Part shown: positions 1-64,000 of the stretch, piece by piece | How the letters are laid out: each line of letters opens with the position of its first letter | How positions within the stretch are numbered: position 1 is the first letter of the stretch | NCBI GenBank assembly: GCA_965113315.1 | Contig: OZ220364.1 | DNA length: 64,000 nucleotides | Reading direction: 5' to 3' (one strand) | Origin: Podarcis vaucheri | Taxonomy: Eukaryota | The notes under the pieces: model-generated | What the model was told of the DNA's origin: nothing | Database searches by the model: none | Seen by the model: the letters and a program-made list of their open reading frames with translations, nothing else | Program-made: the position numbers and the translations under genes

Positions 1-3000
1 AGAACATTCATTCAGACAGCGTCTTAAGACCTATTTGTTTCGGCTTGTCTGTGGAGCACAGCAGGAGTATCACGGTTTATACAATGTCATATTGATTATC
101 ATTGTATGTTGTATGTTCTACTTTTGTTTTTAATCCTGTATTTTTATTGTCAGCCATCCTTGGCACTCATGAGATGAAGGGTGGAGTTTAAATAGTGGTG
201 ATTATGGTGTTGATACTGAACTCCCTCCCCACAGAGGTATCATTATGCAGTTTATGTCCTACATTGAAAACAAACCTATTCACCCTGCCCTTTGGCACCT
301 GAAATATATATGCTTAGGATCCACCCTGTTCTCTTGGTTGTCTTTTGCTTTCAACTAATTTTAAGATGGTATTTTTTAAAAAAATTATTTATTTTTTTAT
401 TAGATTTATATACCACTCTTCCTCAGAAGATCTCAGGGTCATTCAGTCAGGTGGAAGTGGGGATGGAGCATCCAAGACAGAAATAGGTTCCACCTCTTCT
501 ACATCTATTCCCAGTTTGTCAAACTGTATTTGTACCAATACAAAAAGGAACATCCACAGGAACGATGTGGCAAATTCAGATTAGAGATCTTAACGATACC
601 TCATGACTAATCAGGCAGTTAATCAATTCAGTAGCACAATATGTGGCTTAATATGATGAACTGCTCTGGCAAGAGTGGCAACATTCAGTTTCTGCCACCT
701 ACACTCCCTGTCTGTCTTTATTTTGCTTTCCTGCATTTGTAGAAGGAATTTCTTTGCCAGCCATCAATCTTAAGAGGGGTAAAAATAAGCTTAATGCTTT
801 CTTTTATAATGAGACTTCGGCCTGAAAGAAGTTTCTTTTTATTTCTATAGGTCCTATTCAGTGCTTTTTTATATATAGGGAAAAAAGGTGCCCGTACCAC
901 AAAGTTGTTACAGTAAGTGCCACACTATTAACGGGGGGGGTGCCAGAACTGGTACCCTTGAGTACCCCCAGAAAAACAGCATTGGTATCACATCTTCCCA
1001 TAGACTCCAGAGAGTCCCTTCTGCTACTATAACATTTTCCTTTATACATAGTCATTACGCTGCTAACTTAATTCCAACGTTTGTGAGTTCTCCAGAATCA
1101 GAGCTTCCTTCCCAAGAATAAAGGCACAAAGTTCCTGGGTTTGTATCATTCCCACAGAACATGTGATTGCCATTGAAGGGATTGCATTGGAAATAATGTA
1201 GCAGGAGTTTCCCAGTTTTAAGGCTTCTCCATCCACAGGAAAAGCATCTAGCCCCGTAAGTAATGATGAGAAACCAGTCACTCACTGCTCTTGGAAGTAA
1301 CTGAATAAAGTTCACTGAACTAGTTCAAAATCTCTGAACTACATCTGAAATCAATTATTAATTGCCAGATGTACTAAAGCTGAATTGAGTTCATTTGGGG
1401 GGTAGAATACTGAATGAGTTCATCTTCGCATTTATTCCCTTCTCCTTCCACTTCCCCACCCCCAAGCAGGAGGCCTAGGCTCTTAGCTTTCATTTTAAAA
1501 AATGTTAGTCAATCATACATTTATAAAGAAAGTTAGAAAGCAAAACATGGAGGCAATGTTCTATGGCTTACTAGGAAAATAAGGAAGTACTGCTATTGTA
1601 AAGGACACTTAGACACTTAAAACTGAATATATTTTTCGCCACCACGAAATGATTCTTGTGAAGAACTACTTGCTTTTGTGTCTTAGGAATGACTTTGATG
1701 CTTATTTAAATGGCAGGTTATGTGAACTTTCAAAGAAGTGTTAGCTTAAAATCTGAGTAGATGTTGAACCTTCTTGACGTGAATGAGGTGTATTTGAATT
1801 TGCATTTTAGGGAGGCTTTAAAAAGACTATTGGAAATTAGAGAGATTACAGTTTGGAAATGAAGAGGAAGCAGACTAGAGAAAAAGAATTGATGAACCAA
1901 GAAATGAAAATTGTCAGGGAAGAATGTGAAACCAGAGTGCTCAGGAATAAGGGACGAGTGGCTTACTAGTTTATGAGAAACAGTTGTTTGCATTTGCTTG
2001 CTCATAAATGTATTTTAAATAAACAGATCACTTCCTAGTATAGGCCTTGGCGTGCAGCATTTTACGGTTAAAATAATAAAAAAGGGAATATTAAGCTGCT
2101 GGTATGTCAAATTTAACAAAGGAACAGCAAACCTTTTCCTGTTATGAAAAAAAACGGAAAGAAAATATTAAAGTTTCTCAAGAGGATGTTTTTTAGTTTA
2201 TTTTTGTTTGAAGAAAAGACAACATGTGTTTGGCAGAAAATTAGGGGTTTTTTGCTTTCGTTCCATTTAAGAATGTGATGATTTAGGGCATTATCCCATC
2301 TTTGGGAGAGTGAAGGATCATAATTTGGGAAGCCTCTTAATTTTTTGTACATTTCAGACAATAAACAGGCACCAGGTCAACATGAATCTTAAGCATGTGC
2401 CAGATTCATAACACTGTAGACAATGGATCTATTAAAAGAAAGGCCCATTAAAACATTTATTTGATTGCTGTACCTTGCTGAATCAGGTCCATGCATTGTT
2501 TTTAAAATTCCTGCAGAAAAGAAAAGACCAGAGGCCAATTTTATTCTGAGGTAAAAGGAATGCAACTTGAAGAGCTTTTCTGCCAATGCTGAACTGACGC
2601 CAGAAATTTATATTGCCATTTCTTAAATCAACTTTTATTCTATTCTGATACTTTATTGCCTCTCAAGTACCGTAAGTCTCCATCCTAACTGCTAAATGTT
2701 TCAGTTCTAGCCCGTTCACCAGGTTTGGTTCAGAGCTAAGGTAACAGGAATCTCATCGTCTTACTAAAAATGTTTCTGTGAAGTTTTGGGCTTGTTCTAA
2801 AGCAAATGAACCATTCTTCTAGTTTCATAGATTTTATAGAATCGTAGAGTTGGTGAAAAATCTGCTCAAGGGCTATTTATCAAATACAACTGTCAGGGCT
2901 CCTCCAGACTTGCTTACTGAGAATTCATCCTGATTTTCTTGCACAAACATTGCATGGAAGTTAGGCAATGTCTAGTCATTATTGAACATTCATTCTCATT

Positions 3001-3071
3001 TGTTTATGGGGAGGTACGTATGCTATCCTGATTTGCTTGTTTGGTGGTTGTAGGTCTTCAGTCATTTAAGC

Positions 3072-3413
3072 CAGTGTTTTTCAACCTTTTTTGGGCAAAG
3101 GCACACTTGTTTCATGAAAAAAATCACAAGGCACACCACCACTGTGTGCGGAGAGGGAGATGTCAGAGCCCCGCTGCTCTCTATGGGGAATCGGATGAGA
3201 GCGGACCGCCTGTCCGCTCTCATCCGATCCCATCCGATCTGATCCCCACCCAGGACGGATGGAAAATAGGGTGGACACAGTCCGGCGCCCGCCTAGTGGG
3301 CGAAAATTTTAATTTTTTTTTAATCTTTCGAATTTTTCAATTTTTCCCATGGCACACCAGGCAACATCTCGCGGCACACTAGTGTGCCGCGGAACAGTGG
3401 TTGAAAAACACTG
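3072..3413. mobile_element. Non-autonomous hAT (Charlie-like) DNA transposon / MITE
   Basis: Perfect 15-bp TIRs CAGTGTTTTTCAACC...GGTTGAAAAACACTG; perfect 8-bp TSD ATTTAAGC at 3064-3071 and 3414-3421. Confidence 0.9.
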
Positions 3414-6400
3414 ATTTAAGCCACACTTTTTTGTGCATTTTCCCATGGCTTTCCTACCCTTTAATCCACGTTAATTGCATAAACCTACATTTTTCAGTAT
3501 GTGATTGAATCCCTTTCACAAAATAATGGCTGTCTGGAGGCAACCTTCTGCAAACGGGTGATCTCCAAGGGCAAATTTAGATCACATGCAGCCTTTTAGA
3601 AAACCCAGTGCTATGTATTTCAGGTTTCTCAGTCTCGCCAAATTTGCAACCTCCAGCCCATGCAGCTAACGGTAATGCAGTCGGAGATCCTGGCATGTAT
3701 CAATCACACCGTGGGGACTGCATTACTGTCCATTTGTCTAAAATTGCCGCAAATAATGGCTTTCTTGCACCTTTTTTAAATAAAATGAGTGGAGATGGTT
3801 AGGCACACAAGTTTTGGGGGCTATTAATTACATATCGATCGGTCATAAATTCTGAACGCCTGTCCTTTTGAAGAGGTTGGAGGGAAGAAAAGGATCAAGG
3901 GCAAAAGTGACAATGTCAGATTCCCATATTTCTGCGATGAGAAAGTGCAAACGAGGACCTTTCCCCCTCCTCACTCTGCTGCAATTTGTAGCATCATAAC
4001 AATGGGCTATGCTGCTTCCATATGTTCCAAGTGAGGATTATACCAGGCAGCAGAAGGGTGTCACAACTGAGAAACAGCAGGTTGGGTACATGACTTCAAA
4101 ATGACACTGGCCTGCAGTTAAAGTCTAGTGTGGACCTGTCCCAAGAATCAAACATTCCTTTGATGTTGCTGGTTTTACAAGTGTAATCAGATTGAGGCTA
4201 TTCCTGGAGTTTTGTGTGATATTTAATGCCATTCATTAATAAATAACTTGGCGTGCCTCACCTTGTGTTGACTTTTCAACAGGCTATAAAACGTTGGAAC
4301 GGCTCTGCAGGAAAATGCAGTCTTAATTCAGAGCCTTCTAACAAAATTTGCTAAAATGTGGACATCTAGTGGCTCCACCTATTATTGCAGTCTTCTTTCA
4401 ACATGCAACGTATTGACAATATTGAGAACTGATTTGCTGCTGGGAGTCTTTGCTTGTTTTTTCCTCATTGGCTCAGTGGATAAGCAGGGTGTGGTGGTTA
4501 TTATAGCATTGCTTGAAGGACAGAAAGTATTGTACCATTTAAGAACCGCCCTGCGAAACAGATTAATGCTGCAGAATTATTATTTTTAATACTTATCTCA
4601 GAGATATGCAAAGAGAGATTCAATGCCAAATGCAGACACCCATTTATTAGCAGCAGCTAACCAATCACAGGACAAGGCTGTGCTGAAATAACAACAGCAG
4701 CTCCCGGTTCAGTTGTAGGCATAATTTAAAGTGCTGGTTTTAACCATTAAAGCCCTTGACAACTTTGCTCCAGGTGATCGTAGGAACTCTGTTCCAGGGA
4801 TGCCTGGTAGATCAGCTCCAACACTGCTTTTAGGAAACTGATAAAACTTCTTTATTCCATCAGAAATTTTGGGGGAGGAGACAGTGAACCAGATTAAATT
4901 TCAATAATTAAGGCCATTTTATTTGCTGCTCAAATTAGGATTCTAATTTTTTAGAGTTTGTTTTTGTGACTGTTGAAATTATTGTGCAATGTTATAAGCC
5001 TTCCTGAGGACTCTGTAGAGTTATGGGGTGAGATATTTTGGCATATAAACTATACATAAGGTATAGAATCTTTGGAACTCCCTGCCTATTGACATTAGCC
5101 ATGCTCCTTTGCTGTATTGTTTTTGGCACCTGCTTAAAACATTTTCGTTCCCATAAGCTATTTAGACACGTAGTTGTTGACATGTTTTGTCCACTCTGTT
5201 TCAGTTAAAAACAACCTATTCTCATTCTCAGTCCAATTCAGTGCACATATTTCTATAGCCCACTGCAATAAAACTATGGGGAAGTTAAACTATTGTCAAA
5301 TCTGACCTGGATAAGTAAATTCATATTTTATGCCTTCTGCCATTGACAGTTCTGCAGGGGAATGTAATTACCCCTGACAATGGCTTTTATTACTTTGGAA
5401 GGAAGCAAACTCATGACATAGAGGTCAGTGAACTGCTGTCAGCCTAAACTGAATTTGTTGACACATGTCTATTTCCAGCAACAAATGGGCACTTAACATT
5501 TTAGCGCTTACAAAATCAGATTAAATTGCTAAACTTACTGTATCTAAAACAACTCCAGCTTTTCATTTCCCAAGGCATTTCAACAATAGGGAGAAGGGTA
5601 GCTCTGACCTGTAGGACAGCAATCCTGACACCTATTCAGAATGATTATACCATTCTCTGAAAATAGCTAGTTGTTATTAGTACAGCTGAAAAAAAATACT
5701 TCAGGGTTAGAGAGAGAAAAGCCATGTCCTCGTTTCTTTTCCCCTCTCCTCCCCCCCACCTGTGAGGAAGGGATAAAAATATGCTGAAAATGTCCCATTT
5801 TGAAAGCCTTTGCTTTTTTCAGTTTCACAGATTCATGAATTGCCAAAGTGGTAAGTATAACTGCTATTTTTCAGGGTTTTAGAGTGATGCAGGTCATATT
5901 CACATCACACATTTAAAGCGCATGGCTTACCTCCCAAATAATCCTAGGAACTGTAGTTTATTAAAGATGCTAGGAACTGAAGCTCTCTGAGAGGTACTGT
6001 TGCATGTCATCCCAATCTCCAAGCAGTGCAAGATTCTAGGAGTTCCAGTCAATGATCCAGGGTTCGGTTTCCTATGAATGAGGGACAGTGGAGACTGTGA
6101 TCTTTAGGATATATGGTTTATTTACACCTATATACAACCTGAGCCTATGGTAGAGGGACTCACAACATTAACATTCCAAGAAGGTTGTGTTTCTCCTAAA
6201 CCCAAATCTTGGATTACAGCAGAAATCAGGCATGGTTGTGGCTCTCAGCTGCCCAGCCTGCTTCTAGCTCTCACACACAACTCTGGTTTTTGTACTTCTA
6301 ACCAACAGGCAGTTAAGGGAGCGGGATCCAACCATTTGCTTTCTGCCACATAGCCACTTCCTTTGCTATCTTAATGACCTACACATGAGCCATTACTAAG

Positions 6401-6684
6401 AAGTTTGTCAGACTATTCGAGCGATTGAATCTTTGTTGGATCCAGGAATTGGAAGGGCCTCAGGCATGCAGCCTATTCCATCCCAACAATACAGTTCCCA
6501 TGATTATTTTGGGGAAGTTGGGTGCTTTAAATATGTGGTGTGGATGTGACCAGATATGCTATTTAAAAAATAAAAAATAAAGGTCCCCTCAAAAATTTGC
6601 TTTAAAATGGTAGGGATAGTGGAGTTACATATCATCAACAATATCTAGATCTCTATGGTCGGAGCAGGGGGATAAGAAAGTTTA

Positions 6685-6975
6685 TCAAGCGGAATTGACT
6701 ATGAAACTAAGAGGAGGAGACGACAACTAATTTAAGGAAGAATGGAAGATGTTTATTGCATATTTACAGAAGCAATGTACACATTAGCAGGGTTTTAAGA
6801 TTACTTGTAATTTTGTTAGGAATGGATACTAGGGATTTTAATAGGTTAAAATTTAACAACAGACATGCAGTAGAACCAAGGAAGGGATTAGAGGGAAGTC
6901 AATTTGTTTTGCTTTTGTATTGTTCTTGTTTTTATTTTTGTTATTTTTGGAAAATCAATAAAATGTTACTTTAAA
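6685..6975 (+). mobile_element. Probable degenerate L1-type LINE 3' end
   Basis: Residual frame ...AELTMKLRGGDDN*FKEEWKMFIAYLQKQC resembles the L1 ORF2 C-terminus; followed by a T-rich UTR and AATAAA; boundaries approximate. Confidence 0.4.
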
Positions 6976-7037
6976 TATATATATGATTAAGTTTATCAAG
7001 CAGTAATACTACATACAATAGGAAAGTCCTATCTTGT

Positions 7038-7436
7038 CATAGAATCTTGAGAGTTGGAAGGGACCTCAATGGTCATCTAGTCCAACCTCCTGCAATTCAG
7101 GAATCTCAGCTAAAGCATCCATGACAGATGACAATCCAACCTCTGCTTTAAAATCTCCAAGGAAGGAGAGTCCACCATGTGTTGTGGGAGTCTGTTCCAC
7201 TGCTGAACAGCTCTTAGTTTCAGAAAGTTTTTCCGGATGTTTAGTTGGATTCTCCTTTCTTGCAACTTGAAGCCATTGGTTCAAGTCCTACTCTCCAGAG
7301 CAGGAGAAAACAAGCAGGCTCCCTCTTCTGTCTGACAGCCCTTAAGATATTTGAAGATGGCTATCATATCTCCTCTCACTCTCCTCTTCTCCAGGCTAAA
7401 CATACCTAGCTTCTTCAAGCGCTCCTCATAAGGCTT
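7038..7436 (-). mobile_element. CR1 LINE 3' fragment
   Basis: Minus strand encodes CR1 ORF2 C-terminal-like PYEERLKKLGMFSLEKRRVRGDMIAIFKYLKG and ends in the CR1 tail GGTTGGACTAGATGACC...GGTCCCTTCCAAC...ATTCTATG; possible TSD CTTGTCA. Confidence 0.85.
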
Positions 7437-7777
7437 GTCAGTTGCCCAAGAATCTACAGAGCGGCCTATGCTGAAAAGCAGACTCCTCCAATAAGCAAAT
7501 GTAAGAAGTGCTGGTTTTGTTTTTCAAATACCTTTCAACCAGCACCCATTTTGCCCTACACTGCACATCGTTCCTTAACCGACATGGTTGAACAGGTTGA
7601 TGTGGAGAAAGAAGAGGGAACTCCCTTGGGAAATGGAGGATTCTTAAACTTAGCTGCCACCTTTCAAAAATAAGGTCTGCCACTTCTGCCACGGAACAAG
7701 AGGAAGCGGGGAGAGGAGCATGAACGCTGATGCTGCCATTCTTTTACACCCAGTACTTAAGAGCAGACACGCTACCC

Positions 7778-8027
7778 CATGGGTACGCAACCTAAGGCCC
7801 GGGGGCCAGATCCAGCCCAATTGCCTTCAAAATCCAGCCCACGGACAGTCCAGGAATCAGCGTGTTTTTACATGAGTAGAATGTGTGCTTTTATTTAAAA
7901 TGCATCTCTGGGTTATTTGTGGGGTATGGGAATTAGTTCATTTTTTTCCCCAAAATACAGTCCGGCCCCCCACAAGGTCTGGGGAACAGTGGACCGGCCC
8001 CCTGATGAAAACCTTTGCTGACCCCTG
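7778..8027. mobile_element. hAT-Charlie (OC1-like) MITE
   Basis: Ends CATGGGTACGCAAC...TTTGCTGACCCCTG; 8-bp TSD CGCTACCC/CGCTATCC (7/8 match); subterminal TAGTCCGGCCC...GGACCGGCCCCCTG-like sequence resembles OposCharlie-type ends. Confidence 0.75.
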
Positions 8028-8339
8028 CGCTATCCTATCTACATTCATGCGGGAGCAAAGCCCACATAGCAGACGTGTCCAGGATTGGCAGAGTCTGGGC
8101 CACTTTGGAATAATCTGCAACAGAATCCCACAATTCTCAGGCGCAAACCCCACTCTGTTCAACGGGGGCGTATTCTCAGGCGCTGGGGGTTGCAGCCTAC
8201 AATCTTCAGGCACCAAGTGGGGTGGCCCTTTCCAGGGTGCCCCCCCCCCCCACCCAAGCGCTTGGGAATCAACTTCCGACTGGGGCAGGGGGAGGAGTTC
8301 CGACTTCTTAACAATATTCCCAGCACCAAGGTAGAAAGA

Positions 8340-8900
8340 TTACAGAGCGCATGCGTTTTCTTTCCCCCACCCCCTCCCTCTTTACGCGTTGCCGATTGGC
8401 TGCGTAGTTTTCGATTCGTCCTATTGCCGCAGCGCAACGAGCCAACGTTACGACGTTCCTATATGTAGACCTCCGGTTCCCAATCGCAGCGTGGAGAGTC
8501 TGCCATATGCGGGGAAACGATAGCGGGGATTAGTGCAAGAACCGAAGAACGACACCCTGAACGTTAGAGGCTTCCTTGCTAGGGTAGGACTTTGGGAGAA
8601 ACAGCTAAAGAGAGAGGCTCACTCTGTGAGCAGCATTGCCTGGATAAGCATGACGATGGCCATTTTACTTTAAAGTCTGAATTTAAGGCTGCACCTCTTC
8701 TACTCTTGCTTCACGTATGGAGGACGCGGGTAAGAACCGGAAGTAATGGTTACATGGCACGCTTCGTTTTATTTTTACCTCTTTGGAAGCAAGAGGCCTT
8801 TCCTCCTTCCTTTCTGCATGTGCGGCGGGGGAAGAGCCGCTTGCATCCTTTCCGCTGCTCGGGTTCAGTTCGCTGCTAGTGGCCAGAGAGGTGCTTTGGT
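8340..8900 (+). promoter_or_regulatory. TSEN2: CpG-rich putative TSEN2 promoter / non-coding first exon
   Basis: CpG enrichment; NRF1-like GCGCATGCGT at 8347-8356; CCAAT boxes at 8395-8399 (ATTGG) and 8480-8484; ETS CCGGAAGT at 8737-8744; candidate donor CGG|GTAAGA at 8729/8730. Confidence 0.65.
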
Positions 8901-10472
8901 TAACCTTCTTTGCAAGAGGGGAGAAGAGCCAGCCAGTTAACTGCGAGCTTTGTGCGGGGAGCTGTCAAGAGCTTTTTCTCCCTCCCATTTGTCTCTTAGG
9001 CAGAAGTGGGGCTTGGCAGGGGGTTGGAGGAGATGCCCCACAGGGTCCCTTCCACACAAACCCTCCCGCTTCCAGAGCCCTCTCGTTGGGTGTGCTTGTG
9101 CCGAGGAGGGTGTCCCCAGTGTACAGTGTCCCTCTTTGCCTTTTGTCCTCAGGAAAGGGAGAGAGGGACGCAAACATCCCGGGATCCTTCTGTGTCCTCT
9201 GTTTCTCTCTCTCCCCACCCCAAGTCCAAAGGGGCCACTGCTTGCTTTGCTTGTCATTTTTATCGTATACTTTAGAGGAGGCATTGTTTTGCTGAGCGTG
9301 TGCTCAGCATGCCTGCCACTTTCCCACTTTAAAAAAAGCCTCTCTGGGTGACTTACAAGGTAATTGAAACCCTCAAGAGAACAAATAACATATTTTAAAT
9401 TTCTGCACAGTTTTGGAACTAGACTAGCACAATAAAATCCCAGAGTTGGCCAGTCTCAGAAATATGGCAGGGCCAGATAAGTCTTCAACATTTCTAAAAA
9501 TTTCAGTGGAGTGGGTCTATCTTGGGGGAGAGTTATATAATTTATTAATAATAATAATATAAAGGCACCACCACAAAAAGGCAGGTCAGTCATGCCCCAA
9601 TTGGTGATGGTGGAGGCACTGGCACCCAAAGTGTGTCTTCAGCTAATTATTCAGGGAGGGGGAAATAATGGAAGACAGTAATTCTTTATGCAGCATGCCA
9701 AAATGTACTTTACGCAAAAGCTCTCTTTGTATGATAACATCTTTTTGTGGGTGTGGATAAAGGCAAGGCAGGCGATGGAGCTTAAACTACCACCACTTTT
9801 GGGGACTGCCAGTCCCTGTTGAGAAGAACTATCAAGGTACCCCATGCCGGAAAATATTTTTCAGTGTAAAAACAACTAAATGGATACATAAAGAAAGCTC
9901 AAGAAAATGAGTTAAGACACTTGGTACAGAAGAGAGTGCAAACACTCCCAGAGTCTTTCCCGAATATGTGTGTTGTAATTTTGTTTGGTTTTAGCGCTTT
10001 GAGTTCCTGATAAAATACTACCGTCATATTCTACCCTTTCAGTATTCCAGCTCTTAGAGTCTTCCAATGTGTTAAGCCTTTTTGGCCTGTGTAACCCAAG
10101 GTGAATAGTTTACAAGGCCTCACTGCTCACCAAGAAGTAACCCCAGTAAGTTGTCTTGCGTTAATCTGGAATAACAGATGGGAAGAGGCTGTTTCTGCAG
10201 GAATACTAAGACCGTGAATCCCATGAGTTACTGTGTATATTTGAGAATCAAGGCACGAGTATGTATATTTCCAGAAAGAGTTTGAGTTGGTGTCCTGCTT
10301 TTATGCCACTGAAATCAATTGTTCTGACCAATTCAAGGGAAAGAATGTTACTTTAATGGTTCATCAAGCATACCTAATAAGTGTCTGACTTAAAAAATAT
10401 TTCACAAGTTTTTCTTCCCTTTCTGTTCTTTGTCCTTAGATGACTGTTGTTAAAGTAGAAGGATAATACAAA

Positions 10473-10661
10473 ATGGCAGAAGCAATTTTCCATCCCCCAA
10501 GACGGAAGAGAAGAGTATATGAATCATATAATTCTCCGTTTCCTATTTCTTCCACCGGAGAGGGAATTTACGGAAGAGATTTCCAAATATGCCAGGCTGA
10601 AATTTTAAATAATAATGTAATTGTGAAGAATCCTGAAGATATAGAACATCTATATAGTATG
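10473..10661 (+). CDS. TSEN2: tRNA-splicing endonuclease subunit Sen2, coding exon 1
   Basis: MAEAIFHPPRRKRRVYESY... matches the TSEN2 N-terminus; acceptor ccttag at 10439; donor GT at 10662; 189 nt. Confidence 0.95.
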
Positions 10662-11051
10662 GTATTCTTGACTTTTGTTTATCTGTCTAATGCATGACGC
10701 TTCTGACATTGAAAAGATTCACCTTGGTTGCCAACACAATGGATTTTTTAAAATGTAATTAATATTCCGAACCAAATAATTGTCAATCTAGTTAAAATAC
10801 TGTGTATGTGTGAAGGTGTGAGGTGGGGAGGGGCAAATCAGTCAAATAATCACATGGGTCCTGTATTTCTATCTGGAATGGTTGAGAAGGCATCAACAGC
10901 AAAATAAGGTTTATATTCATGAGCACTATACTGTACTGGATTGTGTGTTTCATAGAAACTTGCTAGTCTGTGCTTCTCTTTTAAAGCCATCCCTGCTGGT
11001 GGCCCTCAATACAATTTGTGGGAATGAATTCAATAGCTTTTAAGCACTATA

Positions 11052-11931
11052 CAGTGGTACCCCGCAAGATGAACGCCTCGCAAAACGAAAGGTTTTTTCG
11101 TTTTCGAGTTGCCTCGCAAGACGAATTTCCCTATGGGCTTGCTTCGCAAAACGAAGCTTGCCCCGGGGACAGCGGGTCTTCTCTTTTGAAGCAAGGGGCG
11201 GCGGGGAGAAGCGATCTTCTCCCCGCAGCCCCAGGTCCGGGGACAGCGGGAAGCGCTTCCCGCTGCCCCCGGACCTCTTTTGAAGCAAGGGGCTGCGGGG
11301 AGATCGCTTCTCCCGGTGCTCCGAAGCCGGGCGGGGGGGCGGGAACACCTTCCCCCACCGCGCCGCTTCGGAACGGTGCTCCGAAGCGGGGCGGGGGGGC
11401 GGGAACACCTTCCCCCACCGCCCGGGTTCGGAACGGTGCTCCGAAGCGGGGCGGGGGGGCGGGAACACCTTCCCCCACCGCCCCGCTTCGGAACGGTGCT
11501 CTGAAGCGGGGCGGGGGGGCGGGAACACCTTCTGAAGGCTGGCGGGGGGCAAAAGTCTTTGTCCCCCCTGCCTGCCTTCCCAGGGGCTTTTAAATCGCCC
11601 CGGACAGCGGATAAGTCCTCCGCTGTCCGGGGCGATTTTAAAATGCCGCCCGCCAGCATTTTAAGATTGCCCGGACAGCGGAGAAGTCCTCCGCTGTCCC
11701 AGGGTTTTTTAAAATGCTGGGGGTGGGAAGAAAAGCCCTTGTCCCCCCCCAGCCTTCAGAAGAGGTCCGGGGACAGACTGTCCCCGGACCTGGTCTGAAG
11801 GCGGTTTCCCTAGGAACGCATTAATTGATTTTCAATGCATTCCTATGGGAAACCGTGCATCGCAAGACGAAAAACTCGCAAGACGAAGAGACTTGCGGAA
11901 CGAATTAATTTCGTCTTGCGAGGCACCACTG
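11052..11931. mobile_element. Tc1/mariner (Tigger/pogo-like) non-autonomous element with an internal minisatellite
   Basis: TA TSD; TIRs CAGTGGTACCCCGCAAGATGAA...TTCGTCTTGCGAGGCACCACTG. Confidence 0.85.
11315..11531. repeat. GC-rich 60-bp tandem repeat (~3.6 copies)
   Basis: Unit GGTGCTCCGAAGCGGGGCGGGGGGGCGGGAACACCTTCCCCCACCGCCCCGCTTCGGAAC repeats with a 60-nt period. Confidence 0.95.
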
Positions 11932-12238
11932 TATGCCTATTTATTTTGCCTGTCCTGAATCTTCCAACACTCAGCTTCATTGGATGTCCACAAGTTCCTG
12001 TTATGAGAGGAGGAGAAAACCTTTTCCTAATCCACTTTCTCCACACTACATAGAAGATAACTTGTCTTCAGCATCAGAGTAACTGCGCTCAGAGAGCTTG
12101 TGTTTATTGACTGACTTTCATACATGCTGGAAGCTTTCTAGTTTAAAAAGATATGACAGTGTGTGTGATCAATAACGCAAAGAATATCAAATGCACAATT
12201 GTGGAACTGTTGGTAACACAGATGTCTCATTTTTCTAG

Positions 12239-12320
12239 GGATTTTTTGGGAAAGGTATTCTTTCCAGAAGTCGGCCGGAATACAATATTTCAGATCCTAC
12301 GTTGGTTGCTAAGTGGCAAG
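12239..12320 (+). CDS. TSEN2: TSEN2 coding exon 2
   Basis: [27 protein letters not shown]; ag/gtaagc boundaries; 82 nt. Confidence 0.95.
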
Positions 12321-12507
12321 GTAAGCTAGTCTGAAACTGAATTAAAGGCATAAAATGTGCATAATGAACTCTTTTGATTGGCTCAGTTTTTGGTCCTTAA
12401 ACCCTTAAGGCCCTGGAAAACAGCATTTGCAGACACAATATTGCAGCAAATGTTGTTTGGATTCCTCTTATGCAGAGAGGGTAGCCAGGAAGACAGATAT
12501 ATTTTTC

Positions 12508-12755
12508 TGTGGTGTAGTGGTTAAGAGCGGTAGACTCGTAATCTGGTGAACTGGGTTTGCTTCCCCGCTCCTCCACATGCAGCTGCTGGGTGACCTTGGG
12601 CCAGTCACACTTCTGTGAAGTCTCTCAGCCCCACTCACCTCACAGAGTGTTTGTTGTGGGGGAGGAAGGGAAAGGAGAATGTTAGCCGCTCTGAGACTCC
12701 TTAAAGGGAGTGAAAGGCGGGATATCAAATCCAAACTCTTCCTCTTCTTCTTCTT
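12508..12755 (+). mobile_element. tRNA-derived CORE/MIR-like SINE with (CTT)n tail (Squam3-like)
   Basis: A-box-like TGGTGTAGTGG; core GGGTGACCTTGGGCCAGTCAC; L2-like tail; CTT repeat end. Confidence 0.75.
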
Positions 12756-13234
12756 AGTATGAATGCATTATTTGAAGCAAAATCCAAACTGTCAGTACAA
12801 TGCTATCCGCCTTTCCACATAGATAGCTTGGGGAGGTGGGGAGAACAGGGGAGAAAAAATGGCCCATAGATGTCTCTCCATCACTTCCACTAGTGGAGAT
12901 AAGCGCTGCTGACGGGGCAGGGAGCAAGGCTGTGCCACAAGGGCTACCCAAGTTCCACCCTAGTGAATGGAAAGCTACCAGGGCTAACAGCTTTAGATCC
13001 AAAATTGCATGGATTCCCTGAGGGGTCCCATTCTTTGTTCCCTTGTCTATGCCAGCCTGGAGCTGCCGCACAAAAAAAGGGGAAATCTCCTTTCAGCCTT
13101 CTGCCCAGAAAGCAGCAGGACTTTGAACGTGAAGGTAGATCTGCTGATCCACTCCACTTTGCTGCTCCCAGCTGGGTTTTGGGTTGCCCTGTGTGTTGCG
13201 GAATCAATAGCTAACAATTCTGCTTTTATTGCAG

Positions 13235-13271
13235 ATGTCGGGTTAAACATGCCGATAATCTCATCGAAAAA
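13235..13271 (+). CDS. TSEN2: TSEN2 coding exon 3
   Basis: (D)VGLNMPIISSK(K); ttgcag/gtaagt boundaries; 37 nt; phase consistent. Confidence 0.92.
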
Positions 13272-13334
13272 GTAAGTGCGGCTCCCCCCCCCTTTTCCCC
13301 CCTCCTGTGTCTGAAGCTTGAACTGCAGTTCCTT

Positions 13335-13797
13335 GGTACCAGGGAGGTCCGACTGGCACCTTCATTATACACCTTTGGGTGCCAGGCGAAGATGTTCCCC
13401 TTTAACCAGGCCTTTGGCTGATTGACATCCGATGCCCTTTTAAATCTTTTGTGGAAGGGAGGGGGCATTATTGGTTTGTTTTTGTTCCTATTTTTGTTAT
13501 GTACAGTGGTACCTCAGGTTAGGAACTTAATTCGTTCTGGAGGTCTGTTCTTAACCTGAAACTGTTCTTAACCTGAGGTACTACTTTAGCTAATGGGGCC
13601 TCCCGCTGCCGCCGGAGCACAATTTCTGTTCTCATCCTGAAGCAAAGTTCTTAACCCGAGGTACTATTTCTAGGTTAGCGGAGTCTGTAACCTGAAGTGT
13701 ATGTAACCCGAGGTACCAATGTACTTTGGGTTTTCTATATTGTAATTTTGTGCTGTGAACTGCCCTGAGATCTATGGGCACAGGGCAGTATACAAAC

Positions 13798-13836
<39 letters not shown>
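13335..13836 (+). mobile_element. L2-type LINE 3' end with (AAT)n tail, interrupted by a MITE
   Basis: L2-like terminal TGTGAACTGCCCTGAG...GGGCAGTATACAAA followed by (AAT)n at 13799-13836; boundaries approximate. Confidence 0.6.
13504..13721. mobile_element. Tigger-like MITE, family copy 1
   Basis: TA TSD; TIR CAGTGGTACCTC...GAGGTACCAATG; near-identical to 30489-30713 and 55478-55692. Confidence 0.9.
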
Positions 13837-14103
13837 GTGAAATTGAAGTTTGTTAGGGGTGGCTAATGTGGTGCTTGAGGGCGCACATGGGCCTGCAGGG
13901 GGCTTTTCTGGCACATGTAGGGGCCCCTCCCCCTGCTGAAATTAAGCAAAAGAATCATTATTGTGTAGCCAACAGAAAAGGTCTTGGTGTGTGCTTGGTT
14001 GCAGGACGTCTTATGTGGTGCTAAAAACAGTTTCTCCCATTTGCAAGTGTGTCCGCAGGCCTTGGAAAGATTGGCAACCCCTGTGTTTCCTTTTTTATTC
14101 CAG

Positions 14104-14578
14104 GTACCAGCGTCATGTAGAATGGGCTAAAAGCCTCATGCGGGAGCAAGGACTGGATGACTTCACAGTTGATGCAGCCATTCTGAATTATACGCAGCCC
14201 GTTAATCTGAGAGAAGTTGAGCAAAATAGTGAGGTTGAGGAAACCATCAAGATGGAGACGGCTGAGGATGAGTCAAAGCATGTAGTGACTTCTTCTGAAA
14301 CAAATGGGGGTAAAGTAGCTGGCCTGGAAGGTGGTCCATTTTTTGATCCACTAGCCGAGAATGACTCTAATGAATCAGATATAACAGGATCTAAACCTTT
14401 AGCTAAAAGACACTTGGCAAAACTGTCTCCAGTCGGTGTGCATCACAGCTGCAAGCCAGAAGGTTGTATTAATCAAGACTATAATAATGAGTGTGTGTTA
14501 GTTCAAGAAGAAGAAGAAGAAGAAGAAGAAGAAGAAGAAGAAGAAGAAGAAGAATCAAATTTATGTCTGAAAAAAGAG
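14104..14578 (+). CDS. TSEN2: TSEN2 coding exon 4 (variable insert with poly-Glu)
   Basis: YQRHVEWAKSLMREQG...ECVLVQE16SNLCLKKE; ccag/gtaaga boundaries; 475 nt. Confidence 0.93.
14507..14554 (+). repeat. Coding (GAA)16 trinucleotide repeat
   Basis: 16 uninterrupted GAA codons. Confidence 0.98.
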
Positions 14579-15069
14579 GTAAGAAATCACACATAAGGTC
14601 ACAAATTAGTCCATTGCTGTTTTTGGAGGGGCAACTTTTGTTAACAAAATATTAAAATAACATTTTGCCTTTTCAGTGACATATTTCTGACATAGGCAGT
14701 AGGTGTCATCATTTATCCCTTTCTGCTGAAAGAAATCACTCAGCTGATCTCCATCACTTGAAAGCCATTATGGCATTTATGCAGTAGTGACAGGTCAGTT
14801 TAACAAGTAAATTGTGAATCTTGGAATTTCAGTTCTAAGGTTCTCCTGCCCACGGCACATTTGGGACATGGGAGAAGATAAGCCAATGCCATCAAATGAG
14901 GTGTGCTAAGCAGAGAGAGAAAATTATTCAGGAGTGAATAGGCATGTCAGAAGGAGATTTTATGGGAGAAAAGGAATACGAAGTATCTTGCTGGCAGGCT
15001 CTTAGCTAGGTAAAAAGCTTAGAGTTGTGACTGCGTCTTTGTAACTTTGGTTTGCTACTTTTCTTGCAG

Positions 15070-15147
15070 TTAGTCAAAAAAGAAAGGTTAGTGTGCAGAA
15101 GGAATCCATTTAGGATCTTAGAATATTTGCAACTCAGTCTAGAAGAG
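15070..15147 (+). CDS. TSEN2: TSEN2 coding exon 5
   Basis: [26 protein letters not shown]; 78 nt; canonical splice sites. Confidence 0.95.
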
Positions 15148-16159
15148 GTAAGTTTGGAAGACTGTCATACTTGGTAATTTGCCAATGTAAATATATAACT
15201 TTGGTATTTGCATGGTTTTTGTTTTTAAGAAAGTGGATAAATTTTGGAAGAGGAAAAATTATAAATTCAGTCTTGCAGAATTCTGACATGATTGGCCTTT
15301 CCAGGTGCATTTGTACTACTGGTCACTAGAGCAGCCACATGATATTGCCCACCACTTGCTTCCAGTTGGATTCATATTGAATATGGCTCATAATTCTGAT
15401 AAACTGTGATAGCTGCTATGGCTGTTGCAGGTCCTTTTTGACTCCTCCACAGTCCCAGGCATTCCTTGATGGTCCTTAGGACGTCACTACCCAAGTCCCT
15501 CCTCACTGCACAAATGATCATTTGTACCTCTTCTTTCATTTTGGGGAACTTGTTCCCTGCCATATCCCCTCCCTTTCTTCAGCAGTCCACTCCTCTTACC
15601 TAGCACTAACGTACACACTTCCTGGTGGTGATTTTTCTTTCTTTTAAGGACTGCTTCCATCCCAAGGCTAAGCTCTTTTCCCTTCTGTTGCTAGAATTGA
15701 CAACACGAAGAATGAAAGTCATATTCTAGTGAAGGGTTTTCCCTCTCTCAAAAGATCCTGAATAATCCTGTTGCTCTTGCTCAGTTCCTCTGTTTTCAGT
15801 GGAATTTACTTAGGATAATCTCTTGAAGGATTGTGCTCATTGGGTAGATGGATTGCAGCAAAATCTTTTGTTTGTCTGCTCAGAAGCAAGCATGTAAATG
15901 ACTGCAACCTTGGATGTAAATGGGAGGGCTTTTATTATTATTATTATTTGAGGATTCAGCAGTCCTTGTTTGTACTGATGAGAACGTAGCTCCTATTATT
16001 TGATGAAAAGTATGATTGTGTGAGCAAATGCATTGTTTGACTTTTCCCACTTCCCTTTCCACCTCCCTACCATTACTATGCAAAACATGTCGGTGCCAGT
16101 ACTCTGTAATAATGTATATAACATACACAAAATAATTCTAACTACTGTTTGTTTTTTAG

Positions 16160-16210
16160 GCCTTTTTCTTGGTCTATGCTCTGGGATGTTTAAGTATTTA
16201 TTACAATGAG
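16160..16210 (+). CDS. TSEN2: TSEN2 coding exon 6
   Basis: AFFLVYALGCLSIYYNE; 51 nt; canonical splice sites. Confidence 0.95.
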
Positions 16211-16230
16211 GTAAGATGGTGCCTTTAGTC

Positions 16231-16924
16231 AATACAATACAAATCTTTATTACGGTCATAGACCAGCATAAAAGGGTGGGATACAGTCATTTGAAATCGG
16301 AAAAGCATTTTGGAAAGCTAAAAGGTATTAAAAGTGAAGGTTAATATAAAAGTCTATAAGAATTTAGAAGAAGCTAAAAGAAGGGATAGGAGGATTGGAT
16401 GGGTGTGGAAGAGCGTAAAAGGCTGATTTATAAAAGACTTTTAACTATTAATTCATGGAGCACTCTGATACGTTCCTTAAATCTGGTTTGTGGCACAGGT
16501 CATCCTCCGATTAATTTTGAGCACTGCTGTGCAGAATCTAGCAACATTGTGTGTTGTAGCAGGATTGGTATCTGAGAGCAGCAGGGAGGTATAGAATTGC
16601 CCTATGCGCCCTGGGTACTTATGAAGTAGTGGGGAAATCAGGCTAATAGGAATGTCTCTGTAATACAGGCACTGGAGAAGGACATGCTCCAGCGTTTCTA
16701 TTTGTCCCGAGTCACAGGGACATTGTCCCCCGGGTAGTTAATCTTCCTGTATCGACCTTCAATGACAGCATGACATCGAGCCAGGGTAAAAGCCCTTCGG
16801 TATTTAGGGATTTCAAGTTTAGTTTAGTTAGATATTCCATAGGGGAGACAAAGTACCTGGTGGATTCCTTGGCAGTAAAAGTTGGGAGTCCTGGCTAGAT
16901 CCAATTGGTGGCTAGATCCAATTG
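16231..16924 (-). mobile_element. 5'-truncated non-LTR retrotransposon (RTE-X-like) with C-terminal CCHC motif
   Basis: 13-bp TSD GGTGCCTTTAGTC at 16218-16230 and 16925-16937; minus-strand remnant CPCDSGQIETLEHVLLQCLYY; tail GGTCTATGACCGTAATAAAG(ATTGT)n. Confidence 0.75.
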
Positions 16925-17582
16925 GGTGCCTTTAGTCTGTAGTAGTAAGTTGTGTGTGAGTTAACCTGTTGCGTGTGTTGCTTGTTACCATAAAACAACA
17001 AACACTTTGTAATAGTTTCCAAGGCAACTTACACCATGGGTAATTTTTCCTTCTCATATAATCTTATGTTCTCTGCATAAACGTAGACAGTCTTTGGTTA
17101 CAATTCTGCATTAGTTCCGTATGGCCTTTGAACTCTGTGGGTTTTAATTCCCTGTGAACATGCATAGCATTGGATTGTAAGTTCCATTCATTTTAGGGGG
17201 CTTAAATGGGTAAAGCAGAGCTCAGGATTTTGTATAATGCTATGAGAATAAAGCTTTATCCTAAACTTTTTCTGCATTGTGTAGTTGAGTATAACGTTTG
17301 GTGTTCCATTTCTGACTGCTGAGTTCCCTAGACTAGATGCCCTGGAACCTATTTTTAATAGCTTTAGCTACACCACAGTTCAAAAGCTAGATGGCATTTA
17401 TGCTTAGACTTGCATGACAAACTTCACATTTGGCTTCTGTCCTCTTTGTGCCTTCTCCCAACTTGAATAAAAGATAAAAGACGCTGCTCTAGAAGTGGCT
17501 AAGATTGTTGACTTAGCTGCCAATAATAGTAGATTGCTTTTGTACACTGTAATTATAGGAAAGCATCTGGTTGTGTTTTTAG

Positions 17583-17721
17583 GCACCTTTATCTATTCTG
17601 AAGCTATGGGAAGTTTTTAGCGAAGCACAACCCAAATTTAAGGCTACATACATGGCATATCACTACTTCCGTAGTAAAGGATGGGTCCCTAAAGTTGGCC
17701 TGAAATATGGGACTGACCTCT
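17583..17721 (+). CDS. TSEN2: TSEN2 coding exon 7
   Basis: [12 protein letters not shown]...[24 protein letters not shown], including the catalytic Tyr; 139 nt. Confidence 0.97.
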
Positions 17722-19560
17722 GTGAGTATTTTCCTTTCATTGATTATAGTTTGCAGTAGAGGCTGGTGCACACAATACAGATCCAGTCCTTTTTATGTGG
17801 TGATGCACTGTCCCCTCCCATTTCCACAAGGACAGGTTTTCCAACGCATGGCCTGCAAGCACAGGCCATAAGTAGGGGATGGTGCAGTCAATTCCCAGGT
17901 AAGACCTGGGGACCAATTTTGACCTGCATGCGTTTGATGTTAGACATGCAGGCTAGAATTCATCTGTGCCATCCTCATAGTGATGGGCAGAAGCAAGAAA
18001 GTGTGCTGGAAAGAGGGGTGGGCAGGTACTTTTGCATTCCCCCTCCACATGATCACTAGATTGCTATCACCCAGACCGACCCATAGATAGCCTTTGTGAT
18101 ATCGTTTTCCCCGTTACTTGATAACAAAGACCACTGGACCAAATATGGTTAGTGCAGATTGCAGAACGTAAGAGAGGCCACACACTGGAACTGTGTGATG
18201 AAATGGATATTGCAATGATGAAAGCTGGTGGAGCTTTGTGGGGTGGGGGATTGGCTCAGCTAATCGTCTCACAGTGCAGAAAGTTATTTTTTGTCAGCCT
18301 GCTCCCCAACTTAAATAGGCTATTGCTCATTGTCTGGTTCGTTTGTGCAGATGTGCTGCCCATTCATTTGACTGTAGCTTCCTTGAATCTTGAGCGCTAA
18401 TGTCTTGGTGTTCCTATTCTCTGTTGCCTCATTTGAGTAATAGATGTGCACACAGCAGTATTTTTTGAAAGAAATGTTTAATTGATGGCCTGCTGTCATC
18501 TGTAGGAGGGAAAAGCTTTTTACCATAGGCAAAAACGAGTCTGGTAATCTCCTGGGGGTGTTTATTGTCTTGCGGAGCACATTTAATATACAGAGCTCTT
18601 TACAGTCTTTCCTCAGTTCATCTCTTCCAGTTGTCCTTCAGGCCTATGAGCATGGGGAGTGAGACCCTAGCCATTTACCTGGTCAAGTCCTGGTGGGGAT
18701 TTACCTCCCATAACCTACCCTCACCCCCTCCTTTCTAAGAGGAACAGACCCAGCAAGGTATTGGCTTGCCTGAGCATGCAAGAAGATTAATTGCATCACT
18801 GTCCCTCTCTGAAGGCAAATGATGATAAAAGAATGCAACATTTTAAGCAATTAGTTTTCCCAATAAAAGAATGTTTCACTTCTCTTTTAGTCTGGGGGAC
18901 CAGCTTGCTGTTAATTACTATGGTAATCCCTTGGCAGCATCAACTGTGCTGCATTAGTTACTGCTCCAGATTCCTCTTGGTCCGCATTCAGTCTTTTGAG
19001 TGGAGCTAGTATGCTTTGGTTCCCAGGACCATTGGCAACTCTCTTGAGTAAATAGCTCTGCACATTACGTCCCCAAATGCTGTGCATGCAGCTGTGACCT
19101 CCTCTGCATGTGTTTTCCCAGACTGAGAACCTCATCTAGGAGCAGGTGCAACCTTGGTAAGATTGTTGGCAAGCAAGTGAGCAGCCGGAGGCTGGATTTA
19201 ACCCATCTCTCTTGGAATAGATCACTCTGTGGCTGTTTTTAGATCCTTATGTGTTATGTTTGCTAGTTGACTTGGAGTGACATGTGTGGGGTTTCCCCCC
19301 CTGAAGGTGGCACTGTACAAGTAGTTAAAATATCTTTATTCCCAGTTACCTGATTAGGATTTTTATTTATTGTGAGCAGCTTCAGCTCCCAACTGCGGTT
19401 AGAATAAAAGCAAACAACCCTGATCCTATTATATTATGGTTTAGATTTTCAAAGCTGAGTAATGGGGAAGCCACGTGTCCTACATTAATATGATTCAAAA
19501 TGAAGAAAGCATGATTATTTCTAGTAAGCGCTTGTTTTGTTTCTTTTCTTCCCATTGCAG

Positions 19561-19597
19561 TGTTGTATCGAAAAGGTCCTCCTTTTTACCATGCCAG
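19561..19597 (+). CDS. TSEN2: TSEN2 coding exon 8
   Basis: LLYRKGPPFYHAS, including the catalytic His; 37 nt. Confidence 0.97.
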
Positions 19598-20014
19598 GTA
19601 TAGCATTCATATTTGGATATTACAGACAGACAGACAGACAGACAGATATGCTTAAGTGTTATGCTTAATTATTGCATCATTAGCACTGAAGGAAACATGA
19701 TTGCATTGGGAAGGGACAGGAGATTGACATTTTTAATAAACACTCTGGGGTACAAAGCAAGTCTGAGTACAAGTTTTCCTTAGTGGACTCATAAGATATC
19801 TAACAGAGTGACTCTGGAAAGCAGCTTTGAGTTTGGGTAACTGGATGGAGGGCTAGATACAGCCTGCAAGGTGGCTGTATCTTTTGCTAAATGCTAAAGT
19901 GAAGCTTCAGCTCTTAAGTAAATTTTAGCTGAGGACTAGTGGACTGTACCTAGTTTTTAAATGCCAGTTTCACCCCATCATCCTAAAAAAGTTTCACTTT
20001 GCTTTGTCTTCCAG

Positions 20015-20126
20015 TTACTCTGTCATTGTGGAATTAGTTAACAGTGACTTTGAAGGGTCACCACACAGACCTTTCAGCTGGAAGTCTTTGTCTGGGTTGA
20101 ACAGGACTACAGCAAATGTTTCCAAG
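20015..20126 (+). CDS. TSEN2: TSEN2 coding exon 9
   Basis: [37 protein letters not shown], including the catalytic Lys; 112 nt. Confidence 0.96.
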
Positions 20127-20351
20127 GTAACATAGACTCAGCTAAGCATTTCAAAGCTACAAGGAAAAGCATTGTGGAGCAAAGGAAAGGTGCTACCGTT
20201 GGGGCACAAAAAGAGATAATGTGAAGTTGTCAATTATAGCCATAAATAAGATAAATGAGATACTGATCAATTGATTTGATTGATCCTCCATGTGTGTGAC
20301 CTATCCTGGGTTCAGCTGTGTTTCTTAGTGTCACCGAAGCCGCTTCAAGTA

Positions 20352-20583
20352 TAGTCGTACCTTGGAAGTTGAAAGGAATAGGTTCTGGAAGTCCGTTTGA
20401 CTACCAAAGCGTTTGGAAACCAAACGTTTGGAAGCTCCTGCAGCCAATCAGACGCCGCGGAAGCCCGCCAGACGTTCAGTTTCCAAAAATAGTTCACAAA
20501 CCGGAACAGTCACTTCCAGGTTTGCAGCGTTTGGGAGCCAAAACATTTGAGAACTAAGCTGTTCGAAAACCAAGGTATGACCG
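20352..20583. mobile_element. Tc1/mariner (Tigger-like) MITE
   Basis: TA-flanked; imperfect TIRs TAGTCGTACCTTGG...CCAAGGTATGACCG. Confidence 0.7.
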
Positions 20584-21531
20584 TATTTGCATGGGGAACT
20601 CTTACATTCTGGGCCATCTGCACCTTTTCTTATTCAGTGCTAGCCACTGATAAGAGACAGTTCAGGGAACTTCCCAAGTTTCAGAGAAGAGAGAAGAAAC
20701 GCCCAGTTCCAGTAATCAGGTGCCTTAAGCCCTATGTGCACTTATCTCAGAGTAAAGCTGAAAAAACATAATGGGACATTTCCAAGTAGAGAGTGGAAGT
20801 AAGATTGCAGGGTTAGTGTACACACATACTCAATTTCAAATTTCTAGCTTACAGGGAAGTACTTTAAATATTTCAAGTCAAGCACATTCAAATTTCCATT
20901 TGAACACTTATGTAATAGCTGGGATGTGTTGGAATACTTGCTTCTCAGTTCTCAACTTTTTATCTGAAACCTATCTAGAACACACTTACTTTATTTTGTC
21001 CTACACAGCATTCTTTAAATTGGCATAACCCCCATTATACACACTGGGAAGGGTATTTTTCTGGAAACATGCAACAGAGTAATAAGAACTGGAGATAAAG
21101 TACTTATGCCTAGTACTTCTGATTAGAGTTGCACATACCTACACACACAGACAGGTCTCTCATTGCTGCAATTTCTTGTGAAATTTCACTTCACAAACTC
21201 GAGTTTGAGGCTCTTTGGAGCTTCCCCCAATACAGCAAGAAGAATTGCCGTAGGTAGGAATACAAATTGTGTCCACTGAAGCTTTCCACAAAGGAACCCT
21301 GGTCTTAGAATCGGGGAGCAAGCGAGTGACCTGTACATAGCCATCCAATTGCAGACCACACCCAATGTGATTGTGGTTGGATGACAATTTGAACCCAGAT
21401 CTCCTTGATCCACATTCAGCGTTATATTCATTGAAGCACATTTTGCCTTACTACCACTACAGATGTAAAGAGCAAATCTTACACTACATGAATTTCGTAC
21501 ATTTTAATGGATTTTTATTTTTAACCACCAG

Positions 21532-21621
21532 GAACTCATGTTCTGCTATTTGATTCAGCCACCTGATATGACTGCAAAAGAAATGTTGTCACCAGAATGT
21601 CTCAAAAGAATTAAAGTTCAG
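21532..21621 (+). CDS. TSEN2: TSEN2 coding exon 10
   Basis: [30 protein letters not shown]; 90 nt. Confidence 0.96.
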
Positions 21622-22290
21622 GTATGCAAGTCCTGCTCTGATTTGTTTTCTGAAGTCACTGACTGCCTTAAGGTATCCAGTTCTCTGGATAGAATGTAGA
21701 CCATATTTTAATAATTTATTTTGTAATATTTGAACCTTTCCTAATTCAGTATATATATGTAGTAACTTGAGCTGGGTATACCACACATGGCAATCTGATT
21801 TGAGAACCTAGGGTTAATATCTGGGAATGCAGTAAAAATATTTTTGCCTGTGCCTGAATTGTTAGAGTAATTGTTGAGCAATTGATTTTTCGGGCTAATT
21901 TATATATCTCAAAAGAGCAGAATGAGATACATCATTTGCCTAACTTATGAGGCTCCTTCCTATAGATGTTACAGGAGCAATGAGGCATCTAGTTACATTG
22001 ATATGCTTTCTATGCCATTTCAGTAGCAGGCGAATTACTCTTGAAAAAGTAGTAATAAGTAATGCTCTAGTGTGGTCAGAATCCTAGAAAACAGTACAAC
22101 ATAATGCCTAAGATTTGAAGTTTCTAATCCGACACTCCCAAAGGAACTTCGGGCACCTGGATCTTGAACATCAGCCCGCTATGCCACATAATACACCTCT
22201 TTCACTGATATGGGAAAGACAGGCGAAGCACCAAAATCATATTGTACATGGCTCAGGTCTTGGCATACTGAAAACAGAAGGTGTGCTGAC

Positions 22291-22503
22291 GTAGAATCAT
22301 AGAACTGCAGAGTTAGGAGGGATCCCAAGTGTCCTCTGGTCCAAACAGCTGCAATGCAGGAATCTCCATGACGGATAGCCATCCAGCCCCTGCTTAACAA
22401 CCACCCGTGAGGCCACCACCTTCCGAGGAAGTCAGTTCCACTATGGAACAGCTCTTACCGCCACAATGTCTTCCTGGTATTTAGTCAGAATCTCCTTTCT
22501 TGA
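22291..22503 (-). mobile_element. CR1 LINE 3' fragment
   Basis: Starts TAGAATCATAGAA; similar to the 7038-7436 element. Confidence 0.7.
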
Positions 22504-22788
22504 GTTAGGGTTAGAAATGTGTCAGAACAATAGAGACCAAAGTTATTTGTTTTTCCATTGGTTGTGTGTGATTGAGGGATAAGGACAAACAAGGTGAATG
22601 GGACTGGGGTGCTACTGTGGTGGACATGCATGTACGTTGATGAGCTGCTGCCTTATCCCAGTGGGAAGCCCAAAGGGCACTTCTGCTACAGCTAAATCAT
22701 ACTGGGTTAACTAGGGACAAGAGCAGTGAACAAACTTTTTTTTCCATTTATACCTTTTTAGTCGTCAATAATCAATGACTTTTTTTAG

Positions 22789-22848
22789 GAATTGATTCTA
22801 AACCGTTGGGTCTCATCCCATGAGCGCAGTGAACAAGAAGAGCTGTGA
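22789..22848 (+). CDS. TSEN2: TSEN2 final coding exon
   Basis: ELILNRWVSSHERSEQEEL* (TGA at 22846-22848); total CDS 1350 nt = 449 aa. Confidence 0.96.
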   Translation, partial: ELILNRWVSSHERSEQEEL

Positions 22849-22881
22849 TAAAATGGATTGCGGAAACATGACAACAAAGTA

Positions 22882-22887
22882 AATAAA
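22882..22887 (+). terminator. Candidate TSEN2 polyadenylation signal
   Basis: AATAAA 33 nt after the stop codon, followed by T/GT-rich sequence. Confidence 0.55.
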
Positions 22888-23222
22888 ATGTCAAATGTTT
22901 ACTCTTGTAGAGCTGTCTCTGCATGTTGCATTACACATGCACACACACAGTTTTTGTTTTGTTTTTAAATTAAAACCTAGATGGATACTGACAGATATTC
23001 TCTGAACCCCCAAAATGTATTTTCTGTAGTTAAGTTTTTACCTCAATATTCAGTACATTTTATTTTATTGCTATGGCTAGTGGCTGATGCAAATAAGATT
23101 CTTCTTCTTCTGAATCTATTTTGTCCATGGAGAACATTAAATTTGTGTTCTTGGTCCACCTTGTCTTGATATTTCTGTGAACTTTAGCCATTCCGCTACA
23201 GGTAATTAACCAAACTTTAGCT

Positions 23223-23331
23223 CAGGGATGGGCAAGTTATAGCTCTCCAGAGGTTGCTGGACTACAGCTGACTATTGGCCATGGTGTTGGGGACCAGCAA
23301 TATGTGTAGAACTACAGCTGCTCCACCCCTG
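23223..23331. mobile_element. Degenerate short hAT MITE
   Basis: CAGGGATGGGCAA...CCACCCCTG ends and a GGACTACA core shared with 28626-28761 and 33431-33539. Confidence 0.55.
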
Positions 23332-23960
23332 CCTTAACTCCTGGTACATAGTTATAATTACTTTGGAAGCAAGAGGTGTTTGTAGAATGCAGATCAATAA
23401 TGTTCAGAACGGCTTAGAGGAATGCCTGTTTACTCAGAGGTAAGTCCCAGTGAGTTCAGTGGGGCTTACTCCACATAGGACTGTAGCACGAGTAAAGCTG
23501 TGTTTGTTTCGAATCAGAAACACACCTAGGATGTTTTCAGTTTTCTACCTACCATTCTTTGTAAACTAACATTGCTATAGAGTAAACGTGCAAATGAAAG
23601 GAAGCCTTTTCTGTTAGGTTAATGATTTTGAAGGTTACTTGCAATATGCCAAAAAAAAAAAAAAATTAGAACATGCAAGAATGCAGATAATGTCTTTATT
23701 TTATTTCATTCTTCCAAATGTCATTGTTTAGAAAAGTAGAAGTTTATTGGAACAGCCTCAAGGTTCCATAGTCTTATGGATACTTGAGATTAATCCTCAA
23801 TCTCTGTGGGACCGCCTTCTGAGTAAACATGCAGCATGATTTAATACATGTGTTGCAGTCCCAGCTTCATGTTTTCTTGTGAGATGATAGGAACAAGAAA
23901 TATAAGTGCCTTAACATAAGGATTTTACTTCCATTGCTATACAGTTCCCTCATTATAAAT

Positions 23961-24183
23961 TCAAATGGCAGTGTCCTCCTGAGCAGGCAGGTCAACCGCA
24001 TAGAATCCATTTTTGCATATTTCCTTGTAGATGGTGATATACTTGGAAGCTTTCCTTGTTCGTGGAATCACAAATCTCTCTGTAAAATCACTTTTATTCA
24101 TTTGCTGCTTCTTTTGGGCGCTAAGCACACAGTTAATAAATGTTAGTGCATAGGTGTAACAGTTATGGAGATGTTCTTCATAC
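23961..24183 (-). CDS. MKRN2OS: MKRN2 opposite strand protein, exon 4 (last)
   Basis: (R)YEEHLHNCYTYALTFINCVL...FTERFVIPRTRKASKYITIY...* ; acceptor taatag; total CDS 654 nt = 217 aa. Confidence 0.92.
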
Positions 24184-26535
24184 CTATTAAAGGGAGAACC
24201 AGAAATGAGCATAAGAAACCAATGTGATACATAACTATTAAACATTTTATTAGCTTATGATGATGATGATGGTGCAGGCAGGCCATTATGCCAGAGCAAT
24301 CCTTGACCAATGGAAACATGCACCAGCAGAACATCATTTATGGAAGGATTTTTTAAACGGTGGAACTTGGGGATGTGGCAGAGCAAAGCCACCATTGGGT
24401 AGTGTCTCATGTTTGCTGAGATTAGTCACATTCATTCTGTCTATACAAAGTTACACATGGAAATGATGGAAAGATGCAGATGCTAATATCACCTCCCCCC
24501 CCCCCACCTAGACAAAACTTTCATGTCATATGTGCCATGTGAGTTATATCACACTGCCCTCATATATATTTTTTAAAAAACAACAACTACACAAGTGGAA
24601 ACTTCTGCCTACTATTTAAAGTTCTAACTTTCAGTATGAGGCTTAATTTTCCTTCAGTTATATTTGGTTCACCCATAAATTTATCTTGGATGCAGTTCTT
24701 GCCACCTTTACATTTTTCTCTTCTTGGAAAGCTGAATTTAGCAATAGCATTTAATCTCTTTTTGCATATTGCTGTGTGGCTGAGATTCTACTTGTCCTGT
24801 GATTCTCCAGTGGGTAACAAAACATGCATATATGGCATATGGAGCTGTAAGGATGTGGTTTGCATATGCTAACTGAAGTGTAACTGAGGAACTCTGTAGT
24901 CAGGTTAACTTTGCAATGTGTTCCTCATTATTATTAGAACAGTGTTGATTCATTAAAATTAGTCAAAATACAAAAAAAAAAAAGCCAGGGAATGTCATCC
25001 TTGTATGATTATTATTTTTTGTAAGTTTCTCACTTTGAAAACCTATTTCTCTAAAATTCAAAGTATGTATTGAGCTAATTTTTATGAGATACAAGTTTAG
25101 GTTTCTTAAAAGGATGGAGTGGCTCTGAGTGCTTTTGCAGCCTATTCTTAGGCGACGCACTACTGGGTGGGCTTGGCTTAAAACAAAAACAGATGATGGC
25201 CTCAACCGCAAATTTTATGACTGCCTGTTTAGGATCCAGAACAAAATGGTTTTTTAAAAATAAAAAAATAAGATTTATGTCTTTCTTTCCTTACCGAACT
25301 GCAGTAAAATTACAAATCTCATGGTAGACACATGCTCTCACCACCAGCATTTCTTATGTCACACACTCTTAGCAAAAAGAGTGCTGTAATTTTCAGAGTG
25401 GTGTCTTTGCCTGTAACTTTTCCATAGCTTGGGGATGCCAATGAGTCCCTTCTTGGATTACTTGAAACCTGCACACAGCTCTTGTTCAATTAAAGTAAGA
25501 GAGAATATAGTCTACGTTTACATTAATTTTTTCAAAATTCCAGAACTTGTAAGTGATCATCAGGTCTTTAACATTTGTTGGCCCTTTTTGGTACTTGTAA
25601 TCATCACTGCATATATTATGCTGGGTTGCAGAAAAATAGCTTGACTAAAGCCTTTATTGGAATGACGTTCCTATCGCTAGAAGTACTTGAAAAGCAAACA
25701 TAATACGTTTTGTTTTCCACACTGAAACCATAGGTTGTACTCGAGGGACTATTTGGAATGTACTTCAGGAGAAATCAATCCTAATAATCATTGGATCAGT
25801 GAATATGGACACTGAAATGTTGTTAAGGCTTAGATTAGCCTTCTGGTACTCTCTGGAAATTTTGGACTACAACTCCTATCATTTCTGACAATTGCCTATG
25901 CTGACTGCGGCTGATGGGAGTGGTGGTTTAATTGAGCTGGAGAGCACCTGATTGAGAGAGGCTGACATAAATAATGAAAGCAGCAAAACCTGCCTGTATT
26001 CAATTTTGGTTTTGTTTGTTCGTCTTCCAACAGAAGTGCAATTCTGTACATGCTTACATCCCGTTCCATCTTGATCAGTGTATCAAACGGTCGTATACAT
26101 TCCAATCAATTCCTGTTCCTTATGAAACACATCTGACAACTTTGAACAGAAGTTAAAGCCAGCAACAATATATTTGATTGCACAGATGAGCGTTAACTGA
26201 GAATAGGATGGAGTCCAGTGATAATTTATTCTGCAAAACCATAACACTACAAAGTTACATGGAACTGCTTGCAATGTCTCGAGTCACCTCTCCCTTCTAG
26301 TATTGTTCATACAATACATACTATCAGAATCTCTCAATTAAACCCAAAATATACAGAAATGGTTAAAGAAGGTTAATGAAGAATGAGGCCTCAGAGTAAT
26401 TTTGTCTAAAACCATTTCTCCAAATGACTACATCAGATCCTTCTCTGAGTTACCACCTAGGCAGAGTTCCAAAGCAAAGGATGCCTAGTTTAGCTGCCTT
26501 TGAACATAGTCACATTTGTCTATTGAGCTTCTTAC

Positions 26536-26698
26536 CTGTGTGGAAGCCAGATTTCTGCTGCAGAGAATTGTTCTAGGTATGTATCCCATTGGTTAAGCAG
26601 GCTATACATGTCAGGCTGGACTAGATGAACACTTACACATTGTTCCCATCCATGCTCAGCTATGTTAACTCCAGTTTCGTTGTAATTATATACTAAAC
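26536..26698 (-). CDS. MKRN2OS: MKRN2OS exon 3
   Basis: GLVYNYNETGV...GWEQCVSVHLVQPDMYSLLNQWDTYLEQFSAAEIWLPHR; 163 nt; canonical splice sites. Confidence 0.92.
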
Positions 26699-27364
26699 CT
26701 AAATACACAGCAACAGGACAAATCAGAAATGCAAAATGCAAGGATTAGTTGTGACATGTTGACCAGTAGTATAATTCATTACATTCTGTTAATTGCTGTT
26801 ACTTGCAACATTCCCATTTCCTTTACAGGCTCATCTGAACAGTAGTTCTAAAAATGTTGGTTATATGAACCCTGAGTATGTAGTCCTATGAATGTCAATG
26901 TATTGGCATAATTAATTACCTAAATTGTGTAATTTTGCCACAGCAGAAAGCAAGACAAGTAACATTTTTGGCAGAAGACAAATGGTGGTGTAATGGAAGC
27001 AGCGCCGCATAAAACCAATACAAGTGGAACAAAAAATTATGCCTTCTTACATCCCTAGGCCCAACTGAAAAGAGCTCTAGCTACAGGCAATCACATTTGC
27101 AAACTTTCCCCAGGAAAAATGGTTATGTAGACTTAGGAAAAAGGGAATTGGTGGTAGAAGGGTTGCAGTTCACATACTGTAAGGAGCCTGGAATCTTGGA
27201 AAAGGAAGAGAAATCAAGGGCCAGAATGCCAGGAGGTTGAAGGGGGAGACATTGTAGGCAATAGGCAAAGGATGAGCAACCTGAGAGAAGGAAATGAGTC
27301 CAAAGACATTTATGTTTCACATAGAGAATCTTAATTTACAAAGTGAATTACAAATGTCTCTTAC

Positions 27365-27414
27365 CACTAGTATTGGTTATTCCAACATGGAGATCAGAAC
27401 TTCCATCATACCCT
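27365..27414 (-). CDS. MKRN2OS: MKRN2OS exon 2
   Basis: (R)GYDGSSDLHVGITNTS(G); tttcag/gtaaga boundaries; 50 nt. Confidence 0.92.
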
Positions 27415-27727
27415 CTGAAAGAAGACATTTAATATCTTTTCATGTTAGAAAACAATCCAGTTATTGGGGAGGGAAATGCTATATTTTTGCAATATAGAGA
27501 AATGTCCTGTTCCCTCTCTCTGCCCTGAAAAGACTGACTACAATCTTATCAAATGTAATTACTGTTCCATTTAATTAATTAAACTTCTAAATGAGTAAAA
27601 GGCTGCCTCAATCTGGCAGCAAATTATACATGATATACATACAAAAAAGCACTTATATAAACTGCAGGTGGTTAGCACCATATTAGAAGAGGTATCAACA
27701 ACAATAACAAGTTTATTTCGGGAATTA

Positions 27728-28307
27728 CCGTATTTTTCGCCCTATAGGATGCACTTTTTCCCCTCCAAAAATGAAGGGGAAATCTGGGTGCGTCCTATGG
27801 GGCGAATGCAGGCTTTCGCTGAAGTTTGGAGAGCGAGAGGGGTCTGTGCGCACCGACCCCTCGCTCTCCAGGCTTCAGGAACACATCCGCAGCCTAGGCA
27901 GCCCTACGGGAGGTCCGGAAGGGATGTCTAGGCTGCGGATAGCAGCCTGCTTCCCGGAGCGTCAGGCACCCTGAAAGCAGAGCACCCGGCACTTCGGGAA
28001 CACACCTGCAGCCTACGCAGCCCTGCGGGAGTTCCCCGCAGGGCTCCCCATGCTGCAGATAGCAGCCTGCCGCCCCGCAGGGGGGGCGCCCTGAAGCAGA
28101 GCGCCCCTCACGCCGGGCAGACATGGGCCAGCCCCACAAGTTTGGGGGACAGCAGGGAGGCGCAGCGCCGCCATCCCGCTGTTCCTCAACCTGGTTCGGT
28201 TTCCCCAACCTGCTTTGGGGGGGGGGGATAAAGGAAAAAAATATTTCCTTTATTCCCCCCCCCAAAAAAAAAAAACCTAGGCGCGTCCTATGGGACGAAA
28301 AATACAG
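27728..28307. mobile_element. Tc1/mariner (Tc2-type TIR) non-autonomous element
   Basis: TA TSD; TIRs CCGTATTTTTCGCCCTATAGGA...TCCTATGGGACGAAAAATACAG; GC-rich interior with internal direct repeats. Confidence 0.85.
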
Positions 28308-28429
28308 TATTTTCATCCTGATGCTATTGATACATTACTTAGCTAAAACTCATGCAATTACCGGTAATTGATCAATACTTTTCATCAGGTTGTACCCCAC
28401 GTTCTGCAGATTTTATAATTCCTCTAAAC

Positions 28430-28617
28430 CAAGCATGGGGAACCTTTAAGCTCCCCATTGTTCCTTTGCAGCTATGTGGGTACCTGTCCCATGGCACCAA
28501 ATATGACCACAGATGTGGGATAGTTGGGTGTGGTTTGCAAGGAATGGCCTCATATATTGAAGCAGGACTCTCGTTGGCCTAAATCTGGCCTGAAGCACAA
28601 GAGGTTCCCTACCCTTG
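28430..28617. mobile_element. hAT MITE, first of a tandem pair
   Basis: CAAGCATGGGGAACCT...AGGTTCCCTACCCTTG flanked by CTCTAAAC and CTCTAAAT. Confidence 0.7.
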
Positions 28618-28625
28618 CTCTAAAT

Positions 28626-28761
28626 CAGTGTTTCCCAAACTCTGGTCTCTAGCTGTTTTGGGACTACAGTTCCCATCATCCCAGACCACTGGTCCTGCTA
28701 GCTAGAGATGATGGGAGTTGTAGTTCAAAAACAGCTGGAGACCTAAGACTGAAAAACGCTG
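28626..28761. mobile_element. Palindromic hAT MITE, second of a tandem pair
   Basis: CAGTGTTTCCC...GAAAAACGCTG ends; internal inverted repeat GGACTACAGTTCCCATCATC/GATGATGGGAGTTGTAGT; flanked by CTCTAAAT and CTCTAAAC. Confidence 0.8.
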
Positions 28762-29753
28762 CTCTAAACTGATCGTGGGATTTGTAACTCTATAAAGGTG
28801 GTGTCTTGTTTGTTTGTTTGTTTGTTTTCATTTCTATACCTCTTTATAAGAAAAAAACTCAAAGCTGTTTACAGTTGATCACTAAATTAGACCTCCTGAC
28901 CTGTCAATTTGGTTTCAAAACAAATTTTGACTCACTTTAGTAAATTATGCAGAATTTACTCATTTCTACACCAGAGCTTAGAATAAGTCCACATGGTTTG
29001 TCTGCGGAAGGTGCCATATTTATTTCATTTTTAAAGTTTTACAAACCATTTAATCCAAGAACTCTCTAAGCAGTGTACATAATAAAATTGTACCGAAATC
29101 CACTATGAAGAAACATACACGAAATAATAATATATTAAGACACAGATGAAAACCATAGAACTTCTAAAACAAATATAGGTAACTAAATCATAGGTCTGGG
29201 TAGGCTTGCTAAAATAAAAACTTTTTCAGTGCATGTCTGAAATATAGTGAGGGTGCTGCCAAACTAAATGATCAACTCCTCGCAAAGGCAGAGCAGACAT
29301 TATATGGCACTTGTAAAAGTGCAAGTTCCCCAGATCAAAGCAGTCAAATTGGCACATGTAGGGCAAGGCAATCCCTTATGTAAACTGGTCCCAAGCTGCT
29401 AAGGCCTTGAATGGCAGAACCTTGAATGTGGCCCAGTGACAAACTGACAACCAATACAGATGTTTGAGCAATGGTACCATCATGCTGGCAAAATCTCACT
29501 CCTATCAGTCATCATGCTGCAGCATTCTGCACTGCACACTGCTCACTCCTTGGCACCTCTAATCCTGCTGCCACATTGCAAGGATGAGAGAGAATTTAGC
29601 CCCAGATCTTGGGAAAACATTGCTAGCCATAAGTGGACTGCGGCAGATGGACTGATCTAATCCATCGTAAGGTAGCTTTCATATGTCTTCTTTCTGAGCA
29701 CACAAGCAAAATGAACATAAATACTAATAGCATTGTTGAGCAGAAAATCCTAC

Positions 29754-29971
29754 CTCAGAAAGGTTCCTGTAGTAGGTTTAAGTAAAAAAGAACATCTTTC
29801 TCTGTGCCCATTAACAAATGGGCTGGGGATAGTGACAGGGGCTTCTTCCAGTTTCCTGTAGAACAGGCTCTGCCCACACAGGGGACACTGCTTGGGCACA
29901 AAGGAACCAAAGATGTCTCTCTTACAGTGGCTGATTTTGATTAAGCCTCTCTCCGAGTCCAAAGGCTGCAT
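29754..29971 (-). CDS. MKRN2OS: MKRN2OS coding exon 1
   Basis: MQPLDSERGLIKISHC...CPLCGQ...RKLEEAPVTIPSPFVNGHRERCSFLLKPTTGTFL(R); donor AG|GTAGG; 218 nt; an upstream in-frame ATG exists at 30064. Confidence 0.9.
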
Positions 29972-30488
29972 GATTTCTGCCGCCTCCTTGTGCAAATGCA
30001 GCTGGGCTTCTACCTGGCACAGGCTTATGGGTGAAAGGCAGAGCTTAACTACTGAAATGGACATGGGAAAGTGGGTGGGATTTATTAGCTGTGCAGGTGA
30101 GACTGACAGATCAGAGAGCCAATTACTCCTCTAAGAGAAGGAAGCAGAGAAGGGGGCAGGGAGGGAGGGTTTGCAGGTGGACATTCCCTTAAAGAGCCAG
30201 TATTTGTTTTTTCACATCATGAGGAGGTTATTCTGCTGTAGATTCACACAGTATGGTAGCTGTAATTTGTCCACTCATGTGGTCAATATTGGCTCAGTTC
30301 CTGCTAGTGGCTAGCCTTCTGTTTCTCTGCATATAAAACCGAAACCCCAAAGCTATGTTAACTGATGTTAAACAGAAAGGCCCCTGTATTTTCTCTTTTG
30401 CACAGAAAGAAAATTGTGACTTGGAAGTTTGGGGCTTGCACCTGCTTCTCCGCTAGCATAGCTGTCAGGCAAACCTAGCAGCATAATA

Positions 30489-30713
30489 CAGTGGTACCTT
30501 GGGTTACAGACTCTTCAGGTTACAGACTCCGCTAACCCAGAAATAGTACCTCAGGTTAAGAACTTTGCTTCAGGGTGAGAACAGAAATTGCGCAGCAGTG
30601 GCACAGTGGCAGCAGGAGCCCCATTAGCTAAAGTGGTGTCTCAGGTTAAGAACAGTTTCAGGTTAAGAACAGACCTCCAGAATGAATTAAGTTCTTAACC
30701 TGAAGTACCACTG
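30489..30713. mobile_element. Tigger-like MITE, family copy 2 (inverted relative to copy 1)
   Basis: TA TSD; TIR CAGTGGTACC...GTACCACTG; reverse complement of 13504-13721. Confidence 0.9.
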
Positions 30714-31288
30714 TAAAGCTGTTCTTACTGACCACATTCTAATATAACTGAAAGCAGCTCCAAACAAGAACCAAGACAGTAATCAGAGCTAAAGGACCAT
30801 CCAGGAATCCATCTTACTAGCTGCAAGAAGCAAGGTTTCTCTCTCCATGTGATCTGCCTGCCTGCTCTACGAAACCCTGGAGCAGATTACTATGAAACTA
30901 ATAAAGGTTAAATATCAGGGGCCCTAATCCCAGACAGGCACCATAAGTGACTTCAGTCCACGTAGCTTAAAATTTTGGGGTCTAGTAGACTCAAAACTGA
31001 GTCACACGACTCAAACTGATTAATTTTTTGTTGTATATATTTCAACACCAAAGTCTGTAGTGCAGATGCTGCAAAGGTGGTGTGTCGTGGCAGTTGGCCA
31101 TTCTGCTGAAGAGCGCTTAAATTCTTTCTGAATATTGCCTCTAGAAAATTACTTCCAAGAAGGACTGCAACCCTAAGCACACTAAGTAGAGAATGGACTT
31201 ACTTCTGATTAAATCTACTTAGCCTTGCACATTGCATCTATATTTCGGGAGAGAAGAAAGCAAAAGAAGGAAATACAGTATATTGTCT

Positions 31289-31424
31289 CTCAGTTATCAG
31301 AGCATAAGACTCTTAATCTAAGGGTCATGGGTTTGAGTCCTACGTTGGCAAAAGATTTCTGCATTGCAGGGGATTGGACTAGATGACCCTCGTGACCCCT
31401 GCGAATTCTACGATTCGATGATTC
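31289..31424 (+). mobile_element. tRNA-Lys-derived SINE with CR1-type 3' tail
   Basis: CTCAGTT..AGAGCATAAGACTCTTAATCTAAGGGTCATGGGTTTGAGTCCTACGTTGG resembles a degenerate tRNA-Lys(CTT); fused to TTGGACTAGATGACCCT...ATTCTACGATTC. Confidence 0.8.
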
Positions 31425-31429
31425 CTGGT

Positions 31430-32340
31430 GTTTGTGACGCTTCCGGCCCTCCTTGCTAGTTAGGGCGATGTGCAGCTCCCAAACGATTCGGCGCCACCGT
31501 AGATTGAGAACGACTGTCTTGTTCAGAGGCGCCGCTAGAGGGCGCGCCGCCTCGCTCTCGCGTTGGCGCTTCAGGCGCGCGACCGCTCTAGCCCCACAGG
31601 CTGGCAAGGAGCTACGGCAAGTCTCCATGGCCGCCGCCGCCGACCTCCATTTCCGCCACAGCCAAAAGCATCCGGCCTCTAATTACGGCCGCGCGTGCCT
31701 CCCCTAATGCCTTCCGGCCGGAAACCAGTTCCTGCAAGAAGAGGCCGGGTAGCTTTGGCAGGGCTCCCAAACAGCTCCTCCTCCCTTCGCCCGCCGCCTT
31801 AAGCTTCTCAGGGCTCAGCGGAACCAAAATGCGAGGAGCTGCGCCGGGAGGGGACGCCGAAGCGGGAGCGGAGCCGGAGGAGACATGAGCAGCACTAAGG
31901 ACGTGACCTGCAGGTCAGAGCCACCGAGCACTGCGACCTCTCCCCTCCCCCACCTACCGCCCTACGGCGCGCGGGCACGCCCCGCCCCTCGCCGGGGAGG
32001 GGTCGAGAGGCGGCCGGGCTCCCGCCCTCCTCCCGCCCGTTAAACTCCCGAGAGCCCCCTCCCCCACCCAACGGAAGGGGAAGGAGAGGCGGGCGCCGCT
32101 GCTTCGGCTTCCTACCTTTGTTCCATTTCCCTGGTGACAGGCGGACACACCCCGCTCCCGCCTGCAGCCCCGTTGGTCCCAAAGCCCTGCAAGGAGACCC
32201 TCGTGGGCCTAGAAGCCACTAGGCGTATAGGAGGCCCTTTGGGATCTGGCCTCCTTGGGGGGAGAGGACGAGGCAACCTCTGTGATCCTGGCCCCCCATC
32301 CCTACCTAGCTCGCCTCCGCACGCGCCTGTGTGTGTCTCC
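31430..32340. promoter_or_regulatory. CpG island / MKRN2 promoter, potentially bidirectional with MKRN2OS
   Basis: High GC and CpG content around MKRN2 exon 1; CTCF-like CCGCTAGAGGGCGC at 31532-31545; palindromic paired ETS sites TTCCGGCCGGAA at 31712-31723. Confidence 0.8.
31885..31913 (+). CDS. MKRN2: Makorin-2 E3 ubiquitin ligase, exon 1
   Basis: MSSTKDVTC(R); donor AG|GTCAGA; phase matches exon 2. Confidence 0.9.
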
Positions 32341-33430
32341 TTGTTTAGCTTGCTTTTGAGCAGCTGAAGTTCGCCCCAGTAGGGAAGAGAAACAGAAACT
32401 TAGTTGTGCGAGAGGAGGAACCCAAGAGCAGCCCTGTTGGATCAGAACTGTGGCCCTTTCTGGTCCAGCATCTCGTTCTCAACAGTGCGCAAGCAGACAC
32501 GGAGCCATAAGAGGAGCACAACAGCGCTCTCCTCACCTGTGAATTCCGGCAATTGATATTCAGAGGCATATGCTGCCTGGGATGCTGACCTTCAAGACCC
32601 TGATTGCTGGTCCTCACCGTGTTATGTGGCAGGACATTTCATAGTTTAGCTATGCTCTGAAAAGAAGCATTTCCAGATTTTGTATGTCCTGAATCTCCTA
32701 TGATTCAGCTTCATGGGATGTGCCAGTTTCTAGTATTACCCAAATAGAGAGAGAGAATTGTTGGTGATTTTTTTAAAAAGTAAACCTTTTAAAAGAACAT
32801 ATTCTGTCAAGTGCATTTTCTGCTATTTATTTAGTCGCTTTATATCACTCAGGGCAATCCAAAGATACATTAAAACCAAGAGGAAAAAGAAATGCTTTAA
32901 AAACATCCCACCCGACTTCTAAAAGAACACAGATAATTAAAGGTCAAAGGCCTTGTTACAGAAGAAAGTTTTTGCCTGGTGCCTAAAGCTATATAATGAT
33001 AGTGGAGAGATCACTCCACAAATGATACCTGTTCTCCTGTTGCGATTTTCCAGACCTTTTGTGAAGGAGGCACACAAAGAAGGGTCTTAGCGGGGTCTGG
33101 GTTGGTTCATATGGGGAGAGGCAGTCCTTAAAGTATTGTAGTCCTGAGTCATTTAAGGCTTTATAGGTCAAAAGCAGCACTTTGAATTGGGCCTGGAAAC
33201 TAATTGGCAGCCAGTATAGTTATGCCAGGATTGGTGTTGTATGCTCTCGTCCTGTGTTTCCCAAATGTTTTCCAACCATGGCCACCTTCCCGACCTTCTT
33301 TCCTTCCTGTGGCCCGCATGGGTGTAGCCAAGGGGGAGGCAGGGGAGCAGCTGCTCCCCAAATCAGTAAAAATCAATACACATCTGAGGTTCTGCCTCCT
33401 TGCCTTTTTTCTAACAAAAAAGCCCTAAAT

Positions 33431-33539
33431 TAGGCTATGCAACCTCGGCCCTCCAGATGTTTTTGGGACTACAATTCCCATAGGGATCATGGGAATTGTA
33501 GTCCCAAAACAGCTGGAGGGCCGAGGTTGCCTACGCCTG
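33431..33539. mobile_element. Palindromic hAT MITE
   Basis: Perfect 8-bp TSD CCCTAAAT at 33423-33430 and 33540-33547; the element is a near-perfect inverted repeat. Confidence 0.85.
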
Positions 33540-33782
33540 CCCTAAATATTTTTCCTTATAGAAGAGTTGCTCCAACCTCTTGATCACTTATGCTTTTACT
33601 AAGTTCATTTCATTTTTGAAATTGTGCCCTAATTTCTGTCTCACTTTTCCTGGTTTCACATTATGGTGCATGTTATAGTTGATGCATAATGCTTGATGGT
33701 TGATTTTTGGTCATGTCTGAACAACATCAAGAAATAGTTTAAATGCCTGTCATCTGTTGGTATTTTCTCTTTGTCACTGCAG

Positions 33783-33911
33783 GTATTTTATGCAAGGGGT
33801 ATGCCGTGAAGGAAGTAGGTGCCTGTTTTCACATGATTTGTCTACAAGTAAACCATCTACTATCTGCAAATTCTACCAGAAAGGCCAATGCGCCTATGGA
33901 ACTCGCTGCAG
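33783..33911 (+). CDS. MKRN2: MKRN2 exon 2 (C3H zinc fingers 1-2)
   Basis: [42 protein letters not shown](R); 129 nt. Confidence 0.97.
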
Positions 33912-34869
33912 GTATGGGCTGCTTGTTTTAAAAATAAAACATACAGGTTTTTTGCAGGGGGGTGGTGGAGTGTCATGCCAATTATATTTCCTAAGCTGTT
34001 GATCCTCTAGACTTGAAGAACAGCTTGTGGCATGGATTCTATTTGGTTTGTAATATCTAAATTTTTATTAAAATCAGAGGAAGAGCTTAATGTTCCAATA
34101 TCCTGGTTGCAGCTGGACAATTAGTTCTTAGAATCTGTGCTGCTGCTTGTTTCATTAAAAAGCTTGCAAGATTAAAGCTTGCCTTGTGTGAAGCCCAGCT
34201 GGTTGATCTAAAGTTACAATCCCATATACACTTTCTTGGGTGTATATACCATTGAACTCAGTGCATAGAACTGGGATGTTTATGCTGCAATCCTAAATAT
34301 TAAGTAGAAGTAAGTTTCTTTTGAAATTGGCAAAGCTCTAAGTAAACTTACATAGGATTAGGATCCTATGTACTCTTAAGAGTACTTTCTGGGCTTAACT
34401 AGATGAGGGATGTAGTCTCTCCTAAGGGGATTTTAGTTATGTTATAGAAAGATTAAAAAGTCAATTTAGACTGCAGTCCTTACCGCACTAAGACCCATTG
34501 AATTCAATAAGACTTACTTCTGAGTAGAATTCTGCTGGAAGACTGCAACCCTGTCCCTCACTTAATTGAAATCAGCGGGACATATTCTTGCATAGGAAGG
34601 TACTGTGGATACGTGAAAAGTGCAGTAACTCATACTCATTGTATGTTTAGTGTAGATTTTGCTGAATTCGTCCAAGCAGTGAGTGACACTCATTCTTAAG
34701 AACCCACTTGCTTTTAAACAGCCTGCCTATTGAAACAAGTCCCTTTTTGCAAGGGTGGCTATCCCCCCAAACCTGAGAATTACACAGTAGGGTAATTGTA
34801 CTAGCACAAATGTATTGAAATAAATGTCTTCCGCAGTTAATATTTGTGGTCTTTTTATTTGTTCTTAAG

Positions 34870-35048
34870 ATATGATCATGTTAGACCTTCTGCATCAGGT
34901 GCCATAGTGAGTACTAGGACACTTTGCGCTTCTGCACCACCATTCTACAGCCTTAACACTCAGCCGGAGCAAAATACACCTATAACAAAAAGTAAAGTAC
35001 ATGAGCCTGGAAAACGTGAAAAGAAAACATTAGTGCTCAGAGACAGAG
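34870..35048 (+). CDS. MKRN2: MKRN2 exon 3
   Basis: YDHVRPSASG...HEPGKREKKTLVLRDR; 179 nt. Confidence 0.93.
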
Positions 35049-35834
35049 GTAAGAGTGGTTTTTTTTCCCCATTTTTCTAATGCTGTTGACACTTGGTTGT
35101 TTTGCTTATTTGCTGCTTTTTATTTGGTCCTAAATGATTCCAAGCATTTGTCCTTACATAAACAGACTCACACACTGCAGCCGACACACTAACATGTCAC
35201 AATGTATAGTTTGGAAAGCTCTGGCCTACAGTGACCAAGAAACAGGCCCCAACTTTGGCAGATAGGAGCAGACTTGATTCTTAATGGCTGAGGTTTAAAA
35301 AGTTGGTTTCGTGTGCACACACCCACACACCATTACGTTCCTGCGTGCACCCTTTTGCATCCTCCAATGTCAGTGCATGGCTGCCATTCACTCATATGGA
35401 GAAAGATACAGCACTGCACTTGGGGAGACTGTTGCTGTGAAGGGAGGGCAAGAGCTACTCAATCTTCACCTCTAGGATCCTGGAAACTTACAAGCTCTCC
35501 CTTCATGCACACTGTGCCTGCTGCCATGACTGGCATTTTGTAAATTTGCAATTATTTTTCACCCATTCTTTAATTTTGGATGCATGTTTTTCTGATGCAT
35601 GTTCCAGAAAGAATTGGGTGTGAGTAATTAAAGTGCATGACTGGAGATGATAAAGCTCTCTACGATCTGAAGATGAAAGTAGGTTCCCTGTGTTTAGTGG
35701 AGGTAAGTTGAATTAAATTGCAATTTAGAAATGCCTGCCAGCTGCTTTATTACCTTATGATGGGATATTTCATGAGCAGCTAACCGTAGCTCTTCTGTTT
35801 CACATGATCACATGCTATTTTCTCCTCTCCCAAG

Positions 35835-36145
35835 ATTTATGTGGCTCAAATGAGGAAAGGACGAGATGCAGCGCTCAGAGTGATTCAGCATGTTGCAGTG
35901 TTCCAACAGATGCTCTAGAAGCAAAGCCCCATTCATATTTGGAAGCTATCCGCAGTGGGCTTGAAGATGATGATGCTGAACCTGGAAGTTCATACGCAGA
36001 TGGTGAACAGTTATGTCCCTATGCAGCTGCTGGCATGTGCCAGTTTGGTGACAGATGTCTCTACCTCCATGGGCAAGTGTGTGAAATCTGTGGCTTGCAA
36101 GTACTTCATCCCTTTGACCCAGAACAGAGAAAGATGCATGAAAAG
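35835..36145 (+). CDS. MKRN2: MKRN2 exon 4 (C3H finger 3 and makorin Cys-His motif)
   Basis: KPHSYLEAIRSGL...QLCPYAAAGMCQFGDRCLYLHGQVCEICGLQVLHPFDPEQRKMHEK; 311 nt. Confidence 0.96.
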
Positions 36146-38838
36146 GTAAACATGACTAAAAAACTAATTTCAACCTGAAACTATATTTCTTGAAACGTCT
36201 TGTAGATCTATGTTATTTTTGGTTTTTAGTGTCCTCCTACAGATGTAGCTAGAATCTATGGTTTCCTGCCATGAGAGTGAGCTGTAGTGAGCCTAGGTCT
36301 CAAGTTCCCTCTTCTGCTCTTTCGTGCCTTCATCAAGTAGACTGGAATCTTTGGCTTCTGGCTTTAAACTAACCACCGCTCCCTATGTCATCTGAACTTG
36401 GTGGAGTGTGGTTTTGTTTATGCTGCAGCTGACTTTTTTCCCCAGATCCTGGCTTGGTCTCACTAGGCATAGTTTGAACAAGCCACAGATCCCCAAGTTC
36501 AGACATTGTGGGGGACTGTGGTTAGTTGGAAAGCTTCCTTTTTAAATTTACTCCATGTAGATTAATAATGTGATTCACTATTGTAGTAGGAAACCATGAT
36601 AATGCTATTGTGTCAGTGTAGTCTTACATTTTTGCTAGCATATTTTCCTCTAGTTTATTGGTAAGCTTCATTTTAAGGTATCTACAAGTATGTTTTTGTC
36701 ACCTTCCATGAGTAATCAAGTGGCTTAAAAATACTAATAACTTGAGTCAATTACTGGAGAAAGTAGTATGTAAAATTGCATTGGAAAATAATACTTAAAA
36801 TACAGTATAATCAGTGTGTGAAGCCATGAAATATAATTTTCACAGCTATATTAAAATATGTCTATTGTAGCATTATCAGAATCTAAAACCAAAGTAGGTG
36901 TTGAATGCACCAGTCTCATGAAACTAGCCTTAGAATTCAACCTACTGCTAAATTCTTAAGTGTAACTGATTAGAAGTAATGAAATTCCATTGAGCTTCTA
37001 ATGTTGTACTGTTATTTTTAGATTTGATTGATGCTTTTAAATGGATTGTCTTGTATTTCGTTTGAATAATATAGTTGGTTTCAGTAACTCAAATATTTAA
37101 CGCAGAATGTATCTATAAATGTTCTTGCATACTGTATTCTATACATTGCATTTCTGGGAATGTTTCCTATACTGCTTCCATTCTTCTTAAAAATGATTGA
37201 TAGTACAAAACCATAGCCTTCACACTCTGCCCTTACTTACCAGGTTGTATCAAACATAATGCTAAGTGGATATTCCATCAGCCCAATAATTTCTGCTTTT
37301 TCAGTGGAATGTTCTTTTCTCTCTCCCTCCCCACATTCCCTTAAACATTTCTAGGAGTTCCCCCAACCCTGTGGAACAGATTTGGGGAGAATGTGGTGCA
37401 TGCATGGAGGGAGGAAATGCCCTGTAGCACAAGCACGAATTCTTGCACTGATGGGATGCAGTAGTTGAATACTACGGTAGTTCCATTCTTCTTTTCCTGA
37501 CCCTGCCTGCCTGATGGCTCTCCTGCAATATGCTGTGCTAAGGCAACGGACAATCTTTATGTTAGCCCAGTGCTCAAATGGGGCGGAATCCTATGTCACT
37601 TCTTTCCAGGCAGAGATCATTGGGCCTGGCCCAACATACACTTCCTCTTTTGTCCCATCTTAAAACCAAAGCTACTTCCTCTCCCACCCCTCACCCTCTT
37701 CAGACAGATTACTCATCAGTATTAAATTAAATGCTGTTAACTTCTCATATATCAGGACTGTTCAACTTGTGACCCATCATGCCAAATTCAGCTCACCAGC
37801 TGTACACTGTGATGTGATCACCAGGTGCTTGACAGTTCCCCCCCCCCCACCTCCTGCTCTGTGAAAATAGGGCATTTACATAGTTGCTGGTAGGCTTCAT
37901 TAAGCTTAATGGGTCTGAAATTGTGTGGGCCTCATCTGTAAAATTCTACTGTCACATAATTGTATCCAGTTGCCATTTTAAATCCAAGGTCAGCTGCATG
38001 CTTAATTATAGCTTAATGTCAGTCCCTTGGCTGTCCAAGGTCTTTACGCTGGTGGGTTTGGTTTGGTTTAGTATTTATATTCTTATTTTTAAAACAACAG
38101 CAACAAAGCAGCTACTGTGTTTTTGGTGAGGGGGTTCTTAATTAATGTTTGTTTTATTGCCAAGGAAAACTTGTATCAATCTAGCAAGGGAACATTTGTT
38201 CCTCTACTCTCCCTCCACAAATCTGCTTTGGATGGTTAGTGGAACCCCTAGAAAAAGCTTGATTTTATGGCACTTAGGCTGCAATCCTATGTTCCTGGTA
38301 GGTGGCAGTGGGACTTGATGGAGCAGCAATGCCAGCACTGCACGTACAGACTGGTGCTTGAGGCAAGAGGGGGAAGCAGAGAAAATGTCCCTCTGCTGTG
38401 CCAGCTCCCAGGCTGCTGTGAACAGGCCCAGATCTGACTCATTTGCCATCACAATGACAACAGCAAGGTCTGCACAGAATCTAGTAGATCCAGGGCCAGC
38501 CCAGTCCTGCTCCCTCCCACTGGCTGTCGCCATCTGGGATGCTGTTGGCAGTAACTTGCACCTGCTCTATAAGTGGGCATATTCAAGTGCTTCTCATTGG
38601 TGGAGCTCCTCCACCATCTGAGGCTGACAGAGCCAGCCAGGACTGGATGGAGGGAACCTCTACTCCCAGCAAGGCATATGAGGGGTTTGAATTACTCTGC
38701 CAGTTCTAAATCGACAGGTTTAGGACTGTACTGTCAGAACATTGTAGTGGCTCCATGACAGAAACCTATAGTAGCAGTCCTTCCCTCTGCTTCCTTTAAA
38801 AATGTCTAATATCTTTTGGGCTTTTCTTACATATATAG

Positions 38839-39053
38839 ATGTGCATGGCTACGTTTGAACACGAGATGGAGAAGGCCTTTGCCTTTCAGGCAAGTCAGGA
38901 CAAGGTGTGCAGTATCTGCATGGAAGTGGTATATGACAAACCATCAGCATCCGAAAGAAGATTTGGAATCCTTTCCAACTGCAATCACACATACTGCTTG
39001 TCCTGTATCCGGCAGTGGAGGGGTGTCAAGCAGTTTGAGAATCCAATCATAAA
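38839..39053 (+). CDS. MKRN2: MKRN2 exon 5 (C3HC4 RING)
   Basis: [31 protein letters not shown]...[22 protein letters not shown]...NPII(K); 215 nt. Confidence 0.97.
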
Positions 39054-40023
39054 GTAAGTTCCTAACAACCTTCATTTTCAGAATACAGTGCGGGATACTT
39101 TTCTTATTTCTTTCCTTTGTATCTTCAAACGAGATGTAGTGTAGCTGAGGATTGACTAAGGAAAGTTTTGCTTACGGTTTTTTGTTATTGCATTGTTACA
39201 GGAATTTTTTCGATTGATGGGGAAACCCCCATTTGTAACAACAACCAAAAGATATTATGGAATATGTAAGTGGGGTTATTGATGAGAACAGACTCTTTTG
39301 TTTGTTGGCTTCAGTGTGAGCCTCAGAAAATGAAGGTGGGTGTGTGGGTGTCTTTGTACAGAAAATGCTGAAACCTAGCATTTTTAAAATTTGGTTCCTT
39401 GGATAAGACTGAATTTTTTCATTATTGCCATCCCAACATTCAGCATACTGTAGCCACTGAGCATGTCATTGAATGCAGATAAAAATTAAATGGTGGGAAA
39501 GAATCATGCCTGGATCAGCTCTGGAAGTGGGGATGAAGGCAAAAGAGTAGGGAGTATGAGGCCATCTCTTTTTAATACTGTGCTTTGAATTGCTGTGACC
39601 TGCATCAGCTTTGAGAAACAGAAATTTGCATCCCAGTTACCACACTGATCTGAACAGAGGAGCTGAAATCTCTGCTCATATCCGCTCTTATGATGGAGCC
39701 CATCATCACACTGATAAGGGGTGAGGTTGAAACCTCTTTTCACCCCAGTGTGAGATTGGAGCTCAACACTGCCCCCTCCTGCCCTGCTCGCTTTTCTTTT
39801 TTTAAGCTCCCCCATCCTCAGAAAAAACTTTTTTTTAAAAGATAGGGTTTTTTTAGGGTGGGGGAGCTTTCGGAGCTGCCAGAAATCACATTGGGCCCCA
39901 GATATTGCTTCCAGGCCACAGGCTACCGATTTGTACTTCAGAAATGCTTGGTATTGCTCTTGAATTGGATGAAACTGCTGCTTCTCAGCAAACTACACAT
40001 ATACTTTTTAAATTTCATCCAAG

Positions 40024-40134
40024 GTCCTGTCCAGAATGTCGTGTGATATCAGAGTTTGTAATTCCCAGTGTGTATTGGGTGGAAGATCAGACTAAAAAGA
40101 ACGAGCTGATTGAAGCATTTAAACAGGGAGTGGG
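40024..40134 (+). CDS. MKRN2: MKRN2 exon 6
   Basis: [36 protein letters not shown](G); 111 nt. Confidence 0.97.
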
Positions 40135-43078
40135 GTAAGTATTATGATTATTATAATGTGAGTCCAGAGTTGTTTGATGAGGAGTTCAATTACATAATAA
40201 TAATAATAACAATAATAATAATAACAATAATAATAATAATAAATTAATATATTGTGTTATTGTCTCAGTCTAGAGCAGTATGCAGTATACAGAATACTTC
40301 TGTAGTTAAAAAGTTTTTTGTGAATATGTCTATCAGACTATTAAACATAAAAGTGGCAATCAGTGGGATGAAATACCTCCCCCCCCCCCATTAAAATAAC
40401 TCCAGGATGTGTTGGTTAAGAGTTTGGTAACATGTTTATACTGATCCAAATAGTGATTTTTTTTTCACCCTTTAGCACACTAGTAGTTTCATTCAGATGA
40501 AAGGCCAAGTCCTGCTTTGCATGAAGACGACCCAGGCTAATACACTCCATCCTCCCATTTTGGCCTTCTGTTCTTCATCTGTCCTTCAGTTCTGGATGTA
40601 GGCAAAACTGGTTTCTGCAAACCATAATTTGCAATTCTGTCTTCTAGGCAAAGTTGATTTGCCAACAGAACAGATGTAGATGGGGGTATGGAAATAGAGG
40701 CCATGTGAGCCCACTACGTTCCCAATCCTTTTGGTTTGGGGTTATCAAGCAACATTTATGCCCAAATTGACCCATGGCCTTTGCACAAGAATTTTATTTA
40801 TTTATTTAGTTCTGTTTATATATCATCCTTCACCAAAAGATCTTGGCGCAGTTCACAAGATAAAAATGCAAGAAGCTGTGTGTCCCATAATGCAAGTTTT
40901 GCGAGTTACAAGTGATCACTGGTGATCCACCTACCCCTGTTTAGTTTTTTGTTTTTCTAGCATTCTTCCATTTGGCTAGGCTCACACTTTTTTATCCCTT
41001 GAAATGAAAGTGAGTATTGGCATCTGGAAAAGGCCGTCTTTTCTCTTTTTTTAAATGTGTGTCATATTGAATTCAAGTGGGGACTCTTGATTATTAGTTC
41101 CATCGAGCCACACTTCAGGCCTCAGATGATTTTTTTACCCATGGTGGGGTGGGGAATACATCAGGAAATTTAAGAAGTCTTTTTCTAATCATTACTTTGC
41201 CAGGACAACATTTTTAAGTGCAGTGCTTAACTGAAACAGCAAATCTAGAATGAAAGTATGTTTTCAACCTTCTCACACTATTTTGATCAAACTGTCCCCA
41301 TAAAATTTGTCAAAACAAAACAAAAACCCACATGTGGTGAATAGTTCATTTTATGTGAGCCAACAGTGAATTGTGTACATATCTTACTAATCTATCTAGC
41401 ATTTGGTTAAATGCTTGTTGTAATTAACCAAATGCCAGCTGTGTCATTCTGTGACCTTCACTGTTGGTCTCTGAGATGTGTGTGCCTCAAAAGGCAAAGC
41501 TTTTGTTGTTTACATTGTGTTACTCTTTATTTATGCAGTGTTTATGCTTATCAGTCACATCAGGGGCTGTGCTATTAATACATCTAGAGCTGAAATCTGC
41601 AGCTGCTGATCAGAACAAGCAGCTTGAGCCTATGATTCGGTGTTTTGTGTCTGAAGGCTATAAATTATATACTTCTGTGGAAAATCTAAGCGTGACAGCT
41701 CCAAAAATGGACCTGTATGCAGGAAGGGAAAGACCTGGCAGTAAACCTCCTGACTTTGCAGCTCTTTTATGGAACAAATCCACCCCAAAAAATCATTTTG
41801 GATTTGTCTTGATAGAGGAATTGAGAGGAATGGTAAAAATACATAATAGCAAAGTTACTAGCATTTTTGACATGGTCTCAGGCTGAAATCTTTTCTGCCT
41901 TTGACCATCTTTTATAGAATCAGAATCATGGAATTGTAGAGTTGGAAGGGAACCCAAGGGTCATCTAGTCCAGCTCCCTGGATTGCACAAATCTCAACTT
42001 AAGCACCCAAATAGAACTTTCAAATTGCAGTAAGATCTGCCCTATTAAATATAATTTGAAGCAAGTTGCAAGCTGCCTTTCTCAGTTAGGACAATGTGCT
42101 TCCTTAATGCAGATTAATGGGAAGTACAGTTAATATGCTTCTGTGGTATCACAGGCTTGGATGGTTGACCCATCTAAGTGACTCAGAATGTAAAATGATG
42201 TCTGAACAGAATTTTTTGTCCTAAATAAAACCGATTCTGTGAGTGGATTTTTCTCTCAGAAAGAATCTATCCCCTTCTTGCTTCAGATTTTAACAGTTGA
42301 ACTTAATAGCTGGTTAAAGTTACTGTGTTACGCTCAAATTTTACTTACAATTTTTAATTAAAGATTTTATAATAAAACAAGTATCCTATAATATAATAAG
42401 TTATGGCTGAAGCCACATGTCTTACATTCTTGCCTGCTTCCGTTTTGTTCTAGTAAGAAACTAAAGTGTGCCATTGGGTCAAAAGAGATCACAGTTCCTT
42501 AACATTGTCCTAAGCCTCTTTTACCACAACACTCTGTACACTTCCCAGTGAAGTCTCACATTGGTATACTACAGTCAGAACAGGACCAGAAATAAATGCA
42601 CACATCCACTGCCATATCATACCCAGCTTCCTTTCTCTGAAGATACATGGGAGAAAGAGTGGCTGCAAAGGGTTGGCGATCTGATCTGCACAGGGACTGT
42701 CATAGCCAGGGACTGTACATCACTGCTCTGCTCCAGTAGAGATTGATGGAGAAGCATTCTATTCACCTAAAGCTTTGTTGAGCAGAGTCACCAATGCCAA
42801 TCTAATCGGCGTGAGAGTTAGTGATGGGTGCTGGAGGAAATTCGTCAAGCTCTTTGTGTTTAATTGCTTTCCTCTTACCTTACAGTAAAGCAAGCAATAA
42901 ATGCCTACAATAATGCCACTGACAATCTCCCCTTGCATTGAAGTGCCTTAGGTGCCTTTACTTTGGGTTTTCACTCCTGTATTTACTTTTCCCCCCTTGT
43001 TTTTAGCAACATTAGCCACCTTGAGATTTAGGGTATAAATGAATGCCCTTGTGTTTTCTCTCTCTCTCCTATGTTCAG

Positions 43079-43223
43079 GAGGAAGGCCTGCAAGTATTTT
43101 GACCAGGGTAAAGGGACCTGCCCATTTGGGGGGAAGTGTCTGTACCTGCATGCCTATCCAGATGGGAGACGGGCTGAACCAGAGAAACCACGAAAGCAGC
43201 TTAGCTCTGAGGGGACTGTCCGG
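43079..43223 (+). CDS. MKRN2: MKRN2 exon 7 (C3H finger 4)
   Basis: [48 protein letters not shown]; 145 nt. Confidence 0.97.
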
Positions 43224-44270
43224 GTAAGATTTCCAGCCATGTGTCTTCTCGCAACTAAACAGCAGCGCTGGGCTTCAGTGATCCGACACATTCTTCCACT
43301 GAAGGCTTTGACACTTTTATACATTCATAAAAGGCTTCAGTGTATCAGCTGTAGCATAGCTGGCCCCTTTGGGGAACAGAGTGCTCTTTTCCTAAGATCC
43401 CGAGTGATGAATCTCATTTTGACAATGGAGTTTTTTCAATTTCAGAATCTAGTTTATTTCGCATTTAAAACACAAATGCTTGAGTGTACTTGTTCATTTT
43501 TGCCTAGCTAGCAAGTGTGGTTTTAAATAGCCCTGAAAATTGCACATTTATATGTTTGGATCATCCAAGTAGGCTTCTTTTCAGTAGAGACTATTGTATT
43601 TCTAATAATAGTGCACTTGTTGCTTATAACCTTTACTTTAAGCGTAATGCTGTTTTGTCAGATCAGTACAGATACCTACACAGCTAGTGCTGTAGCCCTT
43701 GCTGGCAGTGCAGGCACAGCGGCATGCTTTGAAGTCCTGGACTTCAGAGCTCATTCAGAGGCCTTAGGGTCCAATGGGAATTTAGAGTAGTAGTAGCTAC
43801 AACACACACTCCCATCAGCTGGACCCAAGAGCTGTTAAGGTCTTGGAAATACAAAGGCCAGGATCACAAGCTTGCATTTACAGAAAGGCCCTTCCTAGGG
43901 CAAGGACTGATAGCTCACTGGTCAAGCACATGCTTGCAGAGAGAAAGGTGCCAGTTTCAAGTGCTGTGAAAAATCTTTGCCTGGGACTAGTGAGTTAGAT
44001 GGGCAAAAGGGGACTGTAGCCTCCAAGAAAAGCTAACTCTTCACACACATCAATGAAATTCTGGCAGTGACCCATGTGCCTCTCTGCAGCTGGCATCCTT
44101 TTGGTACCAAGGGAAGCAGGCCTTGTCATACTTGTACTGCACTGTGGAGGATGCTGTTTTAGCTGTAGCAGTACCCTGCTTTTCAGTTCAGGTGTATGCA
44201 GTATTTAAGCAGATATCTTCTTAGGTGTGTGTCATTAGTGAGCACTCTATTTTGTTGTTTTTTATTCCAG

Positions 44271-44414
44271 TTCCTTAATTCTGTTCGCCTCTGGGATTTT
44301 ATTGAAGACCGAGAAAACAGAGCACTGCCAGCTGCTGACAATGATGTAACAGAGATGGGAGAGCTTTTTATGCATCTTTCCGGAGCAGATGCTGAACCTG
44401 CTGCCCCTCCCTAA
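44271..44414 (+). CDS. MKRN2: MKRN2 exon 8 (last)
   Basis: [15 protein letters not shown]...[17 protein letters not shown]; total CDS 1263 nt = 420 aa. Confidence 0.95.
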
Positions 44415-47400
44415 ACCACCACAAGATCTCTACCATGTACTCTTCTGTATCAGTCTTTCTGTTCCTTAAATAACTTTGTACTGTTTACCACTTTAGAATT
44501 ACTGTGCCATGGAGACTGAAGTCCTGGTGAAATTCTAGTATGAGCCTGACACTGTAGAGCAGAACAATTGAAGCTTAATAAAGTGATTGCTTTAAATAAA
44601 AATGTCAGTGTATAGTCATCAGTAGAACAACTTCTGTTTTTCTGAAATCAGAACACCAGTGTGTTCCCCCCAAAACTTCCAGATTTTGAGAGATGATTTG
44701 TTTCCTGAAAAATCACAAGTAAAGCTAGGGGCAGGCAGTAGTGAACATCAAGCATCATCATGTAACATTCTGCCTGACTCAAACCAGCATTCCCCAGTAT
44801 AGCTTAATGTTGTTAAAGGTTGTTGGGTTTTTTATAAGAAAAAAGTTGGGAAAATTATATAGGACTAGTCAAGTGTTAAAGCAGTACAGTTGATCAAATG
44901 TTAAACGCTAAATAGATCATGTTTTTGAATGCCTTATTTAATGTTCTTTAAAATTTGGTTATGAACAATAGTACAAGGCTCCATTTCATAAGTAACAGAT
45001 ATTTTAACAAAGTAATGCATCAATCTGTGCTACCATTGATTTGACTGTACTCCTAATGGAAGTCCAGTCAGAATAAGCCAGCAGTTGCATGCAGATGAAG
45101 CAGGCAACATCTCTTTGGTACAGAAATATCACTTATGGGATTTCTATACTACTCAAGCCACTGTACATCTCTTAGACTATATTCTATTAAAATCTATACC
45201 CAGTCTCTGCTGGAAAACTCAGTAATGTAGCCCACCTTTTTCCATATAAAGGTGATCCCTTTAGGTGCCCAATGCATCCACCAGGACTGTGGAAGATGAG
45301 CACTAATACTTTGAATAGTGCCTGGAAATAAACCAATGCACCTGCAAGATATGTTTCTATTACCAAAACAGTCGGAACCCACATTTTTAACTATCTGCCA
45401 TTTCCAAGTGATCTTCGAAAGGGTATAACTAGGTCAATACTGTGCAGAAGAGTTCACAGCTCACTTAAGAGGCATCATGAAGATACTGAAAGGATACAGG
45501 GGACCCCTGCAGAAGCACATAGGATAAATGGCATGATGGGCCAAGCAGTAAAAGCCCTTGCCCTGTCTTCTGGGAGCAGCTGTCCAAGACAAGCACAACT
45601 ACTGAAACACCGCCTTCAAGTTACAGAGCTTGTCTTGAAGGATATCAGGGTTGATTTTTATTTTTATTATTTATTAAATCTGTATACTGCTCTATACCCA
45701 TAGATCTCGGGGTGGTTTATTACATGCCATCAGAGGCCACTGCAAGGTCCAGAATGAGCAGGGGCACCCCCTCCTTGCACAGATCATCCATCAAGGTAAT
45801 ACGATAAAACCAGGTCTGCAATCGGACTGAAATTGGCAACCACATAATTGACCACCTTTCCAGGAAGGGACTATTAAGCACTGCTTGGTCAGCATCTACA
45901 GAAGTGACATTTTTGGAGGAAGGAGAGAAAAATGTTAACAGCAGCTTACCTCTTGGAGAGTGGCAAGAACTGCAGCAATTTCTGTTTCTGTGGTTGTGTG
46001 GTTTCCTCCCCCCCCCAAAAAAAAAAATGCTTCTTGGGAGGCCAGATCCATCTACTCTAGCTATAATTTATTACACAGCTAATTGTTAAGTGCCACTATA
46101 TTAAAACTGAATAAATGCATGGATTTAATGTTACTAAATGTCAGCTGCACCTAGACTATCCTTATTTTATTGGACAAGGAGTAGGAGATAACGGCCACCC
46201 AGAGCTACACCAGGACTCCCACCATCCATATACAGCAGTGGGTCAACAAGACTAATCTGGCTTGTTACTATGGAAAATGTTATTCCTACAGTGTAAAATG
46301 TACTGGCATTGCTCCCTAACAAGGTTGGGAATGGCTTTAAAGAAAGTTACTTTACCAGCAAATGAGGCAAAATGAATCCCATAATTGCTATAAAAATAGC
46401 ATTCATTTCTAGCTAAGCCAGACCACGCTGCAGTGTTTTAAGGTGCAGTGCATTTGCAGAATGAATTACGCTTCCACTTACATTTATGTAGAACATGGGT
46501 GGGTTTAAATTTCAGATTGCATTTCTAAAACTGGAAAGATGCCAGACTGTTGCTTTAAGTATCTTTTTTGAGTGGCATGCCTATGACTTGCACTGGAGAG
46601 GAGAAACTAAAAGCTTAAAGCAGGCAGTAATTTTAGCTTGGACAGGAGCCAGTAGGGTTTCAAGAAGATGAAGCAGGCTTTGCCCAGTCTGCTTCTGCTA
46701 ACTCTTCAAATTCTCACATTACACCTCCAACTTCCAAAACCTGAAGGAACTGCATTTTCAGTTTTTGCTTCTACATTATATATTTAAATGAAGATAAATC
46801 AGTATTTGCTAAGGGGCACAAACCAATGCTTTCCTTATCTCCCCATCCTTAGAGAAAGTATCTAAATCCAACACACCATCTTATGGGTAGAGAACGTGTT
46901 TCCTCCTTAAAGGATGCCGAAGTTAAGGCACTTGCGTAGTCATGTGGAAGCACACTAACTCTTTGCTTAAACTCTGTACTTTTATACTAGTGTTGAAAGC
47001 AGTTTTACACAGTATCTCAGTACTCTTTACATCAAATATGTAATGGAAGTTTCATGGGTCAACTATTGCACCTGGCATACCATGCTGTGCTCACATTGCA
47101 TGCTAACTGCACTTCAGCTTTAGCCCATTATTGTTTAGCCACTAAATAATGGGGCTAAAGTTAAAGCAGTTGTGCTCAGAATGTAGTCTAGACTGTAAAG
47201 CAAATGAATCCACGTGGAGATCTCCAAAGAAACCCAGAAGAATTCATTCCAGAATGCCACAACTCAACCCACAATATGGACTGTACAGTTCAAAAGCTGG
47301 GCTGGATCCAGACAGTCATGACGCATCTACTCTAAGAATGACTAAGGCTGCAACTCTAAACCCACTTACCTGGGAGTAAGTTCCAATGAGGTCAACAGGA

Positions 47401-49403
47401 TATACTAATGAGTAGACATGGTTATGATTGCCCCATAAATAAGGATCGAGCCCAAGGTATGAGAAGGCAGAAAATACATACTGAAAAAAGCTTGTTTTTC
47501 ATGCACTATACTTCAGTCATTGTTCACTTAACGTATGAAGTTTGATCAGAAAATGCACTTTACCAGGTACACTTTTCTGATGCTGTAATGGTAATGTAAA
47601 ACACCAACAAATCCAGACTTCAAACTGTATAAGTCTTATAAGTGTATAATGCATGTTCATTACAATACTGGGCAAAAACAAGTGCCGGCAGCGAGGAATA
47701 ACAGAATTTGAAAATCAACAGACTTAAGTACACCTAACCCTGTTTAGGATTTGGATGCTGTGCACACGCTTATCCTCTCCATTGTTTACTCCTGAAACCC
47801 TAAAAGCACACAAAATGCATTAGCTTAACTCCAGAAATAAATGTAACTCACCCAATATTTGCATTATGATAGTGAATACAAAAGTGCCAAGCATTCAAGG
47901 CCACTGCAGTACAGCTATTGTGGCACCTGAATACATTCATTGTAGGGGACATTTTTGAATATGCAGCAGAAAATATGAATTACAGAAAGGGTGGGAGTTC
48001 CTTGGAAAGCAGGGGTGCTTTTCAGTTCCTGGGTGTCATTTCAGCTGCAGCTGATCAGAAGAACTGAACAGCTCAGCAGGCACTACAAATGGCAGAGGCT
48101 TGTAAGCAGCACATGGAAAGTGACAGCAAGTGTTTATGAACAGCAAAGGAACATTGGAACAAGGACAGCTATAAAATGGAAGCCAGTCTTTGCATACCGA
48201 ACTTAATACTATTAAGGAGAGTGCAAGCTGAAAGGCACAACTGAAATTACGTTAGCAGTGATGCAACGCAACCCCGGGAAATGACGTTCCTTACCTATGC
48301 ATGGATTATCAATCAGAAAGTTACCTCTCACTCTTAATCCCTGAGCAGTTTTCATTCATCACTACTTCCTGAGTAACTGACCTCCTTTATGCCTTAAAAA
48401 GAAATAAAGCCTACTGCATACAACTTGTATACAACTTCCTACTGAGTTGCCTAACATGATACTGTGTAAGATCAGGCAACCAGCGATCTAACACCCTCAT
48501 TTATTACACACGGGATTGTCAATTCGCCTTTAAAAAATCTTAATCCTGTTCCAAAGAATCTGCAGATTTGACTATGTCACCTCTACGAACCACCTCTAGG
48601 AGTCACCTGAGGGCCAAACTACATGGCTATAGATTTTATAGTACAGTAACACAGCCAGTATAGATTCCGCCCCCCGGGAAATGCTAGCTTCAGGGGAAGG
48701 GTCAAATTCCCCTTCACAATCCTAATAATTATCAAGTGTTCACCCAGCTGATGCTACAAGCATTTAATATCATATCTAGCCTGGCTCTTTAGTGAACTCG
48801 GTAACTTCAATTCCAGGCCTGTGGACAAGAGGCAGAGGATGAATTTGCATGATTTCTTCTTTCTCTGTAAAGTGAGTCTTTCCATCACTATGTAGCAAAA
48901 TCCATGTGGAACTAGATAGTAAGGATTTGCTGGATGTGTGGTGAACTAAATGTATTTATCTGAGAGCAACCCACAACTGAAGATGCACACCTACACTTAC
49001 AGTGATGATGGTTCAATATGGGAAATATGGGTCTGTGGGTCAAAAAACAGCTTACCTACATCTCCAAGGGACACTTTGCTGTGCCTGAAAGTGATAAACA
49101 TGTTCTTGAAAACTGCATCACATCTAAAGATCCCTCAAAAGGCTGCTGGAGCTACAAAGCACATTCTTCAGAGAATATAACGGTGCGAGGAAATACACAG
49201 TTAATAGCTCTACAGTTCTTTCCAAAATGGTATTTTAGAGGGGAATCGCTCCAGTATTTTCTTTGCTTTCCTGCACACAGTGTACTAGATATTGCAGACA
49301 GGGCATCACGGCTACATAATACACACATTTAAGAAGATGGTGCACACACATCAAATGTGGAACATCGGTTAAAAAACCGACTGAATGACAAACTTAAATT
49401 TAA

Positions 49404-49414
49404 TTTATTTTATT
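49404..49414 (-). terminator. RAF1 polyadenylation signals (tandem AATAAAATAAA)
   Basis: Two overlapping AATAAA on the minus strand ~980 nt past the RAF1 stop, in a context resembling the mammalian RAF1 mRNA 3' end (from memory). Confidence 0.7.
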
Positions 49415-50389
49415 AAAATAAGATAATCAGAAGAACCTGTGTTTACAATAAATGCTTTTCTCTGAGGGGCAATGAAAACAAAGTTAAAACCCAAATCAGC
49501 AAGGGAAAACCTGTATATGCCAAGTTTCTTTATAGTGCATCTCAGGAAAAAAAGTTTCAAAACAGACTTTATTTTGCAGAAATTTACTAACAGAATTACT
49601 TATTTCTTCTCCTCCCAAAAAACTATAGTTTCTCACAGGACCCTCAGAGCGCCGCAAGAAACAAGTCCGAAGTACCCAACAAGCTTCTTATGTTACTGTT
49701 AGATGATTGTAGGAAGATTGTGCTAGCTTCCTTCTCTGGACAGTACTAGTTATAATATATTCCTTGCCTCAAAATTAGTATTTTCCACATGTGCAAAACT
49801 GTTTTGTGTTGACTTAATATTGGTGTTTAACGTTTCATGATCTTGAGAAATGCTTAGAAGTGGAAACTTTCCAGAGCTTGAATTCCCCTCTTCCCTTAAG
49901 TCTTCTTTGTGGATGATCATTTTAGTTAAAATTCCTCCAGCCTGAATGGCACAAAGTCTTAGAATATCAGAAGAACAGCACCATCTGCATTGACTTTCCT
50001 CAAATGCTAAGCTATTATTTTGCTATAGAAAAATACCAGTCTATTCAGCATAATGCAATTTCAAAGAAACCTGTTTTCTTTTTTTTTCCTTTTTCCTTTT
50101 TTTTTGCATATGGGATAAAGTAAGGCTCAAGTGCATCTATAAAAAATAGTAATAGGACCTCTTGTATACTGTCTCTTAACTATTTCAATATGATAACCTA
50201 TAGAAAAAGGCAACGTGGAGTTTTTTGTCCCTGTAGGATTAGAACGGTAGAAATTCATAGCAGCTCATTCTCAAAACTGGCATCCAGCTGAATCCCATTG
50301 CTGGCTCTGCAATCCTGTAGACTGAGGCATTCAAAAGCACAACTGCTAGAAATGTTACTGGAGAGCAGTGGGCAGCGCGCAACAATCTC

Positions 50390-50530
50390 CTAAAACACAG
50401 GTAGCCTTGTCGAAGTCAACGTGCACGAATTGATGTCCTGGGTGTGAGTTGCACGATGCAGAGAAGGTTCTGAAGCACTTCGGTTGATTTTGGGTAAAGA
50501 ATGCTGCAGCAATTCAATGGAAGACAATAT
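50390..50530 (-). CDS. RAF1: RAF1 last coding exon
   Basis: [46 protein letters not shown]; contains the 14-3-3 motif RSASEP. Confidence 0.97.
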
Positions 50531-51969
50531 CTAAAGTAAAGAGGGGAAAGGGGGGGGGAGAGGAAATTATAACGGCCTGTCCAATTTCTGTGCAAGACTA
50601 TCTTAATTACAGTACTGACAACTTCCTAGGTCTAGACAAGGCTACAAGTGCAAATTTTGTGAAAGCTCTTGCCAGCCCCACCCACTTCCCTGTGACCATT
50701 TCCTGTTTATAAAATAGAGAGCAGACAGGACAGCGTTTATTTTCTGCCTTGTGAAAAGCGTGAGTGGCTCACATTACACACCCAAAGCACAAACCTATGT
50801 GCAGGGATACCCACAGGTTGCTGGCAATAGCTTGGGAGTGACAACGCTACAACACAAATACCCAGTTTTAAAATACATTCTTAAAAAAATCAAATTATAG
50901 TATCTCAGCATTACTGAAAAACAGTAAAGAAAAGTGAACATGGTTATCTGGAAAACTGTTTCATTATCTCCCACTAATGAAACATTTTGGTCTTATCAGA
51001 AGCAGGAAATACCAAGAAACATAAAATTGAGAATTTTAGTGTCTCTCAGGAAACAGATAAACAGAGATATAAATCTGTCTTTCTTTCTATAATTTATTTA
51101 TGTATGTGTGTGAGAACGATTAAACATAATATGCCTCTCTCCCCGCCACCCTCTCTCTCATAAATGCGGATATATACATAAGAGAAGGGTAAAATTTGTA
51201 TCTGTCTTGTTGTTTATGTATTTTATTACCCTTCTCTTGTATATATTAAATCATATATAATGTTATATAGACACAGCTGTATAATGTGTCCATCTTGCCC
51301 CAAGTGGAGGAGAGAAAGCTGCAGAAACGGGTTAGGAAGCTGCCAGCCTCTAGCTCCCCATGGAGACCTCTCTCCCCACTCCCCACCTGAGGGACGTCTG
51401 AAGAATCAAGAGGAACGGAGAAGAAAAGGAGGCAGCCTCTGCAATGACAGTTGTTTGTCCTTCCTCTTTCATCATATAATTTCTATCGACACTTATTTTA
51501 AAAAAATAATTTTATGTAAACTACTTTGTGAAGTCCATCCGATAAGCAGTACATATATTCAATAAATACATACCTACAGGTTTTTGTTTTTAATTATTAA
51601 AGATTTTCCTCGTTTACAAAAGCACATGCTTTGTATTTTTCTTCAGGTTGTGTTTTCTACAAGATCAGTTACTTTTGTCGTGAAACATTGGTGTTATATG
51701 CAGTATAGGGTTGGGAAGAAAAGAAGGGGGGCGGGAGAAAGGGTTGGGGTGGTAAAGCCCATATTCTTTTACTTGGTGTATGTGTAGGGTTTTTGTGTCA
51801 GTGTCACTTGAGGAGGTTCTCTTTCTATTCCTTTGCTATGTTTCCTTGATGGTGGGAGAGGTTGGGGTGGCCTGGGGTGTGGTTGATCACCTTTGGTTGG
51901 CTGCAGTGGGATCTGTTTCTGTGTGTGAGGAGGGTGTTGTTGGGTTAAGTTAATACATACCTATAGTTA

Positions 51970-52518
51970 CGAAATTAAAAGACGCCTGCTCCTTGGGAGA
52001 AAGGCGATGGCAAACCTAGACAACATCTTAAAAAGCAGAGACATCACCTTGCCAACAAAGGTCCGTATAGTTAAAGCTATGGTTTTCCCAGTAGTGATGT
52101 ATGGAAGTGAGAGCTGGACCATAAAGAAGGCTGATCGCCGAAGAATTGATGCTTTTGAATTAGGGTGCTGGAGGAGACTCTTGAGAGTCCCATGGACTGC
52201 AAGAAGATCAAACCTCTCCATTCTGAAGGAAATCAGCCCTGAGTGCTCACTGGAAGGACAGATCGTGAAGCTGCTCCAATACTTTGGCCACCTCATGAGA
52301 AGAGAGGACTCCCTGGAAAAGACCCTGATGTTGGGAAAGATGGAGGGCACAAGGAGAAGGGGACGACAGAGAATGAGATGGTTGGATGGTGTTCTTGAAG
52401 CTACTAGCATGAGTTTGATCAAACTGCGGGAGGCAGTGGAGGACAGAAGTGCCTGGCGTGCTCTGGTCCATGGGGTCACGAAGAGTCGGACACGACTAAA
52501 CGACTAAACAACAACAAC
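51970..52518 (+). mobile_element. RTE-BovB LINE, 5'-truncated 3' fragment
   Basis: ORF 52007-52507 MANLDNILKSRDITLPTKVRIVKAMVFPVVMYGSESWTIKK... is the BovB RT C-terminus; (CAA)n tail; TSD ATAGTTA at 51963-51969 and 52519-52525. Confidence 0.95.
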
Positions 52519-52602
52519 ATAGTTATACCTGTCTTTGTGCATGCATAGGTACATGTAGGCATGTCTGCATGCCTATGTGTGTGTCTCTTTCTCTAGAATA
52601 TT

Positions 52603-52606
<4 letters not shown>

Positions 52607-52636
<30 letters not shown>
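52607..52636. repeat. (CT)n microsatellite
   Basis: Direct inspection. Confidence 0.9.
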
Positions 52637-52639
<3 letters not shown>

Positions 52640-52913
52640 ATTCAGTCATGGAACTCACTGAGTTCCCTTGGACCAGTCACTCTCTTTTAGCCTAGTCTAC
52701 TTCACAGGGCTGTTTGCAAGGATAAATTATGAGGTGTGAAGTGAACCATGTGCTCTAATCTTGACTTCTATGGAGTAAAAAGGTAATAAAATAAAGTAAT
52801 AAAAATATTCTCTTGCCTGCAGTTTAAGAGATTCGTTTCCCCATTATTTTTCACTATTTGAACCAACATGTTCTCTCTGTCTCTTGCTTTATTCAAACAC
52901 ACACACAAGTTTA

Positions 52914-53087
<174 letters not shown>

Positions 53088-54665
53088 CTAAGAATAGGCA
53101 AACAAGCAAACCTTAGAAGTTTAGAGAGGCAGCATCTACGTTGAAAATAGTTTTAATGTAAACTATTCACTGTTCTCATGGAAATATGGAGGGCAGCTGC
53201 ATGTGGTTTCAAGGGGGAAGGGGACATCACTCATAAGTGATACCATGGAGGGCTGGGAAAGACTTCTGTCCGACAATCGGAAGGGCTATGGTTAGATGGC
53301 TCAGTGGCCTGGCTTGGTTTAAGGAAGCTTCCCATATTCTCAAGACCCCCCTCACTCACTGCCAGCTACCAAAATTAATTGCCAAATACATTCTGGCCCA
53401 AGAAAGAATATACGCACATGGAAGCTGCTTGCCAGATGGGAACCTCCTGCAGACTGGTGAGGGATCTGCATTGTGATAAACAGGCCATTTTATCTAATTT
53501 AGTACAAATTATAGCACATGTCATTGTATCTTCTTCCCCAGTGCTTCCAAAGTAGTTGACTTACAAGAAACAAACGTGTAACCTTCTAATGGCTCTATTT
53601 ATCTCTTAAGTTGAGAAGCCAGCCCCAGAAGCCTTTCCAAGCACCCACCACCACCATAATCCTGTGAGGGAGAACGTGGAGAGGCACTTGTTGGCCTCAG
53701 CCCTTCTACCATGTTCCCGTTGCACTTTCAGAAGGGTCATTTATGCAGTAAGCAGCTTCTCCTTGTGGAGGGAGGCTCACCGCACAATCAGAGCTTTCTG
53801 CAGCCTTCTAAATCAACCATGAAGCCTCCAACCTTTTCTGTGAGAAAAACAGGTGTTCCAACTTCACCCAATGCTTGGCATTGCCAAACAGCAGTTCCCC
53901 TTTGCTGCCCCATGATAAAAAAGGGGGTGGGCTTGCCGATTTGGCTGCCTAACCACTCCCAGCATCCTTACCAACTTCAGTGCTGGGAGAGGGCTGGGAC
54001 CACCATACAACTGCTGAGACACGTCTGCAGCTTCGAAGTTTGGCAGAAGGCTAATTGCCCATCACCAGAGGGTAGTGCCACACTTGCCACAGTGAGTGGT
54101 AACTGCCTCTAAGGTAGCACTGAGGATGCACTACAGCTACTAGACCAGTTAGGAACCTTGTGCTTTCCACTTTAGCATGTCATATTACTTTAAAGTTCAA
54201 GGCACTTCTTTCATCTAGCATATAACAATTATTTCCATCTGGGCAGACAGGCTTAAGAAACAATGAAGGCAGAGTTCACAAGCAGTGTTCGCCTATCCTG
54301 CCTTCGATCCTCAGGTTAAGGCTTTCCTAACGCTCAGCCCAACCCTTGAGAAGACACAGATCCTTGGAGACCAATGGGAACTCCAAGAACACACAACCCA
54401 GATTTCACAAGGGAATTAGTTGACAAACTGACCCCTGTATCAAGTGTTAACAATGTAGATTTTTTTTTCAGTCCTCTAAAACTCTGACTCAACATTCCGA
54501 CCAGCCTAGTGCTAACATACACTGCACAGCAAACAAGCAGTTTGGGCAAAGTATATATGATGTTATACCGACTTTTCAATGTTACTGCAAACAGATACCC
54601 TCTGCAAAAGCTTTTATATGGGATGCCCTGCTGCTTAGATACACACAAGCCAAGATCTACTTCTA

Positions 54666-55055
<390 letters not shown>

Positions 55056-55477
55056 TTAAATTTATTTCCTCAAACATTCAAATTGGCATTGGAAACAATT
55101 GAATGAAAAATGTGGGGGTTTTTAAATCAGGGGAAATACAATGGAACACATGATCGTTCCTCTGCCCTCATTTCCACGCTGTCAGCTTGAGGCCAGCAGG
55201 GCCCTGGGGGAGGTGGCAGAACTGCAGTCATTTCTCACCACCTCCAGGCTGCAGCCTCAGCTTCTTAAAAACTTAATATAGACATTGGCCTAGTACAGAA
55301 ACAAGAAGTAACTATGGTTTGTCATTACAAGAATGAGCCTGCACACATCGGACTTCCTTGCTCCTGCTGCGCCCCCCCCCCCCACCTTCCTACATACAAA
55401 GGAGATCAAAAGCTTCCATGATCAGTTTGATATCCTGGCTTCTTTTAACTACCTAACGTTCCCGAACTTTGGGTGTA

Positions 55478-55692
55478 CATTGGTACCTCGGGTTAAGTAC
55501 TTAATTCGTTCTGGAGGTCCGTTATTAACCTGAAACTGTTCTTAACCTGAAACACCACTTTAGCTAATGGGGCCTCCCGCTGCCGGAGCACAATTTCTGT
55601 TCTCATCCTGAAGCAAAGTTCTTAACCTGAAGCACTATTTCTGGGTTAGCAGAGTCTGTAACCTGAAGCATATGTAACCCGAGGTACCACTG
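55478..55692. mobile_element. Tigger-like MITE, family copy 3
   Basis: TA TSD; TIR CATTGGTACCTCGGG...CCCGAGGTACCACTG; near-identical to 13504-13721. Confidence 0.9.
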
Positions 55693-56236
55693 TAATGGGA
55701 ATCCGTGGTTAGTTCAAAAGCCTATGCGTTTGGCATGCCACCTCTGGTTAAGACCTTGGGTGGGGGAAGGAACCCTGAGGTGCACACAGGCTCATTCTCA
55801 TAACAAACCCTAATTTGTTTTGCAAGGCCGTGTATCCTGAAGCCTAGTCAAAAAACCTATCTGCAGCACCTACCCACTCAAACCCCCTTCCATGTTAAAA
55901 AGAAAACTGCAGCTCTAAAAGCACACATAGATATACACCTTCTTTTGCAACACAGGAAGCAGCCATGCCAATTGTAGAATAGCAGTACTGTATGCTAGTT
56001 CTCTGGTATTTAAGCAAGGATGAGGAACTTTTGGCTTTCTAGATACTGCTGCATTCCACTGTCCTCATCCCCGGCCAGCAGTCAGGGATAATGGAAATTG
56101 TAGGCCAAAAGCAATCCAAAGGTTCCCCATCCCTGGATTAAAGGATAAGAAACATGTTTTTGTCATATACTGCACATTAAAAACAAAAGTTAAAAGGAAT
56201 AACTTTAATGTCAGACCAGCTACAAGCAACACTTAC

Positions 56237-56355
56237 CATCCAGAGAACGGATCCAGTAGGTTGTTCTACCTGCTGGGAACCACTCCACCTAGATTTGACT
56301 GTTGCCAGCCCAAAGTCTCCAATCTTTACTGTGCGGTCTTCATGAAGAAATATAT
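56237..56355 (-). CDS. RAF1: RAF1 kinase exon (DFG / activation segment)
   Basis: (N)[39 protein letters not shown]; 119 nt. Confidence 0.97.
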
Positions 56356-57136
56356 CTACATAACTCTTAAGGAACACACATGGACAGTCACTTCAGTTAC
56401 CAAACACAGTCATCCTGGCATCCAGGCCTGTTTCCAGAAGATATTCTACACTAGTTTTTAATGAATGTGTTTTAAGAACACAAGATGGATCAGACTGGAT
56501 CAGGCCAATGGCTCATCTAGTCCATCACCTTGTTCTCACAGTGACCAACCAGGTTTATAAATATATTGTAAAATATTTGGTATTAAAAGGAAGGTGGTAA
56601 GGTGCCTAGGTACATCCTTTTTTTCTCCCACACCTTCCCCACTCCCCAGATTTTTATTACTCTCAGCACTGAACTTCCAACTATAGGTAAAAGGGAGGTG
56701 CTTGAGTCCATTAGCAGACTGCTTACTATTTTTAAGTTCTCTCAAAACACACAATTTGGTTTCTTTTAATTAAGTTTCCGTGTATCCGCTGCACTTTATA
56801 GAGTCCTATCCACTGAAAGCTTCAAAGGACATTGAGCTTTCCAGAGACAGGACCTGTAAAGAATGCAGACCATACATTATAAGGTTTGGTTTTTAAACAA
56901 TAAAATAAAATTATGTGTTATGAATTTAGAGATCTTGAAAACAGCCCCAGTTTTCAACTCAGATCTACAAACGAAAGACAGCTAACGAATGCAGAAGTAA
57001 CCTTCAATATTGCTATTAACTAACATGTCTTCATATCACTTAATCATCAGAACAAACTAGAAATACTATGCCCCATGTTCCATATTGCTCTAATGACGGC
57101 AGGCCATCAGAATTCCACCGAGTAAGAAAAGGATAC
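56356..57136 (-). other. U12-type (minor spliceosome) GT-AG intron
   Basis: 5' splice site GTATCCTTTT; branch-like TTCCTTAAG (56366-56374) 10 nt from the 3' end; no polypyrimidine tract. Confidence 0.9.
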
Positions 57137-57183
57137 TATTCGATTTCATATCTCTGTGTATTATATTCTTCGCATGTAAGTAG
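57137..57183 (-). CDS. RAF1: RAF1 kinase exon (HRD motif)
   Basis: (D)YLHAKNIIHRDMKSN(N); 47 nt. Confidence 0.97.
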
Positions 57184-57555
57184 CTGTAAACAAAATTTGA
57201 GACATAAAAATGTGAACATATTTACATGTCAAAAGTCAAGTTTCAAAGCAACAAACTACATCCTTAATCAAACACAATGAAGATTATAATTTCCTCAGTA
57301 GTTATCTACTGTAGCTAGAAAGCTTTCATTTTATCAATTTAGAATCAGACAGTGCTATTTTTGTATATTAGGAAAACATCTTTGTAATCTCTCTCTGGAA
57401 GATTGCCTGGTGTTTTTATATTTCAAGTTTTACAGGCACTATCAAGATCTGCCTGGACCCAAGACAGCACTTCCTTGATTTTCTCTAGCACTATTTCATC
57501 TTCGGAGCAGTCAACACCACTTCCATAGCTACAATGATTCAGTCCAGATTACTCA

Positions 57556-57753
<198 letters not shown>

Positions 57754-58238
57754 TCAACATATGAACATGGAGTGTATGTTCAGCTTTGTAAATTAAATAA
57801 ACATGTGAAATTCAGAACTCCATTGATTTAGGGGTGGATTTTTCTTCTGATCCAAAGCTTTCCAAAAAACTAGTACCTCTGAACCCAAGCTGAAGCTCAA
57901 CTGCTTTTCTCTATAGCAAAGGTTTTGCAGGGATATGTAAATTTAACAGAGAAAGAGAAACGTCTATTTATAGAAATAAATGTCTTTTACTAATGACAAA
58001 ATAATGAATGAGCCTGAATTTCCCTGTGCTTATGTGGCTCTTTGAATTTTGGCGATGCAGTCTTTCCTGCTTGGATTTGAAGGTGAATTTGAGCAGCATC
58101 CAATATAAACTCTGTATGTGCTTTTTGGGCTGTCCCTCTTCAGCTAGTCAGGCAGAACCCCCTGGAACACTGTTCTGAAGGCTGGCATATCCTCTAGTGT
58201 GGCACGAGACACAAGCTGCTGCTGCCAGAAAGGGGATC

Positions 58239-58239
<1 letters not shown>

Positions 58240-58287
<48 letters not shown>
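58240..58287. repeat. (GT)24 microsatellite
   Basis: Direct inspection. Confidence 0.95.
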
Positions 58288-58291
<4 letters not shown>

Positions 58292-58968
58292 CAGCAAATC
58301 CTTCCCTTTGCATGCAAAAGAGTGCTTCTACACCAGTCTGTTGCCCAGTGAAGAGCTTTGAAGACTAACAAGCAGGACTGACCCAAAACAGTTTGTTGTC
58401 TGAGGCAAAGGACAAGATGGCACTCCCTTCACATTCCATACACAGAAGCTGACTGGGCTGAGAACGGGCTGTTTCTCCAAACTGGTAAAATGATAGCATC
58501 CTCCACTGCGCTTGAGTCAGAAGGCTACTTTTTAAAGTGGTCAGAACATGTCATGAAGAATACATAGACTTGCCCTCCAAAAGACAGGAATGACTGGGGG
58601 GTGGGGAGCACAGGAGGAATAGCCAAGAGGCTGCTGCTTCCCCTCAACATCTGCTACCTGAGGCAGTTGGCTTATGCTGCGTAATGGTAGGGCCAGCCTT
58701 GGCAAGTATTGATCACAGTTCCAGCCAACAAGGAACTGTTAGCTAACAAACTGAACATCCCTGCCTCAGGATAGTCCACAATTTGGATGCAGCAGTATGA
58801 GAGTCTGGTAAATCTTCCAGTTCTGTTTAGTTTACTATCCTTGCGATAACCTCACACAATAAAGCGTTTTACTGAAAACACAATGAGCCTGTGCATCCAG
58901 CCACTTTAGACAACAGTCAACTTAATAAAAGTACTAGACAAGCATTTTAAAGTCACCATGTTGGCTTA

Positions 58969-59268
<300 letters not shown>

Positions 59269-60010
59269 TTACACTGAGGCACAGAGGTCTGCTCAAAGGA
59301 AAAACATACAACACCTCACAAGGCAGGACCAAGCATTTGAGTACACTAAGTAGTTCTTTGAATCTTGGCCACTATTTCCAAATACCCACTTCCCTTCCAC
59401 CAATGCAAACACACCTTATAAGAATAATGGAAGAGCTGTTTATAATTTGTTGTAAACATGATAATGGAAAAGATGATGAAATGTGGCTGCTAAAGTTTGC
59501 TCAGCATGGCGTGTGCAATGCCACCTCCTGATGGGCAGGACATATGGTCAGCCTTTCTCCCAATTTTGAAACTGAATGAGCATGGTTGTAATTTGGTGTA
59601 CTGGGTTGCTGTTATTTCATTCTGCAACTCTATAAAGTATCTTTTTTTCCTACCTGCTTTTTTTTTGGTGCAACATGTTTTTGTACGTAACAAAAATTCA
59701 ATAAACACTTGAAGAAGAAGAAATGACAGAGACAATATTTCAAAAAATAAAAATGGAAAAACAAAATTGCAGAGGAGAGAGGGGGTTGTTCCTGCAGCTG
59801 AGCAGCAACTCCCATCACCACCCCAGTTCCAAAGTTGGAATGAAGGGTTCTCTGCCCCATACATAATTATGGGATCAGTTCTTATCAGATATCTATGAAT
59901 CAAAAATATTAAACCTGTACACATGGCCAAATGTATATATTTTTTACTATGTTAAACAATTTTAATATTGATATTTTCCAAGAAGAGTGGTAGGAATACT
60001 TGATACTTAC

Positions 60011-60128
60011 CATGCCATTTGCCTTTGTAAACAGTCCCAAAAGAGCCTGATCCTACTCTGGTAGAGAGCATAACTTCACTTGCTTCTATTTCCCAATAAT
60101 AATTTGAGTCTCTCTGTCCACGAGGTCT
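60011..60128 (-). CDS. RAF1: RAF1 exon (N-region and Gly-rich loop)
   Basis: [39 protein letters not shown]; 118 nt. Confidence 0.97.
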
Positions 60129-61035
60129 CTGGAAAGCAAGTAAATATTTACAATACAGACAGCATGGCCTGGAAACCAAGTTTCACAGGTTCAGATTAAA
60201 GCTTGCCGCAAGTATGATTAATGATATTTGGAAATAATCTAGATCTGACTACGCAGTACATACACAGTTATAATGTAGACTTAACAAAATGTCAACAGGA
60301 AATATGTTTAAGCAAACTAAGGACTGAATGGGCATCTGTATATTTCTAAATCTGTTGTACAGATGGAAAATAATCTATGCCGTAACATCACTCCCAATAA
60401 CTTTTTTCTATTTAATGACAATCAGATTTCCCTCTTATACAAATGTGGTCATATTCTCATCTCCATACTAACAGCCTGTTTCTAATACTTCCTGTGCCAG
60501 CAGATAAGAGCTTATCAGCTGTAACAACACGAAGTCAGAAATCGTAATTTTTTTACTGGTTCAAGGGGCTGATGTAAAGATCTAGGTGCTGTATTATGAT
60601 ACTGAGCAGAGTAATATGGAGGCAGGTGCTATTGCAAATTGGAGACTAAGGATGGGGAACCCGTGGCCCTCCATGTTGCTAGACCACAACTCCCATCAGC
60701 CTTAGCTGGCACGCCCAATGGTCACAGATGAAGGAAATTGTAGTCTAGCAACATCTGAGAAGGCCCACAGGTTAGGCCACCCCTGCTGGAGAGTTGCGCT
60801 GGGTTTGTTTTTAGAATCAGAGTGAAGGCATTAGTGAAGAATGTAAAATAACATTGACAAACACTTGGACTTCTTTTAGAAGCTCACACACTATTCAGCT
60901 ATGGCAGCAGCATAAAGAGTATGACACAGAATACATGCAAATCATTGCGACACATCCAGCTGCAAGCTTTAATATATTTGAAAATCACGTTGTATACTCT
61001 GAGTATCTTCCGGCTGTAAATACTCTGATACATAC

Positions 61036-61160
61036 GATTTTTTTTTCTTGCGAATTACATCCTGCCGCTCTCTCTCTTGGGGCTGGAACTGGTGTTTTAG
61101 GCTGGGACCATCCTGTTGGACTTGTATTGTTGGGGCTTCCGGATATAGCGGAGGGTGATG
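61036..61160 (-). CDS. RAF1: RAF1 hinge exon
   Basis: (A)[41 protein letters not shown]; 125 nt. Confidence 0.93.
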
Positions 61161-61372
61161 CTTCGCATGTTTGAAGAAAGATGAAAGAGACGCTTACTAA
61201 CATTAGACAACCCCCGTATCAGAAGCAAGAAAAACATGCGGGAACTGGTATGACACCATGTTGTGCAAAGCCTAAGTCCGTTTTACTGCATCAATGATAT
61301 TCTGTGCTCCAGCTGCATGCTAATTCTAACATGGAAGCACTTTTTAATGTAGAAACGTTCATAATATGAATC

Positions 61373-61546
61373 ATCATAATTCAGTGGCAGAGCAGAAGCT
61401 TTCCCTGCAGAAGGTTCCAAGTTCAATCCCTGGCATCTCCAGGTAGGACTGGGAAAGACCTCTTGATGGAACTCTGGAAAGCTGCTGCCAGTCAGAGAAG
61501 ACCACATTAAGCTAGATCGTCTGAATCAACATAAGGCAGCTTCCCA
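61373..61546 (+). mobile_element. Degenerate tRNA-derived SINE
   Basis: A-box-like TAATTCAGTGGCAGAGC and B-box-like AGTTCAATCCC, followed by a body similar to remnants near 43905 and 53190. Confidence 0.6.
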
Positions 61547-61591
61547 AGTGGCCCTCCCAGTATCCCACATATTATTAAGTGAAACACTCAC

Positions 61592-61619
61592 CAGATTCAC
61601 TGTGACTACGTATCGCATC
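61592..61619 (-). CDS. RAF1: RAF1 28-nt small exon
   Basis: DAIRSHSES(A); tttcag/gtgagt boundaries. Confidence 0.93.
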
Positions 61620-63390
61620 CTGAAACAAAAAGAACAGGTATCAACACTTCAGCATAATTGCTCTGGAAGGCGGAATAGAGCAGAAAATTTCTCACTAACG
61701 GGAAACTGGCTCAGCAGCTTTAATTGTAGACACCAAACCACCACAACATTTGGAGATGCTGGCCATTTAAAATGCAAGGAAACTTAAGTATGCCTAACTT
61801 TTAAAATGAAGTTGTCGAATTAATCGTTGAAGTATTCACAGGAGCATTCAAGTTAACCTTTCATGAAAGGCCACCATTAACCAATCAAGTTAGTGGTGTA
61901 ACATGTATTTTGCATAACCTACTACATATAGAGCAAGTCCAGTTCCATCTGGTCATATTTAAACATAGCGATGAATTGAATCTGTAAAAGTGGAAATCCA
62001 CACGGCCCCCACTATACCACTGCTGCAGCTGAGCTCGTTTCTCCTTCTCTCACTGCATGCCACACATGCTACCCTTTGTAAACATGCACAGCTCTGATAT
62101 AAGGCAATTTTAGAATGGTTCCCATTTGTCCAGCATTATCCAGTGCACGGATTGTGTATAGTGGATAGAAAGACACAAAGCAAAATGCAAGGTCAAAAGA
62201 AAGGTGAGAAAATAGCCAGAATGCAGTTTTTCTGCCAAAGCTAAACTGGTCTCACCCTGTGAACTGTCTAGAAGTCAAATTGAGCTACTCAGAGCTCTTT
62301 GAAGGAAAAGTAGTGTGTAAGCACGTTCAACAAAATAAAAATAATGAGGATTCAGACAGATTTCTAGTCAAGATGGGCAAGATGAAACACTGAATAAAAC
62401 CACCTGTAGAAGTATAGCTCAGTGAGAATTGCTCATCACCTTTCATTCTAAGGAGGTTCATTTGGAAATGGGCAATTGGGAACAGTTCCTGGAATCCCAA
62501 GAATTGTGTGCTCACGCAAGAGAAGTGGGGTGGTGCTTTCTGCTGGCATTTCCTTCTGCCACATAAAATCCTGCTCCAATGCGTCTCCCGACCTTCAGAA
62601 GCAGCTCTACAGAGACACAAGTGGCTTCAAAAGGAAGGGAGAAGGATGGGGAAATCCCCACACAGGGGTATCCCTGCCAGCTAAGCTAAAATGTGGACTT
62701 TACAGGAACTTTCATGCACTTGCTGTGGCTTGGATGTGGCCACAAAGGCACAGGCTGTCCTCTGTTTTGTTTTTTAAAAAAACACAATCCAAATCCTGAA
62801 TTTCTAAGAAGAAAATATTCACTGCATTTCAAAGCTGGGTGTTCCCTCATCCCCCAATTTCAACTTAAATAAAGTACTCATCTCCACCAGGCAAAGTATT
62901 TTTGAAGTACTGCTTCTGTGCTCTCTTCTATAATCACAAGCCTTCATTTACTGAAGGCTTGCTTTATATAAAGCTAAACTATTCAGATGTCTGTGTAGCT
63001 TCTTGTTGGGAGCACACTATAATCCACCAACCCTAAAAAAGCAGTTTAAAAAATGACATTTCTGAGTTTTTTATAATAAAAATATTCAACCAGCATGCCC
63101 ACTTATCATTTTAACACACAACCACATCCATGAGAGCAAAGCTAAAAGGAACAGGTTTACTCCAGAAGCTATGGATTTTGCTCTGTACCACTGAAAGCTT
63201 CATCTGTGTAGTGCAAGTTCTATTTTGTATTACAAACTCTGGGTTTTAGTACTAGAACTAAACAAACATGCCACACTGGTCTTCCCAAATGCAACTGTTA
63301 AGCTACAGTTATTTAACTCACACTAATTTGGCCAACTCTCTTAGCAATCCTGTTAACTGAAGAAAGCAAAGGCATCCAGATAATACCTAC

Positions 63391-63450
63391 TCTTCCCCTT
63401 AAACAGAATCGTCTGCACCAGGACCTGGGAGAAGCATTCAGGCTGTTATT
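63391..63450 (-). CDS. RAF1: RAF1 60-nt alternatively spliced cassette exon
   Basis: aattag|NNSLNASPRSWCRRFCLRGR|gtaggt; frame-preserving; resembles the 20-aa insert of the long mammalian RAF1 isoform. Confidence 0.85.
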
Positions 63451-64000
63451 CTAATTCAAAGCAATGAGAAATAAGAAAAGAACAGAGGAAGTAGTAAAAA
63501 AAAAGTTTTCAGCTGCTAAAAAGGAAAGTAGTAACAACAAGGAAAGAAGACAACTTGAAAGAAAAGAGAGTTAACACATTAGCTATGTGAATGTTATTTT
63601 TTATAGGAACTGCAGATTAAACCTGATGCAAGAATGCTCTTAAGGTTAGGCAGGCAGACATTCCACCAACCATGAAATATGCTCCAGGGAAAGTTTTCTA
63701 AACCATCTCTTCGCATTTTCAAAACTTGATAGTATTCCAGTTCTGCCATAAGCAGACTCACAAGAAAAGAACAGTTCAAGAGGGGCTATGAGATTTTAAT
63801 CTCTACAAGGCAGATGTATAGAGAATCTGATTATACCTGATACTGATCCAAGCAGAGATAATCTAATCAAACAGATCTGCAATTCAACAAGACGCTAGAT
63901 GCCATTTTATACAAAGGGTTCACTATTCTAGGGTAAAATTCAAAGAGAGAACTCTAGGACTCAGGAGCCCGAGATGCAGCAACAACCACCACCATGGTTT

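Follow-up and report, generated by a model that had tools for sequence, protein, structure and literature searches.

The human protein MKRN2OS bears a name that hints at a by-product of antisense transcription, and its counterpart in the 64,000-nucleotide stretch of lacertid lizard DNA analysed here (the window) raises the question of whether the locus carries a genuine gene and what its product might do. An earlier note on this DNA had read the protein as a permuted papain-fold cysteine hydrolase resembling DeSI and LRAT, with a His-Cys dyad and an N-terminal Zn ribbon. We find that MKRN2OS is very probably a catalytically competent cysteine enzyme of permuted papain fold; its fold, motif register and invariance were demonstrated by computation.

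The gene lies on the minus strand in four exons and encodes 217 amino acids. When GT-AG combinations within 3 nt on either side of every exon boundary were tried, a single one left the frame open, which confirmed the protein length, the His and Cys codons and the three motifs that had been proposed. Exon 1 (29971-29754; Met1-Arg73) encodes the putative Zn module, with the H15-C16...C29-P-L-C32 motif, and the first core strand. Exon 2 (27414-27365; 50 nt) holds the catalytic-His strand, and exon 3 (26698-26536; 163 nt) the third-residue strand, helix 121-135 and the conserved W107, W127 and W140. Exon 4 (24183-23961, through the stop) holds Tyr145, Asn151-Cys152, the catalytic helix and a long basic C-terminal helix. 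The His motif straddles the exon 2/3 junction, and the Tyr-x5-Asn-Cys-x2-Tyr motif begins at the exon 3/4 junction. On their own these short motifs are weak evidence: the six frames of the window contained Y-x5-NC-[YF] twice (0.47 in shuffles), HC-x11-15-CxxC four times (0.23) and LH[VI]G[IV] once (0.17). They rise above chance because of the gene model, the Pfam matches and their invariance among homologues.

The Podarcis raffonei protein (P0050), identical to that of the window at 212 of 217 positions, matched PF16044 (E 4.5e-62, 208.7 bits; gathering cut-off 28) and PF22795 (E 1e-10, 41.6 bits; gathering cut-off 27); identity to Podarcis MKRN2OS proteins is 212-213 of 217. DUF4796 was matched by each of three exons searched singly, and single exons also exceeded the gathering cut-offs; exon 1 alone gave PF22795 at E 1.7e-12, plus the start of PF16044. 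The lizard protein is thus a member of the MKRN2OS/DUF4796 family (PF22795 and PF16044; human H3BPM6), and the locus holds an intact MKRN2OS with nothing unusual about it, the lizard version of an old animal gene. Its sole lizard-specific peculiarity is a possible N-terminal extension of 31 codons (29972..30064, minus strand). A start at the in-frame upstream ATG at 30064 would yield a 248-aa protein, the form given in the Podarcis and Lacerta annotations; other squamates use a start codon that lines up with the ATG at 29971.

For an orthologue with 98% identity, the AlphaFold model (pLDDT 94.8, pTM 0.88) had eight matches with Z of at least 5 among 48,161 representative chains. The best was DeSI-1 (2wp7; Z 8.3, rmsd 3.1, 104 aligned, model residues 59-180), followed by TseH (7.0), YiiX (2if6; 6.7), BcPPNE (3kw0; 6.2), a Euglena complex-I subunit (5.8), PLAAT4 (7zot; 5.7), CLN5 (6r99; 5.1) and Aichivirus 2A (5.0). 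PPPDE1 (3ebq) scored Z 8.1 against the model and was also first in Foldseek (prob 1.00, E 7e-3). Counting against a competent cysteine enzyme, Foldseek returned no match at E ≤ 0.001, and a Z near 8, with 9% identity, falls in the range where the search tool warns that common arrangements score alike. The order of elements is that of a circular permutation: His precedes Cys, the His lies on a core strand and the Cys opens the core helix. The permuted NlpC/P60 fold proposed earlier is supported.

His82, the predicted general base (codon CAT at 27389-27387, minus strand; strand 81-86 of the model), and Cys152, the predicted nucleophile (codon TGT at 24161-24159; first residue of helix 152-166), are invariant in 111/111 vertebrate and 63/63 distant homologues (174/174; identity down to 21%), so that neither residue varied across orthologues, the check suggested in the earlier note. 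Control His and Cys residues (such as H56, H105, H114, C162 and C200) were retained in 0-7 of the 63 distant homologues. The predicted oxyanion residue, Tyr145 (24180..24182, minus strand; Cys-7), is the counterpart of PPPDE1 Tyr101, and the spacings of His82, Tyr145 and Cys152 (70 from His to Cys, 7 from Tyr to Cys) are those of His38, Tyr101 and Cys108 in PPPDE1 (PMC3142127). Asn94 at His+12 (26685..26687 from the exon map, minus strand; strand 92-96 of the model), assigned by sequence register alone, is the predicted third triad residue and matches His303 relative to His291 in BcYkfC (PMC3142127). This position is N, H or S in 111/111 vertebrates and E, D, S, N or H in 59/63 distant homologues, hence polar in 170/174. 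The Cys-His-Ser triad suggested for MKRN2OS in PMC10318531 compares with Ser at His+12 in only 14/174 homologues. Because a polar residue occupies the canonical third position, a triad plus oxyanion Tyr is probably likelier than the bare dyad that had been put forward.

Position 145 is Tyr in 102/111 vertebrates and 61/63 distant homologues (163/174) and Phe in the remaining 11, namely 9/9 teleosts sampled and 2/63 distant homologues. The Phe residues argue against competence, as does Ala at His+12 in 4/63 distant homologues; the oxyanion Tyr is described as apparently essential across the superfamily (PMC3142127). In teleosts the loop carries a 2-residue insert as well as the Tyr to Phe change.

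The N-terminal Zn ribbon is probable, being well supported by conservation and weakly by structure search. Its putative ligands are four conserved His/Cys in two pairs (29876..29929, minus strand): His15 (29929-29927), Cys16 (29926-29924), Cys29 (29887-29885) and Cys32 (29878-29876). All four are present in 111/111 vertebrates, and respectively in 60, 61, 63 and 62 of the 63 distant homologues. The first pair forms an abbreviated H-x(0-2)-C knuckle where hairpin 10-15/18-22 turns, with a gap of 0, 1 or 2 residues across homologues. In one homologue (P0225) Cys replaces His15, and another (P0248) has lost H15, C16 and C32 together while keeping His82 and Cys152. Counting against the module, its structure search gave weak rubredoxin/Zn-ribbon matches, none significant (Foldseek E no lower than 0.65, Z no higher than 2.1). 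The top Foldseek rows, all at E of at least 0.65, were rubrerythrin, Cbf5-Nop10, MCM, PolD, LapB and Sir2 entries, proteins that contain metal ribbons. RUBY_RBDX was matched by 6/79 members at E of at least 0.017.

Homologous clusters numbered 687 at E ≤ 0.001, with named homologues including arthropods, molluscs, an annelid, a tardigrade, a sea star, amphioxus and tunicates, and one in Syssomonas, a non-animal opisthokont. Judged by sequence, the nearest family is RTE1/TMEM222 (DUF778, PF05608), not DeSI or LRAT. PF05608 was matched by 26/79 members (best E 1.5e-5), four of the matched stretches begin exactly on the catalytic His, and RTE1/TMEM222 was the top Atlas look-alike (0.79, a lead only). 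MKRN2OS was rejected as a TMEM222 family member: the best PF05608 score seen was 23.3 bits against a cut-off of 29.4, and DUF778 has three C-terminal transmembrane helices where MKRN2OS has none. Q8BVA2 is mouse Tmem222. PMC9992864 pairs H3BPM6 with Q8BVA2.

DeSI-1/DeSI-2 (PPPDE, MEROPS C97) share the His-before-Cys order and both spacings, at 9-12% identity; by comparison MKRN2OS is longer by about 55 residues at the N-terminus, its H/C-C-C-C site lies outside the aligned range, and its third position is polar where PPPDE1 has Phe (PMC3142127). Membership of that family (PF05903, Peptidase_C97) was rejected, with 2/79 members matching at E 0.05-0.07 and a best score of 13.8 bits against a cut-off of 29.2. 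LRAT/PLAAT proteins share the permuted core, the Asn-Cys motif and a polar third residue, and differ in that MKRN2OS has an additional putative Zn module. A C-terminal hydrophobic membrane anchor is an LRAT/PLAAT trait. MKRN2OS lacks it, and membership of PF04970 was likewise rejected, with 0/79 members matching at E ≤ 0.1. CLN5 shares the permuted core with His-Tyr-Cys, but is larger and glycosylated, and MKRN2OS has no hydrophobic signal or anchor segment. No transmembrane segment was found in P0050 (maximum Kyte-Doolittle 0.7, 19-residue window), and only 4/174 homologues reach 1.6 anywhere.

The enzyme assignment offered earlier was largely right. It is not new, since the papain-like classification is already in print as a 2023 prediction, and it is therefore unsurprising to specialists. 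In PMC10318531 (Ozhelvaci & Steczkiewicz 2023), DUF4796/MKRN2OS is placed in papain-like cluster II, with DESI1/2, TMEM222, LRAT and PLAAT in an NlpC/P60-like cluster, as active-site-intact and as an animal family. Its "E3 ligase" link cites a paper on the neighbour MKRN2, and therefore lends no support to a ubiquitin/SUMO-type reading. The literature searched contained no mention of the H/C-C-C-C site, the polar third residue Asn94, RTE1/TMEM222 as nearest family, the teleost Tyr145 to Phe change or the Syssomonas homologue.

The product is very probably a soluble cysteine hydrolase or transferase whose papain fold is circularly permuted, as in the NlpC/P60 type. By analogy with the superfamily, Asn94 would orient His82, His82 would deprotonate Cys152, and Cys152 would attack a carbonyl to give an intermediate stabilised by Tyr145; release of the acyl-enzyme thioester to water or an acceptor would follow; one structural Zn may be held by His15/Cys16/Cys29/Cys32 in a small ribbon-like module. 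Our tentative best guess at the substrate, ranked ahead of ubiquitin/SUMO, is a fatty-acyl linkage (thioester, ester or amide), as in protein S-deacylation at the Golgi or other membranes. F71, L72, Y75, W127, L131 and W140 are conserved in segments equivalent to the beta1-beta2 and alphaD-alphaF loops with which permuted members form hydrophobic S1 pockets (PMC3142127). The supplement of PMC10318531, citing another source, reports the human protein at the Golgi, and DeSI-1/2 and CLN5 have S-depalmitoylase activity on artificial substrates (PMC9012467); CLN5, an S-depalmitoylase in vitro, serves as the model for this guess. However, a protein without a transmembrane segment leaves membrane access to a lipid substrate unexplained.

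A rival reading, with which a soluble protein agrees, is an isopeptidase of the ubiquitin/SUMO/NEDD8 type like DeSI-1/2, with the Zn module as substrate-binding element. No structures match better than DeSI-1 and PPPDE1, the His-Tyr-Cys spacing is identical, and DESI1 function in cells requires Cys108 (PMC11656513). We nevertheless consider this reading somewhat unlikely: Peptidase_C97 is touched by so few members, at about 13.5 bits, the third position differs from PPPDE1, and the isopeptidase activity of PPPDE1/2 is weak relative to their thioesterase activity (PMC9012467). The polar His+12 residue recalls the LRAT type (CHH triad; PMC10318531), and the basic amphipathic helix 185-202 (net charge +5) could dock to membranes, as a phospholipase or acyltransferase moving an acyl chain from phospholipid to acceptor might. 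The PLAAT4 match (rmsd 4.0, 91 aligned) scores below DeSI, and with the missing Pfam LRAT matches and hydrophobic anchor this makes such an activity improbable. A conventional peptidase or amidase with a specific protein substrate, neither lipid nor ubiquitin-like, would fit a superfamily that spans many chemistries, TseH, YiiX and BcPPNE at ranks 2-4 of the fold search, and a teleost loop change suggestive of adjustable specificity; we found no positive evidence for a peptide substrate and regard it as distinctly unlikely. A pseudo-enzyme, metal-binding scaffold or antisense by-product of the MKRN2 promoter might be suspected from the head-to-head arrangement, the teleost loss of Tyr, the worm orthologue W10D9.3, whose putative null has no visible phenotype (PMC10320718), and the literature searched, in which no experimental activity was found; the last two also weigh against a competent enzyme. 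This is highly improbable, given an intact four-exon frame whose coding exons are clear of the MKRN2 exons, homologues from animals to Syssomonas and invariant His82 and Cys152, which bear out the earlier view of a real conserved gene.

The competent-enzyme reading yields a precise mutagenesis map (C152, H82, N94 and Y145, plus the putative Zn ligands), a natural variant in the teleost Tyr to Phe change, and a flag on the "E3 ligase" label. A substrate, if found, would tell what this conserved orphan enzyme does and could shed light on the nearest family, both TMEM222 (neurodevelopmental disorder) and RTE1 (ethylene signalling). A bolder and, taken whole, rather implausible proposal is that MKRN2OS may form its own pre-animal branch of soluble, Zn-ribbon-capped cysteine deacylases, stripping protein fatty-acyl groups such as S-palmitate at the cytosolic face of the Golgi, with a teleost-retuned oxyanion loop; it would then be a cysteine-based counterpart of the serine depalmitoylases.

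The gene order in the window is TSEN2-MKRN2OS-MKRN2-RAF1, with neighbours named from Pfam domains plus characteristic motifs, and is the same as in human. A CpG island (31501..32000; GC 0.67, CpG o/e 0.93) lies at the MKRN2 start (ATG 31885, plus strand), at a distance of about 1.9 kb from the start codon of MKRN2OS, and is probably a head-to-head promoter common to both genes. Candidate polyadenylation signals 3' of the MKRN2OS stop (23705..23845, minus strand), by motif match only, are ATTAAA at 23845 and AATAAA at 23748 and 23705.

MKRN2OS is a real, intact gene on the minus strand of the window, and the earlier note had rebuilt it correctly. When boundary offsets of up to 3 nt in either direction were tried, a single GT-AG combination was obtained (29971-29754, 27414-27365, 26698-26536 and 24183-23961), which encodes 217 amino acids and places the codons of His82 at 27389-27387 and Cys152 at 24161-24159. 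The start at 29971 agrees with other squamates. An in-frame ATG upstream at 30064 would give a 248-residue form annotated in lacertids, its 31-residue N-terminal extension (30064-29972, minus strand) being annotated in Podarcis, Lacerta and Zootoca. The window protein is identical at 213 of 217 positions to a P. muralis record and at 212 of 217 to Podarcis raffonei isoform X2 (P0050). No exact copy occurred among 15 cluster members, and P0050 was used in its place for every whole-protein search and fold. MKRN2OS and MKRN2 (start at 31885, plus strand; CCCH fingers in later exons) are arranged head-to-head with approximately 1.9 kb from ATG to ATG; because their coding exons do not overlap, the MKRN2OS reading frame is no mere reflection of the MKRN2 coding sequence.

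Two homologue sets were aligned to P0050. The vertebrate set comprised 111 of the 120 MKRN2OS proteins listed, excluding the reference's longer isoform, a record carrying an internal duplication, two partial isoforms, three great-ape proteins and two unnamed records. The distant set comprised 63 proteins chosen among 150 representatives listed, of 687 at E ≤ 0.001, for a near-full profile span and a score of 214 bits or less (21-40% identity to P0050); this choice is biased towards motif-keeping proteins and excludes divergent paralogues, of which worm GVD-1 is an example. His82 and Cys152, proposed in the earlier note as a catalytic dyad, are invariant in all 111 vertebrate proteins and in all 63 of the motif-favouring distant set. 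Control positions in the distant set were rarely kept (H56 in 7 of 63, H105 in 3, H114 in none, H143 in 1, H148 in 2, C162 in 3 and C200 in 2), and C60 (25), C110 (45) and H150 (20) were intermediate. Position 94, twelve residues after the His, is Asn, His or Ser in every vertebrate protein and Glu, Asp, Ser, Asn or His in 59 of 63 distant ones, with Ala in the other four. Tyr145 (codon 24182-24180, minus strand), seven residues before the Cys, is kept in 102/111 and 61/63 proteins, the remainder having Phe. All nine vertebrate-set teleosts (P0140, P0142, P0144, P0146-P0151) carry Phe145 preceded by a two-residue insert, as well as Thr directly after the catalytic His, and gar, bowfin, sturgeon and bichir, unlike them, retain Tyr145. 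Two distant homologues, P0166 and P0196, have Phe at this position and Cys-Cys replacing Asn-Cys.

An AlphaFold2 model of P0050, built on a 79-sequence alignment (pLDDT 94.8, pTM 0.88), puts His82 on strand 81-86 and Asn94 on strand 92-96, and opens helix 152-166 with Cys152. The similarity to the permuted NlpC/P60 fold that the earlier note anticipated was recovered with this predicted model. Foldseek returned no match at E ≤ 0.001, and its top two were PPPDE1 (3ebq; probability 1.00, E 7e-3) and DeSI (2wp7). An exhaustive structural aligner gave Z ≥ 5 for 8 of 48,161 chains, led by 2wp7 at Z 8.3 (rmsd 3.1 over 104 aligned positions, model residues 59-180); 3ebq, scored apart from these eight, reached Z 8.1. 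TseH (7.0), PLAAT4 (5.7) and Aichivirus 2A (5.0), which we take to be permuted papain-like, in part after a 2023 review, also scored, as did a Euglena respiratory supercomplex (complex-I) subunit (8iuf chain E7, 5.8). YiiX (6.7), BcPPNE (6.2) and CLN5 (5.1), together with PPPDE1, are described as permuted papain-like in passages of PMC3142127 and PMC9012467. No single Z score is more than middling; what carries weight is that one superfamily occupies the top ranks. LRAT itself and TMEM222 are absent from the fold-search listings, an absence that excludes nothing. The catalytic residues cited for PPPDE1 are His38, Tyr101 and Cys108 (PMC3142127), with spacings of 70 and 7 equal to those of His82, Tyr145 and Cys152; PPPDE1 differs in having Phe at the usual third position, where MKRN2OS has Asn94. 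His291 and His303 of BcYkfC occupy the same +12 register as His82 and Asn94 (PMC3142127).

The closest family at the sequence level is RTE1/TMEM222, with 26 of 79 MKRN2OS-family members matching PF05608 (best E 1.5e-5) and the match starting precisely at the catalytic His in four proteins. Two of the 79 match the PPPDE model and none the LRAT model. A Myco_haema match in three members (E 8e-4, below cut-off) was dismissed as noise. Searching PDB sequences with profiles A1 and A3 and the homologue P0258 returned chance matches only (best E 0.51-1.2), so there is no solved relative, and DeSI and PLAAT lie beyond the reach of HMMER. An RTE1 loss-of-function allele reportedly affects that protein's conserved Cys; it carries no weight here. 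MKRN2OS is a member of its own family within the permuted papain-like superfamily and is not a DeSI, LRAT or TMEM222 protein; it is put alongside DeSI, CLN5 and PLAAT in predicted chemistry, not in family membership.

The enzyme classification is already known, as a prediction. In the cited passages of PMC10318531 (Ozhelvaci & Steczkiewicz 2023), DUF4796 is listed as a new papain-like family of cluster II; its catalytic residues are called conserved, a Cys-His-Ser triad is considered possible, and the human protein H3BPM6 (MKROS) is scored Active = 1. The 'Human enzymes' section and Table S1 call MKROS an E3 ligase, citing a paper titled on MKRN2, and the supplement gives the function of DUF4796 as unknown. 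Since the cited paper concerns the neighbour gene, the label looks like a misattribution. The word zinc occurs twice in that main text, neither time on DUF4796, and the supplement's paragraph on the family mentions no metal site. Elsewhere, H3BPM6 was paired with Q8BVA2 at a TM-score of 0.47 (passage in PMC9992864), and worm larval development was shown to require the divergent DUF4796 protein GVD-1 (passage in PMC10320718). No biochemical study of MKRN2OS, DUF4796 or C3orf83 was found at the level of titles and opening abstract lines. What we add is modest: a putative zinc site, the polar residue at position 94, Phe145 in teleosts and a homologue in Syssomonas.

The N-terminal Zn ribbon of the earlier note is well supported by residue conservation and weakly by structural comparison. 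H15, C16, C29 and C32 are each present in 111/111 vertebrate proteins and in 60, 61, 63 and 62 of the 63 distant ones, one of which is N-terminally truncated; in several homologues one or two residues separate the first pair (H-x-C or H-x-x-C), and one has C-x-C instead. Judged from residues, this pattern would be that of a four-ligand structural metal site, and Zn is very probably bound there. One homologue, P0248, has lost H15, C16 and C32 together and retained the catalytic His, Tyr and Cys, which suggests that the putative site has a structural role and that at least one lineage can do without it. Five representatives, including blowfly and amphipod, carry the module approximately 90-210 residues ahead of the catalytic His, versus 67 here, and it therefore behaves as a separable unit. 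A separate 29-position Pfam model spans exactly the Cys/His module, so curators may already call it metal-binding. When exon 1 was folded alone, the hairpin 10-15/18-22 persisted (pLDDT 82.7). The top Foldseek rows were rubrerythrin, Cbf5-Nop10, MCM, PolD, LapB and Sir2 entries, presumably rubredoxin or Zn ribbons, with no significant match (all E ≥ 0.65; best Z 2.1), and an Atlas search with residues 6-50 gave no usable match. The label 'ribbon' is plausible. A homodimer prediction with Zn scored 0.00 with the alignment unused and counts neither for nor against.

We propose that Cys152, His82 and Asn94 would form a triad, that Tyr145 would occupy the oxyanion site, that catalysis would pass through an acyl-enzyme thioester, and that Zn would be structural. 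By analogy, hydrolysis or transfer of an acyl thioester, ester or amide is ranked first among possible substrates, as a guess that falls somewhat short of even. This ranking follows from three points: permuted members build hydrophobic S1 pockets from two loops (passage in PMC3142127), and the equivalent MKRN2OS segments carry conserved aromatics; palmitoyl thioester probes are substrates of DeSI-1/2 and CLN5 (passage in PMC9012467); and human MKRN2OS is placed at the Golgi by a second-hand report in the supplement of PMC10318531. Against an acyl substrate, MKRN2OS has no membrane anchor; Tyr145 is lost in teleosts and a putative null of worm W10D9.3 has no visible phenotype (passage in PMC10320718), both of which count against our enzyme reading as well. 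Transfer of the LRAT/PLAAT type, counted within the acyl reading, is unlikely overall. The ubiquitin-like isopeptidase also raised in the earlier note comes second and is appreciably less probable than an acyl substrate; another peptidase activity, ranked third, is improbable, and a protein without catalysis, ranked last, is very improbable.

Distant relatives of MKRN2OS include proteins of amphioxus, tunicates, a sea star, molluscs, a leech, a tardigrade, insects and amphipods. A EukProt homologue from the non-animal opisthokont Syssomonas multiformis (P0271), which we take to be a unicellular holozoan, has all catalytic and Zn residues. Its identity to its eight best matches among the homologues here is at most 38%, which fits a genuine gene, although as a single transcript it may be contamination. 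When Syssomonas and distant members served as seeds in a third homologue search, only six proteins came back, with no additional named non-animal sequence among them, and vertebrate-derived patterns, which are too insensitive to prove absence, gave 17 matches in bacterial and archaeal genomes with no relative among them. Among invertebrate homologues, P0207, P0216, P0227, P0254, P0261 and P0236 show either long inserts separating the Zn module from the catalytic domain or extended C-terminal tails without a Pfam match. A kinase fusion in sturgeon record P0023 is likely a gene-model merge with an adjoining kinase gene.

Elsewhere in the window lie TSEN2-type exons (approximately 10.5 kb to at least 19.6 kb, plus strand; tRNA_int_endo E 2.9e-7), a CpG island (31.5-32 kb) and RAF1 kinase exons (approximately 50.4 to 60.2 kb, minus strand); the names TSEN2, MKRN2 and RAF1 are our assignments from the domains found and characteristic motifs. 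Open stretches at 51929-52504 (plus strand; no match in a Pfam scan) and approximately 7284-7523 (minus strand) resemble what we take to be C-terminal fragments of LINE reverse transcriptase. GC-rich, internally repetitive stretches at approximately 27700-28330 in MKRN2OS intron 1 and at 11000-11800 in a TSEN2 intron, the latter with CpG enrichment at 11001-12000, are probably interspersed or tandem repeats.
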